From: a virus
Virus record (IMG/VR): IMGVR_UViG_3300020055_000004
Strand: one strand, 5' to 3'
DNA length: 64,000 nt
Shown: positions 1-64,000 of the stretch, piece by piece
Layout: the number at the start of each line of letters is the position of its first letter
Numbering within the stretch: position 1 is the stretch's first letter
Position numbers and translations under genes: made by a program
Notes under the pieces: generated by a model
What the model was told of the DNA's origin: nothing
The model's database searches: none
The model's input: the letters and a program-made list of their open reading frames with translations, nothing else

Positions 1-7
1 AAATACG

Positions 8-496
8 ATGGCATATGTAATGTCTAGAGATAAATCTGGAAATGAATCACATAAACCATTAGGTAATCAAGTATGTGGTCCTATGAGTGAAGAAATAGCT
101 ACAGGTATACCTGATCAAAACTGCGCAGCTAACCCATTACATTTAACAACCCCTTGGATGGTGAAGGCAAAAAATATTTCATTATTAATTATGCCTCCTC
201 ATTATCATTCGAATATAGTAGAGAAGTTATACATTTACCCTGGCGTAGTTGATTATTCAGAGAGATTTACTACACTCAATATTATTTTTAAGCCAAAAGA
301 AAAAGGCAGTTTTACAATCAAAGCCGGTGAACCTTTAGTGCATATTATACCATTTAAGAAAGAAACATACAATGGTTTTTATGGTCCAATGGTAGAAAAA
401 CGAGAAGCTAGATCTCGAGGATTCGCGAGTGTAGCTCAATGGTATAGAAAATATTGCATGCGAAAAAGCAATTATACATTAGAAGAGAAACAATAA
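8..496 (+). CDS. hypothetical protein (DUF6065/dUTPase-like beta-fold; true start may lie upstream of the window)
   Basis: PGVVD...IKAGEPLVHIIPFKKE pattern seen in phage proteins next to 2OG-Fe(II) oxygenases. Confidence 0.45.
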   Translation: MAYVMSRDKSGNESHKPLGNQVCGPMSEEIATGIPDQNCAANPLHLTTPWMVKAKNISLLIMPPHYHSNIVEKLYIYPGVVDYSERFTTLNIIFKPKEKGSFTIKAGEPLVHIIPFKKETYNGFYGPMVEKREARSRGFASVAQWYRKYCMRKSNYTLEEKQ

Positions 497-1365
497 TGTT
501 TGCAAAAGAACAATTCGAAAAAGATTTTGAAGAAATTTATTTTAATGATAAGCTTATTGTTTTAAATAATTTTATAAGAGAAGAAGAGTGTTGTCATCTC
601 GGTACAATTGGTGATTTTAAAAAATTAATATTATTTAAAGAAGACCAATTTACTTATTATTTTGTAACTGCACTATCTAAGATGCAAACAGATGAAATTC
701 AATCTACTACAAATAGAATTCTAGAGGATTATAAAAATAATCCTCAATTTACTCCGCTTACTACAAAAAATCCTGATAGTGTAGAATTTGATGATCAAAA
801 TCAAAAATCAGAAATATATCAAGATTTTATTAATTATTGTAAATTGTCATTAGAATATATTGAAAAAAATAATCAAACAATGATGATTAATAAATTTGAA
901 ATTTTTAACAATCATGTCTATGAACTGTTACAATTTTTATTAAACCAATTTTATTGTAATCTTGAATATTATGGAGTCTGGCCTGTACGACCTGTTCATA
1001 CGAGTGGTTGTATTCAAGCTTATTATCATCCATCAAAAGATGCCGATAAACATTTACCGTGTGCTAAAACGTGGAGTAATTTTTTTCTAGGTGTAGATGA
1101 ATCATTTAAAATTATTGTTTATAAAAATAGATGTTCTGCATTATGCGATCATAGTTTTCCAGAAGATTGGGATGTTAGAGATTATCAAGTTTTTTTTGAT
1201 AAATTAGAGATAGAACAAGAAATTACAGTAAACAAAGGTGATATTGTTTATATTCCTGCTCATCAATACTACAGCATTGAACCACTTGGCGAAGCTTTGT
1301 TTTTTAATATACCTTTAATTCTAAAAGGTCCATATGCTACACACGGCATACAGGAAAAACCATGA
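496..1365 (+). CDS. cupin/JmjC-like protein
   Basis: C-terminal ITVNKGDIVYIPAHQYYSIEP cupin strand motif; ATG at 496 overlaps the upstream TAA (TAATG). Confidence 0.5.
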   Translation: MFAKEQFEKDFEEIYFNDKLIVLNNFIREEECCHLGTIGDFKKLILFKEDQFTYYFVTALSKMQTDEIQSTTNRILEDYKNNPQFTPLTTKNPDSVEFDDQNQKSEIYQDFINYCKLSLEYIEKNNQTMMINKFEIFNNHVYELLQFLLNQFYCNLEYYGVWPVRPVHTSGCIQAYYHPSKDADKHLPCAKTWSNFFLGVDESFKIIVYKNRCSALCDHSFPEDWDVRDYQVFFDKLEIEQEITVNKGDIVYIPAHQYYSIEPLGEALFFNIPLILKGPYATHGIQEKP

Positions 1366-1961
1366 TTGAAAGAATTGATATATTTGTCGATAGTATTTTT
1401 AAAATGGTTTTTGATGATGTCAATTCTGAAGAAATTGTTAAATTTATGGATTATATTTGTAGTCAAGATGAGGGGAGGGATTTATCAAATATTGGAGGCT
1501 GGCAACGAGAATATAATATAAATGAAAATAAACATATAGATAATTTAATTGGTCGTATTAACGAAGCTGCCAATCAAATATGTAGAGATGCTTATGAATC
1601 TGATGTAAATGTAAAAGTTGATAATTTATGGATGAACATTAATTTCCAACATTGTTACAATATGCACCATTCTCATCCTGGCCCAACATGTGTTTTATCT
1701 GGTTGTTATTATCCAAGAAATGTAGAGCAAGAACAAGGTGAAATTATGTTTATTAGAAAAGGTGATTATTCATGGGCATTACAAAATGGCTCATTAGGCG
1801 ATGATTTATGCAATCCATTAATAACAACCGATCATTTTGAACCAATCACCGAAAAAAACACATGTTTATTTTTTCCTAATCATATGACACATGGCGTATT
1901 AATAAATCAAATAGAAAAACCTCGTTATTCGATCGCTTTTAATATAGTACGGTTCGAATAA
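1362..1961 (+). CDS. 2OG-Fe(II) oxygenase (TIGR02466-like)
   Basis: WMNIN..HSHPG..LSGCYY..FFPNHMTHGV..RYSIAFN motifs. Confidence 0.85.
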   Translation: MIERIDIFVDSIFKMVFDDVNSEEIVKFMDYICSQDEGRDLSNIGGWQREYNINENKHIDNLIGRINEAANQICRDAYESDVNVKVDNLWMNINFQHCYNMHHSHPGPTCVLSGCYYPRNVEQEQGEIMFIRKGDYSWALQNGSLGDDLCNPLITTDHFEPITEKNTCLFFPNHMTHGVLINQIEKPRYSIAFNIVRFE

Positions 1962-1962
1962 T

Positions 1963-1970
1963 TATAAATA
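1963..1970 (+). promoter_or_regulatory. T4-type late promoter TATAAATA
   Basis: exact consensus, intergenic, upstream of the structural block; gp55 is encoded in the window. Confidence 0.8.
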
Positions 1971-1995
1971 AAAGTAAAACGAGGACGTTTCTCTC

Positions 1996-2343
1996 ATGGC
2001 CCGTACCGAAGATTTAACCATAGTCGAAGGTGCTGACGCTACTATTAAAGTATTCATTGTTGACACAAATGGCGCAGCTAAAGACATTAATAATAAATTG
2101 TTTAGTGGAGGAATGAAGAAAACTTATTCTGATCCTACCACTATTTCATTCAGCACTGCTGTTGTAGACGCCAACGGTGGTGTAATTCAATTGAGTTTGA
2201 ACTCGACACAGACTAGTACACTCGATACCAGTGTGAGATATGTATATGACGTTGTTATGTACGAATCAGGAAATACAAATATAGAAAGAATTATGGATGG
2301 TAAAGTGTTTATTAAACCTAGCGTTACAATTTTAGGGAGTTAG
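1996..2343 (+). CDS. virion structural protein (baseplate/fibre-associated Ig-like module)
   Basis: GVIQLSL..TQTSTL..RYVYDV..RIMDGKVFIKPSVT pattern; follows a late promoter; GAGG SD. Confidence 0.55.
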   Translation: MARTEDLTIVEGADATIKVFIVDTNGAAKDINNKLFSGGMKKTYSDPTTISFSTAVVDANGGVIQLSLNSTQTSTLDTSVRYVYDVVMYESGNTNIERIMDGKVFIKPSVTILGS

Positions 2344-2346
2344 TAA

Positions 2347-3222
2347 ATGGCGATCATTCTACGTGCAGATGATGATGCTCTTACACACACTGAGCTTGAC
2401 GCAAACTTCACATCTCTTTTACCAACAACTAACGGCCAATTAGTAATTGGTAATACTGGAGCCGCAAGAAGTCCGACTATTGGTACTCTCACGCCAGGAA
2501 ATGGTATTGATATTACTAATGGTGCAGGATCTATTACAATCACAGCAGAAACTGCTAATACTACCAATGCCGGCGTAGTTGAGTTAGCCACCATCGCTGA
2601 AACAAATACTGGTACTGATGCTACTCGAGCAGTAACGCCTGATAGTCTCGATGGTTGGACAGGATCAACCAACGTAGCAACACTTGGTACTATAACATCT
2701 GGTACATGGCAAGGTAGTGTTATTGCTTCTGCTTATTTGGATGCTGATACCGCACATCTTTCGACTACACAGACGTTTAGCGGTGCAAAAACATTTAGTG
2801 CAGTTACTACAATTTCCAATGCAACTGCGTCTAGCAATACTAGCACAGGCGCTTTAAAAGTCACGGGCGGTGTTGGTATTCAAGGTGCGCTGTATGCCAC
2901 GTCTAAGTCATTCGACATTCCACATCCTACTAAAGAAGGCATGGGATTACGTCATGGATCATTAGAGGGACCAGAATTTGGTGTGTATGTGCGAGGTAAA
3001 ACTACAGAACAAGTTATCGACTTGCCAGATTATTGGGTAGGCCTTGTAGATGAATCAACAATCACAGTACAATTAACTGCGATCGGCCATCCTCAACATT
3101 TATGGGTTAAGAAAATAGAAAATAATCAAGTTCATATTCGTAGCGTAGATCAAGTTAATTGTTACTATCACATCTTCGCAGAGCGCAAAGACATCGATAA
3201 GTTAGAGGTGGAATATGAATGA
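2347..3222 (+). CDS. tail fibre-like protein with C-terminal chaperone-like domain
   Basis: Thr/Gly-rich fibre segments (GVVELAT, GALKVTGGVGI); C-terminal KSFDIPHPTK..LRHGSLEGPE..VYVRG domain. Confidence 0.65.
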   Translation: MAIILRADDDALTHTELDANFTSLLPTTNGQLVIGNTGAARSPTIGTLTPGNGIDITNGAGSITITAETANTTNAGVVELATIAETNTGTDATRAVTPDSLDGWTGSTNVATLGTITSGTWQGSVIASAYLDADTAHLSTTQTFSGAKTFSAVTTISNATASSNTSTGALKVTGGVGIQGALYATSKSFDIPHPTKEGMGLRHGSLEGPEFGVYVRGKTTEQVIDLPDYWVGLVDESTITVQLTAIGHPQHLWVKKIENNQVHIRSVDQVNCYYHIFAERKDIDKLEVEYE

Positions 3223-3325
3223 GTGTGCAATTTGTCATTGTGAATGCGAAGATATTTGTTGTTCACAAGAATGTCATGAAGAATTAGAAAGATTGAATAC
3301 GGCAGTAAATCAGGATGACGACTGA
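3215..3325 (+). CDS. 36-aa Cys-rich miniprotein (not in the ORF track)
   Basis: MNECAICHCECEDICCSQECHEELERLNTAVNQDDD*; GAGGTG SD upstream; TGA overlaps the next ATG (TGATG). Confidence 0.6.
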   Translation: MNECAICHCECEDICCSQECHEELERLNTAVNQDDD

Positions 3326-4014
3326 TGTCCGTAAAATTTGGAACAACTTCTAATTTAAGAGCTCTTCGAAAAATTGGTTCAGACATGGAAAGAGAGGGTA
3401 CTCAACAAAATACCATGACTTTTACCTTTCCTACTGGATGGCAAGCCGGCGACTTGGCCATTATTAGTGCATGGTGGGATTCATCAATTACCATTAGTAC
3501 ACCAACAGGATGGACAAGTATAGTAACAAATGAAGATGGATCAGAATATCCTGAAGGACAAACATTCTATAGAATTTTGCAATCAGGTGATAGTGGTTCA
3601 GTAAGTGTTGTTTCAAGCTTAGCCGATTACTATTCTGGTGTTATTCATATTTTTAGAGGCAATGCTCCAATATCATCTGTGACAATAGGTAACACTGCTT
3701 TTGCAGATGGTCCAAGCTCTTTAAATTCTACAATAGCCGCCGATTCTCCAGCTACAGTATCAGCAAATACAGTACGCCTTAAATTATATTTTTTAACAGG
3801 TAGGCAACAAACAACTTATATTCAAAATCCAATACCAACATTTACTCCAAATGATTGGACTGAATATTACGACGGCGAAAACAAAGTTACTTTGGATAAT
3901 ATGGATTGGTCATATAAAATATTATTGCCGGGTACTTTAGACGCCAGTAATCAGGTTACAACAAATGATACAGGGAGGCAAGGACATCATTTAGCGTCCT
4001 TGACACTGAGCTAA
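3325..4014 (+). CDS. hypothetical virion protein
   Basis: Thr/Ser-rich beta-type sequence within a translationally coupled late operon. Confidence 0.5.
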   Translation: MSVKFGTTSNLRALRKIGSDMEREGTQQNTMTFTFPTGWQAGDLAIISAWWDSSITISTPTGWTSIVTNEDGSEYPEGQTFYRILQSGDSGSVSVVSSLADYYSGVIHIFRGNAPISSVTIGNTAFADGPSSLNSTIAADSPATVSANTVRLKLYFLTGRQQTTYIQNPIPTFTPNDWTEYYDGENKVTLDNMDWSYKILLPGTLDASNQVTTNDTGRQGHHLASLTLS

Positions 4015-4916
4015 TGGCAATTCCACAAAAATTTCTTCGTTGTCTTGTCGATGCTCGTAACTCAAAAAGTTATCCGGGCACAGGCACAGTATGGACTGAT
4101 ATATCAGGATATAATAATAACTTCAATCTCGCGAATGTAACTTATAATTCTGCTGGATATTTTACTTTTAATGGAAGTACAAGTAGTGGTACGATGACAC
4201 CATCTACACCAAATGGTTTCGGAGTTGATAATAGACAATCTACTGTTAGTGTTTTATGTAGACCGACTTTAAATACCGCTGCAAATAAGCCTATCATTAC
4301 CGACAACTATGGACCAGAGTGGGGCATATGGTACGATGGTGATGAATTTAGATCATATGTTTATGGCGGATCCGCTGCACAGGCACATTCTATCAATGGT
4401 TGGGCTAATGTTACGATGGTGGTTGATTATGTTGCAAGACCACCATTAACTTATACTGTGACTGGTGGTTCACACACTTCTGGAACAACAACTCTAAATG
4501 TCACTCACAATGGTAATTTTATTTATAACGCGTCTGGTCCATTAAATGATAGAATTACCGTATCAGGTCTATCACCTTCAGGCTATAACGGAACTTTTGC
4601 TTTAACTGGTGCAACGACCAGTACTATATCATATGCTCAATCAGATCCCGGTACATTTGTTTCAGGAGGTACCGCTACCACCAAAGTAGGCAATTATAGA
4701 TTTAAACAATATTTAAATGGTGTAGCTACAACTGATGCTACAGGCTCAGTAGGAAATGGATGTGATGATTGGCCTATTACTATCGGTTTTGATTCGCAAA
4801 GTGGCTCACCTGTTAATTATTTTACTGGTGATATTGCATGGATTGGTATATGGCAAGAAGCATTGAGTGCTGCTGAAGTAAATGATATTTACAACGCTCT
4901 TCGAGGTAGAATGTAA
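4014..4916 (+). CDS. LamG/concanavalin A-like virion protein
   Basis: DARNSKSYPGTGTVWTDISG N-terminus and FTGDIA..ALSAAEV..YNA C-terminus. Confidence 0.75.
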   Translation: MAIPQKFLRCLVDARNSKSYPGTGTVWTDISGYNNNFNLANVTYNSAGYFTFNGSTSSGTMTPSTPNGFGVDNRQSTVSVLCRPTLNTAANKPIITDNYGPEWGIWYDGDEFRSYVYGGSAAQAHSINGWANVTMVVDYVARPPLTYTVTGGSHTSGTTTLNVTHNGNFIYNASGPLNDRITVSGLSPSGYNGTFALTGATTSTISYAQSDPGTFVSGGTATTKVGNYRFKQYLNGVATTDATGSVGNGCDDWPITIGFDSQSGSPVNYFTGDIAWIGIWQEALSAAEVNDIYNALRGRM

Positions 4917-6319
4917 TGTCTATAAAAAATAGTATAGTTACAAATGGATTGACATTCTATTATGATATGTTTAATGATAAAAGTTTTCGAGGTGCGCCTA
5001 CTACAAATATCGAAGAAAACGGTAATGCTGATCGTAATATGACGCAGTCCGATGCCTTTTCTAGCTATAGTGGAACGGTATCAGGCGGCAGATGGGCCCT
5101 AAATCATCATGATGCTATTAAAGTTTACAATAGAGCCGGCTCTAATATTTCATCTAAAATTAATAGTGGTGTACAAAATTACAAAAACACATATCATGGT
5201 ATTTGGACATACGAAGAAGAATTAGGCTATCCGGTCGTTACGATGAGAGACATTGGTGACGGATCATGGATGTATGCTGGTTTTGGTATAGATGGCAGCT
5301 ACAATACTCCAGCCAAATGTGGTTTAGGTTTAGGTGATAATTACGTTATATCATGGGATCAATGGACTACAAATACGAGTAAATCAGCTAACTGTGGATT
5401 GTATGGTCAAAATACGACAGGAACACAAAACAATTTTCACGATGGATTATCTAATAGTTCCGGAACTGGTAAAAAATATAACACAAGAACACATACATGG
5501 GAAAGATTGTGGTGTATATTTACAATAGGTGCAAATCGTGGTTTGAACGCCACATGGAGCCAATATAATTATGGTCATTATGGCGGAAGAGGTATAACAA
5601 AAGTTGCTAATTGGCAGCTCGAAGTAGGTAATACTCCATCTAAATATGTTATACCTAAGACAGCAACTAGTACTCAAACTAGAAGTAATACAGAATCTAT
5701 AGTTGATTTAGCACCTAATCCTGCTGCTATTACACAGACTAATTTGACATATTCTATTGCAAATACGACTGATTTGCAATTACCAGAAAGATTTTCTTTT
5801 ACGAATAGTACGTCACGTTTAGACATCGAATCATCTGCGCTTTCTGCTCAGGCTTCGTCTGGTACATGGACAATTGATATATGGTTAAAAAGAACAGCAT
5901 TGAGTAGTGGTGATATCGACACATTTCTACAAACAGGTTCAGCAAATAATTTTCTTTGGTATTTTAGACAAACTACTGGCAATATAGAATTTGAAAATAC
6001 TGCTAAAGTTACGTGGAGTTTTACACCTACGACTGATGTCTATTATCACTTTGTAGCAACAGGATCTGGAGGATCTGTAGAAGTCTTTATAAATGGGGTT
6101 TCTCTCGGCACGCGTGCAACAACATCTACTTTTTCGATTGCATATGCAAATGGAATTTGTGTAGGTCAAGAATTAGATAGCAACTCAGCGACTCCTTCTG
6201 TTGATCCTAATCAAAGATTTCAAGGAGAAATACCTTCTATGAAATTTTATAATAGAGTTTTATCAGACACAGAAATACTACAAAACTTTAATGCATCTCG
6301 TGGAAATTACGGCGTATAA
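4916..6319 (+). CDS. LamG/concanavalin A-like virion protein
   Basis: IVTNGLTFYYD N-terminus; FQGEI..FYNRVLSDTEILQNFNA C-terminus. Confidence 0.75.
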   Translation: MSIKNSIVTNGLTFYYDMFNDKSFRGAPTTNIEENGNADRNMTQSDAFSSYSGTVSGGRWALNHHDAIKVYNRAGSNISSKINSGVQNYKNTYHGIWTYEEELGYPVVTMRDIGDGSWMYAGFGIDGSYNTPAKCGLGLGDNYVISWDQWTTNTSKSANCGLYGQNTTGTQNNFHDGLSNSSGTGKKYNTRTHTWERLWCIFTIGANRGLNATWSQYNYGHYGGRGITKVANWQLEVGNTPSKYVIPKTATSTQTRSNTESIVDLAPNPAAITQTNLTYSIANTTDLQLPERFSFTNSTSRLDIESSALSAQASSGTWTIDIWLKRTALSSGDIDTFLQTGSANNFLWYFRQTTGNIEFENTAKVTWSFTPTTDVYYHFVATGSGGSVEVFINGVSLGTRATTSTFSIAYANGICVGQELDSNSATPSVDPNQRFQGEIPSMKFYNRVLSDTEILQNFNASRGNYGV

Positions 6320-6322
6320 ATA
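6315..6322 (+). promoter_or_regulatory. late promoter TATAAATA
   Basis: exact consensus at a gene junction. Confidence 0.75.
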
Positions 6323-6344
6323 ACTATACACATAGGAAGATTAA

Positions 6345-6986
6345 ATGGCCACTACTGACCGCGATCTATTAATTACTCCAAATGATGGCAACGCTAGCAA
6401 TGATCCAAAGATCGAATTTAAAAGCGGCGGAACATCGGGAGATCCAATTACATTATCTGTAACAGATGATGGAACAACTACTACGCTCGATTTTAGTGGG
6501 TCGGCTGGCCAATTATTTTCAATTGCAAATGATTTGAGCGGTACAATTTTTGCTGCAGCTGATGGTTCTGGTGTACCAATAATTGAAGCAGATGCTGATG
6601 GCACCGTCCGGTTTGCTCCGTTTGGTGGTACAATTGAGGCTGGTGCACCTTTTAGAGAAAAAATAATTACATCATCTGGTACAACAGCAGCATTAGATTT
6701 ATCGGCCGGATCAGTTTTCTGGCATGTAGCTGGAGCAGGTACAACTACTTTTAGTTTTTCTAATGGTCCAGCATCAGGATATTCACAAACAATTACTGTT
6801 ATACATCAACAAGATAATACAGGTAGTCGAGCTGCATCTTGGCCTGGAGCTTTATATTGGGCAGAAAATGTAGAACCACCCGAATCTACTGGTGCCAGTG
6901 CTATAGATGTTTATACAATTAGTATTATAAATAATGCTGGGACGACTTATTATTGGGGTTCTCTGAGCATTAGAAACGCAAGTTAA
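6345..6986 (+). CDS. virion structural protein (fibre-associated)
   Basis: GSAGQLFSI..GVPIIE and QDNTGSR..WP..W..P..S..IDVYT motifs typical of phage fibre modules. Confidence 0.55.
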   Translation: MATTDRDLLITPNDGNASNDPKIEFKSGGTSGDPITLSVTDDGTTTTLDFSGSAGQLFSIANDLSGTIFAAADGSGVPIIEADADGTVRFAPFGGTIEAGAPFREKIITSSGTTAALDLSAGSVFWHVAGAGTTTFSFSNGPASGYSQTITVIHQQDNTGSRAASWPGALYWAENVEPPESTGASAIDVYTISIINNAGTTYYWGSLSIRNAS

Positions 6987-6997
6987 AAATTGATTCT

Positions 6998-7005
6998 TAT
7001 AAATA
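6998..7005 (+). promoter_or_regulatory. late promoter TATAAATA
   Basis: exact consensus, intergenic. Confidence 0.75.
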
Positions 7006-7017
7006 ATGGAGTAGATA

Positions 7018-7203
7018 ATGACTACGGGTAAAGATAAAACATTAGCCGAAAAATTAAAAGGCGCTGGTTTATCTGGTGTTCTAGAGGTTAAGAAAGCCGA
7101 CGGCACTGTAGCTAAACTTTATTTAAAGCAAAAAAACTCAACAGGAGATAGTTTAAATGGCGACATTAACACATCCAACAGCAACCAGGGACGCAATCAC
7201 TAA
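7018..7203 (+). CDS. small hypothetical protein
   Basis: GGAG SD directly after a late promoter. Confidence 0.5.
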   Translation: MTTGKDKTLAEKLKGAGLSGVLEVKKADGTVAKLYLKQKNSTGDSLNGDINTSNSNQGRNH

Positions 7204-7558
7204 TACTGTCGTCGACCTTATTGACGGTGGCGCTTCAGCTGGAACGCTTGTATTCTTGACCGCTGCAGATGCAACGGTTGCAACTCTTACTTTTAGTGAT
7301 CCTGCTTTCGATGCGTCGGGTTCAGGCGGTGGTAACCCTGCTGGTGTAGCCACGGCTAACGCCATCACTGCTAATACGAACTGTAACGAAGGAACAATTA
7401 CTAAGTTTGAGGTTCGTGATTCGAACGCAGCAGTAGTTTTCCAAGGCGATGTATCTGACGATAACACTGGTACTGGTTCTATTCAGCTGTCATCTACAGC
7501 GATTGGTTCTGGTGACACATTGTCAGTAAGCTCACTTACTTACACCGCTCCAGCTTAA
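7157..7558 (+). CDS. virion structural protein
   Basis: AGGAG SD; Ala/Thr/Gly-rich beta protein (LTFSDPAF..). Confidence 0.6.
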   Translation: MATLTHPTATRDAITNTVVDLIDGGASAGTLVFLTAADATVATLTFSDPAFDASGSGGGNPAGVATANAITANTNCNEGTITKFEVRDSNAAVVFQGDVSDDNTGTGSIQLSSTAIGSGDTLSVSSLTYTAPA

Positions 7559-7572
7559 TAGTATGAATCTCT

Positions 7573-7643
7573 TGGGTAACTACATATTCAGTTACCCACA
7601 TGGTAAACTGAAAAGCAAACAGACCTACGGGTCTGTTTGTTAT
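7573..7643 (+). terminator. two tandem hairpins; the second resembles an intrinsic terminator
   Basis: TGGGTAACT-N8-AGTTACCCA (7573-7598) and CAAACAGACC-TACG-GGTCTGTTTG (7616-7639, UNCG loop) followed by a short U tract. Confidence 0.6.
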
Positions 7644-7659
7644 GCATGGGAGATGATCG

Positions 7660-10600
7660 GTGAGTGATTTAACACGTGTTATATACGTCGACGATGGTAC
7701 CCCAGCCAGTAGCGATTTATATGTTACTCCTCACGGCTACGTAGAAAAATCAGAAGAAGCCGGTCACGGCTTCGTTGGCATAACCAATGCATCCACTTCA
7801 GGTGTCGGCGAAAGACAGGTTAAGCGAACGGCAGGTGTCTTAGGTATTACCAATGGATCTACTTCAGGCATTGGCGAACGCACAGTCAAATCCACATCAG
7901 GTTCGTTAACTGCTTCTACTGGTCCTTCAGTATCATCACCGGGCGAACGCAGTGTAGTATCATATAGTACCGCTGTTGTAGCAACTACTCCTCCATCATC
8001 GTCTGGTATCGGCGAACGGCAAATTGATCAAACTTCAGGTTCTTTAGCTCAAGCTGGTAATGCAAGTTTATCATCAACTGGCGAGAGGCAAGTTAAACGA
8101 ACAGCTGGTGTTGGCGGTATAGCTAATGGATCTACATCTGGTGTAGGTGAAAGACAAGTTAAGCGAACGGCTGGTGTCTTAGGTATTGCCAATGGATCTA
8201 CATCTGGTGTCGGTGAAAGACAGGTTAAAAGAACTGCTGGTATCTTAGGTATTGCTAGCGGATCAACATCAGGTATTGTTGAAAGACAAGTTAAACGGAC
8301 TGCTGGTGTCTTAGGTATTGCCAATGGATCTACTTCAGGTGTAGGTGAAAGACAAGTTAAACGGACTGCTGGTGTCTTAGGTATTGCCAATGGATCTACT
8401 TCAGGTGTAGGTGAACGGCAAATCGATCAAACCTCAGGTTCTTTAGCTCAAGCTGGTGATGCCAGTTCATCGGGTATTGGTGAAAGACAGGTTAAAAGAA
8501 CTGCTGGTGTCTTAGGTATTACCAATGGATCTATTTCTGGTATTGGTGAACGTCAGATAGATCAAACGTCTGGTTCTTTGGCGCAAGCTGGTAATGCTAG
8601 TTTATCTGGCGTTAGTGAACGCACAATTACTCAGACTGCCGATAATTTACCAGCGAAAAGTAATCATACACTTGTAGGTATCGGCGAACGGCAAATAGTT
8701 TCTACTTCTGGTTCACTAACGGCATCTACAGTTGGCTCAGTATCGTCACCCGGTGAGCGTACTGTAGTATCCTATAGCACAGCGGTTGTTGCGCAAAATG
8801 GATCTACTACTGGTGTTGGTGAAAGACAAATAGATCAAACTTCTGGCTCTTTGGCTCAGGCTGGTAACGCAAGTTTAGTCGGTATTGCTGAAAGGCAGAT
8901 TACGCAAACAGCCGATAATTTACCGACAAATACTGGTTCTACTTCGGGCGTCGGTCTTGCAGGTAAAGACGTTAAAGTCGGCATTTTAGGTATAGCTAAT
9001 TCTGAATCGTCCGGCATTGGTGAGAGACAAATAACACAAACTGCTGATCTATCAGGATTTGCCGCTGGTTCAACTTCTGGTACTGGCTTACGTACTATTA
9101 AATCAACGTCAGGTTCTTTGGAAGCTTCTACCGGCCCGGTAATATCAAGCCCTGGCGAACGTATTATTACGACTTATAGTTCTGCTGTCGTTGCTCAAGA
9201 TGGATCTACGGTTGGTATTGGTGAGAGACAGATTACGCAGACCGCTGACAACTTACCAGCTAAGAGCGATCATACACTCGTAGGATCTGGCCTAAGAACT
9301 ATAACACAGACTGCTGATCTATCAGGATTTGCCGCTGGTTCAACTTCTGGTATTGGTTTACGTACTATTAAATCAACATCAGGTTCTTTGTTAGCATCAA
9401 CTGGACCTTCTGTATCAAGTCCCGGTGAAAGAACTATTACAACTTATAGTTCAGCTGTTGTTGCTCAGGATGGATCTACATCAGGCACTGGTTTACGTAC
9501 TGTAACTCAAACAGCAGACAATCTTCCAGCTAAGAGTAATCATACACTCGTAGGAACTGGTCTAAGAACAATTACTCAAACAGCTGATCTATCAGGATTT
9601 GCAACAGGATCTACGGCAGGCACTGGTTTACGAACTATATTACAAACGTCTGACAATATTCCTATTAATACAGGTTCTACAACTGGTATTGGTGAACGAC
9701 AAATAATAACTAATTCAGGTTTAGATGGCTATCAAGTAGTAACCGGTTCTATATCATCTGTTGGTGAACGTACAATTACTCAAACCGCAGATCTTTCTGG
9801 TTTTGCAGAAGGATCAACATCTGGCACCGGCTTAAGAACTATTGTACAGACAGCTGATAACTTACCTACTAATACAGGTTCTACAACTGGTACAGGTACA
9901 ATTGAAACATTAGCTGTTGGTATTTTAGGTATTGCTAATAGTTCTGCATCTGGTACTGGTTTAAGAACTGTTGTGACTACTGATGGTTCGCTAACACCAT
10001 CAACTATACCAGTCGTATCATCACCCGGCGAACGTATCATTACAACTTATAGTTCTGCGGTTGTGGCCACAACACCTCCGGAGCTTGATGGTGTCGGTGA
10101 ACGTCAGATTACACAGACTGCTGATAATCTTCCAGCTAAGAGTGATCATACGCTTGTAGGTATCGTCGAAAGACAAATTATTCAAACAGCAGATAACTTA
10201 CCAGCTAAGAGTAATCATACTCTATCAGGTACCGGTGAAAGACAGATTACCCAAACTGCAGACCTTTCTGGATTTGCAACTGGATCTACATCAGGTACCG
10301 GTGAACGACAAATCAATCAGACAGCAGATATCACAGGATATGATATATCAAGTGTAAATGCTATTGGTGAAAGAACCGTTGTACAAACGGCCGATAATCT
10401 ACCAACGAATACTGGTTCTACAACTGGTATTGGTATTTCCGGTAAAGTTGGTTCTGGTCAATTAACAGCATCAACACTTGGTTCTACATCTGGTATCGGT
10501 GAACGACAAATTGTTTCTACGTCTACCAGTTTACAAGCAAGCAATGCTTCTGTTTCAAGTGATATTGGTGAAAGACAGATAGATCAAACTTCCGGAAATC

Positions 10601-11976
10601 TTGCGCAAGCAAGTGATGCTAGTGTTAGTGCGATCGGTGAAAGAACTATTGTACAAACAGCTGATAATATTCCTGTTAATTCTGCTTCTGTATCAGGTAT
10701 TAGTGAACGTCAGATTACACAAACCGCTGATAATTTACCAGCTAAGAGTAATCATACATTATCAGGTGTCGGTGAAAGACAAATAGAAAGTACAGCTGGT
10801 ATTTTAGGCATTATTAATGGATCAACTTCTGGTATAGGTTTACGTAGTATTACATCTACATCAGGAGCACTTGCTCCGACTACAACACCAAGTGTATCAT
10901 CACCGGGTGAACGTACTATCACACTATATGTTGGCACAGCTGTAGCTACAGATGCTAGCTTAGTAGGTATTGTCGAAAGAACTATTGTACAGACAGCTGA
11001 TAATCTACCTGTTAACACTGGTTCAATAAGTGGTACAGGTATAATTGAAACATCAGCGACTGGTGTTTTAGGTATTACTGATAGTTCTGTATCTGGTATT
11101 GGTGAACGACAAATTGTAATTACTTCTGGAATATCACAAGCAGAAGATGCATCGGTCAACAGTGTCGGTGAAAGACAAATAGATGAGACTTCCGGAAGCT
11201 TGGTTGCTGATAATGCCGTCGTCAATAGTATTGGCGAAAGACAAATTACGCAAACAGCCGATAATATTCCTGTTAATACTGGATCTACTTCTGGTATTGG
11301 TGAAAGACAAATTGTTTCTACAAGTGGTAATTTAACGCCGTCCACTGTACCTATTGTATCATCACCCGGTGAACGTATCATTACAACATACAGTAGTGCT
11401 GTTGTTGCAACTACTCCTCCTGAAACAAGTGGTATTGGTGAGAGAACTATTAATCTTACGGATGGTGTATCTCAATCAGAGATATCACAAGTAAATGGTA
11501 TTGGTGAAAGAGAAATAACCAAGACCGCTGATGATGCTCCTACACTTTACTCGCAAGTTGTGGGTAATGTAATTAGAGAAGTTAAATCTGTTGTTGCAGT
11601 CGGTGGAATAGAAAACAGTGTTGTTAACGGTAATGGTGAAGTTGAAGTTCGAGGTCAAGGTTTTGCCGGTATTACAAATTCATCGGTATCTGGTATTGGT
11701 GAAAGAGAAGTAAATACTGAAAACGGTTCAGGCAATCTAGTAAACGCTGGAATTGATAATGCAGTCGTAGGCCAAGGTCTTAAGTCGTATAATATTGCAT
11801 TACAAGCTACGACAGGGCCGTCAGTATATGGTCTAGGTGCAAGAATAACAGACTTTGCTCAGCTAGTTCGTGTAACAGATACGGGCGAATCTACTATTAC
11901 TACTAGTTTATCTGACGAAGATCAAATTGTTACATATAAAGAAAAAGAATACATTAAGAAAATAACAGTAGCATAA
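7660..11976 (+). CDS. giant modular repeat protein, putative fibre/whisker
   Basis: roughly 55-60 repeats of 22-23 aa anchored on G-E-R-[QT] or G-L-R-T; lies directly upstream of gp13. Confidence 0.7.
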   Translation: MSDLTRVIYVDDGTPASSDLYVTPHGYVEKSEEAGHGFVGITNASTSGVGERQVKRTAGVLGITNGSTSGIGERTVKSTSGSLTASTGPSVSSPGERSVVSYSTAVVATTPPSSSGIGERQIDQTSGSLAQAGNASLSSTGERQVKRTAGVGGIANGSTSGVGERQVKRTAGVLGIANGSTSGVGERQVKRTAGILGIASGSTSGIVERQVKRTAGVLGIANGSTSGVGERQVKRTAGVLGIANGSTSGVGERQIDQTSGSLAQAGDASSSGIGERQVKRTAGVLGITNGSISGIGERQIDQTSGSLAQAGNASLSGVSERTITQTADNLPAKSNHTLVGIGERQIVSTSGSLTASTVGSVSSPGERTVVSYSTAVVAQNGSTTGVGERQIDQTSGSLAQAGNASLVGIAERQITQTADNLPTNTGSTSGVGLAGKDVKVGILGIANSESSGIGERQITQTADLSGFAAGSTSGTGLRTIKSTSGSLEASTGPVISSPGERIITTYSSAVVAQDGSTVGIGERQITQTADNLPAKSDHTLVGSGLRTITQTADLSGFAAGSTSGIGLRTIKSTSGSLLASTGPSVSSPGERTITTYSSAVVAQDGSTSGTGLRTVTQTADNLPAKSNHTLVGTGLRTITQTADLSGFATGSTAGTGLRTILQTSDNIPINTGSTTGIGERQIITNSGLDGYQVVTGSISSVGERTITQTADLSGFAEGSTSGTGLRTIVQTADNLPTNTGSTTGTGTIETLAVGILGIANSSASGTGLRTVVTTDGSLTPSTIPVVSSPGERIITTYSSAVVATTPPELDGVGERQITQTADNLPAKSDHTLVGIVERQIIQTADNLPAKSNHTLSGTGERQITQTADLSGFATGSTSGTGERQINQTADITGYDISSVNAIGERTVVQTADNLPTNTGSTTGIGISGKVGSGQLTASTLGSTSGIGERQIVSTSTSLQASNASVSSDIGERQIDQTSGNLAQASDASVSAIGERTIVQTADNIPVNSASVSGISERQITQTADNLPAKSNHTLSGVGERQIESTAGILGIINGSTSGIGLRSITSTSGALAPTTTPSVSSPGERTITLYVGTAVATDASLVGIVERTIVQTADNLPVNTGSISGTGIIETSATGVLGITDSSVSGIGERQIVITSGISQAEDASVNSVGERQIDETSGSLVADNAVVNSIGERQITQTADNIPVNTGSTSGIGERQIVSTSGNLTPSTVPIVSSPGERIITTYSSAVVATTPPETSGIGERTINLTDGVSQSEISQVNGIGEREITKTADDAPTLYSQVVGNVIREVKSVVAVGGIENSVVNGNGEVEVRGQGFAGITNSSVSGIGEREVNTENGSGNLVNAGIDNAVVGQGLKSYNIALQATTGPSVYGLGARITDFAQLVRVTDTGESTITTSLSDEDQIVTYKEKEYIKKITVA
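8281..8412 (+). repeat. perfect 66-bp tandem duplication inside the repeat gene
   Basis: 8281-8346 is identical to 8347-8412. Confidence 0.9.
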
Positions 11977-12010
11977 ATAAATTTATTAAAGCTAAAACGG
12001 AGCACATTCG

Positions 12011-12754
12011 ATGGCAGTTCCATCCACACGAGACGAGTTTAAAGAGTATTGTCTAAGATCACTAGGCAAGCCCGTCATCGAAATTAATGTAGCAGACGAG
12101 CAGGTCGAAGATAGAATCGATCAAGCTCTACGTTTTTTCTGGGATTATCATTTCGACGGCACAGAAAAAATCTACTATAAAATTTTAGTTACTCAACAAA
12201 TTAAAGATGATGGATATGTAGATCTGCCCGAGAATATTATCGGCGCCGTACGGTTGTTTCCGATGGGTGCACTTGGTACTTCATCAGGAGATATATTTAA
12301 TATTCGATATCAAATCGCATTAAACGATCTATACACTCTTACTAACATTGCTCTTATAGATTATTATATGACAATGGAACATCTCGCGATGGTTCAAGAA
12401 ATACTTGTTGGTAAACCACAAATAAGATATAATCGTCATCGTAATCGTTTACATATAGACGAAACAAAACAAGATTTAAGAGTAAATGAATATCTTATAT
12501 TGGAAGCATATGAAATTGTTGATCCTGCTACATACACGGATGTATGGTCAGACCGATGGTTACAGTATTATACATCACAACTTATTAAAAGACAATGGGG
12601 TACAAATCTTACTAAGTTCGAAGGACTACAACTTCCAGGTGGTGTAACTTTTAATGGTAGACAAATATATGATGATGCTCAGACTGAGATCTCTAAACTA
12701 GAAGAAGAGATGATTAACAATTACAGCTTGCCTGTAATGGATATGATTGGATAA
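12011..12754 (+). CDS. gp13: neck protein gp13
   Basis: YCLRSLGKPVIEINV..QWGTNLTKF..LPGGVTFNG; synteny. Confidence 0.92.
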   Translation: MAVPSTRDEFKEYCLRSLGKPVIEINVADEQVEDRIDQALRFFWDYHFDGTEKIYYKILVTQQIKDDGYVDLPENIIGAVRLFPMGALGTSSGDIFNIRYQIALNDLYTLTNIALIDYYMTMEHLAMVQEILVGKPQIRYNRHRNRLHIDETKQDLRVNEYLILEAYEIVDPATYTDVWSDRWLQYYTSQLIKRQWGTNLTKFEGLQLPGGVTFNGRQIYDDAQTEISKLEEEMINNYSLPVMDMIG

Positions 12755-12797
12755 AGAGCATAGCTCTATTATACTCAAAAAATAGGATTTGTACACA

Positions 12798-13529
12798 GTG
12801 GCAACCAATTTATACTTCAATAATTTTAATAGTACATCTGAACAAAGTCTAATTGAAGACCTTGTTATCGAGTCTATTAAAATTTATGGCCATGATCTAT
12901 GGTATTGTCCACGTACAATAGTAGCCAAAGATGATATCCTAAACGAAGATCCGTTATCAACATACAATGATTCATATCAAATCGAAATGTATATCAAAAA
13001 TGTTGAAGGATTCGAAGGTGAAGGTGATTTCTTATCTAAATTCAATATTCAGATTCGAGACGAGATTACATTTACTGTTGCTAGAAAAGTATATCAAGAA
13101 ACCGTTGGAGACTTCGAAGATAATGATCGGCCATTTGAAGGTGATCTTATTTTTATGCCATTAACTAATAAAGTATATCAAATCAAGTTTGTTGAACATG
13201 AGCCGGTATTCTATCAAAATGGTGCACTACAAATGTTTGATATCAGGTGTGAATTGTTCGAATACAGCAATGAAGATTTGAATACAGGTTTACCATATGT
13301 AGATAATCTCGAAATCATTCATTCATTATCTGCAGACGAACTGGATGGTCTTACATACGATGCTAACAATAATATTATTATTGATCCTGATACAGGTCGA
13401 CCAGTAGGATTAGATAGCAACTGGAATCCTGATGATCCGTATGCAGACAATAGTTCATTCCAAGTAAGTGCTAATTCATTCATTGATTTTACGGAACGAG
13501 ATCCATTCAGTGAAGGCGGTAGATACTAA
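12798..13529 (+). CDS. gp14: neck protein gp14 (GTG start; alternative start 12789)
   Basis: EQSLIEDLVIESIKIYG..FLSKF..RPFEGDLI..FTERDPFSE. Confidence 0.92.
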   Translation: MATNLYFNNFNSTSEQSLIEDLVIESIKIYGHDLWYCPRTIVAKDDILNEDPLSTYNDSYQIEMYIKNVEGFEGEGDFLSKFNIQIRDEITFTVARKVYQETVGDFEDNDRPFEGDLIFMPLTNKVYQIKFVEHEPVFYQNGALQMFDIRCELFEYSNEDLNTGLPYVDNLEIIHSLSADELDGLTYDANNNIIIDPDTGRPVGLDSNWNPDDPYADNSSFQVSANSFIDFTERDPFSEGGRY

Positions 13530-14626
13530 TGTTTGGACGTACTTTTTATCACGATACTCTGCGTAGATATGTTATCTTATTTGGTACATTATTCAATGAT
13601 GTTTATATTAATCGCGAAGACGAGAATGGCAACGTAAAACAGGTCATTAAAGTTCCTCTTGCATATGGACCTCGAGAAAAGTTTCTCGCGAGGATAGAAG
13701 GAATAGAATCGAATCGTGATCCATTACAACAGCCATTTTCAGTTGTATTGCCTCGCATGGGTTTCGAAATTACAGGTTTTAATTATGCACCTGAACGAAA
13801 ATTGCCTACCCGAAATAAATTTAAGATTGAAGATATTGATGGTGATGGCGACCGTCGTGTCTCAATCTATAATCCAGTTCCCTATGATATTCAATTTAGT
13901 TTGTCCATTTTTGTAAAGAACACGACAGATGGTACTAGAATTATTGAACAAATACTTCCATACTTTACACCTGAATGGACATCAACAGTATTACTAACTG
14001 AAACTCCTGAAGTTAAATTGGATATACCACTTGTTTTAACTGGAACAAGTCAAGATGATGTATATGAAGGTTCTTTTGAAGATCGCCGCGCCTTGATATG
14101 GACACTCGATTTTACAATGAAAGGTTATTTCTATGGTCCAGAATATAAAAGTGATGTAATTAAATTATCTAATACACAAATATTTGATTCATCATTGTAT
14201 GATGATATAGATCAATCAATTAACAATGTTGAAGTAGCTTCACGTTTACTCGCTGAACCTGCCATATTAGCTAATAATTCTCCTACTGTTTTCTCAGATA
14301 TTAATGCCGAAACTGCTACAGCTGTTGCCGTGATTAGTAGTGGGAGTGTAACAGAAATTGTACTTACTAATATTGGTTATGGATATAGTGACACACCAGC
14401 AACTATTACTATTGATGGTAATGCTACTGCAACGGCCGTAATGGGTAATGGATATAATATAGATAGAATAGTAATTACTGATGGTGGCTCTGGATACACT
14501 GAAACACCTACCGTAACAATATCTGCACCTGACTTAGTATCGATAGCAAATACGGCAGCTATTGATTCTGAATCTACTTATGGTGTTGCAGAAGTGAATA
14601 TAGGTCCATTCCCTGATGAAGGATAA
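13529..14626 (+). CDS. gp15: tail sheath stabiliser/completion protein gp15 with C-terminal extension
   Basis: FYHDTLRRYVILFGTLFND..VPLAYGP..LPRMGFE..EQILPYFTP. Confidence 0.92.
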   Translation: MFGRTFYHDTLRRYVILFGTLFNDVYINREDENGNVKQVIKVPLAYGPREKFLARIEGIESNRDPLQQPFSVVLPRMGFEITGFNYAPERKLPTRNKFKIEDIDGDGDRRVSIYNPVPYDIQFSLSIFVKNTTDGTRIIEQILPYFTPEWTSTVLLTETPEVKLDIPLVLTGTSQDDVYEGSFEDRRALIWTLDFTMKGYFYGPEYKSDVIKLSNTQIFDSSLYDDIDQSINNVEVASRLLAEPAILANNSPTVFSDINAETATAVAVISSGSVTEIVLTNIGYGYSDTPATITIDGNATATAVMGNGYNIDRIVITDGGSGYTETPTVTISAPDLVSIANTAAIDSESTYGVAEVNIGPFPDEG

Positions 14627-15038
14627 AGATATGAAGCATGATATATTGAATGATGTTTTGAATATGAATAGTGGACAACTCATCGAACAAGAAGAAAAAC
14701 TACCTACAACTTATCGTCCAAGTCTCGAAACAGATAAAGAAATCGAGAACGATACAAAATATGTTCGTCAGAATTTTTATGATCTTATCGAAAAAGGTCA
14801 TGGTGCAATCGACGAATTGCTTGCAGTAGCAGATCAGTCTCAACACCCCAGAGCATATGAAGTCTTAGCTAATATGATCAAAACAATGGGTGATATGAAT
14901 AATGATCTGCTAGCCATGCATGAAAAGAAACAAAAACTTACAGGCGAGAAACCAGAAAAACCAGATACTGTTAATAATAACTTGTATGTAGGTAGTACGA
15001 GTGATTTGCTGAAGTTATTAAATAAAGAAAATGAGTGA
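14616..15038 (+). CDS. gp16: terminase small subunit gp16
   Basis: HPRAYEV..NNNLYVGSTSDLLKLL. Confidence 0.9.
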   Translation: MKDKDMKHDILNDVLNMNSGQLIEQEEKLPTTYRPSLETDKEIENDTKYVRQNFYDLIEKGHGAIDELLAVADQSQHPRAYEVLANMIKTMGDMNNDLLAMHEKKQKLTGEKPEKPDTVNNNLYVGSTSDLLKLLNKENE

Positions 15039-16686
15039 AATTCAAGATATTATAGATTATCGATCTTATCTCGGTAATGTAAATCTTAAGCGCAAGGGTG
15101 TTACAATTGAATGGACCGAAGATATGGTCCAAGAGTTTGTGAAGTGTGCTAAAGATCCAATATACTTCTCAGAAAAATATATACAAATTGTACATGTTGA
15201 TCATGGATTGATTCCGATAAATTGCTATGACTATCAAAAAGAAATCATTAAAAAAACCACCAATAATAGAAGAGTCTGTGTTGTTACGTCACGGCAGGCA
15301 GGTAAAACTACTACTGCTGTATGTCTTATACTTCATTACATATTGTTTAACGACCATAAGCTCGTGGCTCTCCTCGCTAACAAAGGAGATGCAGCTAGGG
15401 AAATATTGGACAGAATTAAAACTGCGTATGAAGCGTTACCGAAATGGCTTCAACAAGGAGTCATCGAATGGAACAAAGGATCAGTAGAATTTGAAAACGG
15501 ATCCAAAATCATTGCGGCTGCTACTTCTTCTTCTGCTATTCGAGGCAAATCCGTATCCTTCCTATACATTGATGAGACAGCTTTCGTGGAGAATTGGGAC
15601 GAATTCTTTGCCTCAGTATTTCCAACAATCTCATCCGGAACTAGTACTAAAATCCTTCTTACATCCACACCAAATGGATTAAATCACTTCTATAAAACAT
15701 GTGAAGGTGCCAAAGCAGGCAAAAATGGTTACGAGTTCGTGCAGGTTATGTGGCATGACGTCCCGGGCCGTGATGAAAAATGGAGAGAAGAAACACTCGC
15801 TGCGATGGACTTTGATACAGAAAAGTTCGCGCAGGAAATGGAATGTGAATTCCTAGGTTCATCGGGTACACTCATATCGGGATGGAAATTAAAGCAACTT
15901 GTATATAGAGAAGCTATTAAAGAAGTCGGTGGTATAAACATATATGAAGAACCGATGCAAGAAGGCAACTATGTGATAGTTGTTGACGTCAGTAGAGGTA
16001 AAGGATTAGACTATTCTGCCTTTCAGGTCGTTGATATATCAGAGATGCCGTACAGACAGGTTGGAACATATCGTAATAATATGATCACACCTATAGATTA
16101 TGCTGCAGCTGTGCATAGCGCGGCAAAGTATTACAATGAAGCCAATATATTGGTTGAAGTCAATGATATTGGAGAACAGGTAGCTTCTATTCTTTTCGAA
16201 GAATATGAATACGAAAATATGTTACTCACTGAAAATAATGGACGTGAAGGAAAACGTCTATTATCAGGTGTAGCAGGATTCAGCGGAAGAGCAGATAAAG
16301 GTATACGTACTACTAAATCTGTAAAATCTGTTGGTTGTTCAATGATAAAATTATTAGTAGAACAAAATCAAATTATAATTAATGATTTCGAAACAATACG
16401 TGAATTTTCGACATTTAGTCAAAAAGGTACATCATGGGAAGCAGAACCGGGCAATCACGACGATTTAGTGATGTGTTTAGTTCTCTTTGGTTGGTTGTCA
16501 AACCAGAAATTCTTTAAAGAATTGACTGATATAAATACGGTTATCAATCTCAAAGAAATGAATGAAGAAAAAGTCTTTAGTGAGCTGGTTCCATTCGGTA
16601 TCATTGACGACGGGCAAGACGTACACGAGCAAGAATCTCAAGTAAAGACTGCCAGAGGTGGAGATGACTATAGTTGGCTAATGTAG
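15031..16686 (+). CDS. gp17: terminase large subunit gp17
   Basis: SRQAGKTT Walker A, YIDETAF Walker B, STPNG, VDVSRG and HDDLVM nuclease motifs. Confidence 0.97.
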   Translation: MSEIQDIIDYRSYLGNVNLKRKGVTIEWTEDMVQEFVKCAKDPIYFSEKYIQIVHVDHGLIPINCYDYQKEIIKKTTNNRRVCVVTSRQAGKTTTAVCLILHYILFNDHKLVALLANKGDAAREILDRIKTAYEALPKWLQQGVIEWNKGSVEFENGSKIIAAATSSSAIRGKSVSFLYIDETAFVENWDEFFASVFPTISSGTSTKILLTSTPNGLNHFYKTCEGAKAGKNGYEFVQVMWHDVPGRDEKWREETLAAMDFDTEKFAQEMECEFLGSSGTLISGWKLKQLVYREAIKEVGGINIYEEPMQEGNYVIVVDVSRGKGLDYSAFQVVDISEMPYRQVGTYRNNMITPIDYAAAVHSAAKYYNEANILVEVNDIGEQVASILFEEYEYENMLLTENNGREGKRLLSGVAGFSGRADKGIRTTKSVKSVGCSMIKLLVEQNQIIINDFETIREFSTFSQKGTSWEAEPGNHDDLVMCLVLFGWLSNQKFFKELTDINTVINLKEMNEEKVFSELVPFGIIDDGQDVHEQESQVKTARGGDDYSWLM

Positions 16687-16703
16687 TTTGAAATGTGCTT
16701 TGT

Positions 16704-16711
16704 TATAAATA
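16704..16711 (+). promoter_or_regulatory. late promoter TATAAATA
   Basis: exact consensus upstream of gp18. Confidence 0.85.
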
Positions 16712-16756
16712 AAACTACGAAATACATTATAATCAATTTACAGGGAGAAACACAAC

Positions 16757-19279
16757 ATGCCTTTTCAATTAAGCCCAGGCGTTAATGTTACAGAGATCGA
16801 TTTGACGACTGTAATCCCTGCCGTAGCCACAACTGACGCCGCCATTGGTGGTGTTTTTCAGTGGGGACCGGTAGATAAGCCTTCGCTCGTTGTAAGCGAA
16901 GATGAATTAGCACAAGTTTATGGTAAGCCTAATAGCGATAATTATGAAACATGGATGACCGCTGCTAGCTTCCTATCTTATTCTAATCGTCTTTATGTTT
17001 CACGAGCTCATCACTCATTTGGAAGTGATATTCTAACGTCAGCGTACGCTCAAAGTGGTACAGACTATTTTGTAATCGATGGTACTGTTAGTGAACTGGA
17101 AACCGGCCTAGTAGTAGCTGCTATTGACGGATCAGTTTCAGAGGCAGCAATTACTGTTGATACTACAGACGCATTTGATACATTTAATGATGTTACAGCT
17201 ATTCACGACGGTGACGTACCTACAGGTCTTTTTACTGGTACATTATCTAATGTATTGAATGGCGAAGCAGTAACGCTAAGCACTGATGGTACATTGCCAC
17301 AAGGTTTTGATAACTTAACTACTTACTTTATTGTTAACTCGGTAGGAAACCAATTTGGTCTGTCACTAACTCAGGGTGGATCAGCTATTCCTTTGGTATC
17401 GACTGGCGATGGTACAGGTTCTGGATCATTGGTTCTTACTCGATCCGGTGATACTCGAGTAACTATGACTGGTCAAACATGGTCAGGCGCCACCGGTGCA
17501 GCTACATTAGAATTTCATGACGCTAGCTATTCATTCAACTCCGTAGCATTTGATGGTGCTACATCATCTGTTGCTGCTTCACACATTGTTAAAAACGATG
17601 ATTCATATACAGATGCACTGGCAGGTTTTGATGACGCAGCACGCTGGGTTGCAAAATATCCCGGTCTCATAGGCAATTCACTAAAAATTTCTGTCTGCGA
17701 TTCGAACACGGCATTTAGCTCTGATGTAGAAATCGCGGCTGGACAAGTAACTACGCTTGCTATTAATGTTGGAGCAAATACTGGTACGATTACTTCAGCG
17801 GTTGATGGCGATGTAACAAATGTTACGTCTAATCTTTCCGTAGGAGATCAAATTAAAGTTGGTAATACAACAATTGGTGTTCAGTATCTTGAAATTACAT
17901 CAATTGGAGCTGTTTCTGCTGGAGAAGCTGAAATCGAATTTGCTCAAGCTCTTACTACTACAGAAAATATTAGCGTCGCCTCTTCGGTTTCTGCAGCTGC
18001 AACCATTGAACGATATTGGCAGTATTGGGATTTAGTTGAAGGTGCACCTACTCAATCAGCTTATGTTGCATCTCAAGGTAATACAGCAGCAAATGACGAA
18101 GTTCATGTTGTTGTAATTGACGAAGATGGTAAGATTTCTGGAATTCCTAACACAGTACTTGAAGTGTATAGTGGTCTTTCTCGCGCAACTGACGCTAAAG
18201 GTGAACAAGGTAATAATATATACTACAAAGATGTGATTAATCAATCTTCAGGTTATGTTTGGTGGGCAAATGATGATACAAATGCAACATCAGCATCAGC
18301 GTTACTTGTTCAATCATCAACTAATACTGGACCTGCTACTTACTCATTTATTGGTGGCCGAGACGTCGGTACTGAAACTACATGTGCTCTAGGTGATGTA
18401 TTACGAGCTTATGACGTATATCGATCAGCTGAAGACATTGACATCTCATTGGTGTTGACTGGTAAGTCTCGAGGTGCATCAAACGGTGCACAGCTTGGTA
18501 ATTACTTGATTGACAACATTGGCGAACGACGTAAGGATTGTGTTGTATTCATCTCACCTGACAAGGATGATGTTGTTGGTAATTCATCCGATATCACAGA
18601 AGATGTTGTTCAATTTAGAAACAGCTGCCGATCATCTTCATACGCTGTACTCGACTCAGGTTATAAGTACATGTATGACAAGTATAACGACGTATATCGA
18701 TGGGTACCTATTAATGGTGACATCGCCGGTCTAGCAGCATATACAGATGAATTGCGTGATGCATGGTGGTCACCTGCAGGTTTCAATCGTGGCCAAATTA
18801 AGAATATTGTTAAGCTCGCTTGGAATCCGAAGCAAGCTGAGCGCGATATTCTTTACAAGAACGGTATTAATCCAATTGTTAACTTCCCAGGTCAAGGTAT
18901 CGTAATGTTCGGTGATAAGACTCTGTTGGCTAAGCCTTCAGCGTTCGATCGTATCAACGTACGACGACTCTTCATTGTTCTTGAGAAAGCAATTGCTACA
19001 GCTGCTAAGTTTACATTGTTTGAGTTCAATGACGAATTCACACGCGCTAGCTTTGTTAATCTTGTAACACCTTTCTTACGAGATGTTAAAGGCCGCCGAG
19101 GTGTAACAGACTTTGTAGTCGTATGTGACGAGACAAACAACACAGGTGAAGTCATCGATCGCAACGAGTTCGTTGGTGACATCTACATCAAACCTGCTCG
19201 AAGCATCAACTTTATCCAGTTGAACTTTGTCGCAGTGCGAACAGGTGTAGAATTCTCCGAAGTTATTGGAAATTTCTAA
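16757..19279 (+). CDS. gp18: tail sheath protein gp18
   Basis: LSPGVNVTEID..WWSPAGFNRG..FDRINVRRLF..KPARSINFIQLNFVA. Confidence 0.97.
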   Translation: MPFQLSPGVNVTEIDLTTVIPAVATTDAAIGGVFQWGPVDKPSLVVSEDELAQVYGKPNSDNYETWMTAASFLSYSNRLYVSRAHHSFGSDILTSAYAQSGTDYFVIDGTVSELETGLVVAAIDGSVSEAAITVDTTDAFDTFNDVTAIHDGDVPTGLFTGTLSNVLNGEAVTLSTDGTLPQGFDNLTTYFIVNSVGNQFGLSLTQGGSAIPLVSTGDGTGSGSLVLTRSGDTRVTMTGQTWSGATGAATLEFHDASYSFNSVAFDGATSSVAASHIVKNDDSYTDALAGFDDAARWVAKYPGLIGNSLKISVCDSNTAFSSDVEIAAGQVTTLAINVGANTGTITSAVDGDVTNVTSNLSVGDQIKVGNTTIGVQYLEITSIGAVSAGEAEIEFAQALTTTENISVASSVSAAATIERYWQYWDLVEGAPTQSAYVASQGNTAANDEVHVVVIDEDGKISGIPNTVLEVYSGLSRATDAKGEQGNNIYYKDVINQSSGYVWWANDDTNATSASALLVQSSTNTGPATYSFIGGRDVGTETTCALGDVLRAYDVYRSAEDIDISLVLTGKSRGASNGAQLGNYLIDNIGERRKDCVVFISPDKDDVVGNSSDITEDVVQFRNSCRSSSYAVLDSGYKYMYDKYNDVYRWVPINGDIAGLAAYTDELRDAWWSPAGFNRGQIKNIVKLAWNPKQAERDILYKNGINPIVNFPGQGIVMFGDKTLLAKPSAFDRINVRRLFIVLEKAIATAAKFTLFEFNDEFTRASFVNLVTPFLRDVKGRRGVTDFVVVCDETNNTGEVIDRNEFVGDIYIKPARSINFIQLNFVAVRTGVEFSEVIGNF

Positions 19280-19315
19280 TAAATAGAACAAAGCTAAATT
19301 AAAGGAGAATAACAA

Positions 19316-19822
19316 ATGGCTTTTAGCTTACAAGACTTTAAATCAGGCGCAATAGAGGCGGGCGGTTATCGTCCCGCCCTCTTTGAAGTTGTTGCTACAT
19401 CGTTTCCTGAACAGTTTAGATTTCTTTGTATGTCTTCACAGGTACCTGCTGCCACCCACGGTGTAATCGAAGTTCCTTACTTTGGCCGTAAAGTTAAGAT
19501 TGCTGGTGACAGAACGTATGCTGAATGGACAACAACTCTCATGCTCGAAGAAGATTTTGCAGTCCGAAATTCACTCGAGCAATGGGCAGATCAAATCAAC
19601 GATCCTACATCAGGTGTTCGAACATTTGGTGGTCCTGAAGATTATAAATCAGATCTTGAAATCAAATTGTATGGAAAGACAGGTGATGTCAAGCGCACAT
19701 ACAAACTAGTAGATTGTTGGCCTACAGATGTAGGTACTATAGAATTGGATTGGAATACAACTGATACGATTGGTACTTATACTGTAACTTGGGCCTTTGA
19801 TGAGATGGCTGCTGGCAGCTAA
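19316..19822 (+). CDS. gp19: tail tube protein gp19
   Basis: VPYFGRKVKIAGDRTYAEW..WPTDVGTIELDW. Confidence 0.95.
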   Translation: MAFSLQDFKSGAIEAGGYRPALFEVVATSFPEQFRFLCMSSQVPAATHGVIEVPYFGRKVKIAGDRTYAEWTTTLMLEEDFAVRNSLEQWADQINDPTSGVRTFGGPEDYKSDLEIKLYGKTGDVKRTYKLVDCWPTDVGTIELDWNTTDTIGTYTVTWAFDEMAAGS

Positions 19823-19848
19823 TTTCATCCAGTTCTAAAAGTGGGTTG

Positions 19849-19887
19849 AGGGGGATTATAAATAATCTTATAGTCCCCCTTATTTTT
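19849..19887 (+). terminator. terminator-like hairpin containing the late promoter TATAAATA (19857-19864)
   Basis: AGGGGGATTATA-loop-TATAGTCCCCCT followed by TATTTTT. Confidence 0.7.
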
Positions 19888-19902
19888 ATCGGAGCGTTAT
19901 GA

Positions 19903-21609
19903 ATGGAACTGTTTGGATTTGAGATAAACCGCAAGAAAGAAGAGAAGCAAAAAGAAAAGCTTGTCTCCTTCGTACCTCCGTCAAACGAAGATGGTGCATT
20001 AACCGTTGCCGCCGGCGGCGTATATGGCACTTATGTCGATCTCGATGGTTCAGTCAGAACCGAAGCAGAATTAGTAAACAAATATCGTGCCATTTCGTTT
20101 GACCCTATTCTCGACATGGCAATTCAAGAAATCTGTAATGAAGCTATTGTCGAAGATTCAGACGAAGAAACAGTTAGTATTGTCCTTGACAATTTAGATA
20201 CACAAGAATCAATTAAAAAATCAATTCAAGAAGAATTTGATGAAGTATTAAAACTTCTAGAATTTAATCGTTTGAGTTATGAATTGTTTCGTCGTTGGTA
20301 TATTGATGGTCGCTTATACTATCATATACTTGTAGATGAAAAGAAACCGGCTCGAGGTATTCTAGAAGTAAGATATATTGATCCCCGCAATATCAAAAAA
20401 GTAAGAGAAGTTAAAAAAGAAAAAGATCCAAAGACTGGTGTTACAATTGAAAAAATTGTTAACGAATACTATATGTACAGTCCATCAGGATTTTTAAAGA
20501 GAACTGGATCTATAACCGGTTCATCAATGAGTTCGTACGGATCTAGTAGTCCTGCAGCAAATGCTGAAGGAATTAAAATTTCTAAAGATTCTATCGTATA
20601 TAACACCAGTGGATATCAAAGCTTAGATAACAAACTTATTCTCTCTTGGTTACAAAAAGCTATACGACCTCTTAATCAACTGCGATCTATGGAAGATTCG
20701 TTAGTAGTATATCGTATTTCTCGTGCGCCTGAACGTCGAATTTTCTATGTTGATGTAGGCGGTCTGCCAAAAGCTAAAGCAGAACAATACTTGTCTGATA
20801 TCATGACTAAGTTCAAAAATAAAGTAGTTTATGATTCTGCAACTGGCGAAATTAAAGACGATCGTAAATTCATGACAATGCTAGAAGATTTCTGGTTACC
20901 ACGAAGAGAAGGTGGTAAAGGTACAGAGATTACTACATTGCCAGGCGGTGCTAATCTAGGAGATATTGAAGACGTACAATATTTTCAAACTAATTTATAT
21001 CGTGCGCTCAATGTACCTATTTCTCGATTACAGCCAGAATCTACATATAGTCTTGGAAGAGCCACAGAGATTACCAGAGACGAAGTTAAGTTCAGTAAGT
21101 TTATCCTACGTCTTCGACAAAAGTTCTCAGAATTATTTCTGAAACTTCTCGAGAGACAACTTATCCTAAAGCAGATTTGTTTGCCAGAAGAGTGGGAAGA
21201 ATGGAAAGATGAAATTAATTTTGACTTTGCTGTCGATAACTATTTCGAAGAATTAAAATCACTAGAAATGAATCGCGATCGCATTGGTCTATTGCGAGAG
21301 ATGGAAGAATATGTTGGTAAATATTATTCTCATGAATATATTCGTCGATATGTATTGCAACAATCAGAAGAAGAAATAAAAGATCTTGATGAGCAAATTA
21401 AAGCTGAAACAACAGATCTACGATATAATGAACCTGAAGAAGAGATGGAAGATGAGCCAGAAGAAGAACCAGCACCGCCGGCTCCTACATATAAGTTAGT
21501 TCCTGATGATTCAAAAGAACAAGAAGAAAAACCAGAAAAGAAAGAGGAGTATAACGAACTTCAGGTAAACTTGATTGAAAGTATGACACGATATCTAAAC
21601 GATGAATAA
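19903..21609 (+). CDS. gp20: portal vertex protein gp20
   Basis: YRISRAPERRIFYVDVG..EDFWLPRREGGKGTEITTLPG. Confidence 0.97.
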   Translation: MELFGFEINRKKEEKQKEKLVSFVPPSNEDGALTVAAGGVYGTYVDLDGSVRTEAELVNKYRAISFDPILDMAIQEICNEAIVEDSDEETVSIVLDNLDTQESIKKSIQEEFDEVLKLLEFNRLSYELFRRWYIDGRLYYHILVDEKKPARGILEVRYIDPRNIKKVREVKKEKDPKTGVTIEKIVNEYYMYSPSGFLKRTGSITGSSMSSYGSSSPAANAEGIKISKDSIVYNTSGYQSLDNKLILSWLQKAIRPLNQLRSMEDSLVVYRISRAPERRIFYVDVGGLPKAKAEQYLSDIMTKFKNKVVYDSATGEIKDDRKFMTMLEDFWLPRREGGKGTEITTLPGGANLGDIEDVQYFQTNLYRALNVPISRLQPESTYSLGRATEITRDEVKFSKFILRLRQKFSELFLKLLERQLILKQICLPEEWEEWKDEINFDFAVDNYFEELKSLEMNRDRIGLLREMEEYVGKYYSHEYIRRYVLQQSEEEIKDLDEQIKAETTDLRYNEPEEEMEDEPEEEPAPPAPTYKLVPDDSKEQEEKPEKKEEYNELQVNLIESMTRYLNDE

Positions 21610-22756
21610 TATTGATCCGATTGTAACCTCATTCGCTATCGCTGCAGCGAAGAAGGAAGCAAAAAAATTAGAAGATAAAATCTTCGATGTATTAGAAGAA
21701 GTTCAAACCCGCGGCCCTATGGGTCTTGATGGAGAACAAGGCCCACAAGGCCTAACTGGAAAAACCGGTCCGATGGGCCCACAAGGTCTACCCGGACCTC
21801 GTGGAGAAAAAGGAGAAACTGGTGAGCAAGGAATACAAGGAGAAACCGGAGAAATTGGACCAGCTGGTGAGCGGGGCGAAACTGGCTTACAAGGCATTCA
21901 AGGAGAACAGGGCCCACAAGGACCACAAGGGATTCAAGGAGAGATTGGTCCAATTGGTGAGCAAGGTCCGCAAGGTCCGCAAGGAGAACGCGGAGCAGAT
22001 GGACAACGCGGCGCTCAGGGAGAAAAAGGTGAAAAGGGTGACGTCGGCCCAACTGGCGCTACAGGAATTGCAGGACCGATCGGACCTCAAGGAGAAAAAG
22101 GCGATAAAGGCGATTCGGGAGAACAAGGTCCGCCGGGCAAGGATGGCAAAGATGGCCAAGACGCAGATCACGAACAAATAAAAGAACAAATCAATACTTT
22201 ATTTGATGATGCTAAAAATTATTTAGATACACAACAAAAGAATTTACAAGAGCAATTAGATGCTACTCAATTACAAGATCTAACTGAGTTTAAAGCAAAA
22301 CTTACAAAAGAAGTATCTGATACTATTGAGAAGCATAAGAAATTTATTGATACACAAATTTCTAATAAATGGGCGTCATCTGCTGGTGGTGGTTCGGTAA
22401 ATATCCTACAGATGGATGACGTTCAGTTTCAAAAGAGACATGAAGTCGAAGGCGATGCTATTTTAATATTTGATGCAAGTATAAAGAAATTTGTATCAGA
22501 ATCATTTAGCGCTATTATAGACAGATTAGAATTAAATATTGGGACGGCATTAGAAGTGCAATACGATAAATTAGTTGATCAAGAAGGTGATTTCACTTAT
22601 ATCGGTGAAGCAGCACCGGGCTCTGCTCGTGATGCGGCGGTATGGAGAATTAAAAGAGTCTATGAAATAGGCGATGATATTGAAATCATATGGGCAAATA
22701 ATACTGCCAATACAGAACTTATCTGGGACAATCGAGCAACGTACGAGTACAACTAA
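21602..22756 (+). CDS. collagen-like protein
   Basis: 50 uninterrupted G-X-Y triplets (approx. 21713-22162), then a coiled-coil-like segment and a YIGEA.PG...WRIKR C-domain. Confidence 0.9.
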   Translation: MNNIDPIVTSFAIAAAKKEAKKLEDKIFDVLEEVQTRGPMGLDGEQGPQGLTGKTGPMGPQGLPGPRGEKGETGEQGIQGETGEIGPAGERGETGLQGIQGEQGPQGPQGIQGEIGPIGEQGPQGPQGERGADGQRGAQGEKGEKGDVGPTGATGIAGPIGPQGEKGDKGDSGEQGPPGKDGKDGQDADHEQIKEQINTLFDDAKNYLDTQQKNLQEQLDATQLQDLTEFKAKLTKEVSDTIEKHKKFIDTQISNKWASSAGGGSVNILQMDDVQFQKRHEVEGDAILIFDASIKKFVSESFSAIIDRLELNIGTALEVQYDKLVDQEGDFTYIGEAAPGSARDAAVWRIKRVYEIGDDIEIIWANNTANTELIWDNRATYEYN

Positions 22757-23142
22757 TGTGTAATCCAAATTGTTTAACAACTCTCAATGACGATACACAA
22801 AAAGAAATCGCTAGCATTTCAATCGGTGATGTCATTAAAACAAAAAACTATGATACATTAGCAGATGTAGAAGCAACTGTCACTGGTAATACTGTAAAAC
22901 TAGCAGATCAAATTATTTTTTATTATACTGATGACACATTACATCAGTATGGAACTACACAAGAAATATACACTGACGATGGATGGAAATTAGCAACAGA
23001 CATTGTTATTGGAGATACGCTAAATTCTGGTAGTAAAGTTGTACAATCATGGGAAATTGAAAAAAATAAAATAGTTACAGATGTTATTTCATCTGAAAAT
23101 ACTTTTATAGCAAATGGATTTTTAGTAAGGTGTAGTGTCTAA
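22756..23142 (+). CDS. stand-alone Hint (intein-like) domain protein, probably splicing-inactive
   Basis: KEIASISIGDVI, YTDDGWKLATDIVIGD, NTFIANGFLV; lacks block-B TxxH and terminal His-Asn. Confidence 0.7.
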   Translation: MCNPNCLTTLNDDTQKEIASISIGDVIKTKNYDTLADVEATVTGNTVKLADQIIFYYTDDTLHQYGTTQEIYTDDGWKLATDIVIGDTLNSGSKVVQSWEIEKNKIVTDVISSENTFIANGFLVRCSV

Positions 23143-25538
23143 TGGCTATCGGAGGAAACCCAATTGTTGTCGATTCGTCTGCTGCAAATGATACTGCTCC
23201 TGCTCAAACACAAGCGACAACTACATTTGAATTTGTCGTATCTGATACTTTTGCAAACCTAAACAACGGTGATATCGGAGCTGGAACTTTTGGTCCGGGT
23301 TCTACATATGTTGGTAGATTGGTATGTATTAGGCCACACACAAGTACAGAAGTTACTAGACGCGTTACAGCTGATACTGCAGGAACTGGCACAACTCGAA
23401 TTTTAACAGTATCAGAAGCATTTGCTTCGGGTGAAGAACCTGCACAAAACGACGAAATTCAATTTTGTTACAGAGCCGAAGATGTATCAACCGCAACAGG
23501 TTATACATATCGAACTCGAACCGGAGTATTTGAAGCCGGTAGAAATTTATTAATTGGTGATCCTACCGCTCAACCCGCAGCCGGCACTTTTCCTTGGTTA
23601 GCCGTACTTGATTCAGAATTATTTGAAATTAATGATGCTGGCGCAGCAGGTACTGGTCTTATTATTGGCCAACGATCACGTTTTCAAAGTGGATTTAAAG
23701 TTGCAGATACACCAGTATCAGGTGGTACAATACTATTTCTCAGTGCATCTGACGGCGAAAACGCATTTGAAATGGCTAATACATGTTCAATGCAAATCTA
23801 TAATACTTCCTTGATTGCACCCGTAGCAGATTTAAATAGTATCGTATATACTGGTGATACTGTAGTTGTTCCTACAGAATATAGTGAATTTGAGAATGTG
23901 TTTATTGCAAATTTGACAAATAGCTTGTCTTTAAGTGGTGCTGGATTTGATATAAAAGATGTTAGTATTACAGGTTCAGATAATACAACATCTTCAGTGG
24001 AAACAATGGATAACTTTGGTGGTGGTAGTACAGGACCGTTTGAAAATGTTATCTTTAACACATTAAGTGGATTAGCATTTCCATTTGGTGGCGGTGCTAC
24101 ACTAAGAAATTGTAAATTTATTAACTGTGTTGGAAATTTTAATGATACAAGCTCTGCAGTCGGTATTACTGCAATTGATTGTCTATATAGTAGTAACCCA
24201 CCTGATTTAAATTTAGTATCAAATGGTGGAGATGTATTTAGAGCATTAAGTACTACATCGTCTATTGATAGAGCACTTAGATTAAATCTATCAGTACAAG
24301 ATATCAATCAGTCTCCAGTAGATGCTCGATATAGAAGATATGAAGCTCTGCAAACAGACGGCCAAATCGGCAGTCCTCAGGTTTTTGGTACAGATGGTGT
24401 TGCTAACTCTTCTATCACTGCTAATACATATACGTATACGTCAGGCACCACTGTAAATACACAAAACTTTAATAATTATGCTGTAAAAATATATGAGTAC
24501 GGTGATATACCATTAGATACAGGATTGCTGAGCCCAGTAGGTAGAAATGAAGGTTGGGATTTTTCTTTTACCTCTGTTGCTGATCCAGAAATAACACAGG
24601 CAACTCAAGCCACCGCTGAATCAGAAGGAAGCGGCGCGGTGATTACTCGACACGGCGCCGGTGAAACTGATACACAACCAATGAAATTACTAGCATATGA
24701 TGGTGGCTCTGGTACTTTGCCATCAGCTGGAACGACATTAACCGCAGGTGGTGGTGCAACTGGAGATGTGGTAGAATTCTTTGATACTACATTTATTTCT
24801 GATGTTACGAGTGGATTTGTGTTAGTTGAAAACTGGAATGGTACTGAATTTGGTGATAACGAATCATTGACAGGTACTGGTTTTACAGCTACGACAGATA
24901 CTGCTTCTTTATATCAAGAATATACATGGGAGTATGATCCTACTGCAGCATCAAATACTGATATTAGAGCAATTTACGATTATCAATTCGCAGCACTTGA
25001 TACCCAAACTTCTAATACTTATACAGCATCAGTGATGGAGTTTAATGGCACTGAACACACTCATATGGTGTTTAAAGAAAATAATGAGTTATCAACTAAA
25101 CGAAATGTTACAAAAACTGAAGGCGTCTATATACGCGGTTTGCTAGCAACAGAAGTAGATTTCTTTACTTCTGATAGTGGCGCATTATTCAATTCACCAA
25201 CAGTTGTAGAATTTATAATTAGTAATTTGCATGAAGATACCGAAGTTAGATTGTTCACAGATCCAGCTCTGTCTCCATTAGGTGGTGTTGAATCAGTTGG
25301 TAATACAGCTTCATATGATACTGCGTTCACAGCTGTGGCTGGTTCGCATCCTGATGCGACAACAGGACTATATGATATTAAATATACGTATGTATATACA
25401 TCTGATACAGATATATATGTAGTAGCACATTCACTTGAATATCAATATCAAAGATTAGAAACTACTTTAGTATCTACCAATTCAACTTTGCAAGTTAATC
25501 AAATTGCTGATAGGCAATACGATGCTGGAAGTGTTTAG
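23142..25538 (+). CDS. large putative virion protein
   Basis: 798 aa, Thr/Ser/Gly-rich with a beta-helix-like middle; coupled to the upstream genes. Confidence 0.55.
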   Translation: MAIGGNPIVVDSSAANDTAPAQTQATTTFEFVVSDTFANLNNGDIGAGTFGPGSTYVGRLVCIRPHTSTEVTRRVTADTAGTGTTRILTVSEAFASGEEPAQNDEIQFCYRAEDVSTATGYTYRTRTGVFEAGRNLLIGDPTAQPAAGTFPWLAVLDSELFEINDAGAAGTGLIIGQRSRFQSGFKVADTPVSGGTILFLSASDGENAFEMANTCSMQIYNTSLIAPVADLNSIVYTGDTVVVPTEYSEFENVFIANLTNSLSLSGAGFDIKDVSITGSDNTTSSVETMDNFGGGSTGPFENVIFNTLSGLAFPFGGGATLRNCKFINCVGNFNDTSSAVGITAIDCLYSSNPPDLNLVSNGGDVFRALSTTSSIDRALRLNLSVQDINQSPVDARYRRYEALQTDGQIGSPQVFGTDGVANSSITANTYTYTSGTTVNTQNFNNYAVKIYEYGDIPLDTGLLSPVGRNEGWDFSFTSVADPEITQATQATAESEGSGAVITRHGAGETDTQPMKLLAYDGGSGTLPSAGTTLTAGGGATGDVVEFFDTTFISDVTSGFVLVENWNGTEFGDNESLTGTGFTATTDTASLYQEYTWEYDPTAASNTDIRAIYDYQFAALDTQTSNTYTASVMEFNGTEHTHMVFKENNELSTKRNVTKTEGVYIRGLLATEVDFFTSDSGALFNSPTVVEFIISNLHEDTEVRLFTDPALSPLGGVESVGNTASYDTAFTAVAGSHPDATTGLYDIKYTYVYTSDTDIYVVAHSLEYQYQRLETTLVSTNSTLQVNQIADRQYDAGSV

Positions 25539-25540
25539 AG

Positions 25541-25548
25541 TATAAATA
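25541..25548 (+). promoter_or_regulatory. late promoter TATAAATA
   Basis: exact consensus, intergenic. Confidence 0.8.
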
Positions 25549-25586
25549 ACTAGAACAATAACCCCTCTTAATAGGAGAAAACCACA

Positions 25587-27656
25587 ATGGCAGTATTCGT
25601 TCCCAGTGAAGTAATCACTGATCCCGATGCACTATCTGCTACAGTGAAATTGACGACGGAGACACGTGCTGCGACGTCAGAAATTTTCATCGATACTACA
25701 CCTGCAGGTACGTTAGGTTCTGAGCGTACAATTCAGGTAGCTATTGATGCGTCAAATGATATGAAAGAAGCAGGTTTGACACTTAAGTGTCTTTATTCAT
25801 TCCTCAAAGATCGATGGAAGGCTGATGCTAATCTGATCAAATTCCCATTTCCAATGACTCCAATTACGGACGAACAGTTTGAATTTACGAATGGTTGGAA
25901 ATTGGAAGATACAGTTACTTCTGGTACTGGCGATGATGGTACAGGTGTAACTACCCCTTATTTAATTCGTACTGGTGGCTGGGCTGTCAATCAAGGTCCC
26001 GGTACTAACGACTCAGAGCGCTGGGTAAACGTTATCACACTGGGCGAATTGGACTCAAATGACCAAGTTTATTATCGTCAAGTTAATGATACGACGACTG
26101 CTCCTACAGATTTTCTTCTAGAAGGTCGTGTAAATCAGGCGATTCAATTTTATACTGATACGAACGCTGATGGTACACCAGATAGTAATTTATCTTCTTT
26201 CCTCGAAGTGTTTGTACGTACATTTGGTAAGACGTATTCACAAACGGACTTGGAAGATATTGGTGCTGCAGACGGTGTTACGTATCAAGCATATCGTTTC
26301 CCACTTGTGAATTCATCCGACGTTAAGATTACTGCATCACAGGCTGCAGCATCTGGTGATGATATTGCTCTTTCTAATATTACTGGTAACAGCTCTAACG
26401 GCACAGTTACAGTAACAACTGGAGGAAATCACGGTCTTGCAAATGGTGATTATGTAGACGTAACAGGTACTACTAACTTTAATAGTACAAACAATGCTAT
26501 TACAACTACAGGCGCGACTACATTTACATTTACAGAAACTAACGCTAATGCAGACGAAACTTCTGGTAATGTTTCCGGTACATATTTCAATAATATGTCA
26601 ATGTCTTGGGCAAATACTGCAGATAATACGCAGCAAACTGGATTCAATGATACATTTGATACAACTGGTGTATCAGTTCCAGAAGCTTACTTCACCGTAA
26701 ATATTGATGCCGATGTCGCAAATAATATTACGCCAAATCCTTCTGCTGAAACAATCTACACGTGGATTCAGGCTCAGCTGAAGAAGACAAGTGACATTAA
26801 TACCAATACTTCACAAACAGGTGTTCGTCGTGGTGATATTACACCATTGAAGGCACGATTTATTGGTGACGATCTGTATACTCTTGGTCAAGCTGACGTA
26901 CCCGGATCACAAGACTTCGAAGGTGTATATATTACTGATTATGCAGATGCTGACCAGAACAGATTGCATTTCTGGGGTTATGGATCTGAAGAAAATGATT
27001 CAGCTGTAATTTCAGTTATTGGTCGTGTAGCAAATGGTCAAGTTACTGTTGATACTACGGCAGATCATGGTTTTGCAAATGGTGATTATATTACTATTAC
27101 TAATGTAACTTCAGCTGGAGATGCATTTACTGGTAATTATGAAATTACAACAGTTCCCGATGCGAATACATTTACATATGATCAATCATCCACAACGGTA
27201 GAATCTGGCACAGTAAGTGGTACATCTCTAGCATCACCTGCTGAATTCCAGAACTTGACATTCCCATTCGTTTCTACATTGACATTGAGTTTTAACTCAA
27301 ACCTTGTTAATGATGGCGATGGTATCTTCCGTGTATTCTTCTTGAACGATGATGCACCGGGCGATAATACTGGTCGTGATTTCGGTACGAAGGATGCATT
27401 GCTTGTAAAAGATAATGGTAACGCTGATATTGCAGGTAATATTACACAAGCTACTGAAACCTTTAACTTCGCATATGATTCGAATATTCAACGAGGTGCT
27501 TCTACTGCTGCAACAGATGCACCGATTGTTGTTGTTGCTATCGGTCTAGATACGGCGCAATATGTAAAAGTTGATGATCAGGTTATTCAACGAGGTGACT
27601 TAACAGTATCGTTAGTTGCTCCACTCGAGAGAAACTACGATCCTGGCAGTGTATAA
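25587..27656 (+). CDS. putative virion protein with two HG[LF]ANGDY beta-barrel repeats
   Basis: AGGAG SD, own late promoter; NHGLANGDYV and DHGFANGDYI repeats. Confidence 0.6.
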   Translation: MAVFVPSEVITDPDALSATVKLTTETRAATSEIFIDTTPAGTLGSERTIQVAIDASNDMKEAGLTLKCLYSFLKDRWKADANLIKFPFPMTPITDEQFEFTNGWKLEDTVTSGTGDDGTGVTTPYLIRTGGWAVNQGPGTNDSERWVNVITLGELDSNDQVYYRQVNDTTTAPTDFLLEGRVNQAIQFYTDTNADGTPDSNLSSFLEVFVRTFGKTYSQTDLEDIGAADGVTYQAYRFPLVNSSDVKITASQAAASGDDIALSNITGNSSNGTVTVTTGGNHGLANGDYVDVTGTTNFNSTNNAITTTGATTFTFTETNANADETSGNVSGTYFNNMSMSWANTADNTQQTGFNDTFDTTGVSVPEAYFTVNIDADVANNITPNPSAETIYTWIQAQLKKTSDINTNTSQTGVRRGDITPLKARFIGDDLYTLGQADVPGSQDFEGVYITDYADADQNRLHFWGYGSEENDSAVISVIGRVANGQVTVDTTADHGFANGDYITITNVTSAGDAFTGNYEITTVPDANTFTYDQSSTTVESGTVSGTSLASPAEFQNLTFPFVSTLTLSFNSNLVNDGDGIFRVFFLNDDAPGDNTGRDFGTKDALLVKDNGNADIAGNITQATETFNFAYDSNIQRGASTAATDAPIVVVAIGLDTAQYVKVDDQVIQRGDLTVSLVAPLERNYDPGSV

Positions 27657-27672
27657 TAAATAACTATGTGAC

Positions 27673-27696
27673 GGGGGACATTTCGTCCCCCATTTC
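27673..27696 (+). terminator. putative weak terminator hairpin
   Basis: GGGGGAC-ATTTC-GTCCCCC then ATTTC. Confidence 0.5.
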
Positions 27697-27708
27697 TGAG
27701 GAATTATA

Positions 27709-28254
27709 ATGTTTACGAGATACGAAATTAGAAATACTGCCTATAAAATGAAAAACGGAAAGCCTCCGGTTTTTCCTGAAGTTGTTGAAACTTTACAACC
27801 AATGCTAGATGAAAAAGGATTTCATTGGGCAGATTTTCCAGAAATTTGGGATGTAGTAATTGTACAAGGTGAATACAAAGTTATTCATGCAATTAGAAAT
27901 CTACCTGCGGTAGAAATGATTTGTGCTCAAAAACAAATGGCAGAAAAAGTTGGTGCCGATCCTGATTTTGATGATCAAGGTAATGCTATTGTTGAATCTA
28001 TTGAAGCACAGTTTTTAGACGGTATTATGACTTGGGAAAACTATGCTCGAGAATGGGGTGTAGCTAAAGATGATACGGGTAGAATTATAACTAAACTTAT
28101 AAAACGTAAACCGGTTCAAAAAGTAGAGATCACACAAGATGTGATTGATCAAAAAATAAAAGAACAGCTGGCTCAAAATTCTGGTTCATCAGATATAGAT
28201 CAAGCGAGAGAAAATGTTACGCCACATGTTCGAGTCACAAAAGTAGTGGAGTAA
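27709..28254 (+). CDS. hypothetical protein
   Basis: GAGG SD; 181-aa ORF. Confidence 0.55.
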   Translation: MFTRYEIRNTAYKMKNGKPPVFPEVVETLQPMLDEKGFHWADFPEIWDVVIVQGEYKVIHAIRNLPAVEMICAQKQMAEKVGADPDFDDQGNAIVESIEAQFLDGIMTWENYAREWGVAKDDTGRIITKLIKRKPVQKVEITQDVIDQKIKEQLAQNSGSSDIDQARENVTPHVRVTKVVE

Positions 28255-28257
28255 TAA

Positions 28258-31008
28258 ATGGCAGGCGAAAAGAGATATACTAGGATACCACCGGAGAGCA
28301 CTGGCGACCGTGTGTACATGATACACACTGCGGAACTTGAATTTAAGAACGGCGGTAATTCTCCAACAGCAACATACGGTAATCACGACTGGAAAACAGG
28401 TGAAAGATATGATGTTGCTGGATTTGGGATGGTTCACGTTCATGGCGTGTACGACCGTCAGGATGGCACTGGTATTCTTGCAATACATTACTCTCAAACC
28501 AATAAGATGGAAAACAACGTTCCGGAAGCCGATTCGTTAATCTCGCTTGACGGTGTAAACGTTGGTCAAGTTGACACTGCATATGATGTTTATATCCCTG
28601 CACAAAACATTATGGGATATGACAATCCGGAATATGGATGGAACATTGATCGTTTTGGTTCTGGACCTGTTACATTTGCGGAGGGCCCACCTCTGCTTAC
28701 TGGGTTCGGTGCGCTTAAAGTTAACGATGCTAGAATATTGGCCACTTATGATTTTAATAAAAGCAATTTACCTAACGAATTTGTAAACTCCCGAGAAGGT
28801 GGTTCAGCAGTAAGTAACACATGGGATCCTGTTACTCGTGGTGTAAAACTTGCGGTGGGCGTAGATCAAGGTGATCGTGTAACACAAACATCAAACCTGT
28901 TTCACAGTACAGAAGATGGTGCAAGTATGTTGTTCGTGATGGCTACCAGAAGTGGTGATGCAGGAAAGGAAAATGTTGCCCGAAACTGGGGAGCATTTGA
29001 TTCAACAGATGGATACTTTTTCCAAATAAAAGGATCGGACTTAGCACCAGGTGGCAGAACACAAATGGGTATGCCAGTATCAGTAACACCTGCCGCTGGT
29101 TCAGCATTAAGAATTGTTCATCGTTATACATTCAATGGTACAACGGGTAATCACGAAGTACTTCAAAATGAGTGGAACAAAGACACTCTCTTAGGTACTG
29201 GTGGTGCTACAAACCCCTCTGGTATGCAATTAGACGTTACAAAAATAAATACGTATTGGGTTGACTATCAATACTTAGGAGGAGGTAGAACTCGTTGGGG
29301 TGTATTCTATAGAGGTGACCGCATTGTATGTCATGAAATGATTCATGGCAATGCAGAAGAAGGTCCAATGACTCAAAATAGTCATCCGATTTCTAATCCC
29401 AATAGACCTGTGTGTTGGGCAATGGCTAATTATGGAACTGCTGGTAGTAGTTCAGAATTTTATGCTTATGGTGCTGGTGTATTCATTGAAGCATCAACAG
29501 ATCCATTAAAATCTGCTCAACAAATTAGTATTGATGTACAGACAAAAACATGGGGTCAACCAGAACTTCAACCTTATTGGAGAACTAAACAAACTCGAAG
29601 TGGTAGTTCCAGCCAGTTCCCCGCCCTGTTAAAATCAGGTACATATAGCAGTCAAAGCAGCACACAGTATGCAATGACTTTATCTCCCGAACAGTTTTTA
29701 TCTAACGGGGATGAAAACCACACTGTGTATCAGCCAATTATTTTTCAGTTAAATAATCACGAGATAGAAACCGGAGACCCATCTCTTGTAGAGATTCGTG
29801 CTTTCTATGGTTGTATAATGCGAGGGTTCGAATGGGACGACAGCAAACCAAGCACCCCAACTGTTCTTTTTGATGAAGAAGGTGACCATTTAGCCCACGT
29901 AATAGAAATTGGTAGATTTGTGATTGACGGTTCAAAGGAATTCAACTTCAGTGAACTATCGGACAATTTCCAATACGGTACTGTAAGAAATCTTAGTGAC
30001 CAAAAGTTGTCAAGAGCACTACAACCTTTGACAGGATGGACAAGCACCGATGATCGTTATGGCACCGGACAAGCCAAAGTCGTGGTTGCAGTAGGTCCAG
30101 ATCCAGTTTATGGTTCCAGCATACACTATTTTGCAGATAAACAACCTGTTGCAATCAGAGAGGTTGATGGAGATCAAGTAATCAGTGACGCATTTAGCAC
30201 TGCAACAACTTTCACAAATATTAAAACAGCAGGTGCTTCTGGGTATGCTTCTGTAGATCAAGTAGATAATCCTGCGGATTGGCATTATATATCGTATGTA
30301 GATAGAAACGAGGCTTGGTTATATAATAGTCAAGCAGATATCGATGATGATCGTTTGACTCGTACTGTTGATGTAGATGATTGTCTAAGTTTAGATTTAG
30401 GGCAAAAACTCACCGTAACACCTACTGGTGCAACTGCGTTTATTATGAAGATAGACGTGGATACTACTGGTGCAATTGCAGCGACAGCAGCAACTACTGC
30501 TGAATATCAAATTGTTACAAGAGGCACAACTGACTTCACTGCTATTGGAGCACCAGATAATAATCCGGGCACTATCTTTACTGCCACCGGAGCGGGTACA
30601 GGAACAGGTACATTAGTAGCAACAAGTGGCACAGCAGGCACACTGGCAATTTGTGGTAGAAGTTCGGCGCAGGTAGATTACTTGGGATTATTTACTACAG
30701 ACGGTGGTGGTGCTGGTACAATCACATCAAATGGTACCGATGCAGGTGTCGCTAAAGATTACTGGACCTCGATCAATGCCCTTAGTTACACTGATTTGGG
30801 TATGGATGCTGACGAAGATTTATCAGGTTCAACTGCTCCGACTTATACTGGTTTGGCGTTATACGGTAATCCAAATCCAAGAGCAGCATGGACATTTATG
30901 ATTAAGCATTTGGATAATCCAAACGAAGACGGTGACGGTGACCGAGCACCAGTTAAGAAAAATTCCAGAACAAATTGGAATATATTCTGGCGTGAGAAGT
31001 TACAGTAA
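28258..31008 (+). CDS. large putative virion protein (lectin-like beta-sandwich core)
   Basis: 916 aa; WGAFD..DGYFF..Q.EWN.D..G...SG..LD.TK...YW.DYQYLGGGR.RWG motif. Confidence 0.55.
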   Translation: MAGEKRYTRIPPESTGDRVYMIHTAELEFKNGGNSPTATYGNHDWKTGERYDVAGFGMVHVHGVYDRQDGTGILAIHYSQTNKMENNVPEADSLISLDGVNVGQVDTAYDVYIPAQNIMGYDNPEYGWNIDRFGSGPVTFAEGPPLLTGFGALKVNDARILATYDFNKSNLPNEFVNSREGGSAVSNTWDPVTRGVKLAVGVDQGDRVTQTSNLFHSTEDGASMLFVMATRSGDAGKENVARNWGAFDSTDGYFFQIKGSDLAPGGRTQMGMPVSVTPAAGSALRIVHRYTFNGTTGNHEVLQNEWNKDTLLGTGGATNPSGMQLDVTKINTYWVDYQYLGGGRTRWGVFYRGDRIVCHEMIHGNAEEGPMTQNSHPISNPNRPVCWAMANYGTAGSSSEFYAYGAGVFIEASTDPLKSAQQISIDVQTKTWGQPELQPYWRTKQTRSGSSSQFPALLKSGTYSSQSSTQYAMTLSPEQFLSNGDENHTVYQPIIFQLNNHEIETGDPSLVEIRAFYGCIMRGFEWDDSKPSTPTVLFDEEGDHLAHVIEIGRFVIDGSKEFNFSELSDNFQYGTVRNLSDQKLSRALQPLTGWTSTDDRYGTGQAKVVVAVGPDPVYGSSIHYFADKQPVAIREVDGDQVISDAFSTATTFTNIKTAGASGYASVDQVDNPADWHYISYVDRNEAWLYNSQADIDDDRLTRTVDVDDCLSLDLGQKLTVTPTGATAFIMKIDVDTTGAIAATAATTAEYQIVTRGTTDFTAIGAPDNNPGTIFTATGAGTGTGTLVATSGTAGTLAICGRSSAQVDYLGLFTTDGGGAGTITSNGTDAGVAKDYWTSINALSYTDLGMDADEDLSGSTAPTYTGLALYGNPNPRAAWTFMIKHLDNPNEDGDGDRAPVKKNSRTNWNIFWREKLQ

Positions 31009-31592
31009 TGCCTTCTATCCATTTCAATTACGGCAATTGGTGGAATTGGGCTGACTATCCCGATCAAAAGGTAGTATTTGATGGGCCTACGAAAACCATA
31101 TTCGTAAGTGAAGGTGTTACAGAACTTGATGTAAAGGTTGATATCTATTCTGCATGGAAAGAGTGGAGTATCTATTCTCCAGAACAAGGCACGGCATCGA
31201 CGTGGCCAAAGGCTATTACAGCAATTGGTGGTGATCCGATTACTGACGATCGTAATGTTGGTACAACATACTTCCTTGAGAATGGATGGAGAATACAGCC
31301 GTTTGCTAGCAAAGATCCATATGTGTTAACAGTAGAAGGAAATATTTACACACGAGAAACCGGACAAAATCCATTCCTTTTTGCCGAAGGTGTATCCACT
31401 TCACTCGTAAGATCTAACATTGTAGATTTGATTAGAGTTGAAGCACTTGGTGTAAATATTACAAATACAGATATTGCTGCGATTGCTGGTAGCGTTTGGG
31501 ATGAGGCGCTTGTTGATCATGTTGCAGCTGGAACTACAGGTAATAAGCTTGGTAAGATCGCAACTAAGATTCAAGATATAGCTTTAAGATAA
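31008..31592 (+). CDS. putative virion protein
   Basis: DIYSAWKEW..FLENGWRI motif shared with the N-terminus of 25587; IAGSVWDE. Confidence 0.55.
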   Translation: MPSIHFNYGNWWNWADYPDQKVVFDGPTKTIFVSEGVTELDVKVDIYSAWKEWSIYSPEQGTASTWPKAITAIGGDPITDDRNVGTTYFLENGWRIQPFASKDPYVLTVEGNIYTRETGQNPFLFAEGVSTSLVRSNIVDLIRVEALGVNITNTDIAAIAGSVWDEALVDHVAAGTTGNKLGKIATKIQDIALR

Positions 31593-31598
31593 AATAGA

Positions 31599-31606
31599 TA
31601 TAAATA
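31599..31606 (+). promoter_or_regulatory. late promoter TATAAATA
   Basis: exact consensus. Confidence 0.8.
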
Positions 31607-31622
31607 GATCATGGAGAATAAT

Positions 31623-31844
31623 ATGACAAATGTAACAGATTTTATTCAATCAGCAGTAACTGACAAACCAGTTGCAGCTCAGAAAGCTTTTGCAGCAGCT
31701 ATGGACGATAGAATTCAAGATGCCTTGACAGCTAAATATGATGAGGTATCTCAACAGGTTTTCAATGCTACTTATGATGAGCAAGAAGTAGAAGTTGACG
31801 AACCAACAGATTTAGAAACAGAAATGGAAGATAACGATGTCTGA
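31623..31844 (+). CDS. gp67: prohead core protein gp67-like
   Basis: small acidic protein (AFAAAMDDRIQDAL) upstream of gp21; GGAG SD before 31623. Confidence 0.6.
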   Translation: MTNVTDFIQSAVTDKPVAAQKAFAAAMDDRIQDALTAKYDEVSQQVFNATYDEQEVEVDEPTDLETEMEDNDV

Positions 31845-32604
31845 TATACTTAACAACTTACTTGAAAAATTCAAGAAGGTCGATGGAGGACCTCTTGATC
31901 CTCAGCGTTCTGGTGCTGATGGCCATGAAGACGATTTTATTGGAAAGCATATCGATAATATCGAAGTAACTGACGGGCCTGGTATTGAAAAAGAAAAAGG
32001 GCATCCGGCTAATGCTGGCGAAAAGTCAAAGACAGCTAAGCGCGCTCCTCATAAAGGATATGATAAGCCAGAAGACGAAGAAGTATATGAATCAGCGGAT
32101 GAAGGATATGATATCGAAGATTACTATGATATCGATGAAGAAGAAGATATTGATGTCGATATGGATCTTATAAAAGAAGATGCAGTATTCTTTATGCAAA
32201 TCATTGACGAAGCAGTCGCTGAATATATCGAAGAAGAAGCTGACGAAGAAGAAAAAGAAATGTTAGAAGAAATGATGTCAACTGATGAAGGCATCATGGA
32301 ATTATTGGACGCTTTGTTTGAAGAAGAGAAAGATTGTGATTGCTGTGGTAAACCAATGTCTAAATGCGATTGTGATGATGATGATGACGACGATGATGAC
32401 GATGCCGTCATCGACGCTAAGCCTAAGCTGAAAGGTCAAAAAGGTGGAAAACAAGATGCAGCTGAAGGTTACGGTAAGAAGAAAGTAAAAGAAGACATCG
32501 AACGAAAGTCAGATGTCAAAATGATTAAAACAAAAACACCTGAAGGTAAAGTTGTTTGGAAAAAGCAACGCGGTGAAACTGAAGTAAGTAAAGCGACTGA
32601 CTAA
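31837..32604 (+). CDS. highly acidic prohead-core-like protein
   Basis: very Asp/Glu-rich, CDCC..CDC followed by poly-Asp; lies in the head-core cluster. Confidence 0.5.
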   Translation: MSDILNNLLEKFKKVDGGPLDPQRSGADGHEDDFIGKHIDNIEVTDGPGIEKEKGHPANAGEKSKTAKRAPHKGYDKPEDEEVYESADEGYDIEDYYDIDEEEDIDVDMDLIKEDAVFFMQIIDEAVAEYIEEEADEEEKEMLEEMMSTDEGIMELLDALFEEEKDCDCCGKPMSKCDCDDDDDDDDDDAVIDAKPKLKGQKGGKQDAAEGYGKKKVKEDIERKSDVKMIKTKTPEGKVVWKKQRGETEVSKATD

Positions 32605-33320
32605 TGGTTGCTAGTTATTGGCCAGATGATTTTAGTATTAATATTGCTCGAGGTATTGTAAAAGGTACTTCGAGCAATCATAAGTTTGGAGCTGTACCTC
32701 AGATGAGTAACTCCAATACTGGTACTATTTGGGATATAAATGATACAGTTTATCCGTGGTCTGCATTTGACGTTGCAAATACTGCAGTTATTCCTGCAGT
32801 TGATGTAGGTGATAATGGAAAAACTGTTACAGTGCAAGGTTTAGATCAAAATTATAATTTTGCTGAAGAAACTTTTGTAGTGTCATCAGCTGGATCTACT
32901 ACAGGTTCAGTTGAATTTAAAAGAATTAATAGAGCATTCATAAGTGCTGGTACAGATAATACAGCGAATGTAAATATAACATATAATGGAACAACTGTTG
33001 CAAGAATAGGTGCAGATAATGGTCAAACACTTATGAGTGTATATACTGTACCAGCCAATACAGATGTATTTTTAATGAAGTTTGTTGCATCAGCTAGTGC
33101 TGATGCTTCTTTATTTTTTAGACGTAGAAACTTTAATGAAAATGCATTTAGAATTGCACACACTGGTGAATTAGTAAATTTCTATGAGTATGAATTTGAA
33201 GTGCCATTAAAATTTGCAGAAAAAACAGATATCGATGTACGAGCGATAACAGGTACAAATAATGCTAGAATTACATGTTGTTTTGACATGGTACTCATAG
33301 AGCAAGGACTAGGATCATGA
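32604..33320 (+). CDS. hypothetical protein, probably structural
   Basis: 238-aa ORF coupled by TAATG. Confidence 0.5.
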   Translation: MVASYWPDDFSINIARGIVKGTSSNHKFGAVPQMSNSNTGTIWDINDTVYPWSAFDVANTAVIPAVDVGDNGKTVTVQGLDQNYNFAEETFVVSSAGSTTGSVEFKRINRAFISAGTDNTANVNITYNGTTVARIGADNGQTLMSVYTVPANTDVFLMKFVASASADASLFFRRRNFNENAFRIAHTGELVNFYEYEFEVPLKFAEKTDIDVRAITGTNNARITCCFDMVLIEQGLGS

Positions 33321-33553
33321 TTTTAAAACTAAAGAGCGCAGAAATTAATTTGGCGACAGCAAACGATGTAAGTACTGCTACAATTGTTCGATGCTATAAT
33401 TCAGATTCTGCTGACCACGTAATTACAAACAGTAATGGTTTTACTGTCACGCTGCCAGGCGGTGCTATTGCTTTTATAGACAAGCTACCGACTGAAACTC
33501 TGATAGCCGATGCAAATGTACTAGCTGTTTCAGTTAGCTACAACATCTCGTAA
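33317..33553 (+). CDS. small hypothetical protein upstream of gp21
   Basis: ATGA overlap; 78 aa. Confidence 0.55.
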   Translation: MILKLKSAEINLATANDVSTATIVRCYNSDSADHVITNSNGFTVTLPGGAIAFIDKLPTETLIADANVLAVSVSYNIS

Positions 33554-33562
33554 GGAAAGGAT

Positions 33563-34225
33563 ATGAAGCTAATAACAGAAATAACCGAAGGCCTTCAAGT
33601 AATTACCGAAGAAAATAATGGTAAGAAAACAATGTTTATCGAAGGCATTTTTCTTCAAGGTAATATTGTTAATAGAAACGGCCGGCGCTATCCTACTGAG
33701 ACACTACAAAAAGAAGTAGGCCGATATATGGCTGAGTCAGTGCAAAAAGGTCGAGCATACGGAGAACTTGGTCATCCTGATGGTCCGGGTATTAATCTAG
33801 ATCGAGTCTCACATATTATTACCGATCTTCGTCAAGAAGGCGATAACTTTATCGGTAAAGCAAAAATTTCTTCTACACCTATGGGTCAAATCGTCGAGGG
33901 TCTTCTCTCAGATGGAGCTCAGCTTGGTGTATCATCACGCGGAATGGGTTCTATCAAAGAAGGTAAAGACGGCGTTGCAGAAGTTCAAGAAGATTTTTAC
34001 TTGGCAACTGCAGCTGACATCGTTGCTGATCCATCGGCACCAGATGCATTTGTAAATGGCATCATGGAAGGTGTGGAATGGGTGTGGAATCAAGACAAGT
34101 TAGTGGCTATGCAAGTAGAAGAAATGGAACGTCAGGTTGAAAAAGCTGCACGTAACAAGAAACTAAATGAACAGAAAAAGCTACAAATGTTCGAACGTTT
34201 CATCAATGAGATTTCAAAAGTCTAA
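33563..34225 (+). CDS. gp21: prohead protease gp21
   Basis: NRNGRRYP, GELGHP, GVSSRGMGS, DIVADPSAPDA. Confidence 0.97.
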   Translation: MKLITEITEGLQVITEENNGKKTMFIEGIFLQGNIVNRNGRRYPTETLQKEVGRYMAESVQKGRAYGELGHPDGPGINLDRVSHIITDLRQEGDNFIGKAKISSTPMGQIVEGLLSDGAQLGVSSRGMGSIKEGKDGVAEVQEDFYLATAADIVADPSAPDAFVNGIMEGVEWVWNQDKLVAMQVEEMERQVEKAARNKKLNEQKKLQMFERFINEISKV

Positions 34226-34229
34226 ATTG

Positions 34230-34237
34230 TATAAATA
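34230..34237 (+). promoter_or_regulatory. late promoter TATAAATA
   Basis: exact consensus upstream of gp22. Confidence 0.85.
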
Positions 34238-34275
34238 GTAATTACTAGATTAAAATACCTAGGGAGATATATCTA

Positions 34276-35331
34276 ATGTCTGAAGAAATGAATTACGAAG
34301 TAGAAGAGACAGTAGATGTTGTTGAGCAAGAGGAATCTCTTGAAGAAGCATCTGCTGGTCAAGCTACTCTCAAAGTTTCTGCCACTAAGACTCAAATGCT
34401 TGGCGATTTGATGTCTAAAGTAGCTGGCATGACAAAGCAGGATCTTTCTGCTTTTCTTGACAAAACTCTAGCCCAAGTTGGTAAGGAAGCTGATTCCGTA
34501 CCTGATACTTCTGGCAAGAATGCGTCATCAGTTTCAAACAGCGGCGCTGGCACTCCTTCGCCTCGTGTTGCTGTGCCTGCCAAGGCAATGAAAGAAGATC
34601 TTGAAGACCTCTTCGGTGATCAAGAAGATCTTTCAGAAGATTTCCGTACTCGCGCTACTACTATCTTTGAAGCTGCCGTTAATAATCGAGTTCAACTCGA
34701 AATGGTTCGCATTGAAGAAGAGAATGAAGCCAAGTTGGAAGAACAAGTTACTGAGTCTATTGAAGAGCTTCATGGCCAAGTAGAAAAGTATATGGATTAT
34801 GTTGTTGAAAAGTGGATGGAAGAAAATGCCGTCGCCATCGAAAACAATTTCCGAGTACAAGCTACTGAGTCGTTCATCGATGGACTTAAGACTCTTTTCG
34901 CCGAGAATTACGTTGAAGTTCCCGAAGAAAAGATTGATCTCGTTGCTGAACTCGAAGAGCGACTCGACGAGCTCGAAGAATCCTTAGAAGTTGCTGAAGC
35001 AAAAAATGTTGAGCTCACTAAGGTAATTAGCGAAGCTTCTGCAAAAGCCGCCTTCGAAGATGTAACTGAAGGTTTGGTCGATACGCAGGTTGAAAAACTT
35101 CGTGCACTGGCCGAAGGAGTAGAATATTCTACTACTGAGGAATATGCAGAAAAACTCAAGATCATTAAGGAACAGTATTTCACTGAGTCTAAAAAAGAAA
35201 ACGAAGGATCTACTGGTCTAATTAATGAAGAAGTTTCTGTGGGTTCTAATGACGATGTCGAAGATGAGGCTGCTATCCATCCGGATATGCGCCCTTATAT
35301 GGAAAGCATCGCACGGACCATTAGAAAATAA
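34276..35331 (+). CDS. gp22: prohead scaffold protein gp22
   Basis: LSEDFR..IFEAAV..YMDYVVEKWMEEN; synteny. Confidence 0.93.
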   Translation: MSEEMNYEVEETVDVVEQEESLEEASAGQATLKVSATKTQMLGDLMSKVAGMTKQDLSAFLDKTLAQVGKEADSVPDTSGKNASSVSNSGAGTPSPRVAVPAKAMKEDLEDLFGDQEDLSEDFRTRATTIFEAAVNNRVQLEMVRIEEENEAKLEEQVTESIEELHGQVEKYMDYVVEKWMEENAVAIENNFRVQATESFIDGLKTLFAENYVEVPEEKIDLVAELEERLDELEESLEVAEAKNVELTKVISEASAKAAFEDVTEGLVDTQVEKLRALAEGVEYSTTEEYAEKLKIIKEQYFTESKKENEGSTGLINEEVSVGSNDDVEDEAAIHPDMRPYMESIARTIRK

Positions 35332-35337
35332 CTTTTT

Positions 35338-35345
35338 TATAAATA
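35338..35345 (+). promoter_or_regulatory. late promoter TATAAATA
   Basis: exact consensus upstream of gp23. Confidence 0.85.
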
Positions 35346-35384
35346 AACCAAGTAAATCCCAAATTCAACAGGAGTTAAACTACA

Positions 35385-36716
35385 ATGAATTTAAATGAAC
35401 AAATTCAAACTAAGTGGGCACCAGTGATCTCACATCCTGATCTTCCGGAAATCGCTGATCCTCACCGTCGTCAAGTTACCGCTATGGTACTTGAAAACAC
35501 TGAGCGTGCGCTTCGTGAATCAGCTAGTCAAGGTATGTCTCAATCTTTGACCGAAACACCTACCATGAACACTTTTGGTGGCATGGGTTCAGGCCAAACA
35601 GCTGTTAATGCTATTCAAGGTTTTGATCCTATCCTTATCAGCCTCGTTCGTCGCACACTGCCTAACTTGATGGCATACGACGTTTGTGGTGTACAGCCTA
35701 TGACTGGTCCTACTGGTCTCATCTTCGCAATGCGATCTATGTACGCTGCTCCCGATCCTACTGATCAGACTGGTTGGACAGAAGCTATGTACGACGAAGC
35801 CGATACAAACTTCTCTGGTGCCGATGCTCCTGCAGCTGGTGCAAACTCAGAAGGTGCACCCGGTTTCCCAATTACAACTGCTGATGCAGAAGCTTTGGGT
35901 ACAGATGCTGATGCAAACACAACATTCGGTCAGATGGGTTTCTCAATTGATAAAGTAACGGTAACCGCTGGAAGCCGTGCTTTGAAAGCTGAGTACTCAT
36001 TGGAACTCGCTCAAGACTTGAAAGCAGTTCATGGTCTTGACGCTGAGTCAGAACTTAGCAACATCCTTGCTGCTGAGATCCTCGCTGAAATCAACCGAGA
36101 AGTTATCCGTACTGTAAACAACTCAGCTGTTGTTGGTTCACAAGGTACAGTAACTACTAACGGAACTTTTGACCTCGACGTTGACGCTTCTGGTCGTTGG
36201 TCAGTTGAAAAGTTCAAGGGCCTCATGTTCCACATTGAGCGTGAAGCTAACAAAGTTGCTAAAGACACTCGTCGTGGTAAGGCAAACATCATCATCTGTT
36301 CTTCTGACGTAGCGTCAGCTCTTCAGATGGCTGGTGTCCTTGACTACACACCTGCTCTTAATAGCAACAGCCTCGCAATCGACGATACAGGTAACACATT
36401 CGCTGGTGTATTGAATGGTCGTTATCGCGTATACATCGATCCTTATGCAACTACTAACTACATGAACATCGGCTATAAGGGTTCTGGCGCATTCGACGCT
36501 GGTATCTTCTACTGCCCATATGTTCCTCTGCAAATGGTTCGTGCAGTTGATCAGAACACATTCCAGCCTCTGATCGGCTTCAAGACTCGATACGGTATGG
36601 TTGCTAACCCCTTCGCTACTTCAGTACAGGGTACTCCTGCTGTTGACCGAACTGGTGCACTCAACGCACAGTCTAACGCTTACTATCGTAAGTCTACTGT
36701 TGCTAACCTGCTATAA
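35385..36716 (+). CDS. gp23: major capsid protein gp23
   Basis: GVQPMTGPTGLIFAMR..ELAQDLKAVHGLDAE..FQPLIGFKTRYG. Confidence 0.98.
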   Translation: MNLNEQIQTKWAPVISHPDLPEIADPHRRQVTAMVLENTERALRESASQGMSQSLTETPTMNTFGGMGSGQTAVNAIQGFDPILISLVRRTLPNLMAYDVCGVQPMTGPTGLIFAMRSMYAAPDPTDQTGWTEAMYDEADTNFSGADAPAAGANSEGAPGFPITTADAEALGTDADANTTFGQMGFSIDKVTVTAGSRALKAEYSLELAQDLKAVHGLDAESELSNILAAEILAEINREVIRTVNNSAVVGSQGTVTTNGTFDLDVDASGRWSVEKFKGLMFHIEREANKVAKDTRRGKANIIICSSDVASALQMAGVLDYTPALNSNSLAIDDTGNTFAGVLNGRYRVYIDPYATTNYMNIGYKGSGAFDAGIFYCPYVPLQMVRAVDQNTFQPLIGFKTRYGMVANPFATSVQGTPAVDRTGALNAQSNAYYRKSTVANLL

Positions 36717-36738
36717 TAAAAAAACCACCGCAGGGTTT

Positions 36739-36765
36739 GAGGGAGCTTCGGCTCCCTCTTTTTTT
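36739..36765 (+). terminator. intrinsic terminator after gp23
   Basis: GAGGGAGC-TTCG-GCTCCCTC followed by T7. Confidence 0.92.
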
Positions 36766-36770
36766 GCCTG

Positions 36771-36799
36771 TGTACAATGTATAAATAACTCTGTATAAT
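36771..36799 (+). promoter_or_regulatory. sigma70-like promoter TGTACA-N17-TATAAT with a late TATAAATA (36780-36787) in the spacer
   Basis: motifs and 17-bp spacing read directly. Confidence 0.7.
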
Positions 36800-36821
36800 C
36801 TATTCATGGACATGATCTTGT

Positions 36822-37328
36822 ATGGCTGAATTTAACAAGAATATGCTATCGCCACTTGGCTTTAGTTTCCACATTAAAAAATTACCAGAGTTTAATCACT
36901 TCTGTCAATCTGTTACATTGCCTGGTAGTACACTCGGTTATACTGAACGTGCTACACCATTTAAAACGATTCCTGTTTATGGTGATCATCTTACGTTTGG
37001 TGAATTGTCTGCTGAATTTAAAGTAAATGAAGATATGGGCAACTATATTGAAATATATAATTGGCTGAAAGGAGTTGGTTTTCCTGATGAATTCCAACAA
37101 TATAAAACATTAGCGAATAATAAGCCGGAATCTGGTGAAGGTATTGAATCTGATGCATATATTATGGTTCTTTCTAGTAATATGCAACCTATCGTTAGAA
37201 TTGATATTGAAGATATGTTTCCGGTTAGTTTATCAGATCTAAGGTGGGATTCGCGGGATTCTGCTGTTGAATATATTGAAGCCACCGTTCAATTTAAGTT
37301 CTTAAAATATTCATTTACAAGTGTATAA
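36822..37328 (+). CDS. gp3: tail completion/sheath stabiliser gp3
   Basis: FCQSVTLPG..GDHLTF..VNEDMGNYIEIYNW..FPVSLS. Confidence 0.85.
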   Translation: MAEFNKNMLSPLGFSFHIKKLPEFNHFCQSVTLPGSTLGYTERATPFKTIPVYGDHLTFGELSAEFKVNEDMGNYIEIYNWLKGVGFPDEFQQYKTLANNKPESGEGIESDAYIMVLSSNMQPIVRIDIEDMFPVSLSDLRWDSRDSAVEYIEATVQFKFLKYSFTSV

Positions 37329-37342
37329 AAGTGTGGTAGAAT
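37314..37342 (+). promoter_or_regulatory. sigma70-like promoter TTTACA-N17-TAGAAT
   Basis: same architecture as at 45068, 53096 and 63812; upstream of uvsY. Confidence 0.7.
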
Positions 37343-37370
37343 AACACTTTAAAGTCCATAAAAGTGCATT

Positions 37371-37805
37371 ATGACATTAGATGAAATATTCGATTTGTGG
37401 AGTGATGATGCCTCCATTGATCAAACTGAACTTGGTAATGCGGCACTTGAACTCGCCAAACTTCACCAAAAATATTATAAAATCCTGAGTCAGGAGAGAC
37501 TCTTACATAAAAAGCTTGAGATGGAACTTAAGCAATTAAAACTTGAAAAACAGGAGTTTTATGGAGATGGACCTACTCAAGAACAAATTGACAAAGGTTG
37601 GCAGCTTCCTGCAAAAGGAAGAATCCTCAAAGCTGATGTTGGAAATTATGTTGATAGTGATTCTGATGTCATTAACCATACCCTTAAACTAGCCTATCAG
37701 GCCGAGAAAGTAAATCTACTTACTGATATAATTAAAACAATCTCCAATCGTGGCTTTCATATTAAGTCTGCTATTGATTGGGAGAGATTCAAGGTCGGTG
37801 CGTGA
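37371..37805 (+). CDS. uvsY: recombination mediator UvsY
   Basis: LHQKYY..RGFHIKSAIDWERF; upstream of uvsW. Confidence 0.88.
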   Translation: MTLDEIFDLWSDDASIDQTELGNAALELAKLHQKYYKILSQERLLHKKLEMELKQLKLEKQEFYGDGPTQEQIDKGWQLPAKGRILKADVGNYVDSDSDVINHTLKLAYQAEKVNLLTDIIKTISNRGFHIKSAIDWERFKVGA

Positions 37806-39244
37806 TAAGAGTACGTAAAGTAAACGAAGTCTTTAATCAGTTTTTGATTGACGATATGGGAGTTGCACAAGAGCTCTCAGACTACTTTACGTTTAAAGTG
37901 CCTGGTTATCAATTTATGCCTGCTTATAGACATAAAGTTTGGGATGGTAACATTCGTCTCTATAATACCAAAGCTCAAACAATGTACTCTGGCCTAAATA
38001 ACTACGTCGAGATTTTCGCGAAGGAGCGAGGCTATGACGTCACATATGAATACGATAATTCAGCTAATCAATTCTCTGTCGTCGAGGCTAAACAATTCCT
38101 CGCTGACCAAAAGTTTACGCTTGAACCTCGAGACTATCAGATCGAAGCTTTCGTGGATGCTATACGTTATAATCGTGGTCTATTCATTTCTCCCACTGCC
38201 TCTGGCAAATCGTTTATTATATACATGATCATGCGTTGGCATCTTAAGCCAACACTTATCATCGTACCTACCACAACACTCGTTCATCAAATGTATTCTG
38301 ACTTCGAATCATACGGTTTTAACTCTAAAAAATATTGTCATAAGGTGATGGCAGGTAAAGATAAGAATACCGATAAACCAATTGTTATTACTACATGGCA
38401 ATCCATTTATAAATTACGAAAGGATTTCTTTTCTAAATTTGATGTGGTAGTAGGAGACGAAGCTCACCTCTTTAAAGCTAAGTCATTGACTTCGATCATG
38501 ACAAAAATGGAAAATACTAAATACAGATATGGATTCACTGGTACACTTGATGGTACACAAACACATAAGCTAGTACTTGAAGGTTTATTTGGTCCAGCTC
38601 AAAAGGTAACAACTACTAAAGAGTTGATGGATCAAAAACACTTGGCAGATTTTAAGATTAAGATTCTTGCACTTAAGTATCGCGATGAGATACGAAAGAC
38701 AGTAGCCAAGATGAAATACCAAGATGAGATGGACTTTCTTGTATCATATGAACCACGTAATAAGTTTATAAAAAATCTTGCTTTATCATTGGAAGGTAAT
38801 ACACTTCTACTGTTTCAATATGTTGAAAAACATGGTAGAATATTACAAGAAATGATTGAAAGCGAGGCTAAAGATAGAAAGGTATTTTTCATCCACGGAG
38901 GTGTGAAAGGTGAAGAACGAGATGAAATCAGAGGTATCGTCGAGAACGAAACCGATGCAATCATTGTTGCTAGTTATGGTACTTTCTCTACCGGTGTTAA
39001 CATTAGAAATTTACATTCTATCATATTTGCATCACCCTCCAAATCCAAGATTCGAAATCTTCAGTCTATAGGTAGAGGTCTTCGTAAGTCTGATACCAAA
39101 GACTCAGCTGTATTATATGATGTAGCAGATGATCTATCATGGAAGAGCACATCTAATTTTACACTCAAACATCTTATGGAACGTGTTAAAGTATATGACG
39201 AAGAGAAGTTTGACTACAAACTCTATAGTATAGGAATAACGTAG
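37802..39244 (+). CDS. uvsW: RNA-DNA/DNA helicase UvsW (GTG start)
   Basis: SPTASGKS, GDEAH, GFTGT, QSIGRGLR. Confidence 0.95.
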   Translation: MIRVRKVNEVFNQFLIDDMGVAQELSDYFTFKVPGYQFMPAYRHKVWDGNIRLYNTKAQTMYSGLNNYVEIFAKERGYDVTYEYDNSANQFSVVEAKQFLADQKFTLEPRDYQIEAFVDAIRYNRGLFISPTASGKSFIIYMIMRWHLKPTLIIVPTTTLVHQMYSDFESYGFNSKKYCHKVMAGKDKNTDKPIVITTWQSIYKLRKDFFSKFDVVVGDEAHLFKAKSLTSIMTKMENTKYRYGFTGTLDGTQTHKLVLEGLFGPAQKVTTTKELMDQKHLADFKIKILALKYRDEIRKTVAKMKYQDEMDFLVSYEPRNKFIKNLALSLEGNTLLLFQYVEKHGRILQEMIESEAKDRKVFFIHGGVKGEERDEIRGIVENETDAIIVASYGTFSTGVNIRNLHSIIFASPSKSKIRNLQSIGRGLRKSDTKDSAVLYDVADDLSWKSTSNFTLKHLMERVKVYDEEKFDYKLYSIGIT

Positions 39245-39621
39245 TGCATGTAATTATACGACTAAAATCTGGTGAGACTGTAGTAGGTTCTCTTGCCGTC
39301 ACGGAAGAGAATAGTATTGACGTTAAAGATGCATTACTTGTACACTTCACATTTGATCATGATTATCCTGCCATGTATTTTTCAAAGTATTGTCTGTTTA
39401 ATATTTCTTTTGATGTAACATTTCAAAAGTCGGATATCGCAAATATATTTAACGATCCTTTGCCTTCTATGATAGAATTTTATAAAGAGCAATTAGATAA
39501 TTTAAAACAAAACTACGAGATTCGTAAGAGATCTCCTTTTAAGAAAAAAGATAGAGTCGACCACGAACAAATTTTTAAAGCCATGTTCGAAAAAATGAAC
39601 GATGATCCGGAGGTACACTGA
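39244..39621 (+). CDS. hypothetical protein (Sm-like, between uvsW and gp55)
   Basis: IIRLKSGETVVG start; usual position in T4-like phages. Confidence 0.55.
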   Translation: MHVIIRLKSGETVVGSLAVTEENSIDVKDALLVHFTFDHDYPAMYFSKYCLFNISFDVTFQKSDIANIFNDPLPSMIEFYKEQLDNLKQNYEIRKRSPFKKKDRVDHEQIFKAMFEKMNDDPEVH

Positions 39622-40136
39622 TGGCAAACTATATTAACAACAAAGAGTTTTATGCACTCTTGCAAGATTTTAAAGCAAAGTGCAAGGAAGCGGAACTCAA
39701 TAATAAGCCAACGCCGCGTGTCCCTGAAGATATCGGTAAATGTTTTATGATGATCGCTACTAAGCTTTCAACTAAAGCCAATTTTTCTGGTTACACATAT
39801 AAAGATGAAATGATCTGTGATGCTTTAGAAAACTGCGTGGTGGCTGTGCATAGTTTTGATCCGGATAAGTCTAAGAATCCATTTGCTTACTTCACACAGA
39901 TCATTTGGTATGCATTTCTACGTCGTATTGAAAAAGAGAAGAAGCAGACATACGTCAAATATAAGTCGCTCGAACAATTGGTAGTAGATGCAGATTTAAT
40001 GGAAGATGATAACTATAAGAACTTCGATATCACGAATGAGAAAATGAAACCTATTATCGATAAGTTCGAACAGAAAAAAACCAAAAAGAAAGTAGCCTCC
40101 AAAAAGGGAGTAGAAAAATTTACAGATGAAAATTAG
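39621..40136 (+). CDS. gp55: late sigma factor gp55
   Basis: YINNKEF..NFSGYTYKDEMICD..NPFAYFTQI..AFLRRI. Confidence 0.95.
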   Translation: MANYINNKEFYALLQDFKAKCKEAELNNKPTPRVPEDIGKCFMMIATKLSTKANFSGYTYKDEMICDALENCVVAVHSFDPDKSKNPFAYFTQIIWYAFLRRIEKEKKQTYVKYKSLEQLVVDADLMEDDNYKNFDITNEKMKPIIDKFEQKKTKKKVASKKGVEKFTDEN

Positions 40137-41067
40137 AATTGCAGCATCGCCTTCTAAGCCTGTTGCTTCATATAGAATAAGAACAAAATTAATATTTGAA
40201 GATCTACCGCAAATACATGATATAGATTGGTATCCACCAAACAAAGATATTGATAACGCAATTGTATTCATCGATAAAGACAAGCAACGAGATCTTTGGC
40301 CGACAGAGTGGCCAGATTCTACAATTGTAGTATGGGATATGTGTGATTGGTATTTTGATCGATCACCAGATCTTGTAGATTTTCTTTTAAATCGTGTTGA
40401 TTATGTAACCGTTGCTACAGAATATTTGAGTGAAAAATTATTAAAAACGTATGGAGTACAATCTACTGTAATCAAAGATCGATATCAAATAGAACCTATT
40501 TCTTGTTCTTGGCCTGCTAATAATGATTGTATAGAAGTTTTATGGTATGGCAACTCTAATAATATAGATGAAGATGTTTTTATAGAAAGAATATGGGAAC
40601 CTTTTAAAGATTTTGAATTGCCTGTAAATTTTAAAATACTGACGAGTAGTGATTTTAAATTAAAAGAATGCTATCATGATGAAAAAAATACATTAGAATT
40701 AATAACATGGCAACTTGAAAATTGGCAATCATATGTAAAAAACTCTGATTTTGTTTTTATACCAAAACTAAGCGATGATGATTTTAATTTATCGAAAGGA
40801 CATATTAGAGTGATTGACTCCATTATGGCACATTCATTTGTTATAGCAGATGAGATTCCGGCCTATCAAAATTATGCAAACTATGGTAGAATAATACCAC
40901 ACGCAAATTTTGTCGCCGAAACAAGAAGAGCCTTAAATTCGAAATCAGAATCTATACAGAGAATACAAAACGGTCAAGCTTATATTGTTGACAAATATGA
41001 TCGAGCAACATTAATCAAAAAGTGGGAACAAACGTTATTAAGTTATGAAAATCGCCCTAATCACTGA
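40126..41067 (+). CDS. glycosyltransferase-like protein (GT-B)
   Basis: ASYRIR, WDMCD, VTVATEYL, LWYGN, SDFVFIP, K..R..DSI..VIAD..AY. Confidence 0.55.
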   Translation: MKIRIAASPSKPVASYRIRTKLIFEDLPQIHDIDWYPPNKDIDNAIVFIDKDKQRDLWPTEWPDSTIVVWDMCDWYFDRSPDLVDFLLNRVDYVTVATEYLSEKLLKTYGVQSTVIKDRYQIEPISCSWPANNDCIEVLWYGNSNNIDEDVFIERIWEPFKDFELPVNFKILTSSDFKLKECYHDEKNTLELITWQLENWQSYVKNSDFVFIPKLSDDDFNLSKGHIRVIDSIMAHSFVIADEIPAYQNYANYGRIIPHANFVAETRRALNSKSESIQRIQNGQAYIVDKYDRATLIKKWEQTLLSYENRPNH

Positions 41068-42094
41068 TCAACATTTTGGAGTTAGAAATGATTCTATCCA
41101 ATTTCATGAATACTATAAAAAGTTTTACGAAGAGTTCTTCTTTCCGACACTAGAAAAACAAGGCGTTAAAACTATTATCGAGCTTGGCGATATTTTTGAT
41201 CGCCGCAAGTTCGTTAACTATGATACTCTTTATCGTTGTCGTGATTATTTCTTCGATCCTATCATAAAGAATAATTTAGAATTACATTGCATCATTGGTA
41301 ATCATGACGTTTATTTTAAAAATACCAATAGAGTCAATGCACCTACACTATTAATAGATGAAGAAAATATTCACATATATGATGAGCCTACTATCTTTCA
41401 CGCAGATGGTCTCAATATTTTATTCATGCCTTGGATCAACAATTCAAACTATGAAGAAGCAATGCACTATGTCGAAAATAGTGGGTGTAGTGTATGTATG
41501 GGCCATCTTGAACTGAAAGGCTTCGAGATGTATAAAGGTGCAGTGATTGATGCAGGTCTGCCTCATGGTACTTTTAAAAACTTTGATATGGTGATGTCAG
41601 GACACTTTCATCATAAGTCATCACGCGATAATGTGCACTATCTTGGTGCGCCATATGAGATGACATGGTCCGATTATAACGACGATCGAGGTTTCCATAT
41701 CTTTGACACCGATACAAAAGAGTTGACATATTTCAAAAATCCGTATACAATGTTTAATAAGATATACTACGATGACTTGGAAGGTGATAGCATTTTAGAT
41801 AAATCATTTGATCATCTTACCGATACGTACGTTAAACTTGTTGTTAAGAATAAAGATAATCCATATTTGTTTGACCTATTCGTCGACAAAGTTAACACAT
41901 CAAATCCTGCACATCTGCAGGTTGTAGAAGATAACTTTCATCTCGATCTCGAAGGTGATGATACGATTATAGATGAAGCAGAAGATACGATTACAATCAT
42001 TAATAAGTATATCGATAATCTTCAATTGAATGATGCAAAACCTATGAATGATTTATTTTATGATTTATATCATGAAGCTTTGAGTACTGAATGA
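41045..42094 (+). CDS. gp47: recombination endonuclease subunit gp47 (SbcD/Mre11-like)
   Basis: TDQHFG, GDIFD, GNHD, GHFH. Confidence 0.95.
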   Translation: MKIALITDQHFGVRNDSIQFHEYYKKFYEEFFFPTLEKQGVKTIIELGDIFDRRKFVNYDTLYRCRDYFFDPIIKNNLELHCIIGNHDVYFKNTNRVNAPTLLIDEENIHIYDEPTIFHADGLNILFMPWINNSNYEEAMHYVENSGCSVCMGHLELKGFEMYKGAVIDAGLPHGTFKNFDMVMSGHFHHKSSRDNVHYLGAPYEMTWSDYNDDRGFHIFDTDTKELTYFKNPYTMFNKIYYDDLEGDSILDKSFDHLTDTYVKLVVKNKDNPYLFDLFVDKVNTSNPAHLQVVEDNFHLDLEGDDTIIDEAEDTITIINKYIDNLQLNDAKPMNDLFYDLYHEALSTE

Positions 42095-42519
42095 CAATTA
42101 TAGCAACAGACAGATCATGCGGCGGTTGTGTTGGATGCTGTGATGGAACACTATCCTTTGATGAATTAACACAATCAGGTCAAAGACTAGTAGTGGGTGA
42201 TGACCGAAGCTGCTTTTATATGGCAAAAGACGAGGGTTGTGCTGGCTATGAAGATAGACCACAAAACTGTAAAGATTTTTTATGTGAATGGATGACAGAC
42301 TGGGGATTGCCAGAATTTGTAAAACCGTCGCGATCCGGTTTTATTGTTATTAATAAGCTAGGCGATCCTAATCAAGAATGCTATGTACTTATACAAACAT
42401 CTTCGTATAATATAGACCAAACAGCCCTGATATGGGTTCTTGGGTGGGCAAACGAAACAAAAAAAGATTTGATGATATCTACTAGAGCGACAGGTAGAAT
42501 ATTCTTCAAAAATACTTGA
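42091..42519 (+). CDS. CxxCxxCC (YkgJ-like) cysteine-cluster protein
   Basis: CGGCVGCC..C..GC..YEDRP..CKDFLC. Confidence 0.75.
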   Translation: MTIIATDRSCGGCVGCCDGTLSFDELTQSGQRLVVGDDRSCFYMAKDEGCAGYEDRPQNCKDFLCEWMTDWGLPEFVKPSRSGFIVINKLGDPNQECYVLIQTSSYNIDQTALIWVLGWANETKKDLMISTRATGRIFFKNT

Positions 42520-42525
42520 GGTAGT

Positions 42526-44226
42526 ATGTTATATTTTAAGAAAGTCCGCTGGCAGAATTTTCTTTCTACTGGCAATCAATTTACTGAGATTCTTCTCAAT
42601 AAATCACAATCAACTTTAATAGTCGGTGAGAATGGTGCTGGAAAATCAACGATGTTGGATGCAATCTCATTTGCATTATATGGTAAACCGTATCGTAATA
42701 TCAATAAGCCTCAGTTAGTCAATAGTATTACTAATAAAGGTGCACTCGTAGAGATTGAATTTTCAGTCAAAGGTAAAGATTATTTAGTTCGTCGTGGTAT
42801 CAAACCAGCCAGATTTGAGATTATATGTGATGGTGTTCTCCTCGATCAAAATGCAAGTGTAAGAGAATATCAAGAATATCTCGAGAAAAATATTCTTAAA
42901 CTCAATCATAAATCTTTTACACAGATTGTAGTTATTGGTTCTGCTAACTTTGTCCCATTCATGCAGATGAAAGTATGGGAACGTCGATCCATCATCGAAG
43001 ATTTACTTGATATTGAAATCTTTACGAAGATGTATAATGTACTCAAAGAAAGAATCTCGGCCAATAAAGACGAAGTCATCTCAGCCAAATATAAGATCGA
43101 TCTACTCGATGAAAAGATTACATTAACACGAAAACATCTCAATGAAATTGCATCGATGAAAAAGTCAGATCGCGATGCCAAACTTAAACAGATTGCAGAA
43201 CTCGAGAAAAAATTAATTCAATCCCGCGGTCAACATGAATTGTTTACTAGTCAAATTAAAGAAATGCAAGACAGTATTTCTGACTCAAAGAAGACTCACG
43301 ATAAAAAACAAAAACTAGCTCATCTTAAATTTCAATTAGAACATAAAGTAAAATCTATACAAGATGAAATTACTTTCTTTGAAAACCATGACGATTGTCC
43401 AACATGTACACAAACAATCGGCGATCTTATTAAGCAGCGCGCTATAGATGATAAGACCACAAAACAAAAAGAAATTGAACAAGCTGTGACTGATATGTCT
43501 TCTCACTTTAACGAAGTCGAAGAACGATTGGCATATGTTGATAAAGTACAGCACGCGATCTCAGCTGCCAATCAAGAGTTAATGAATATTAATAGTGAGA
43601 TCATGACAACCACTAACTCTATTGAGGCAGTCAAATCGAGTATAGGTGATAAGATAATCGAAGAACCAAAAGATGATCTCGATTCTCTCAATAAGGATTT
43701 AAATGATGCAAAAACAAAACACGAATCGTTACTATATCAGAAAGAACTTTTCGATCGCGCTACATCTTTATTGAAAGATGGTGGTATCAAAGCCAAGATC
43801 ATTCGACAATATGTGCCAATCATTAACAAATTGATGAACAAATATTTGGCAGCAATGGAGTTCTTTGTACAATTCGAGTTAGATGATCAATTTAATGAGA
43901 AGATCAAGTCCAGATTTCGTGATGAGTTTACGTACGATTCTTTTAGTGAAGGAGAGAAGATGCGTATTGACTTATCACTCCTTTTTACATGGAGAGCAGT
44001 GGCTAAGCTACGCAATTCTACGACCACCAATTTATTGATTATGGACGAGGTGTTTGATAGCTCGCTTGATACTACAGGTACCGATGAGTTTATGAAACTC
44101 ATTACTCAATTAACACAAGACACCAATGTCTTTGTTATCAGTCATAAGGGTGATCAACTCTTTGACAAATTCCATAGTAATATTCGCTTTGAGAAAGTGA
44201 AGAATTTTTCACAAATAGCAGCATAG
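42526..44226 (+). CDS. gp46: recombination endonuclease subunit gp46 (SbcC/Rad50-like)
   Basis: GENGAGKST, CPTC hook, FSEGEK, MDEVFD, SH. Confidence 0.96.
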   Translation: MLYFKKVRWQNFLSTGNQFTEILLNKSQSTLIVGENGAGKSTMLDAISFALYGKPYRNINKPQLVNSITNKGALVEIEFSVKGKDYLVRRGIKPARFEIICDGVLLDQNASVREYQEYLEKNILKLNHKSFTQIVVIGSANFVPFMQMKVWERRSIIEDLLDIEIFTKMYNVLKERISANKDEVISAKYKIDLLDEKITLTRKHLNEIASMKKSDRDAKLKQIAELEKKLIQSRGQHELFTSQIKEMQDSISDSKKTHDKKQKLAHLKFQLEHKVKSIQDEITFFENHDDCPTCTQTIGDLIKQRAIDDKTTKQKEIEQAVTDMSSHFNEVEERLAYVDKVQHAISAANQELMNINSEIMTTTNSIEAVKSSIGDKIIEEPKDDLDSLNKDLNDAKTKHESLLYQKELFDRATSLLKDGGIKAKIIRQYVPIINKLMNKYLAAMEFFVQFELDDQFNEKIKSRFRDEFTYDSFSEGEKMRIDLSLLFTWRAVAKLRNSTTTNLLIMDEVFDSSLDTTGTDEFMKLITQLTQDTNVFVISHKGDQLFDKFHSNIRFEKVKNFSQIAA

Positions 44227-44236
44227 GTATAATATA

Positions 44237-44428
44237 ATGTTTAAGATCTATACAAAAACACACAGCCACGACAACTGGAATGTAGTCATCGATGTTAAAA
44301 AAAGTAAAACACAAATTGTCGAACGTATATTTGCAAATCAAGAAGAAGTTGATGGTTTTATCAGAGTAGCTCTTAAAGGTAAACCAGAAGAACATATTAA
44401 AGTGGAGTCGTTTGATGGCGAAGAATGA
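44237..44428 (+). CDS. small hypothetical protein
   Basis: 63-aa ORF in operon packing. Confidence 0.45.
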   Translation: MFKIYTKTHSHDNWNVVIDVKKSKTQIVERIFANQEEVDGFIRVALKGKPEEHIKVESFDGEE

Positions 44429-44657
44429 TAAGTGGAACGGTGAAGCAGATCCAATCGGAGATGTAGTATTCGAAAGAATTATGCAACTATATAATGGTGA
44501 AAGAGTTGAAAAACCTTTACATTATCCCTCGATTGATGTAGAATGGTTAATTAAGGATATGAGAAGTATATGTGAACAGTGTTGGTTTCTAGACATTTCA
44601 CTAAAACAGCTCATGGATATGGTATATGATGAAATCGCAGGTATAAAAGATGAGTAA
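44415..44657 (+). CDS. small hypothetical protein
   Basis: GGAG SD; overlaps both neighbours. Confidence 0.45.
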   Translation: MAKNDKWNGEADPIGDVVFERIMQLYNGERVEKPLHYPSIDVEWLIKDMRSICEQCWFLDISLKQLMDMVYDEIAGIKDE

Positions 44658-45063
44658 AGATTGGGCAAGTGATATCGCATCCATGCATGATAAGTATGGT
44701 GTCCGCGAGTGGGTAAAGAATAATCCTGAGAAGTTGAAAGAGTTTCTCGCATTTCGTTTGAAGTTTGTACAAGAAGAATTCCAAGAAACATTGGAAGCTG
44801 CAGTCAATAATGATCCAGAAGAGCTGGTAGATGGTCTGATCGATCTTTGTGTTGTTGCAATAGGTACCCTTGATGCATTTGGTATCGATGCTCACAAAGC
44901 TTGGGATGTGGTCTATGCAGCTAATATGGCCAAAGAGATTGGTGTTAAAGAATCTCGGCCGAATCCACTTGGTCTACCAGATCTAGTCAAGCCAGAAGGA
45001 TGGCAAACACCATCACATGCCGGCAATCATGGTATCTGGGAAGAGATGGCCAAGTCTGAATAA
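44650..45063 (+). CDS. all-alpha NTP pyrophosphohydrolase (MazG/PRA-PH-like), candidate dCTPase
   Basis: EEFQE..ELVDGLIDL..ANMAK..DLVKPEGW. Confidence 0.8.
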   Translation: MSKDWASDIASMHDKYGVREWVKNNPEKLKEFLAFRLKFVQEEFQETLEAAVNNDPEELVDGLIDLCVVAIGTLDAFGIDAHKAWDVVYAANMAKEIGVKESRPNPLGLPDLVKPEGWQTPSHAGNHGIWEEMAKSE

Positions 45064-45067
45064 AGCA

Positions 45068-45096
45068 TGTACATGTGTCTCGTTTTATAGTAGAAT
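45068..45096 (+). promoter_or_regulatory. sigma70-like promoter TGTACA-N17-TAGAAT
   Basis: motif and spacing; heads the DNA-modification operon. Confidence 0.75.
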
Positions 45097-45123
45097 ATAA
45101 TCTTCACACACAGGAAATATATT

Positions 45124-45771
45124 ATGAATTATCAAATTGCTTATCAGGAACTCGGCGCCACTAAATTTTTACGTACTCATGGTCGCGATGTAGTAGAAAT
45201 CCTAGGACATAATGTTACTGTAAATAAAATCAATCGGTTTTTAGGTTCTCGTGGTAGTAATGTCTCGGATTTCTTTTGGCGAAATCGAAATCGATTGCAC
45301 ATCTATGGCATGTCTGTCGTCCAAGTAAATGAGAAATGCCGAATTAAAATTAATGCTATTGGCCCCCGCGGCAACGTATTAAATTTTGTTGAAAATACTA
45401 ATAAGCAACCTAATAAATTGGAGCCAGAAATGAAAGAATCTCTTAAGGTTCTGCAAGAATGTGCTGAAGTACAAGTTAAAAAGTCAAACGACTATCAAAA
45501 TGAATTCTCCCGCATTCGTCAAGCAGATTACTATCCTCGTGGTATCGCAACCATTACAGATCTAATCTATGCTAAAGTTCTTCGTATGCAATCAGTCATT
45601 GAAGCTAGTGAACGAGATCCTAACTATGAACCGAACTTCGAATCAATCGAAGATTCAGCTAAAGATCTAATCAACTATGCATCTTTTGTTGTTGCATATA
45701 TGCGTGGTAAGATGGATGGACAAGAATCTAACCGTGACTTTCTTAATAGGATCGTAAATGATTCAGAATAA
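45124..45771 (+). CDS. nucleotide-modification-associated domain (Nmad1/DUF1599-like) with N-terminal extension
   Basis: KKSNDY..K..R..ESIEDSAKDLINYA; internal GGAG+ATG at 45430. Confidence 0.7.
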   Translation: MNYQIAYQELGATKFLRTHGRDVVEILGHNVTVNKINRFLGSRGSNVSDFFWRNRNRLHIYGMSVVQVNEKCRIKINAIGPRGNVLNFVENTNKQPNKLEPEMKESLKVLQECAEVQVKKSNDYQNEFSRIRQADYYPRGIATITDLIYAKVLRMQSVIEASERDPNYEPNFESIEDSAKDLINYASFVVAYMRGKMDGQESNRDFLNRIVNDSE

Positions 45772-46435
45772 AGTAGAAGACATTCGTTGTTACTTTAAAC
45801 AAGCTCTTCACGAGAAACGTTTCACCACAGATAAGACTGGTCAAAAGACTATAGAACTTATTGGTGCTTCATTTCTCGCTGACGAGCCATCTATCTTTGG
45901 TAAACCGAATCAAAAATATATCAAGGCCGAAATCCAGTGGTATATGTCTCAGTCTACCAATATTAATGACATATATAGTAGAGATCGTAAACCACCAGAA
46001 GCATGGCAATATAGTGCTGATGCAAATGGTGAAATCAATTCTAATTACGGCTATCTCATTTATAACGAACGCTTTGGTAATCAATATAAGCAAGTTCGTG
46101 ATGAGATGATGAAGAATCCATACGGTCGCCGTGGTACTATGATCTACAATCGACCATCAATATGGCACGAGTACAACGAGGGTGGCAAGTCAGACTTTAT
46201 TTGTACCAATGCTGTAAGCTACTATCTTCGAGATCATAAGCTACATGCAGTGGTTCAGATGCGCTCTAATGATGTAGTCTTTGGTTATAAGAATGACTAT
46301 GCATGGCAACGATTTGTACTTGAAAATCTTGCATATGATATTAGCCTACCACAACACGATGTTGGTGTTGGTACAATCACGTGGCAAGTACAAAATCTTC
46401 ACGTATATGAACGACACTTTGATTTGGTAGAATGA
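45758..46435 (+). CDS. gp42: dCMP hydroxymethylase
   Basis: DKTGQKTIELIGASFLADEP, GEINSNYG, DFICTN, MRSNDVVFGYKNDYAWQ, LHVYERHF closely follow T4 gp42 as recalled, including the cytosine-specifying Asp. Confidence 0.9.
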   Translation: MIQNKVEDIRCYFKQALHEKRFTTDKTGQKTIELIGASFLADEPSIFGKPNQKYIKAEIQWYMSQSTNINDIYSRDRKPPEAWQYSADANGEINSNYGYLIYNERFGNQYKQVRDEMMKNPYGRRGTMIYNRPSIWHEYNEGGKSDFICTNAVSYYLRDHKLHAVVQMRSNDVVFGYKNDYAWQRFVLENLAYDISLPQHDVGVGTITWQVQNLHVYERHFDLVE

Positions 46436-46848
46436 GAGTAGGATTTACTGCTTCAGCATTTGATCTATTACACGCCGGACATGTCTCAATGCTAAGAGAG
46501 GCAAAGACACAGTGTGACTATTTGATTTGTGGTTTACAAGTAGATCCTGGTCTCGATCGATTAGAGAAAAACAAACCAATACAAACTTTACCGGAAAGAT
46601 ATATACAATTGTCAGCTGTAAAATATGTTGATGAGATTATACCTTATGAAACAGAAATTGATTTGAAGGATATCTTAGAAACATTAAAAATCGATGTACG
46701 TATTCTTGGTGACGAGTATCGTAATCTAGATTTTACTGGCAAAGAGATATGCCAACAACGTGGCATTGAATTATATTTCAATCAACGAGATCATAGGTTT
46801 TCAACAAGTGATCTAAGAAAAAGAGTAACGTTATGTACGGAGTCTTAA
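46432..46848 (+). CDS. cytidylyltransferase (TagD/glycerol-3-phosphate CT-like)
   Basis: FTASAFDLLHAGH (HxGH), YVDEII, STSDLR. Confidence 0.85.
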   Translation: MRVGFTASAFDLLHAGHVSMLREAKTQCDYLICGLQVDPGLDRLEKNKPIQTLPERYIQLSAVKYVDEIIPYETEIDLKDILETLKIDVRILGDEYRNLDFTGKEICQQRGIELYFNQRDHRFSTSDLRKRVTLCTES

Positions 46849-47309
46849 TTGGTATTATACTTGCACTTGGTGGTGCAGGTTATTGGTACTATGATACAAC
46901 ACAGGCCGAACTTATATATTTAAAAACACATAATGCTGCACTCGAGTCTGCAATTGAAACTCAAAAGGAAACATTGAATCAAATGCAAGAAGCAGCTGAA
47001 CTTCAAAGTAAATCTATCAATGAGTTAACGGTTGCCAATCAACAAGCAGAACAAGAGATGAATCGCTATCTCAGTATCTTTGCTCGTCATGATCTAACGA
47101 GGCTCGCGGCTGCTAAGCCAGGACTAATTGAAACAAGAGTAAACAGAGGAACGAAAGATGTATTCGACAGCATTGAAAATGCTTCTCGTGCTATCGATCT
47201 CCTTGACGACGGGGTGCAGCTTTCTGCGAACTCCGGAGCCGGAGGTAGTGATACAAACGAAAGTAGTACGAGTGCCGATAACACAACCGATTCTACCTCG
47301 GGAAATTGA
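46833..47309 (+). CDS. i-spanin (Rz-like)
   Basis: N-terminal TM helix then coiled coil; overlapped by a lipoprotein gene. Confidence 0.7.
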   Translation: MYGVLIGIILALGGAGYWYYDTTQAELIYLKTHNAALESAIETQKETLNQMQEAAELQSKSINELTVANQQAEQEMNRYLSIFARHDLTRLAAAKPGLIETRVNRGTKDVFDSIENASRAIDLLDDGVQLSANSGAGGSDTNESSTSADNTTDSTSGN

Positions 47310-47547
47310 ACTTCGTGATCCTCAGTTCTATGTCGTATCGGCAAAGAATTTAGACGAGTTTATTGCGCGAGTAGAAAAAGAGTCAGGACAAGTTGTATTC
47401 ATCGCGATGAGCGTTGCAGATTACGAATTGATGTCCTATAATATGCAAGAAATCAAACGATATGTACAGCAGATGCAAGATGTGGTAGTATATTATCGTA
47501 GGGTAGTTGAAGACAACAATTCGAAAGTAGATGATAACAACAACTAG
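47158..47547 (+). CDS. o-spanin (Rz1-like lipoprotein)
   Basis: LLVLSISLTTG-C lipobox, Pro-rich segment; +1 frame overlap with the i-spanin. Confidence 0.7.
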   Translation: MYSTALKMLLVLSISLTTGCSFLRTPEPEVVIQTKVVRVPITQPILPREIELRDPQFYVVSAKNLDEFIARVEKESGQVVFIAMSVADYELMSYNMQEIKRYVQQMQDVVVYYRRVVEDNNSKVDDNNN

Positions 47548-48712
47548 ATATTATGATGAGTTTATAAGGTACTTTAATTTAGCCTCTAAACAACAAGAGC
47601 TATGTAATGTATCTAATAAAGAACCTTATGGGATGATCGCACACAAAGATTCGAATCTTGGTGATGATCTCATGGAGAATGTTGAATTGTATGATGTAGT
47701 CGAGCGTAAGTATGCTGGCTTCTCACAAATTATTAATGATTGCTTTTATGGATGGACTGAAGATCATCCATATTGGAAAAAGATGGAGGCGGGTGTGTGC
47801 ACTCGCCAACGAGAGACCGTTGCCAAAGACTGGACCGGTAAACACAACGTATTCTCTCTTCCTGAATGGCTGTATATTTTTATACTCCATCGGGTAACCG
47901 GTTCAGCAATTAACTATGCCCAAAAACCATCGGGCTATTATAACACCATACTATTCAATCTACATCAATGTGATACGATTGAAGAAATGGTGCAGCTGGT
48001 GAAACACTACCCGGTATCCTTTTATACTTCAGTCGGATACCAGTTCCCAGCATTTCCAAAACCAGTCGGTGACTATCGAAAGGGCGGCGACTATTACCTT
48101 GGTGAGTTCGCCCCAAGGCTGGCTCGAGATCTCGCGGACCATTTGACGATGGGTCCTAAAAAGGACCTTCGCGAGATTGGAGAGTTTATGCTGAAGTGGA
48201 ACGAGGACAACGGCCTTCGACGCTATCAGTTTCAGTACGCAGCAGTAGTGGCTGACGTCGCCGACTGGTTTCCCCAATATGTGAACCGTGAGAGCATGTT
48301 CTATTACGGTACAAATGCAGTAGAATGTATTTCATACCTCGCTTTTCCAGAAAAGAGGATGAAGAAAGAGTTGTTCCTTGATGCCGTCATGACAAAAATA
48401 TATGATGATACAGGAAGTGTACCATATAATGCCGAAGATGTATGTTGTGACTTCATTCGTTATGTTGAGAATTATGTCCGGCCAGGTCCGGATTATGATC
48501 ATCTAGATTATGATACCCTGTGGTCGTCATGCGGCATCAAGGATCACCCCTATGGCCGCCAGAAGTATATGCTAGATTTGGGTTTGGTAAATACTTTTAA
48601 TGGCATGAAAAATCATCCATCTGATGACTTCATTTTGAAGAAAAACAATATGACTGCTGAAGAGTATCAACATAATGTAAATGCGAGGCTCCGATACAAT
48701 GAAAATTTTTGA
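47531..48712 (+). CDS. amino acid:DNA transferase-like protein (aGPT-Pplase / HhH-glycosylase fold), paralog A
   Basis: AAVVADV..YYGTNAVECISYL..AEDVCCDFIRY resembles the GPGA..GL..E..LCE..K motifs; context. Confidence 0.55.
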   Translation: MITTTRYYDEFIRYFNLASKQQELCNVSNKEPYGMIAHKDSNLGDDLMENVELYDVVERKYAGFSQIINDCFYGWTEDHPYWKKMEAGVCTRQRETVAKDWTGKHNVFSLPEWLYIFILHRVTGSAINYAQKPSGYYNTILFNLHQCDTIEEMVQLVKHYPVSFYTSVGYQFPAFPKPVGDYRKGGDYYLGEFAPRLARDLADHLTMGPKKDLREIGEFMLKWNEDNGLRRYQFQYAAVVADVADWFPQYVNRESMFYYGTNAVECISYLAFPEKRMKKELFLDAVMTKIYDDTGSVPYNAEDVCCDFIRYVENYVRPGPDYDHLDYDTLWSSCGIKDHPYGRQKYMLDLGLVNTFNGMKNHPSDDFILKKNNMTAEEYQHNVNARLRYNENF

Positions 48713-48959
48713 TTTAGAACAACAGATCTTAGATTGTTGGAAAGTAACTGACGACATTGATTTGGTGACAAAACATTTTGTTGATAGTCCAGAATGGGAA
48801 GGCATTGATCCAAAAGTTTGTGATGCGCTGATGAACAAGTATTTTGCTATCAAAGAACTGTATGAATTGAAGTTCAATGAGATGTGGGAATCCTTTGAGA
48901 CAGTATGTAAAGAATATCATGAGGCAAGAAAAAATGACGCTGACTCACTTTCTAGGTGA
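48699..48959 (+). CDS. small hypothetical protein
   Basis: FDLEQQILDCWKVTDDI; GAGG SD. Confidence 0.55.
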   Translation: MKIFDLEQQILDCWKVTDDIDLVTKHFVDSPEWEGIDPKVCDALMNKYFAIKELYELKFNEMWESFETVCKEYHEARKNDADSLSR

Positions 48960-49926
48960 ACATGATAATGATATTCAATACAATAATATCGCTGAAGTAG
49001 ATTACAAAAACGGCAAACCAACATCATCGTGGCTAAAAGACTGGTGCCAAGAAGCTCGAACGAATAAGTTCTTCGAGTTTTGTCGTGCCTATGACGAGCG
49101 TAAAGACTTCCTGCTCAAGAATAACTATCAACAGTTCTCACATCGTTTGCACTGGCATGAGTGCCCGTTTGTCGAGGAAATGGCACAATTAAAAGATCGT
49201 GCCAAATTAATCGAAGGATGTGTCCTGTTTTCTTTTAGCAACGAGCATTGGCAAACATTTAGAGCATGGAAAGATCATGGCTATGATGGCATGAAGGTAC
49301 GGTTCTCGAATTATCGGCATGCACGTTCTGATCTCTTTCAGATCTATTATCCAAAAGATACCAAAGTCAAAGATTGGTTGATTGAAACACCAGCTCGTGT
49401 AGCAATTGAACTAGATGCGATGTTTGATGGCATGAGACGACCAATGACGATGATGGAGTTCGCCAAGAAGATGAATATCATCATGGTACGCGATTTTGGT
49501 TTTCGTAATGCCATGTATCCGTCAAAGAATGCAGCACGCCATGTTGCAATGAGTCATCCTGAATGGGTTGATCCTGACTCATTCTTACATGGCGGAACGG
49601 GATACTTCGATGGTCTATCACAAATCTTTGACTGTCCACATCTCATGTCAAAATCAAAGTATGAGATCGATGAGAATGGTGAATACGTACCAATGAATAA
49701 GTGGGCAGAGATGCAGGTCCAACACATGGACTATCTAAAGAATCATCCTAGCAATCCGATTCATACACATCAGTATCTCAACTTAGAAGACAAATTGTGT
49801 ATGCATTATAAATTTATGTCGATGAAACTTGGTTCCAAAAAACAGACAAAAATGATACCATATAACTGGGTGTATCCAGACAATTGGTCACTAAAAACAA
49901 ATAGGTACGATCGTGTCACACAATAA
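48934..49926 (+). CDS. amino acid:DNA transferase-like protein, paralog B
   Basis: NAARHVA..HGGTGYFDGLSQIF..LEDKLCMHYKF parallels the motifs of 47531. Confidence 0.5.
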   Translation: MTLTHFLGEHDNDIQYNNIAEVDYKNGKPTSSWLKDWCQEARTNKFFEFCRAYDERKDFLLKNNYQQFSHRLHWHECPFVEEMAQLKDRAKLIEGCVLFSFSNEHWQTFRAWKDHGYDGMKVRFSNYRHARSDLFQIYYPKDTKVKDWLIETPARVAIELDAMFDGMRRPMTMMEFAKKMNIIMVRDFGFRNAMYPSKNAARHVAMSHPEWVDPDSFLHGGTGYFDGLSQIFDCPHLMSKSKYEIDENGEYVPMNKWAEMQVQHMDYLKNHPSNPIHTHQYLNLEDKLCMHYKFMSMKLGSKKQTKMIPYNWVYPDNWSLKTNRYDRVTQ

Positions 49927-50794
49927 TCATGTAATCGATGGCGTTAATAAAGACGTAGGAGTTTTTGGCTATGAAGCAGCAAGAGAATATTATCTATCTT
50001 TGTGCGAAGGATGGGAACCGTACAACCCCGAACCGGTTGTACGAGAACACGATGGCATTCGAGTCGTACGAGATGACCTTATCGTGGGGACAAAAGCGAG
50101 AGCTGGAGATCTCCTTGCAAGTCGATGCCCCTCAGACACAATTGTATACTGTCAACCTCGCACCGGACTCGCCGGAGTTTCCATATTGGACTGTGCAAAA
50201 CGATATAATAAAGACGTAATACTATTCATGCCATCGTCTCAGCGCGTCTCTTTACATCAGGCATGCTGCATTGAACGTGGCGCTAAACCTATCTTTAAAC
50301 GTATCGCCGCTATGCCAAATTTAAACAAAGCAGCTAAAGAATATGCAGAGAAACACGGATACTTTTTTGTCCCACTCGGACTTAGACATGAATTGGCGAC
50401 TGCAGCTATAGTACACACTGCTATACAAATACCAGAACCTGAAGAAGTATATGTGGCTACATCGACAGGTGTACTTAGTAGGGCATTGCAAATCGCGTGG
50501 CCAAGAGCTAAGTTTACGAGTATCGCAGTGGCGAGGAATCTTAAAGCCGGAGAATTAGGAAGAGCAGATGTCATATCAGAACCACTCGCTTTTACAGCAT
50601 CTGAAAAGAAACAAAATTTACCTCCATTTCCTTCGATTGATACGTACGATGGAAAAGTCTGGAAGTACATTCCAAAAAACACGGGTCGGGATATTCTGTT
50701 TTGGAATGTTGGTACTGAACCTAGTTTACAAGACCATAACATATATGATAGAATAGATTCATATCGCGATTGGGAGAAAAAAGATGTTGCGTAG
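49913..50794 (+). CDS. PLP-dependent enzyme, fold type II (phage DNA-modification type)
   Basis: VRDDLIVGTKAR (Schiff-base Lys), VATSTG, DTYDGK, FWNVG. Confidence 0.8.
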   Translation: MSHNNHVIDGVNKDVGVFGYEAAREYYLSLCEGWEPYNPEPVVREHDGIRVVRDDLIVGTKARAGDLLASRCPSDTIVYCQPRTGLAGVSILDCAKRYNKDVILFMPSSQRVSLHQACCIERGAKPIFKRIAAMPNLNKAAKEYAEKHGYFFVPLGLRHELATAAIVHTAIQIPEPEEVYVATSTGVLSRALQIAWPRAKFTSIAVARNLKAGELGRADVISEPLAFTASEKKQNLPPFPSIDTYDGKVWKYIPKNTGRDILFWNVGTEPSLQDHNIYDRIDSYRDWEKKDVA

Positions 50795-51887
50795 TGGTTT
50801 AGTAGCTACACCGTTTATTACTATTTCACGCCAAATGACCAGCCATCGTGCTGCTCAAGGTGTAATATATGCAGATCAACTTTCTGAGGCCAATATTGGT
50901 ACAATTAAAGTAAACATGACAGGTGATCAGTATGTCTCCGATTTTTGTGATTTCGATGATCTTTATGTGTATCATGGTAATGATTGGTCTGGTAACGTTA
51001 ATCTCTTTGGCGGCCTCAAAAACTTCCCATATATTGAGAATTTTGTCAATTTCTCTCGTTTCGACGGCCGTGTGTATAGCCTTGTGGTCGACATGCCTGA
51101 CTATTATGGTATCATGAAAGAAAAGTTTGATAAAGCCAGAGAGAAAGGACAAGAATGGAATACTTTATGGGATGGCATTGATTGGGATAATCTGAAGCGC
51201 ATGTGTGAAACTGCAGTGACAATCAATCCTAATGATCTACGACATTATCCTCGCATGGCAATTGGTGACAGCCATGCCATTTGTATGTACCGACCAGGCT
51301 GGTCAAATCTATCAGTGCCATTTAAAACACTACACGGCGCATTAAAAGAAGGTCTTGAATCTTTTATTCCGAAAGATAGATGTTTTACTGATCTAGAATT
51401 TTATTTTGGCAACATTGATGTTCGTCATCATCTTTGTAGACAAGATGATCCAATTCTTGCTACTAAACAACTTGTTGCTCGTTATATGGAACAAGCACAT
51501 GCCATATCACAAAAATATAGTTGCCGTGTCAAGATCTATGAACTCTTGCCTATCGAAGACGAATCACGATCGATTCCAAAAACTGGTTGGTATAAAGGCA
51601 CTCCATTTTATGGCTCGCGCCAAGAGAGAAATGATATTCGTAAGTTGTTTAAAAATGAAGTAATGAAGCGTTGTACTGATGAAGTTCAGATATATGAATG
51701 GGTTGGCGAAATGATTAATTCAAAAGGCGAACTTGGTTTTGAATACATGGAGAAACCACAGTCGGTGCACTTATCTAGACGCTGGTATCCACATTGGCAA
51801 GGATATGAGTGGAGTCATGCTCCGTATATTGAATATATACCTACAGCAGAACGTGAACAATTAACGCTTGAGGATTTCTTTTCGTAA
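50784..51887 (+). CDS. two-domain protein: BGT-like N-terminus plus SGNH-like C-terminus
   Basis: IGDSH, FGNIDVRHH and SVHLS SGNH-type blocks; DFDDLYVY..NLFGG..VYSLVVD N-domain. Confidence 0.5.
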   Translation: MLRSGLVATPFITISRQMTSHRAAQGVIYADQLSEANIGTIKVNMTGDQYVSDFCDFDDLYVYHGNDWSGNVNLFGGLKNFPYIENFVNFSRFDGRVYSLVVDMPDYYGIMKEKFDKAREKGQEWNTLWDGIDWDNLKRMCETAVTINPNDLRHYPRMAIGDSHAICMYRPGWSNLSVPFKTLHGALKEGLESFIPKDRCFTDLEFYFGNIDVRHHLCRQDDPILATKQLVARYMEQAHAISQKYSCRVKIYELLPIEDESRSIPKTGWYKGTPFYGSRQERNDIRKLFKNEVMKRCTDEVQIYEWVGEMINSKGELGFEYMEKPQSVHLSRRWYPHWQGYEWSHAPYIEYIPTAEREQLTLEDFFS

Positions 51888-53095
51888 TGAAGCATGCAAC
51901 TATTATACCACTGATCGGAGGTGAAGTACTTGCCTCTGAGCAAGTCTTTGGTCATCGACCAGATTATATCTTATCTTATAATGCTTTTCAGGCAAATGAA
52001 GAACATCTACTAAATTATTGGAATCATGAGGTACCGTACTACGTTCTAGATGAAGGAGATCGCCATCCGCACTCAGTAGACGTAGTGTCCAGTGTATGTC
52101 CTTGTGCTGGCTTGTCATTGTTCAGTACGCGTTATGGAGAGGACAACAAAAACAATCGTTGGATGATTGAAACGGCTAAGTATGTTCTTGGCGAGATCAA
52201 GCCTCTTGTATTTTGGGGAGAGAATGCCCCAACTTTCACGGGTAAAATCGGTGAACCTATTCGAAACCAATTGATTCAAATTGGTAAGGAGAATGGCTAT
52301 GTCATGTCGATGTATAAAACGAAAAGTCTGTTACACGGTATACCACAAACGCGCGAGCGAACATTCTACTTCTTTTGGAAAGGTACACAAGTTCCGGTAT
52401 TTGACTACTATCGAAGAGAAATGCAAACTATCGAGGACCTTATCCTCTCCGTCGAGCGCGATCCTAATGATCCGATGTCCGAATGCATAAATCGAAACAA
52501 ACCAACCGACAATCCATTTTACAAATATATTTTGGAGGAGATTCATGGCGGTATTAGCCATCGCGACCACTTTGACCTTATCGATATCACTGATCCTAAA
52601 ACACCGAATTACTTGGACGTCTATAGCCTTATTGAGTCTCATAAGCATGATTACGCTCGCGTTGCTAAATGGTTAGAGGAACGTCAATATCATCGTGAAT
52701 CACAGCGTGCATTGCGAATGTATGATAAGCTAGAATCTGGTGGTAATATTATGCGCAGAGGTACTTTGTTGCCTAAAGGTCATATTGGATCTTTTGTAGG
52801 TCACTATCCACAAATGCTAACTCATCCTCATGAAGATCGATATATAACCTTTAGAGAGGCGATGACAATTATGGGTATGCCAAGTGACTATCAGCTTCTT
52901 AATCCGAAAGGTAGCTTCAATCATATATGTCAGAATGTTCCGTTTCAAACTGCAGCTGATATGGCAACCGAAGTAAAAGCTGTATTAAATGGAGAACGAG
53001 AATTGATTGACGCGCGCGTATCATTACAACATAATACATCAAAAAAATTAGAAATTTTAGATAGAGAAGTATCTACACTAGATGCATTTTTATAG
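51887..53095 (+). CDS. DNA cytosine-C5 methyltransferase-like protein with atypical SAM motifs
   Basis: CPCAGLS (IV), ENA (VI), GIPQTRER (VIII), RYITFREAMTIMGMP (IX); motif I reads IIPLIGG. Confidence 0.8.
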   Translation: MKHATIIPLIGGEVLASEQVFGHRPDYILSYNAFQANEEHLLNYWNHEVPYYVLDEGDRHPHSVDVVSSVCPCAGLSLFSTRYGEDNKNNRWMIETAKYVLGEIKPLVFWGENAPTFTGKIGEPIRNQLIQIGKENGYVMSMYKTKSLLHGIPQTRERTFYFFWKGTQVPVFDYYRREMQTIEDLILSVERDPNDPMSECINRNKPTDNPFYKYILEEIHGGISHRDHFDLIDITDPKTPNYLDVYSLIESHKHDYARVAKWLEERQYHRESQRALRMYDKLESGGNIMRRGTLLPKGHIGSFVGHYPQMLTHPHEDRYITFREAMTIMGMPSDYQLLNPKGSFNHICQNVPFQTAADMATEVKAVLNGERELIDARVSLQHNTSKKLEILDREVSTLDAFL

Positions 53096-53124
53096 TGTAC
53101 AAATATTTTAAAACAGTGTAGAAT
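53096..53124 (+). promoter_or_regulatory. sigma70-like promoter TGTACA-N17-TAGAAT
   Basis: motif and spacing. Confidence 0.75.
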
Positions 53125-53147
53125 AGAACTTTTAGTGAGGTTAAACT

Positions 53148-54122
53148 ATGGAACTTAATATTCCAGTACAAGAGTTACAAAAATATAAAATCTTTTTGGC
53201 GACACCAATGTATGGTGCACAATGTTCTGGAATGTATGCTAGATCGTTGGCTGAATTGACAACAACATGTCAGCGATATGGCATTCCATTACAATTTTAT
53301 TTTCTATTCAATGAATCGTTAGTTACACGAGCACGTAATTATTGTGTAGATGAATTTATGCGATCTGATTGTACACATCTTATGTTCATTGATTCAGATA
53401 TTCATTTTAAGGCACATGATGTAGTATCTCTATTAGGAATGATGCATCAATATCCTGAGATGGATGTATGCTGTGCTCCTTATCCGAAGAAAACAATTGC
53501 GTGGGAAAAAATTAGTGAAGCAGTAAAACAAGGTGTAGCTGATGAGAATCCAAATGTTCTAGAAAACTTTGTTGGTGATTATGTCTTCAATCCTATTAGA
53601 CAAAAAAATGGTGAAAATTATATTAAACTAACTCAACCTGCAGAAGTAGCTGAGGGTGGTACAGGCTTCATGATGATCAAGAAGTCAACCTTTGAAAAAT
53701 ATAAAGAAACATATCCTCAATTCATGTATCGTCCTGATCATGTTCGAACAGCAAACTTTGATGGAAGTACTGAGATCATGGCATACTTCGATGCTCTCAT
53801 TGATGATAAGTCACAAAATCTTGTACCTGAAATCAAAGCATTCTTTAAAAAGAATCCAAATGCAAAAAATAGAGATGTCATCAACTTTATTGAAGATAAG
53901 AAAAATGGCATCGATCAAAAGTCATATTCGAATAGATACCTGTCCGAAGATTACATGTTTTGTTATAATGTAAGACGTGCTGGTATGAAAGTATTCATGT
54001 GTCCTTGGATGGAACTCAAACATATGGGCGCATACGTATTTGGTGGTTCATTGGCAGCTATTGCATCTATTGGTGCAGCGGCTACAGCTGATCCCTCTAA
54101 ACTTGGTGAAAAGAAAAAATAG
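53148..54122 (+). CDS. GT-A fold glycosyltransferase-like protein
   Basis: ATPMYG, ESLVTRARN, LMFIDSD (DxD), GTGFMMI, LSEDYMFC. Confidence 0.7.
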   Translation: MELNIPVQELQKYKIFLATPMYGAQCSGMYARSLAELTTTCQRYGIPLQFYFLFNESLVTRARNYCVDEFMRSDCTHLMFIDSDIHFKAHDVVSLLGMMHQYPEMDVCCAPYPKKTIAWEKISEAVKQGVADENPNVLENFVGDYVFNPIRQKNGENYIKLTQPAEVAEGGTGFMMIKKSTFEKYKETYPQFMYRPDHVRTANFDGSTEIMAYFDALIDDKSQNLVPEIKAFFKKNPNAKNRDVINFIEDKKNGIDQKSYSNRYLSEDYMFCYNVRRAGMKVFMCPWMELKHMGAYVFGGSLAAIASIGAAATADPSKLGEKKK

Positions 54123-54133
54123 GAAACTATACT

Positions 54134-54790
54134 ATGAAACTTAATGCTCGATCTGTACAGGTCTTGAAAAACTTCTCAACAATTAATCCTTCGATTCAAT
54201 TTCGCGAAGGTAATGCGTTGAAAACAATCTCGCCTAATAAGACTATCATGGCAAAAGCAAATCTCGAGGATAATATTCCTCAGGACTTTGCAATCTATGA
54301 TTTGTCTAGATTTCTTGGTGTATCATCTTTGTTTGCAGATCCGGACTTTCAACTTGAAGATCGTACTGTAGTGATTACATCACCGGGTCGTAAGGTAAAT
54401 TACACCTTTGCAGATCCTAACACTATTGTTGCACCACCTAACAAAGATATCGATATTGGTGACGCTGATGTATCATTTGAACTCAATCAAGAAAACTTCG
54501 CCGAAATTATGAAAGCTCTTGGTGTAATGTCATTTCCTGAGTTGGTGGTTGCTGGTGAAGATGGTCGTATTATTTTACGAGCCACTGATACTAAGAATCC
54601 AAGTTCAGACAAATATGATATTGAAGTTGGTGAGACTGATCGAACATTCACCGCAGTATTCAAGACAGAAAATGTCAAGATCTTACCAGATAATTATCGT
54701 GTAAGTTTGTCATCGCGTGGCATCTCACACTTCGCTTCAGACGATGTTGAATACTGGATCTCAATTGAATCCAACTCAACATTCGACTAA
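54134..54790 (+). CDS. gp45: sliding clamp gp45
   Basis: LKNFSTINPSI..FAIYDLSRFL..YWISIE. Confidence 0.93.
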   Translation: MKLNARSVQVLKNFSTINPSIQFREGNALKTISPNKTIMAKANLEDNIPQDFAIYDLSRFLGVSSLFADPDFQLEDRTVVITSPGRKVNYTFADPNTIVAPPNKDIDIGDADVSFELNQENFAEIMKALGVMSFPELVVAGEDGRIILRATDTKNPSSDKYDIEVGETDRTFTAVFKTENVKILPDNYRVSLSSRGISHFASDDVEYWISIESNSTFD

Positions 54791-54797
54791 ACAGATT

Positions 54798-54873
54798 GCC
54801 GCTATAGCTCAGCAGGTAGAGCAACTGATTTGTAATCAGTAGGTCCCGAGTTCGATTCTTGGTGGCGGCACCA
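54798..54873 (+). tRNA. tRNA-Thr(UGU)
   Basis: 76 nt; anticodon arm ACTGA-TTTGTAA-TCAGT; GTTCGA T-loop; encoded CCA. Confidence 0.95.
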
Positions 54874-54887
54874 AATTGGAGTAAATT

Positions 54888-54968
54888 ATGGAAATGCTAG
54901 GTATATTGCTCTTTTTATTAGTAGGCATTTGCGGTTGCATATATCCATTTTTAGATAATGAAAGTTAA
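54888..54968 (+). CDS. 26-aa hydrophobic peptide between the two tRNAs
   Basis: GGAG SD; MEMLGILLFLLVGICGCIYPFLDNES. Confidence 0.4.
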   Translation: MEMLGILLFLLVGICGCIYPFLDNES

Positions 54969-54969
54969 T

Positions 54970-55045
54970 TCCACGATAGCTCAGCAGGCAGAGCAAGTGA
55001 CTGTTAATCACTGGGTCCCTGGTTCGATCCCAGGTCGTGGAGCCA
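54970..55045 (+). tRNA. tRNA-Asn(GUU)
   Basis: 76 nt; GTGA-CTGTTAA-TCAC; GGTTCGA; encoded CCA. Confidence 0.95.
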
Positions 55046-55060
55046 AATTAAGGAAATATT

Positions 55061-55231
55061 ATGTATATGTGGCAAGGAATAGAAGTAACAGGATCAGTTG
55101 AATCTGAGTACGTGTCATCAACTGGAACGCGATATTTCATTAAACTAACTGAACCTGTACCAGATGAATTCGTACAGGATAGACAAGGTCACGATTGGCC
55201 TATTAAAGGATCTATTATCCTTGTAGATTAA
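55061..55231 (+). CDS. 56-aa hypothetical protein
   Basis: AAGGA SD; fills the gap between tRNA-Asn and aceA. Confidence 0.45.
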
Positions 55232-55241
55232 GGAGTGTACC

Positions 55242-56480
55242 ATGGGTACGAAAAGGAGTTACAAACCGGAGGCAGTAGATAAGCTACGAGGATCAGTACA
55301 AATTGATCATACACTCGCGAGGCTTGGAGCAAGGAAGCTGAGACAACTATTCGAAGAAAACGAATATATTAACACATTTGGTGCATACAATGGGCAACAA
55401 GCTGTACAACATGTCAAGGCAGGATTAAAAGCAATCTATTGTTCTGGTTGGCAGGTAGCAGCATCTCAGAACTCGGCCGGCGAAGTATATCCGGATCAAT
55501 CCTTGTATCCTGTAAACTCTGTACCTGATGTTGTTCGAAATATTAATAATGCGTTTAGGCGACAAGATCAAATTGATGTATTAAATGGTGGAGATGGTTT
55601 TGATTTTGCACCTATTATCGCAGATGCAGAAGCTGGATTTGGAGGAGTACTAAACGCATATGAACTGGCACGAAATCTCATTGAAGCCGGTGCTGCAGCT
55701 GTGCATTTCGAAGATCAGCTCGCTTCTGAAAAGAAATGCGGACACCTCGGTGGTAAAGTACTTATTCCGACTAGCAGTGCTGTTCGTAATCTTAACGCCG
55801 CTCGACTTGCTTCTGATGTGGCTGGTACTGACACAGTCATCATTGCCAGAACAGATGCAGAATCTGCTAAACTCCTTTCATCTGACGTAGATGCAATGGA
55901 TAACAAATATATCAAGAGATATGGTGGTCAAGGATCCGCTACAATGCGATCTCGTACATCAGAAGGTTTCTTTGAAATTAATGGCGGTTTAGATTTTTGT
56001 ATAGAACGAGGTCAGAGATATGCAGAGTACGCTGACCTGATATGGTGTGAAACCTCGAAGCCTTGTCTTAAGGAAGCAAAAAGATTTGCTGACGGCGTAC
56101 GTGGCGCATATCCTGATCAAATGCTAGCATATAATTGTTCGCCTTCTTTTAATTGGAAGAAAGCAATTCCAAATGATCAAGAACTTGCAGAGTTTCAACG
56201 TGAGTTAGGTAAGTTAGGATTTAAGTTTCAGTTTATTACATTAGCTGGCTTTCATGCAACAAACTATGCTGTTTTTGACTTCGCTCGACGATATAAAGAA
56301 GATGGTATGTTTGCCTATTCATTATTGCAAGAAGATGAGTTTAACAGTGAAATCTTTGGATATACTTCAACCAAACACCAACAAGAAGTTGGAGTCGGAT
56401 ACTTTGATGCAATATCTAACGTGCTTGGTTCTTCGTCAACGGCTGCACTCAAAGGTTCCACAGAAGAAGAACAGTTTTAA
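55242..56480 (+). CDS. aceA: isocitrate lyase
   Basis: [54 protein letters not shown]. Confidence 0.96.
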
Positions 56481-57184
56481 TGGATTTGATTAAGAGCAAG
56501 TTTGACATTAAGGGTTGGACTCTCTTAACAAATTTTTTGACACCAGAAGAACACGAATATTATCTCGATATATGTGATCATATTCTTCTTAATAGAATTC
56601 AGCCGTCATATAAATGGGCGCTCAACTCAAATGGTACTATAAACAAATTACACGGTGCTTGTGAGACCGTCCCTGCATTTCGAAAATTGGCCAGTCATCC
56701 ATCTTTGATTCGTCAGGCTAAAAGCTTATTGCCATTTGAAGAAGAAATGGATATCTATATCAGTAAGTTCTTCCCTATGCAGCCAAAAGCAATTTCTACT
56801 TTGATGCATCAAGATAATTATTTTTTTCGTGGAGATCCTCAAAAAATATTATCATGTGCTGTATATCTTCAAAATACATCAACAGAAAACGGATGTCTGC
56901 GTGTTGTTGAAGGTAGTCATTTGAGAGGTATATTTCCTCATAATATTGATGAGGAAGGAATTGCTCAGTGGATCGACCAGCGAGAACTTACAGATTATAA
57001 AATAATAGAACTTAATTTAAAAGCACCTTATGCTGTATTTTTTAACATAAATCTAGTGCACGGCTGCAGTATGAATATGACTGATTCAACTCGATACAGT
57101 TTAGCATGGGAATATGTAAATAAAACCGACAATAATTTGACGGTTTCCGCTGAAAAATGGTGTGATAGAATTTCTGTCTTATAA
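56480..57184 (+). CDS. PhyH-family 2OG-Fe(II) dioxygenase
   Basis: HQD, ENGCLRVVEGSH, LVHGC, R. Confidence 0.85.
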   Translation: MDLIKSKFDIKGWTLLTNFLTPEEHEYYLDICDHILLNRIQPSYKWALNSNGTINKLHGACETVPAFRKLASHPSLIRQAKSLLPFEEEMDIYISKFFPMQPKAISTLMHQDNYFFRGDPQKILSCAVYLQNTSTENGCLRVVEGSHLRGIFPHNIDEEGIAQWIDQRELTDYKIIELNLKAPYAVFFNINLVHGCSMNMTDSTRYSLAWEYVNKTDNNLTVSAEKWCDRISVL

Positions 57185-57187
57185 ATA
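57180..57187 (+). promoter_or_regulatory. late promoter TATAAATA
   Basis: exact consensus ahead of the membrane-protein cluster. Confidence 0.7.
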
Positions 57188-57248
57188 AACACGTGATCTG
57201 AGTTTCCCCATTACTATGTCTTTGTAATTAAATTTGCAAGGAGTAAGT

Positions 57249-57575
57249 ATGTCTGAAGAAGTAAAACAAGAAAAGTTTCATCCAGCCGATACAAACGGTG
57301 ATGGAAAAGTAAGCAAAGAAGAAGAAGCAATGTATCTTGAGTTTCGCAGAAAGGAACTCGAAGATGCAGATGCTATGCGCGATGCTCAGCGATCTATGGC
57401 TTGGTTCTCGTTGTGGGGTATGTTATTATATCCTGTGCTTGTAGTCGGCGCCAATGTTGGTGGGTTAGAACAAGGAGCTAAAATACTAGGTGATATGGCG
57501 GGTGTATATTTCATCGCCGTAGCTGGTATTGTAGCAGCGTTCTTTGGCGCCCAAGCATGGAGCGGAAAAAAATAA
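57249..57575 (+). CDS. EF-hand plus 2-TM membrane protein (holin-like)
   Basis: DTNGDGKVSKEE loop, two hydrophobic helices, basic C-terminus. Confidence 0.55.
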   Translation: MSEEVKQEKFHPADTNGDGKVSKEEEAMYLEFRRKELEDADAMRDAQRSMAWFSLWGMLLYPVLVVGANVGGLEQGAKILGDMAGVYFIAVAGIVAAFFGAQAWSGKK

Positions 57576-57986
57576 ATGGATAATAATTTAGAAGTTAGCG
57601 AAGACTCATCAATCACTATTCCAATTCGTAATTTACTTGCGATTGGATTTGCAATTGTTTGTGTTGTAGTCGGCTACTTTGAGGTAACAAATCGTATTGA
57701 TGTACTCGAACGCGAAAATATTCTGTTGAGACAAGAAGTTAATATGAATTCAGAATTTCGTGTAAAGTGGCCGCGTGGTGAATTAGGTAGCTTACCTGAT
57801 GATTTAATGCAAAACGCTGCAATACATTCGATTGAGAAACAAATGGTTGATTTCGAAAACGATACTAAACAAATGCAAGATCTTCGTATTCTAATCAATA
57901 AAGAGCAAGGTGTAAACGAAACACAAAATGAAAAGATTGAGACGCTCTTTGATATATGGAATAACTCCTTGACAGAAAAAAAATAA
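57576..57986 (+). CDS. single-TM coiled-coil protein
   Basis: LLAIGFAIVCVVVGYF followed by heptads. Confidence 0.55.
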   Translation: MDNNLEVSEDSSITIPIRNLLAIGFAIVCVVVGYFEVTNRIDVLERENILLRQEVNMNSEFRVKWPRGELGSLPDDLMQNAAIHSIEKQMVDFENDTKQMQDLRILINKEQGVNETQNEKIETLFDIWNNSLTEKK

Positions 57987-58013
57987 ACTATAAAATATAT
58001 GAAGGATTATTAT

Positions 58014-58694
58014 ATGAGAACTATAATATTCTTGACTATGTTTTTGTTTTGTTCTAGTGCATATGCACAGATTGATACGCGAGGTGATGGTGAATTTGAA
58101 CCAAATTTGCCTGGCGATGTCGTACCTGGCAATGCACAGGATGGTGATTTGAATTCGAATCAACAAAATTCGAATAATAATAATACATCAACTACCAATA
58201 TTGGAGCAGGTGCCGGTTCTCCTACACCTGTAGGTACTGCAATTGCTCCAAGCCTGATGTCATCTGGTAGTGATACCTGCTTACAAAGCAGAGGAACTGG
58301 AATACAACTTCTAGATATAGGTGTCTCAAGAGGTGCGTATAAACAGGATGAAGAATGTAACAGAAGACGCGACGCAAAAGTCTTCAAAGATCTAGGCATG
58401 ATTCTCCCAGCGGTGAGTAGAATGTGCCAAAACGAAGACAACTGGAAAGCCATGTTTATTTCCGGCAATCCATGTCCTATATTAGTCGCAGGCAAAATGG
58501 TTTTTGGTAAACGTGCGGTGCTAGCAATGAGAAGTCAGCCCGACGTATATATTCCTGATTACGATGATAATAAAACTTTCTACGACACCGTTTTAGGAAT
58601 AGGAAAACAAACCGATGAACAAACTAAAAACACTGGTAATGAGCTTAGTGTTAGCGAGCGGTTCCGCAGTAGCAGGACCAGTTCAGTGGAATAG
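58014..58694 (+). CDS. exported Cys-containing protein
   Basis: signal peptide MRTIIFLTMFLFCSSAYA; 4 Cys in the mature part. Confidence 0.6.
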   Translation: MRTIIFLTMFLFCSSAYAQIDTRGDGEFEPNLPGDVVPGNAQDGDLNSNQQNSNNNNTSTTNIGAGAGSPTPVGTAIAPSLMSSGSDTCLQSRGTGIQLLDIGVSRGAYKQDEECNRRRDAKVFKDLGMILPAVSRMCQNEDNWKAMFISGNPCPILVAGKMVFGKRAVLAMRSQPDVYIPDYDDNKTFYDTVLGIGKQTDEQTKNTGNELSVSERFRSSRTSSVE

Positions 58695-59544
58695 TGTAGA
58701 TAATCTTGTCGCTGCATCAGGTAGTATTGCAACGACACTTAATGCAGGAATTAGAAGAGTGGGAGGTATACAATCAGTTGTACCCGGCGGCACTGTAACT
58801 CCTGATGGATATTTGGAAGTTGATGCAACACTAATTTCTGAAGCACAACGAACAGCCTATAATCAGGCAATTCAGGAAGTGCAAGCTGATATCTTTCAAA
58901 AGACAGCCGCAGAATATTTTGGTGAAGAATATGCAGCAGCTCAAATCGCATTTGGTAACGCAGTAGACGCATATGTCGATGCTGTAACACCGATTGCTAC
59001 GGCTCAACATATTAATAACATGGCAGCTCAAGTACAATTGAGTGGTGATGCAATTCAAGGTCAACAATTGCAAGCATATGTTCTTGATAATAATGTATTG
59101 ATGACTACTGGTCAAACTGATGCATACAATAATACACTAACTGTATTACAAGACGCAGCAGATCAATTCTCAGCTGTTGCGGCCGTGTATAACGACCCAG
59201 CTTTGATTGAAGGTTTTCAATTAAATGCAGATGCGAATGGTGTAGACTTTTTGAATGCTGACAGTGTATTCCTTGATCGTATACAAAATCAAGGGATTAC
59301 AGGTTATGACGCTGCAGTTGTAGTCGACTTTACATCAACAGCTGCTTTATATTTGGTACAAGATATTTCTGTTAATATTCAAACTACTGAATTTATAAAT
59401 CAAGCTGGAGCTCAAAGTAATTTCTATACAACTGGACCTACACAGGATCAAAATACAACCTGTTTTGTAGTAGATTCTGGTGGTTACTGGCCATATCAGA
59501 ATGAAGATCCAAACATGCCTTGTTATATTGAGCCGGCACCCTAA
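58615..59544 (+). CDS. exported helical protein
   Basis: signal peptide MNKLKTLVMSLVLASGSAVA. Confidence 0.6.
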   Translation: MNKLKTLVMSLVLASGSAVAGPVQWNSVDNLVAASGSIATTLNAGIRRVGGIQSVVPGGTVTPDGYLEVDATLISEAQRTAYNQAIQEVQADIFQKTAAEYFGEEYAAAQIAFGNAVDAYVDAVTPIATAQHINNMAAQVQLSGDAIQGQQLQAYVLDNNVLMTTGQTDAYNNTLTVLQDAADQFSAVAAVYNDPALIEGFQLNADANGVDFLNADSVFLDRIQNQGITGYDAAVVVDFTSTAALYLVQDISVNIQTTEFINQAGAQSNFYTTGPTQDQNTTCFVVDSGGYWPYQNEDPNMPCYIEPAP

Positions 59545-59545
59545 A

Positions 59546-59596
59546 TTAAAATTTTGTTAAGGAATTGTTAAGGTTAGATTAATTTTCATATAAATA
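59546..59596 (+). promoter_or_regulatory. 11-bp-period direct-repeat array followed by TATAAATA
   Basis: TTAA at 59546, 59557, 59568 and 59579; TTGTTAAGG twice; TATAAATA at 59589-59596. Confidence 0.55.
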
Positions 59597-59626
59597 TTTT
59601 TACGTCGTGAGACGAAGGAGAAAAAT

Positions 59627-59890
59627 ATGAAAAAGATAGCTATTATGCTACTAGCCTTAACGCCTTTCTTTGCAATGGCTGAAGAGCCAAAAGAAGAAAC
59701 AATTATTGCAGTTGTGTTAGAAGATAAATACACATGGAAGCTGCAATTAGAACAGTGCCACAAAGAGATCGATCCTGATAAAGAACTCATTGTGGTTAAA
59801 AAGAAATTTCCTGCACAAACTGTTACTGTTAAACAAGACAGACGACAGTTTCGATGTCAGGTAAAAAGGTTAGAAGTTACAATCGTTTGA
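59627..59890 (+). CDS. small exported protein
   Basis: AAGGAG SD; signal peptide MKKIAIMLLALTPFFAMA; 2 Cys. Confidence 0.6.
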   Translation: MKKIAIMLLALTPFFAMAEEPKEETIIAVVLEDKYTWKLQLEQCHKEIDPDKELIVVKKKFPAQTVTVKQDRRQFRCQVKRLEVTIV

Positions 59891-59916
59891 GGACATGAGT
59901 CCTCGTGGGAGGACAA

Positions 59917-60462
59917 ATGGCAATCGAAGATATTGAGTTAGATGTTGGTGGAACCAAGTTTAAAGGTATTTGGATTGCCGTTTTGTTCTCTTTTGCTTCA
60001 ACTATCGGCGGCGGTATTTGGGCCGCCTCCGAATTCTTTTCGCGTCTCGCACTTCTAGAAGACGAAGTAGCAGCATCAGTTGCTGCGTCTGAAACTATTG
60101 ATGCAAGATTTGAAGACTTCCGCGAAGTGTGGGTTGACGATAAGAAAACAATTACAAGCGACTTAGCTGTAGCTCAGCAACAAATTCAAGATGCCAACAT
60201 CGATGAACTACAAGGTAAATTGTCAGGTCTCGATACAAATCTCAAAACCATTTTAGAACGACAGGCCGAATTGATTGCAATTCAAGAGCGTGTTGTTCAA
60301 GTCGAAAAACAAATTACGGAAACAGAAACTCTAGTCCAGAAAGCCGAGTTGATGATGAAAGATGCGGACAAGATTCAAATAAAGCTTGATCGTATGGCGA
60401 AAGAAATTGAAGATTTATGGGAAGGCCTAGATTATCTGTCTAACCCATATGGCACTAACTAG
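59917..60462 (+). CDS. single-TM coiled-coil protein
   Basis: GGAGG SD; IWIAVLFSFASTIGGGIWAA then long heptads. Confidence 0.6.
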   Translation: MAIEDIELDVGGTKFKGIWIAVLFSFASTIGGGIWAASEFFSRLALLEDEVAASVAASETIDARFEDFREVWVDDKKTITSDLAVAQQQIQDANIDELQGKLSGLDTNLKTILERQAELIAIQERVVQVEKQITETETLVQKAELMMKDADKIQIKLDRMAKEIEDLWEGLDYLSNPYGTN

Positions 60463-60745
60463 ATTATTTCCTATTTTACTTTTATCCGGTTGTGCAGTAC
60501 AATGGTCTCCAGACTATACAGTGCGCAAAGATATAACTGGCAATGAATATTACGAAGTAACTTTAGGTGTTACATATCCAAAAAAACAATTTATGACTGC
60601 AGAGGAATACGAAGAATTTCGTAATCTTCCAGAACACCAAAAACAAAAGATGATAGAAGCCTATGAAGAGCGCGAGAAAATGGAAGAGAAATGGAAAGAA
60701 TTTATTAGCTGTATGTTGGAGCTTCCACCTTTTAGATCATGTTAA
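60449..60745 (+). CDS. lipoprotein
   Basis: LLLSG-C lipobox. Confidence 0.6.
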   Translation: MALTRLFPILLLSGCAVQWSPDYTVRKDITGNEYYEVTLGVTYPKKQFMTAEEYEEFRNLPEHQKQKMIEAYEEREKMEEKWKEFISCMLELPPFRSC

Positions 60746-61380
60746 TTTATTATCATCATATTATGAAGACAGGTGGCACTGCTATTCGTAAGTGGATGGA
60801 AAATTCTGATCGTTATGCAAATGCACAGCATCGTCAACACACATCCTACAGCCAGGTTTATATTATAAAAAATCATTTCTACGTTTATAATCATATTACG
60901 AATATCAAAAATATCAAAATAAAGTTTGAACCTGTGAAACATATCATTTCGATTAGAGATCCGATCGACCGACATACTTCTAAGTACATCAAAACAGATC
61001 TTGATTTTCTTAATCTTAAACCAGTTAAACATATCATTTCGATTAGAGATCCGATCAGTCGACATATTTCTGTAATGAATTACAGTTTACAAGAAGGATA
61101 TGAAATATTTTCAACTGAAAATGGAATCGATCAATTGCAATGGCTAAATAATAACTTATCTCAAATGAATTCATACGAATTTGTTCGTCAAGAATTTCAT
61201 CAAGAAGATTTTAACAAGGCGTTTGAAAACGATGATATCTTATCATTGCAAAATGTTACTCAAGTTAAAAAATATTCTTGGGATACAATGAGTGAGGAGG
61301 AAAAAGATAAGCTTCGACAAAGATACGAACCTGAATATAACATGTTAAAATCTCTCGGAATACAGTATAATATTCCATAA
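60739..61380 (+). CDS. sulfotransferase family protein with internal duplication
   Basis: HIMKTGGTAI (5'-PSB loop); ISIRDPI.R..S (3'-PB) present twice. Confidence 0.7.
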   Translation: MLIYYHHIMKTGGTAIRKWMENSDRYANAQHRQHTSYSQVYIIKNHFYVYNHITNIKNIKIKFEPVKHIISIRDPIDRHTSKYIKTDLDFLNLKPVKHIISIRDPISRHISVMNYSLQEGYEIFSTENGIDQLQWLNNNLSQMNSYEFVRQEFHQEDFNKAFENDDILSLQNVTQVKKYSWDTMSEEEKDKLRQRYEPEYNMLKSLGIQYNIP

Positions 61381-61397
61381 GCGTGAGGACTTATATT

Positions 61398-62336
61398 ATG
61401 AATGATGATTTTTTGTGGGTCGAGAAATATCGACCTCGTACCGTATCCGATACTATCCTACCGGATCAACTCAAACAAACCTTTCAACAATTTGTTAACG
61501 ATGGCAATGTTCCTAATCTTATCTTGACCGGTAGCGCCGGTGTTGGTAAGACTACGATTGCCAAAGCCATGCTCGAAGAACTTGACTGCGACTACATCGT
61601 CATCAATGGTTCGATGAATGGTAATATTGACACCCTTCGCAACGATATCATGTCGTTTGCATCCTCAGTATCTCTCCAAGGCGGTCGCAAATATGTGATT
61701 CTCGACGAAGCAGATTACCTTAATCCTAACTCTACTCAACCTGCTCTTCGTAACTTCATGGAAGAGTTCTCCAAAAACTGTGGCTTCATTCTTACATGCA
61801 ACTTTAAGAACAAGATTATTGATCCACTACACTCTCGATGTAGTGTGGTCGAGTTTAAACTTGATAAAGATCAACGTATGGAATGTGCTGCTCAAATGTT
61901 CAAACGAACATGTACAATTCTTAATCAAGAAAATGTAGAGTTTGATAAAGCAGTTGTTGCTGAAGTAGTGAAGAAGCATTTCCCTGATAATCGTCGTATT
62001 CTTAATGAGCTTCAACGATATTCTGCTACAGGACGCATAGATACTGGCATCCTAAATAATTTACAAGAAGTGACGATGACTAATTTAGTCTCATCTCTCA
62101 AACAGAAAGATTTCACTTCGGTTCGTAAATGGGTGGCAGAGAATAGTGATGCAGACAATACAACAATCTTTCGGCGACTTTATGACAAGTGTTCTGACTT
62201 CATGGCGCCAAGTAGCATACCTCAATTGGTCCTTATTCTTGCCGATTATCAATATAAGGCTGCATTTGTTGCAGATCATGAAATCAATATGACTGCATGT
62301 CTTACTGAGATCATGGCCAATTGTGAGTTTACATGA
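61398..62336 (+). CDS. gp44: clamp loader large subunit gp44
   Basis: LWVEKYRP, GSAGVGKTT, DEAD, LHSRC. Confidence 0.96.
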   Translation: MNDDFLWVEKYRPRTVSDTILPDQLKQTFQQFVNDGNVPNLILTGSAGVGKTTIAKAMLEELDCDYIVINGSMNGNIDTLRNDIMSFASSVSLQGGRKYVILDEADYLNPNSTQPALRNFMEEFSKNCGFILTCNFKNKIIDPLHSRCSVVEFKLDKDQRMECAAQMFKRTCTILNQENVEFDKAVVAEVVKKHFPDNRRILNELQRYSATGRIDTGILNNLQEVTMTNLVSSLKQKDFTSVRKWVAENSDADNTTIFRRLYDKCSDFMAPSSIPQLVLILADYQYKAAFVADHEINMTACLTEIMANCEFT

Positions 62337-62860
62337 TTTTAATTAATAATTTTTTATCACTGGAAGATTGTCTTAAAGTTTCAGAAGATAAAAATAAACT
62401 CTGGAAAGAAAATTGTTGGACAATCAATAAGCACAACTGGGAACCCAACTTAACAGCTGGTCTATATGGATCTGTCTATATGACCAATGTTTCTCCTGAA
62501 ATTAATGTCAGAGTAGGATTTTATATCGACAAATATTTTGATAATAAAGTAGATTGGGATAGAACTAATATACAACATTTTGTATGGGATACTAATTCTG
62601 GCATAAACTGGCACAACGATAGGGGATATGATTTTGCCGGTACCATTTATATAAATGAACACTATAATCCTGATTGGGGTGGTATTTTCGAATATTTTGA
62701 GAATGTAGATAGTCAACAAAAACATTCCATATGTCCTGAGCAAGGACTATTCGTGATCAACACTATAGGTCAATTACATCGTGTAACTAAAATTACACAT
62801 CCTATGATGGATATTTTTAGACACACAATACAAATTTTCGGAAAGTTTAAAGATGTTTAA
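62333..62860 (+). CDS. 2OG-Fe(II) oxygenase (prolyl-hydroxylase-like)
   Basis: WHND, TIYIN..DWGGIF, HRV, R.TIQ. Confidence 0.8.
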   Translation: MILINNFLSLEDCLKVSEDKNKLWKENCWTINKHNWEPNLTAGLYGSVYMTNVSPEINVRVGFYIDKYFDNKVDWDRTNIQHFVWDTNSGINWHNDRGYDFAGTIYINEHYNPDWGGIFEYFENVDSQQKHSICPEQGLFVINTIGQLHRVTKITHPMMDIFRHTIQIFGKFKDV

Positions 62861-63038
62861 GAAAAAACGCCCTCTATGTGAGGTTGATGTGTGTGATAAT
62901 TTTCTCCCTGATACTGGAGATTGTGGTACAATTGTGCTTGGCGAACATGAGTTTAAAGTGTGTGATGAATGCTATAAGCTTATGGAGAATATACAAATAA
63001 AATTTGAGGAGCGCGAAGACGATGAGCAATCCCTTTGA
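62853..63038 (+). CDS. small Cys-containing (zinc-finger-like) protein
   Basis: CEVDVC..CDEC. Confidence 0.45.
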   Translation: MFKKKRPLCEVDVCDNFLPDTGDCGTIVLGEHEFKVCDECYKLMENIQIKFEEREDDEQSL

Positions 63039-63408
63039 GTATCTGAACTCTATCAATGTCACTAAACAAAATCTTATGCGTGGTTCCAATGATGATGTGA
63101 TCGCAGAAAAAGATTATTTGCCATTCATGGTCAATCGTGGTTTGTCATATTTTCAAGATACAATAGCACTCGCTAACGAGATGAATATTCATCATGAGCT
63201 CGATAAAAAGCTTCAATACGAGTTTCTTATAAATATTGTTAGAAAACGAAAAAGATTTTCTAAGTGGTACAAGAAAGAAGACGATAGTGATATCGAAGCG
63301 GTTATGGAATATTATGGATATAGCAATGAACGAGCTTCTCAAGCACTCACAATCCTCTCTCAAGACCAGATAAAAACAATAAAGAGCCGAATAGAAAAAG
63401 GTGGATAG
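63022..63408 (+). CDS. gp62: clamp loader small subunit gp62
   Basis: YLPFMVNRGLS..ANEMN..RKRKRFSKW..YYGYS. Confidence 0.9.
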   Translation: MSNPFEYLNSINVTKQNLMRGSNDDVIAEKDYLPFMVNRGLSYFQDTIALANEMNIHHELDKKLQYEFLINIVRKRKRFSKWYKKEDDSDIEAVMEYYGYSNERASQALTILSQDQIKTIKSRIEKGG

Positions 63409-63411
63409 TAC

Positions 63412-63807
63412 ATGAATATCGACTCACTTGTAGAGGTAGAGTTGGTGTCAGACGATGACTTTTTAAAAGTAAGAGAGACACTCACTCGTATTGGAATTGC
63501 TTCGCCAAAAGAAAGAAAGCTATATCAATCATGCCATATTCTTCATAAACGTGGCAAATACTACATCGTACATTTCAAAGAACTCTTTGCCCTTGATGGC
63601 AAGCCTACTAATTTTTCTGAACAAGACGAGAGTCGTCGTAATACTATTACGAAGCTTCTTGCTGACTGGAATCTTATTAGAGTTGTAGAACAAAAACAAA
63701 TTGAAGAATTACAAGCACCTCTGAACCAGATTAAGATTATTGCTCATAAAGATAAAAATGACTGGGAATTGGTGGCCAAATATAATATAGGTAATAAGAA
63801 AAAGTAA
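63412..63807 (+). CDS. regA: translational repressor RegA
   Basis: DDFLKVRETLTRIGI..LYQSCHILHKRGKYYIVHFKELF. Confidence 0.97.
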   Translation: MNIDSLVEVELVSDDDFLKVRETLTRIGIASPKERKLYQSCHILHKRGKYYIVHFKELFALDGKPTNFSEQDESRRNTITKLLADWNLIRVVEQKQIEELQAPLNQIKIIAHKDKNDWELVAKYNIGNKKK

Positions 63808-63811
63808 GGCA

Positions 63812-63840
63812 TGTACATTTCATGGGATCTGTAGTAGAAT
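63812..63840 (+). promoter_or_regulatory. sigma70-like promoter TGTACA-N17-TAGAAT
   Basis: motif and spacing. Confidence 0.75.
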
Positions 63841-63861
63841 AGATCTTGATGAGGAGAACAT

Positions 63862-64000
63862 ATGGCTACGATACGTACAACTGGATTGGATAAATTGCAG
63901 CAAAAACTGGCTAAGAGATTTATCCGGTGGACAATGAAAAAATTCTTTCCAAGATCATATTATACTTTTTCTATTAAAATAAAAGGTAGTAATGATCTTT
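63862..64000 (+). CDS. partial hypothetical protein (runs off the window)
   Basis: GAGGAG SD and promoter; open to the end of the window. Confidence 0.55.
   Translation, partial: MATIRTTGLDKLQQKLAKRFIRWTMKKFFPRSYYTFSIKIKGSNDL

Follow-up and report, generated by a model that had tools for sequence, protein, structure and literature searches.

Gene cluster around the target ORF

We analysed a window of 64,000 nucleotides from a T4-like phage (IMG/VR record IMGVR_UViG_3300020055_000004), whose whole genome measures 163.7 kb. The ORF under study, called the target here, has the following features and neighbours. Gene-context counts refer to IMG/VR loci (n = 81).

45758..46435, + strand: gp42 orthologue (dCMP hydroxymethylase), predicted hmC supply; E 5e-71 to T4 gp42 (1b49), its NDYAW aligning with NDYAW of T4
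47531..48712, + strand: unkA393, helical partner, AADT/HMUDK_hel-like, in which Cys266 and Cys306 are invariant; other phages have this domain in fusion with that of the target
48877..49926, + strand: unkB349, putative divergent paralogue of unkA393, in about half of the related loci
49913..50794, + strand: fold-type II PLP enzyme (phrog_7093), directly upstream of the target in 74/81 loci
50784..51887, + strand: target ORF, 367 aa, two-domain BGT-N/SGNH protein (phrog_13881)
50790..51233, + strand: N-domain of the target (residues ~3-150), homologue of the acceptor domain at the N-terminus of T4 beta-glucosyltransferase (BGT)
51234..51848, + strand: SGNH-fold domain of the target (residues ~151-355)
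51270-51272, 51411-51413 and 51768-51770, + strand: codons of the predicted SGNH catalytic residues Ser163 (GDSH), Asn210 (GNID) and His329
51849..51884, + strand: C-terminal tail of the target, ending TLEDFFS; putative gp45 clamp-binding peptide
51887..53095, + strand: C5-cytosine methyltransferase-like protein ending STLDAFL, an optional cluster member (16/81 loci)
53148..54122, + strand: GT-A-like protein (phrog_1574), a frequent downstream neighbour (48/81 loci)
54134..54790, + strand: gp45 sliding clamp

Judged by its gp42 orthologue, the likely source of hmC, this phage makes hydroxymethylcytosine DNA. The PLP gene runs 11 nt into the start of the target. Both the ORF and the motifs that had been quoted for it in the original prediction are real, as the translation contains DFDDLYVYHG...NVNLFGG...FDGRVYSLVVDMP at residues 56-105, IGDSH at 160-164, FGNID at 208-212 and SVH at 327-329.

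The target family is large, widespread and phage-borne and lacks annotation; it comprises 1158 matches and 410 clusters at 50% identity. No Pfam family was found for the target, even at E 10, and its profile gave no match among PDB sequences at E 10. Megablast of the target region against cultured phages and a scan with a single distant family member (P0241) were likewise negative.

Members of the family always adjoin, or are fused to, a helical HMUDK_hel/AADT-like protein, and they occur together with a pyrimidine hydroxymethylase. The hydroxymethylase can be thymidylate-synthase-like, either fused to the partner domain (locus L124) or encoded by a separate gene beside the target (locus L138). 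Target, helical partner and PLP enzyme remain linked although their order differs, with at least three arrangements seen. A myo-inositol-1-P synthase and an FkbM methyltransferase take the place of the PLP enzyme in 14 to 17 loci, with target and helical partner retained. No conserved acyl-donor gene was found in the cluster.

N-terminal domain

The predicted structure of the target consists of two domains and has very high confidence (pLDDT 96, pTM 0.92). A resemblance of the N-terminal part to the N-domain of T4 BGT had been noticed by eye, and it goes beyond chance. Pairwise BLASTP against T4 BGT gave E 0.004 across residues 53-104, and the family profile matched the T4 BGT sequence with 80.7% probability (E 1.3e-5). 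With hhalign, the family profile and a profile of 32 BGT sequences aligned over 102 columns at 97.7% probability and E 2.5e-12, pairing target residues 3-114 with BGT residues 1-115; no match was obtained past BGT residue 115. In Foldseek, BGT was the third-ranked match (probability 1.00). The N-domain is homologous to BGT and probably descends from its acceptor half. Its conserved residues are S20-H21, D58, G65, D/E67, N73, F75, G76 and G77.

When PF09198 was run over the whole genome, the target alone was matched (residues 50-104), at 12.4 bits and E 0.009, which is below the 27-bit cut-off; direct hmmscan of the target gave no match. The same search of the 163.7 kb found no canonical BGT.

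Asp103: The domain had also been claimed to keep the catalytic Asp of BGT, and this is not supported. Asp103 is present in the target, but its column is variable among 86 homologues (Pro 29, Asp 21, Glu 13). In the profile alignment, a gap stands opposite T99-D100 of BGT, both of which are invariant in BGTs. The catalytic base Asp100 is hence not conserved in the target family.

The target and T4 BGT (GT63, PF09198) thus have the N-terminal Rossmann-like acceptor (DNA/hmC) domain in common, whereas the C-terminal UDP-glucose-binding Rossmann domain of BGT is missing from the target and an SGNH domain (residues 148-355) is found in that place. This exchange had been proposed earlier and is borne out by the structure matches and the profile alignment. 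Since the UDP-glucose domain is replaced, Asp100 is not conserved and the Pfam score is sub-threshold, the target is not a glycosyltransferase. A complete but divergent GT-B glucosyltransferase was considered and rejected, as the C-terminal half is clearly SGNH. Superficially, the lengths of target and BGT are similar (367 vs 351 aa), and IGDSH could have echoed YGGSFR of BGT.

SGNH domain

The C-terminal half can be assigned firmly to SGNH, as proposed earlier, from Foldseek and from the invariant residues. Foldseek matched PAF-acetylhydrolase Ib at E 3.6e-6, and also sialate O-acetylesterase and PatB. In 86 diverse homologues (down to 26% identity), G161, D162, S163, H164, D212 and H329 are invariant.

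Block I: Ser163, the predicted nucleophile of GDS, is located at the junction between strand 157-161 and helix 163-168.

Blocks II and III: G185 and N210, the respective oxyanion-hole candidates, are at least 90% conserved and follow strands 2 and 3 in the expected order. Block III reads GNID and not GxND.

Block V: His329 is invariant, but the canonical Asp of DxxH is missing and the residue three positions before His329 is variable. The invariant Glu323 may stand in for this Asp.

Beyond the SGNH blocks, H164, R214, H216, R262, R282 and E323 are also invariant in the 86 homologues. The Arg/His cluster (R214, H216, R262 and R282) could mean that the substrate carries a phosphate and that the chemistry is another one.

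The closest structural relatives, PAF-AH Ib, sialate O-acetylesterase, PatB, OatA and acetyl-xylan esterases, are acetyl-specific. The target shares the fold with SGNH/GDSL acetyl-esterases and O-acetyltransferases (PAF-AH Ib alpha, sialate O-acetylesterase, PatB/OatA, CE2/CE3). Unlike these enzymes, it matches none of the Pfam SGNH families by sequence, lacks the block V Asp, carries the additional invariant residues listed above, is cytoplasmic and is joined to a DNA-enzyme domain. Cytoplasmic SGNH proteins are mostly hydrolases, and the characterised SGNH acyltransferases PatB and OatA receive the acyl group from membrane partners. Our literature searches uncovered neither an SGNH protein reported to act on DNA nor an SGNH enzyme in phage DNA modification. 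They also found no description of an enzyme with the architecture of the target, in agreement with the original prediction.

C-terminal tail

The target ends in the same seven residues, TLEDFFS, as the gp43 DNA polymerase of this phage; gp43 of T4 ends with SLDFLFG. Only three real ORFs in the genome have this ending, and similar polymerase-like tails were found in four of the five genomes checked. The sequence fits the C-terminal (S/T)L(D/E)xF(F/L) pattern of gp45 clamp-binding proteins of T4-like phages. Because it is identical to the polymerase tail, TLEDFFS is probably a gp45 clamp-binding peptide.

Helical partners and absence of a canonical kinase

The target itself has no HMUDK_hel domain, and its helical partners are separate genes in this phage. 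Fusions of the target to an unkA393-type domain were found in six 50%-identity representatives and in an ORF of locus L086 (E 1e-36 to 1e-122). Fusions to the Pfam-positive HMUDK_hel type are represented by P0148 (PF18723 at E 4.5e-11) and by the Aeromonas 44RR-type P0192 (A8 profile at E 1e-75). The cultured Aeromonas phages 44RR2.8t, 31 and 25 contain the fused form, which in 44RR is ORF233c.

ESM-Atlas language-model similarity and the parallel fusions suggest that unkA393 and unkB349 are related to AADT. Pfam scans of all members of both groups gave no AADT or HMUDK_hel match, and PF18723 and PF18724 run over this genome provided no link to HMUDK_hel/AADT. Neither hmmsearch against PDB sequences nor hhalign against the fused proteins and the Pfam-positive HMUDK_hel group returned a match for the two proteins. 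A further homologue search on the helical partners yielded close relatives only, none of them annotated. The fused proteins suggest that unkB349 is a paralogue of unkA393; hhalign of one against the other was not significant.

No canonical, helical-domain-bearing 5-hmdU DNA kinase (5-HMUDK) was found in the nine genome records searched; neither this genome nor four near-complete relatives contain a kinase with PF18723. In the 44RR genome, the sole PF18723 match sits within the target fusion. The target translation has no Walker A motif. Conversely, the target family is absent at E 1e-5 from cultured thymidine-hypermodifying phages. AADTs require an activated 5-hydroxymethyl group, which is provided by 5-HMUDK (PMC8989533).

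Proposed function

A DNA-directed role of the target is strongly supported because its gene lies in an hmC/hypermodification cluster beside gp45, its C-terminus carries a polymerase-like clamp tail, and its relatives are fused to HMUDK_hel/AADT-like domains. Hence, of the earlier interpretation, the BGT-N/SGNH architecture and the DNA-directed role stand, and the conserved BGT catalytic Asp is not supported. The target probably acts on the phage's modified cytosines within a kinase-free DNA hypermodification pathway.

As the best explanation, to which we assign a probability of roughly 0.4, we propose that the target esterifies the 5-CH2OH of hmC in DNA via a Ser-acyl intermediate and in this way activates hmC for its transferase partner, replacing the kinase. 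In the order of steps envisaged, the C-terminal peptide would dock on the gp45 clamp and hold the target at the replication fork, where the N-domain would offer the catalytic domain a 5-hydroxymethylcytosine from phage DNA just replicated. In the SGNH domain, an acyl-enzyme would form on Ser163 with the help of His329 and Asn210; the acyl group, taken from a presumed donor, is probably acetyl-sized. It would then be passed to the 5-CH2OH of hmC. The resulting ester would serve as the leaving group for the adjoining, elsewhere fused, helical AADT/HMUDK_hel-like transferase, which would swap it for a nucleophile made or trimmed by the variable accessory enzymes. These are the PLP enzyme here, and myo-inositol-phosphate synthase and FkbM methyltransferase elsewhere. 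The target would thereby do what the P-loop domain of the 5-hmdU DNA kinase does in thymidine hypermodification. The general scheme, an SGNH serine acyl-enzyme on DNA bases that esterifies hmC at the fork so that an ester replaces the phosphate of the kinase route as leaving group for amino-acid/cyclitol:DNA transferases, is put forward tentatively and with a little more reserve.

The conserved pairing with transferase-like proteins, together with the lack of a kinase, suggests that the target performs an activating step within a longer pathway more than it suggests an acyltransferase acting alone. Groups on hmC can be exchanged by C5-MTase-like enzymes even if they have not been activated first; an activating step may therefore not be required.

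The architecture and the catalytic set would equally fit an O-acyl or O-aminoacyl transferase as first suggested for this ORF, with a stable ester on hmC as the last decoration or the last but one and with helical partners that bind DNA or add a second, separate group. The PLP enzyme, which adjoins the target in 74/81 loci, would need a free alpha-amine, such as that on an aminoacyl ester. We nevertheless consider such an end product unlikely: ester groups on the bases of DNA are labile, a fusion this tight with transferase-like domains suggests steps that follow one another, and the accessories vary (PLP enzyme versus inositol-phosphate synthase and FkbM) with the target constant, which is better explained by a generic step. 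That the target instead uses water as acceptor and cleaves an ester-linked group, acyl or other, off a modified base or intermediate, for maturation, proofreading or erasing, would agree with the hydrolytic nature of most SGNH proteins, the top structural matches included, and with a cluster that holds no acyl-donor gene. However, no cluster member would make the ester first, the problem of kinase-free activation would be left unsolved, and a hydrolase has no obvious need for fusion to a transferase-like domain, so that this reading appears quite doubtful.

An improbable variant of activation is a non-acyl transfer on the SGNH scaffold, in which Ser163/His329 and the Arg/His cluster would handle a phosphoryl or anionic group and form phosphomethyl-C, making the target a functional substitute for the kinase. 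Known AADTs displace phosphate (PMC8989533), the domain order parallels that of 5-HMUDK (activating domain, then HMUDK_hel), and the six residues invariant outside the SGNH blocks would find a use. Yet contacts with the DNA backbone explain the basic residues equally well, the target has no nucleotide-binding motif, and no SGNH-fold phosphotransferase is among the structural matches. We regard it as highly improbable that the target is no DNA enzyme but an esterase acting on a small molecule or on an envelope polymer of the host, in which the BGT-like domain would be just a generic Rossmann-like module. Against this stand the profile-profile E of 2.5e-12 to BGT, the position of the gene in a replication/hmC cluster and not in a tail module, the polymerase-like clamp tail, and the HMUDK_hel-type fusions and linkage to hydroxymethylases.

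Comparison with thymidine hypermodification

The proposed activating pathway has its logic in common with thymidine hypermodification by hydroxymethylase, 5-HMUDK, aGPT-Pplase/AADT and PLP decarboxylase (PMC8989533). The shared enzyme classes are a pyrimidine hydroxymethylase, AADT-like helical proteins (often paired) and a fold-type II PLP enzyme. Here, in contrast, the base is cytosine (gp42 orthologue), the kinase is absent and the BGT-N/SGNH protein is an extra component. Further differences are the optional C5-MTase-like and GT-A-like proteins, the T4-like replisome and the clamp tails on the enzymes.

Compared with 5-HMUDK (P-loop kinase and HMUDK_hel; phages M6, ViI, PaMx11, PhiW-14 and SP10), the target is proposed to have the same role, activation of a 5-hydroxymethylpyrimidine for AADT. 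Its fused relatives share the layout of a catalytic domain followed by HMUDK_hel, and the two families appear mutually exclusive in genomes. The target, however, has no P-loop and an unrelated (SGNH) fold; its substrate is probably hmC and not hmU, and the proposed leaving group is a carboxylate and not a phosphate.

Some T4 relatives, e.g., phages 44RR, 31 and 25 of Aeromonas, make hmC and have no glucosyltransferase (PMC2993671). What becomes of hmC in these phages has been a question since 2010 or earlier (PMC2993671) and is now testable, as they can be grown and the target family, fused to HMUDK_hel there, is an obvious candidate. If the proposal is true, the target would represent a new class of DNA-modifying enzyme, with the SGNH acyl-enzyme joining the few classes that act on bases in DNA polymers, and phages would have a second, kinase-free logic for hydroxymethylpyrimidine hypermodification. 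This logic would be spread widely in aquatic T4-like phages, in addition to the cultured Aeromonas phages 44RR, 31 and 25. The target family points to chemically undescribed cytosine decorations in abundant aquatic phages, amino-acid-derived and possibly cyclitol-derived, and such enzymes are potential tools for selective 5hmC labelling.

The target ORF and its family

The window derives from a T4-like virus record of 163.7 kb (about 91% complete), and its genes lie on the + strand. Two of them are:

50784-51887, +, target ORF, 367 aa
45758-46435, +, orthologue of gp42 (dCMP hydroxymethylase), E 5e-71 to the T4 enzyme, NDYAW stretch aligned with T4's own

All sequence motifs quoted in the original prediction were found in the 367-aa translation. 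No Pfam family matched the target ORF, which PHROGs assigns to phrog_13881 and phrog_17781, two families without a known function. A word-indexed search yielded a family of 1158 proteins (E <= 1e-3), and an exhaustive search gave 410 representatives at 50% identity. Nearly all members come from uncultured phages; the cultured ones account for 38 Aeromonas, 2 Stenotrophomonas, and 3 Tenacibaculum records, each with a hypothetical-protein annotation. In the viral structure library, the relatives appear solely as uncharacterised proteins, and no description of the architecture was found in literature searches. In the 225-kb Tenacibaculum phage PTm1, gp050 (L084:6551-7570) is a 339-aa two-domain homologue (BFVD TM-score 0.68-0.73) located amid ribonucleotide reductase genes; no gp42-like gene was detected in this record.

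Domain architecture

The N-terminal domain had been likened by eye to that of T4 beta-glucosyltransferase (BGT), and the comparisons bear this out. The target matched T4 BGT in BLASTP with E 0.004, the target-family profile matched it with E 1.3e-5, and against a 32-member BGT profile the probability was 97.7% (E 2.5e-12, 102 columns). Over the whole genome, the sole match of the Pfam BGT model was the target ORF, below threshold. At the sequence level, the evidence for homology is independent and strong. Both families have the N-x-F-G-G loop (N70, G73, and G74 in BGT; N73, G76, and G77 in the target), whereas the catalytic Asp100 of BGT, which the domain had been predicted to keep, is without a conserved counterpart in the target family. 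S20-H21 (84 of 86 sequences), G65, and D/E67 are conserved residues peculiar to the N-domain of the target family.

The AlphaFold2 model (pLDDT 96.4, pTM 0.92) and the conservation analysis used an alignment of 86 sequences with identities down to 26%. G161, D162, S163, H164, D212, R214, H216, R262, G277, R282, E323, and H329 are invariant, and N210 and G185 are at least 90% conserved. Ser163, Gly185, Asn210, and His329 fall where SGNH blocks I, II, III, and V would be expected from order and secondary structure. Block V is without the SGNH Asp, and the protein has an unusual invariant Arg/His cluster. The predicted structure and the profile comparisons together prove the BGT-N/SGNH architecture and so confirm that part of the original prediction, its retained catalytic Asp excepted.

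Gene neighbourhood

The gp42 orthologue is clear, and the phage therefore makes hmC; the Pfam model found no canonical BGT in the whole genome. Locally, the genes are arranged as MazG, Nmad1, gp42, (cytidylyltransferase, spanins), unkA393, unkB349, PLP enzyme, target, C5-MTase-like, GT-A-like, and gp45 (sliding clamp), where unkA393 and unkB349 are helical proteins. We surveyed 80 related IMG/VR loci, with counts given over 81. The PLP enzyme adjoins the target in 74 loci; unkA393 was detected in 54, GT-A and gp45 in 48 each, unkB349 in 41, and the C5-MTase-like gene in 16. These counts are minima because many loci are short contigs. At greater distance within the family (30-36% identity), target, unkA393, and PLP enzyme still occur as a trio, in other gene orders.

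Several neighbours deserve mention in their own right. A C5-cytosine methyltransferase-like protein (51887-53095) is encoded by this hmC phage, whose DNA would already bear a substituent at C5. None of the 80 closest related loci has the cytidylyltransferase-like gene that lies 3' of gp42 here (46432-46848, phrog_7878); weak homologues (34-44%) occur close to the target in some distant loci (L089, L116, L122, L123). A 92-aa ORF (48681-48959) without a Pfam match bridges unkA393 and unkB349, is kept in four related loci (36-86% identity), and overlaps the annotated unkB349 start, which may truly be at residue 15. Among cultured phages, homologues of the PLP enzyme (49913-50794; hits H41-H43) occur only within genes that carry a DNA modification methylase or ParB annotation; these belong to Erythrobacter phages vB_EliS_R6L and ZS04 and to Microcystis phage Mae-JY30. 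This suggests fusion of the PLP domain to other DNA-modification enzymes there. In the region 55242-57184, a 412-aa ORF has no PHROG match and recurs at 68% identity in a single related locus (L077); the ORF after it (234 aa) matches phrog_274 weakly.

Helical partners, fusions, and a variant cassette

In ESM-Atlas, unkA393 and unkB349 were nearest to clusters with PF18723 (HMUDK_hel) and PF18724 (ADDT), with scores of 0.96-0.97; direct sequence tests (Pfam, hmmsearch against PDB sequences, hhalign) gave no support for this link. Fusions were detected with profile HMMs of unkA393-type and HMUDK_hel-type domains built here. An unkA393-type domain lies C-terminal to the target domain in six representatives at 50% identity, and a 225-kb phage has the same arrangement in a 786-aa ORF (E 1e-36 to 1e-122). 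The family representative P0148 (981 aa) combines FkbM, Pfam-positive-type HMUDK_hel, and target domains, and a 795-aa Aeromonas 44RR-type protein joins the target to HMUDK_hel of the same type (E 1e-75). The unkB349 profile matches the same region of some fusions; unkB349 is therefore probably a divergent paralogue of unkA393. Beside a target homologue, L124:12077-13891 encodes a 605-aa protein in which a thymidylate-synthase-like pyrimidine hydroxymethylase (PF00303, E 1.6e-28) is joined to a helical domain of the unkA393 type.

Another set of loci is built differently, with DUF6378, target, myo-inositol-1-phosphate synthase, FkbM methyltransferase, and an HMUDK_hel protein encoded on its own (PF18723, E 2.3e-13). 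Genes for DNA polymerase B and ribonucleotide reductase come next.

L097:9685-14446, example of the variant cassette; about 16 similar loci (L087, L091, L094-L096, L101, L102, and others)

Each neighbour occurs in 14 to 17 loci. The gene content hints at a DNA base modification that derives from a cyclitol and is possibly methylated.

A putative C-terminal clamp tail

The C-terminus of the DNA polymerase gp43 binds the gp45 clamp, as established for T4 and RB69. Among all ORFs of the genome, tails of the type L-(D/E)-x-F-(F/L) occur in only three real genes: gp43 (KVSTLEDFFS), the target (QLTLEDFFS), and the C5-MTase-like gene (VSTLDAFL, polymerase-like). T4 gp43, to which this gp43 is 31% identical over its full length, ends in KASLDFLFG. 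In three of four other genomes, polymerase and target tails are alike (e.g., LESFF in both proteins of one genome); in the fourth, the target has none. Most close relatives keep the tail, and most distant members lack it.

Proposed role

To our knowledge, PF18723 is the helical domain present in every canonical 5-hmdU DNA kinase. Neither this genome nor any of four related, near-complete genomes contains it. The target was not found in cultured thymidine-hypermodifying phages. In thymidine hypermodification, 5-hmdU in DNA is first phosphorylated by a P-loop kinase; a cysteine-dependent amino-acid:DNA transferase (AADT) then swaps the phosphate for an amino acid, and the product is trimmed by PLP enzymes, among others (PMC8989533). 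The present cluster has the hydroxymethylase, the AADT-like proteins, and the PLP enzyme, but no canonical kinase was found. The target is the one constant extra component, while accessory enzymes vary, and it is often joined to a helical domain, just like the kinase domain of 5-HMUDK. For these reasons, a generic activating step is the most economical reading of the target.

The BGT-type domain would position hmC, and Ser163 would carry an acyl group, probably acetyl-sized because the nearest SGNH relatives are specific for acetyl groups. The ester formed in this way would serve as leaving group for the helical, putative transferase partner. We give this whole reading a probability of about 0.4. 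The same chemistry could stop at a stable ester as end-product, which we think unlikely, and an esterase seems somewhat less likely still. The invariant Arg/His cluster might instead serve a non-acyl transfer, an improbable option, and a non-DNA substrate is very improbable. We assign the cluster to phage hydroxymethylpyrimidine hypermodification, already known as a kind of system, here with an undescribed enzyme architecture at its centre. Our results contribute the proof of that architecture, a collection of fusion proteins, the variant with inositol-phosphate synthase, and the link to cultured Aeromonas phages.

For Aeromonas phages 44RR, 31, and 25, the fate of their hmC was explicitly left open by Petrov et al. 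2010 (PMC2993671). Phage 44RR has gp42 (47% identity) and no BGT, and its single PF18723 match lies within the target fusion. The 795-aa fusion of 44RR2.8t lies directly 3' of a phage-encoded sodium:solute symporter homologue (ORF234c and ORF233c, L001:4399-8379), which might import the group destined for DNA.

Follow-up and report, generated by a model that had tools for sequence, protein, structure and literature searches.

We describe a gene of a T4-like phage whose product has the fold of a DNA cytosine C5-methyltransferase and, judging from sequence conservation and a predicted structure, is probably a working DNA-modification enzyme with a chemistry other than ordinary methylation. The gene lies in a 64,000-nucleotide stretch of viral DNA (the window) from IMG/VR record IMGVR_UViG_3300020055_000004. 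In the reading that we favor, to which we assign a probability of roughly 55%, this methyltransferase-like (MT-like) protein is an active enzyme of replicated phage DNA, tethered to the sliding clamp gp45, whose rebuilt cofactor pocket would hold a partner other than SAM and whose reaction would run through 5-methylene-cytosine. The family to which it belongs was not described in any publication found in the literature searched.

The fold and the catalytic residues

The MT-like gene and its catalytic motifs are located as follows.

51887..53095, + strand: C5-methyltransferase-fold enzyme, 402 residues, with a rebuilt cofactor pocket (open frame, PF00145, AF2 model)
52100..52105, + strand: motif IV, Pro72-Cys73, catalytic by homology (Cys73 aligns with Cys81 of M.HhaI)
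52220..52228, + strand: motif VI, Glu112-Asn113-Ala114 (aligns with E119-N120-V121 of M.HhaI)
52346..52360, + strand: motif VIII, Q154-T-R156-E-R158 (aligns with Q161/R163/R165 of M.HhaI)

In a profile search, the protein scores 59.6 bits with PF00145 (E = 4.6e-16), for which the cut-off is 22. Its AF2 model has a pLDDT of 95.9, and structure comparison gave a Z score of 27.5 to M.HaeIII (1dct; rmsd 2.9 over 278 residues) and of 25.8 to M.HhaI, with the likeness spanning residues 1–370. The C5-methyltransferase fold claimed in the earlier note, which was made from the sequence alone, is thus borne out with both of its domains, and the motifs quoted there are all present: IIPLIGG at residues 6–12, VCPCAGLS with Cys73, GENAP with Glu112, PQTRER, and CQNVP at residues 348–352.

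Motifs IV, VI, and VIII have the form found in M.HhaI-type methylases, and Cys73, Glu112, Arg156, and Arg158 are invariant among 138 sequences of the clade, down to 28% identity. Since the cytosine-activating machinery is intact, covalent chemistry at C6 of cytosine or hydroxymethylcytosine in DNA is plausible.

The cofactor pocket

Three regions that form the SAM site in canonical enzymes are altered.

51902..51922, + strand: motif I variant IIPLIGG, residues 6–12, at the FxGxGG site (sequence, model)
51974..52003, + strand: motif II region, Ser30-Tyr31 ... Phe34 ... Asn37-Glu38 (conservation, model)
52928..52942, + strand: motif X variant, C348-Q-N-V-P352 (conservation, alignment register)

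Residues 1–28 stay unaligned both in HMMER searches of the PDB and in hhalign comparisons with two canonical methylases of phages, and the mapping of motifs I and II was therefore taken from the predicted structure, using the model and the alignment ranges without a superposed ligand. In the model, β1 comprises residues 3–6, a helix starts at residue 12, and residue 1 aligns with residue 12 of M.HhaI, which places Leu9 at Gly20 and Ile7 at Phe18. The FxGxGG signature is accordingly missing, with Leu at the first Gly and Ile or Val at the Phe. Pro8, Gly11, and Gly12 are invariant and Leu9 is 96% conserved in 130–138 clade representatives, and a motif I of the PLxGG type occurs in 150 of the 150 best representatives of 50%-identity clusters with an intact N-terminus, most of which also have QNVP.

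An acidic residue after β2 is near-universal among SAM methylases of the C5-methyltransferase class. On the model-based mapping, it is Ser30 that closes β2 here, so that the SAM ribose-binding Glu (E40 of M.HhaI) appears to be replaced by a conserved serine. Conservation of the region in 130 representatives is 90% for Ser30, 96% for an aromatic residue at position 31, 93% for both Phe34 and Asn37, and 97% for Asp or Glu at position 38. In motif X, CQNVP stands in place of GN(S/A)V. The earlier note read QNVP against GNSV; the letters are present, but the likelier register sets C-Q-N-V-P against G-N-S/A-V-P, in which Gln349 would take the place of the cofactor-contacting Asn. Gln349 is invariant, Asn350 and Val351 are conserved to at least 90%, and Pro352 to 88% (range 88–96%, 130–138 representatives).

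Compared with M.HhaI, the pocket of the clade therefore has the following changes: Ile or Val for F18, Leu for G20, Ser for E40, Gln for N304, and Asn for S305. The pocket had been described as eroded, which does not fit the data: the substitutes hardly vary across about 130 representatives with identities as low as 28%. The pocket has rather been rebuilt and is under selection, and its conservation implies a defined ligand.

The departures in motifs I, II, and X support the view that the protein is not an ordinary SAM methylase. PF00145 proteins are mostly methylases, and this one combines a complete fold and an above-threshold profile score with largely retained adenine-side contacts (96% have an aromatic residue at the W41 position, and about 70% an Asp at the D60-like one), so that an adenosine-containing cofactor, including SAM in another binding mode, is possible. 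Even so, we consider it unlikely that the enzyme is a SAM-dependent C5 methyltransferase whose odd but functional site serves residual or site-specific unmodified cytosine, given that the first four of the above changes affect SAM-contact positions and hold clade-wide, one of them being the loss of the near-universal acidic residue after β2, and that a genome made from 5hm-dCTP would offer little substrate.

The hydroxymethylcytosine pathway

The surroundings of the MT-like gene include several genes that bear on the modification of cytosine.

44650..45063, + strand: MazG/PRA-PH type NTP pyrophosphohydrolase, candidate dCTPase (PF01503, phrog_671)
45124..45771, + strand: Nmad1 (DUF1599) nucleotide-modification-associated protein (weak PF07659 match below the cut-off, E = 1.5e-4)
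45758..46435, + strand: gp42-type dCMP hydroxymethylase (53% identity to T-even gp42; PDB 1b49, E = 5e-71)
46432-46848: cytidylyltransferase-like gene
53096..53124, + strand: promoter-like TGTACA-N17-TAGAAT between the MT-like and glycosyltransferase genes (read from sequence)
53148..54122, + strand: GT-A-like glycosyltransferase candidate, 324 residues (phrog_1574, E = 3e-62)

The gp42-type protein retains FICTN, with the catalytic Cys, and KNDYAWQ, with the Asp that specifies dCMP, as expected of T4-type gp42; together with the matches listed above, this upholds the premise that the phage makes hydroxymethylcytosine. An assignment as a 5-hydroxy-dCMP synthase of the RB69/HY126 type was rejected, with an identity of about 25% compared to the 53% to gp42 (PMC13326640). 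The glycosyltransferase candidate has a weak GT21 match, look-alike clusters of the GT2/Anp1 type, and a DSD motif, and a PDB sequence search with it gave no match.

In 82 close loci, the constant partners of the MT-like gene are the GT-A-like gene (67/82) and a thymidylate synthase (TS) homologue (57/82), with the Nmad1 and MazG/PRA-PH genes being syntenic in 37 and 31 of them, respectively. Among distant records, 21 of 32 carry a TS-family gene, including all nine of those that are at least 45% complete. Much of the overall association reflects synteny inside related lineages, and numerous records are fragmentary. All 20 divergent TS-family copies have the Cys and an Asp at the position of T4 D179, and an Asp-type TS homologue is of the dCMP-specific type. 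Such homologues accompany relatives of the MT-like gene in five other lineages, namely distant T4-like phages, jumbo phages, TIM5 cyanophages (S-TIM54), Pseudoalteromonas phage XG4, and Bacillus phage G. As a baseline, the window's gp42-like protein is matched by only 1340 of 50,697 phage records, and the TS gene is missing from two phages with canonical C5-methyltransferases that served as comparison. The earlier note held that frequent occurrence of this methyltransferase in phages lacking a dCMP hydroxymethylase would speak against its proposal; no such pattern was seen in the more complete distant records or in TIM5, XG4, and phage G, an outcome in favor of the proposal. The relatives usually lie near glycosyltransferase and sugar-nucleotide genes. 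That the MT-like protein belongs to the hydroxymethylcytosine pathway is thus supported.

A more specific proposal was that the protein replaces a missing kinase, that is, that it activates 5hmC in DNA so that two aGPT-Pplase-like proteins and a PLP enzyme, encoded upstream, can attach an amino acid. A regex search of the modification cluster gave no Walker-A motif, and the kinase is missing in that narrow sense only. The MT-like gene belongs to the same operon-like run, and a 393-residue upstream protein resembles clusters in which 11–36% of the members carry PF18723 (the HMUDK helical domain) and 12% PF18724; this protein gave no match in a PDB sequence search, and a relaxed Pfam search left PF18723 and PF18724 unconfirmed. 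Pfam and PDB searches also failed to confirm that the two upstream genes are of the aGPT-Pplase type, an assignment that is itself only a lead. The cassette is present in only eight of the 82 close loci, all of which have the MT-like gene, and distant relatives adjoin sugar-nucleotide and glycosyltransferase genes instead, so this role cannot be the general function of the family. Moreover, the cytidylyltransferase-like gene could equally be the source of a leaving group. We therefore regard the kinase replacement as improbable.

Comparison with known systems

M.HhaI and M.HaeIII, which belong to PF00145, share with the MT-like protein the fold, the Pro-Cys, Glu-Asn, and QxRxR motifs in the same order, a similar size, and a variable region that separates motif VIII from motif IX. 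They differ in motif I (FxGxGG as opposed to PLIGG), in the ribose-binding Glu that is Ser here, in motif X (GN(S/A)VP as opposed to (C/A/S/T)QNVP), and in lacking the added clamp-binding-like tail. Their genomic partners, as bacterial and phage C5-methyltransferases, are restriction enzymes, whereas that of the MT-like gene is a dCMP hydroxymethylase.

SpCmoX of Synechococcus phage S-B43 (8YF3) is a Cx-SAM-dependent DNA cytosine C5-carboxymethyltransferase, in which the choice of cofactor is set by the residue at the position of N304 in M.HhaI, and which is accompanied by CmoA and an amide ligase (PMC12783734). It is a phage C5-methyltransferase homologue with a changed residue at the same position as Gln349, and its structure matches our model with a Z score of 23.2, so that a carboxymethyl- or other alkyl-transferase using a modified SAM has a precedent. 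However, the canonical contacts to adenosine and ribose are retained in CmoX as F25, E47, F48, and D69, and it has SPPC and Arg350 (PMC12783734), whereas the MT-like protein has I7, S30, and Y31 in place of F25, E47, and F48, VCPC in place of SPPC, and Gln349 in place of Arg350. The amide ligase is absent too, and TIGR00740 (CmoA) matched control genomes but had no match in the 163.7-kb record (91% complete). We thus rejected an identity with CmoX, and an alkyl transfer of this kind seems quite unlikely.

TET-coupled phage C5-methyltransferases make 5mC with SAM, which a TET dioxygenase oxidizes after replication, and some TET-linked clades have no detectable activity (Burke et al. 2021, PMC8256090). 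Those systems also involve C5-methyltransferase homologues in cytosine hypermodification alongside glycosyltransferases, but their 5hmC arises by post-replicative oxidation, whereas here it arises before replication from a gp42-type enzyme. PF12851 (TET) had no match here, in a search whose control likewise matched nothing anywhere.

A chemical parallel lies in the cofactor-free side reactions of C5-methyltransferases described by the Klimasauskas laboratory, in which activation at C6 permits exchange at the 5-hydroxymethyl group, as we propose here. Those reactions, which include the coupling of aliphatic thiols to 5hmC in DNA by an engineered enzyme, were carried out in vitro with normal or engineered methylases and added thiols (PMC7176277). 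In the literature searched, no natural enzyme dedicated to such exchange on 5hmC has been described, and methyltransferases are not a subject of the MetaGPA paper, which makes no mention of them. T4 gp42 and thymidylate synthase, the genes for which co-occur with the MT-like gene, likewise use a Cys to attack C6 and pass through a 5-methylene intermediate, but have an unrelated fold and act on free nucleotides with methylene-tetrahydrofolate.

The C-terminal tail

The MT-like gene overlaps its upstream neighbor, and the clamp gene lies a short way downstream.

50784..51887, + strand: upstream coupled gene, 367 residues, phrog_13881, with a polymerase-like tail (phrog match, sequence)
51885..51889, + strand: TAATG stop/start overlap of the upstream and MT-like genes (read from sequence)
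53069..53092, + strand: C-terminal tail VSTLDAFL, putative gp45 sliding-clamp-binding peptide (likeness to the polymerase tail)
54134..54790, + strand: gp45 sliding clamp (PF09116, phrog_223)

The TAATG coupling noted earlier is confirmed, and of 82 related loci, 23 have a phrog_13881-type gene ahead of the MT-like gene. The MT-like protein ends in VSTLDAFL, a hydrophobic peptide resembling the tail of the phage's own DNA polymerase (VSTLEDFFS), and the upstream protein ends in LTLEDFFS. The polymerase and MT-like tails co-vary across three lineages, and two hydrophobic residues at the C-terminus are found in 54 of 128 representatives. A complex prediction for clamp binding scored 0.48 compared to 0.00 for the best control, which lends weak support: when the tool was calibrated, 58 of 80 solved complexes and two of 110 mismatched pairs passed the mark, a score of 0.60 or below was obtained for only seven of the same 80, and the pass may reflect likeness to already solved clamp-peptide complexes. 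On the strength of its tail sequence, the MT-like enzyme probably rides the sliding clamp gp45.

A clamp tail common to two neighboring proteins and a constant glycosyltransferase-like partner gene would also suit a subunit that has no catalytic role but flips bases or reads DNA and so presents hmC to neighboring transferases, which we judge very unlikely, as the invariance of Cys73, Glu112, Arg156, and Arg158 down to 28% identity is hard to explain without catalysis.

Proposed mechanism

In our preferred reading, that of a clamp-tethered enzyme with a non-SAM partner, the fold, the conserved residues, the genomic association, and the likeness of the tails are shown, and the catalysis, clamp binding, substrate, and co-substrate that we infer would fit together as follows. 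The protein would act on phage DNA after replication, held to gp45 by its polymerase-like tail. A cytosine-type base would be flipped out and attacked at C6 by Cys73, while Glu112 and Arg156/Arg158 would hold its N3/N4/O2 face, as in C5-methyltransferases. Since the whole clade shares one conserved rebuilding of the pocket, the partner is most likely one common metabolite rather than SAM bound in the canonical manner. The likeliest chemistry would be the formation, at the DNA level, of an enzyme-bound 5-methylene-cytosine intermediate, for which we envisage two versions. In the first, 5hmC would be formed on cytosines that have escaped gp42 before replication, with a one-carbon donor such as methylene-tetrahydrofolate or formaldehyde. 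In the second, 5hmC would be dehydrated and another nucleophile would add. Wholesale replacement of the 5hmC hydroxyl is disfavored, because the co-occurring Leloir-type glycosyltransferases need it to be free. To our knowledge, T4 itself needs no such enzyme, which counts against our reading.

The full form of the proposal, in which the MT-like protein would be the first natural C5-methyltransferase-fold enzyme to work without SAM, riding the clamp and using 5-methylene-cytosine either to hydroxymethylate stray cytosines or to swap the 5hmC hydroxyl, we put at slightly under an even chance. If the pocket does bind a molecule other than SAM, the best-studied DNA-modifying fold would gain a new type of reaction, and a conserved step that many marine and jumbo phages have in their hmC and glycosyl-hmC pathways would be accounted for. 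Such an enzyme might also serve as a tool for the site-independent labeling or writing of 5hmC in DNA, which now requires engineered methylases or synthetic cofactors, and the clamp-binding tail suggests a general coupling of base modification to the phage replication fork.

Extent of the family

In the phage collection, megablast returned no match to the locus. At the protein level, the family comprises at least 247 clusters at 50% identity (E < 1e-30). The C-terminal extensions of five long members did not match any neighbor protein, and Pfam identified a single CXXC finger in them. The family is mostly viral, but eukaryote-like sequences also contain members, in which the domain is fused to zinc fingers.

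A C5-methyltransferase fold with a rebuilt cofactor pocket

The T4-like virus record containing the window is 163.7 kb long and about 91% complete. In it, the stop of a 367-residue upstream gene overlaps the start of the methyltransferase-like (MT-like) gene in TAATG at 51885-51889, as the earlier note had described:

51887-53095, +, MT-like gene, open frame of 402 residues
50784-51887, +, translationally coupled upstream gene, 367 residues

Pfam PF00145 (C5 cytosine DNA methylase) matches residues 61-341 of the MT-like protein with E 4.6e-16 and matches no other protein of the genome; the top PDB sequence match, 3g7u, is weak (E 4e-6). All motifs that had been read by eye are present: IIPLIGG (6-12), VCPCAGLS (Cys73), GENAP (Glu112), PQTRER (Arg156, Arg158), and CQNVP (348-352). 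In a family profile alignment, Cys73, Glu112, Arg156, and Arg158 correspond to Cys81, Glu119, Arg163, and Arg165 of M.HhaI, and the set of cytosine-activating and cytosine-recognizing residues is, as aligned, complete. An AlphaFold2 model that draws on 138 family members has very high confidence (pTM 0.93, mean pLDDT 95.9). Its top PDB structural matches are without exception cytosine-C5 methyltransferases, among them M.HaeIII (Z 27.5, rmsd 2.9 over 278 residues) and M.HhaI (Z 25.8, with HhaI 12-325 under model residues 1-370); CmoX (8yf3) gives Z 23.2.

An exhaustive representative search found 815 family clusters at E < 1e-3 and 247 at E < 1e-30. Among the best 150, the N-terminal pattern h-h-P-L-[IV]-G-G occurs in almost every full-length member, down to 30% identity, and [CAST]QNVP stands near the C-terminus in most. 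Alignments of 130-138 representatives show P8, G11, G12, C73, S77, E112, R156, R158, M329, and Q349 to be invariant, and L9, P25, S30, F34, N37, D65, N350, and V351 to be at least 90% conserved; Pro352 is kept in 88-90%, the figure varying with the alignment used, and 97% have an acidic residue at position 38. The N-terminal region was mapped onto M.HhaI by structural alignment, which places model residue 1 on HhaI residue 12, and by the secondary structure of the model (strand 1, 3-6; helix from 12; strand 2, 28-30).

Table. N-terminal pocket positions mapped onto M.HhaI (model and structural alignment)
MT-like protein; M.HhaI
Ile7; Phe18
Leu9; Gly20
Gly11-Gly12; Gly22-Gly23
Ser30-Tyr31; Glu40-Trp41

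In motif X, two independent alignments place C348-Q-N-V-P on G-N-S/A-V-P, so that the invariant Gln349 stands for the cofactor-contacting Asn. From this register and the mapping it follows that the contacts to the methionine part of SAM, to the ribose, and to one adenine face have all given way to different but conserved residues. On the adenine side, two features persist in part, an aromatic residue at position 31 in 96% and Asp55 in about 70%. The SAM pocket had been called eroded; judged from these alignments, it is rebuilt. The pattern points to a defined ligand unlike canonically bound SAM, whose identity it does not give. Ordinary SAM methylation would suit the fold and the retained adenine-side features; weighed against the exchanged contacts, we consider it improbable.

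Association with dCMP hydroxymethylases

The premise of a hydroxymethylcytosine (hmC) phage is well supported. The window carries the following gene, preceded by genes for a MazG-type NTP pyrophosphatase and a (weakly) Nmad1-like protein:

45758-46435, gp42-type dCMP hydroxymethylase, 52-53% identical to T-even gp42

Some T4-like thymidylate synthase (TS) homologues were reported in 2026 to produce 5-hydroxy-dCMP instead (PMC13326640), which is why the type of this enzyme matters. It matches the T4 dCMP hydroxymethylase structure with E 5e-71 and retains both the catalytic Cys, in FICTN, and, in KNDYAWQ, the Asp that specifies dCMP; assignment to the 5-hydroxy-dCMP synthase type (HY126) was rejected at an identity of only about 25%. 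Pre-replicative 5hmC is a well-supported prediction for this phage.

Across 82 close-relative loci, whose MT-like proteins are 52-87% identical, the gene order is gp46, MazG, Nmad1, TS homologue, variable cassette, MT-like gene, glycosyltransferase-like (GT-like) gene, and gp45 (sliding clamp). A promoter-like TGTACA-N17-TAGAAT (53096-53124, +) lies inside the 52-bp gap between the MT-like and GT-like genes of the window.

Table. Partners at the 82 close loci (minimum counts, because contig ends cut many loci short)
GT-like gene; 67
gp45; 61
TS homologue; 57
367-aa upstream gene; 23
aGPT-Pplase-like pair plus PLP enzyme (the cassette in the window); 8

We also searched whole records of distant relatives (35-49% identical to another subclade). 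A TS-family gene is present in 21 of 32, including all nine records at least 45% complete; the other 11 are 7-26% complete. All 20 divergent TS homologues have the catalytic Cys, an Asp where T4 has D179, and another Asp three residues before the Cys, a pattern that by sequence is hydroxymethylase-type. Within 6 kb of the distant relatives, an NAD-dependent sugar epimerase/dehydratase occurs at 41 of 80 loci, GT-like proteins at 32 and 17, and a sugar-phosphate nucleotidyltransferase at 19; replication genes are frequent neighbours as well.

The cultured carriers agree with this picture. TIM5-like cyanophages, for which DNA glucosyltransferases are annotated (PMC10087341), carry a 'ThyA' in which Asp takes the place of E. 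coli N177. In cyanophage S-TIM54 this gene (L002:6114-6956, -), the only TS-family gene of the genome, has Asp for E. coli ThyA Asn177 and Cys for Leu143; because of these features, TIM5-like phages may use 'ThyA' to make C5-modified dCMP rather than dTMP. The genome of Pseudoalteromonas phage XG4 includes a TS homologue, together with a nucleotidyltransferase/kinase-like gene and two GT-like genes immediately upstream of the MT-like copy. In Bacillus phage G, gp301 (L200, L202) carries the annotation DNA cytosine methyltransferase and stands far out in the family (FIFGG, CPCSGLS, QGVP); an alpha-glucosyltransferase (gp306) is encoded close by, and the genome has an Asn-type ThyA as well as an Asp-type TS homologue. 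As rough baselines, the gp42-like protein of the window is matched in only 1340 of 50,697 phage records, and neither of two phages with canonical C5-methyltransferases has a TS-family gene. Frequent occurrence in phages lacking a dCMP hydroxymethylase, which would count against the proposal that the enzyme acts on hmC, is thus not what the close, distant, and cultured carriers present, and the idea is left standing.

The narrower proposal, that the enzyme activates hmC in place of a missing kinase, fares less well, and we regard it as more doubtful than ordinary methylation. The modification cluster does lack a Walker-A motif, and the 393-aa upstream protein is similar to clusters some of whose members, a minority, have HMUDK helical or amino-acid:DNA-transferase domains. 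However, Pfam and PDB searches do not confirm its aGPT-Pplase assignment, and the two 'paralogues' are barely alike (E 0.04). Few family members have the cassette beside them; if the enzyme is linked to it, that would be an addition in particular lineages and not the function for which the enzyme is conserved.

A putative clamp-binding tail

In T4-like phages, the gp45 clamp is bound by the C-terminal peptide of the polymerase. The MT-like protein ends in VSTLDAFL and the phage's own DNA polymerase (L199:454-2991) in VSTLEDFFS. Two hydrophobic residues close the C-terminus in 54 of 128 family representatives (LF in 25 of these), and the two tails co-vary in three lineages.

Table. C-terminal tails
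Lineage; polymerase; MT-like protein
This window; STLEDFFS; STLDAFL
A distant lineage; TTSLF; KSII or NSTF
Locus L148; NLDDW; QMEEW

A complex prediction of gp45 with MT-like residues 350-402 lends weak support (score 0.48, best control 0.00; at least 82% contact agreement between runs, partner pLDDT about 45). When the tool was calibrated, 58 of 80 solved complexes came up to the mark, as did 2 of 110 mismatches, with scores of 0.60 or lower in only 7 of the 80; the pass may also reflect resemblance to solved clamp-peptide complexes. Taken together, clamp tethering through the putative tail peptide is likely. The coupled 367-aa protein may also dock on the clamp, since its end, LTLEDFFS, nearly equals that of the polymerase.

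Proposed mechanism

Because the catalytic set is conserved, we propose that Cys73 would attack C6 of a flipped cytosine-type base covalently, giving an enzyme-bound 5-methylene-cytosine. The partner molecule would be a common metabolite rather than a lineage-specific one, since the same pocket residues are conserved across lineages with quite different accessory genes. We put this core at a little better than even (about 0.55). It could operate in two ways. In the first, which the earlier note suggested and which has precedent in vitro, 5hmC would be dehydrated and a nucleophile would add; this would agree with 5hmC being a plentiful substrate but is hard to reconcile with Leloir-type glycosyltransferases, since these require a free hydroxyl. 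In the second, cytosines escaping replacement would be hydroxymethylated in DNA behind the fork with a one-carbon donor. This hypothetical DNA-level hydroxymethylation would fit the invariant pocket, the putative clamp tether, and the long eukaryote-like forms, whose fusion partners are zinc fingers of CXXC or C2H2 type and whose target is presumably ordinary DNA.

A modified-SAM transferase appears less probable than the kinase replacement. In CmoX, a natural carboxymethyltransferase, cofactor choice is set by Arg350, the position equivalent to Gln349 (PMC12783734), and the MT-like protein shares with it a changed residue there. However, CmoX keeps Phe25, Glu47, Phe48, and Asp69 around the adenosine, together with SPPC and Arg350, all absent from the MT-like protein, and needs CmoA, for which the genome gave no match; identity with CmoX was rejected. 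A non-catalytic role, for a protein with invariant catalytic residues, is the least probable. A TET search of the genome, run without a working control, gave no match, and a search of the accessible literature found no paper describing the clade. What sets the protein apart is that its C5-methyltransferase fold is combined with a cofactor pocket that differs from the usual one yet is conserved, and with a putative replisome tether.

Other genes and divergent members

Three further genes of the window are unusual or rare:

46432-46848, +, cytidylyltransferase-like protein (PF01467, 138 aa), between the gp42-type and spanin genes
55242-56480, +, full-length isocitrate lyase family gene (PF00463, E 1.5e-94)
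56480-57184, +, PhyH-type Fe(II)/2-oxoglutarate dioxygenase gene (PF05721, E 3e-21)

The first occurs in only 2 related loci and might activate a sugar-phosphate or hydroxyl in this phage's modification. The other two, directly 3' of the sliding-clamp gene, are unusual for a T4-like phage and have no synteny to the MT-like gene in relatives.

On a 96-kb Logan contig (L086, 7910-16284), the genes on either side of a member at 31% identity are NeuB-like, inositol-monophosphatase-like, HldE-like (PfkB plus cytidylyltransferase), and PNK3P/HAD phosphatase genes, flanks that hint at nonulosonic-acid or heptose decoration of this virus's DNA. Long members (P0208, P0184, P0188, and P0215; loci L084 and L085; 598-1462 aa), from short marine metagenome or metatranscriptome contigs, retain PLIGG, CPCAGLS, and QNVP, carry K/E-rich tails with CXXC finger or C2H2-like zinc-finger motifs, and look eukaryotic or giant-viral rather than phage-derived.
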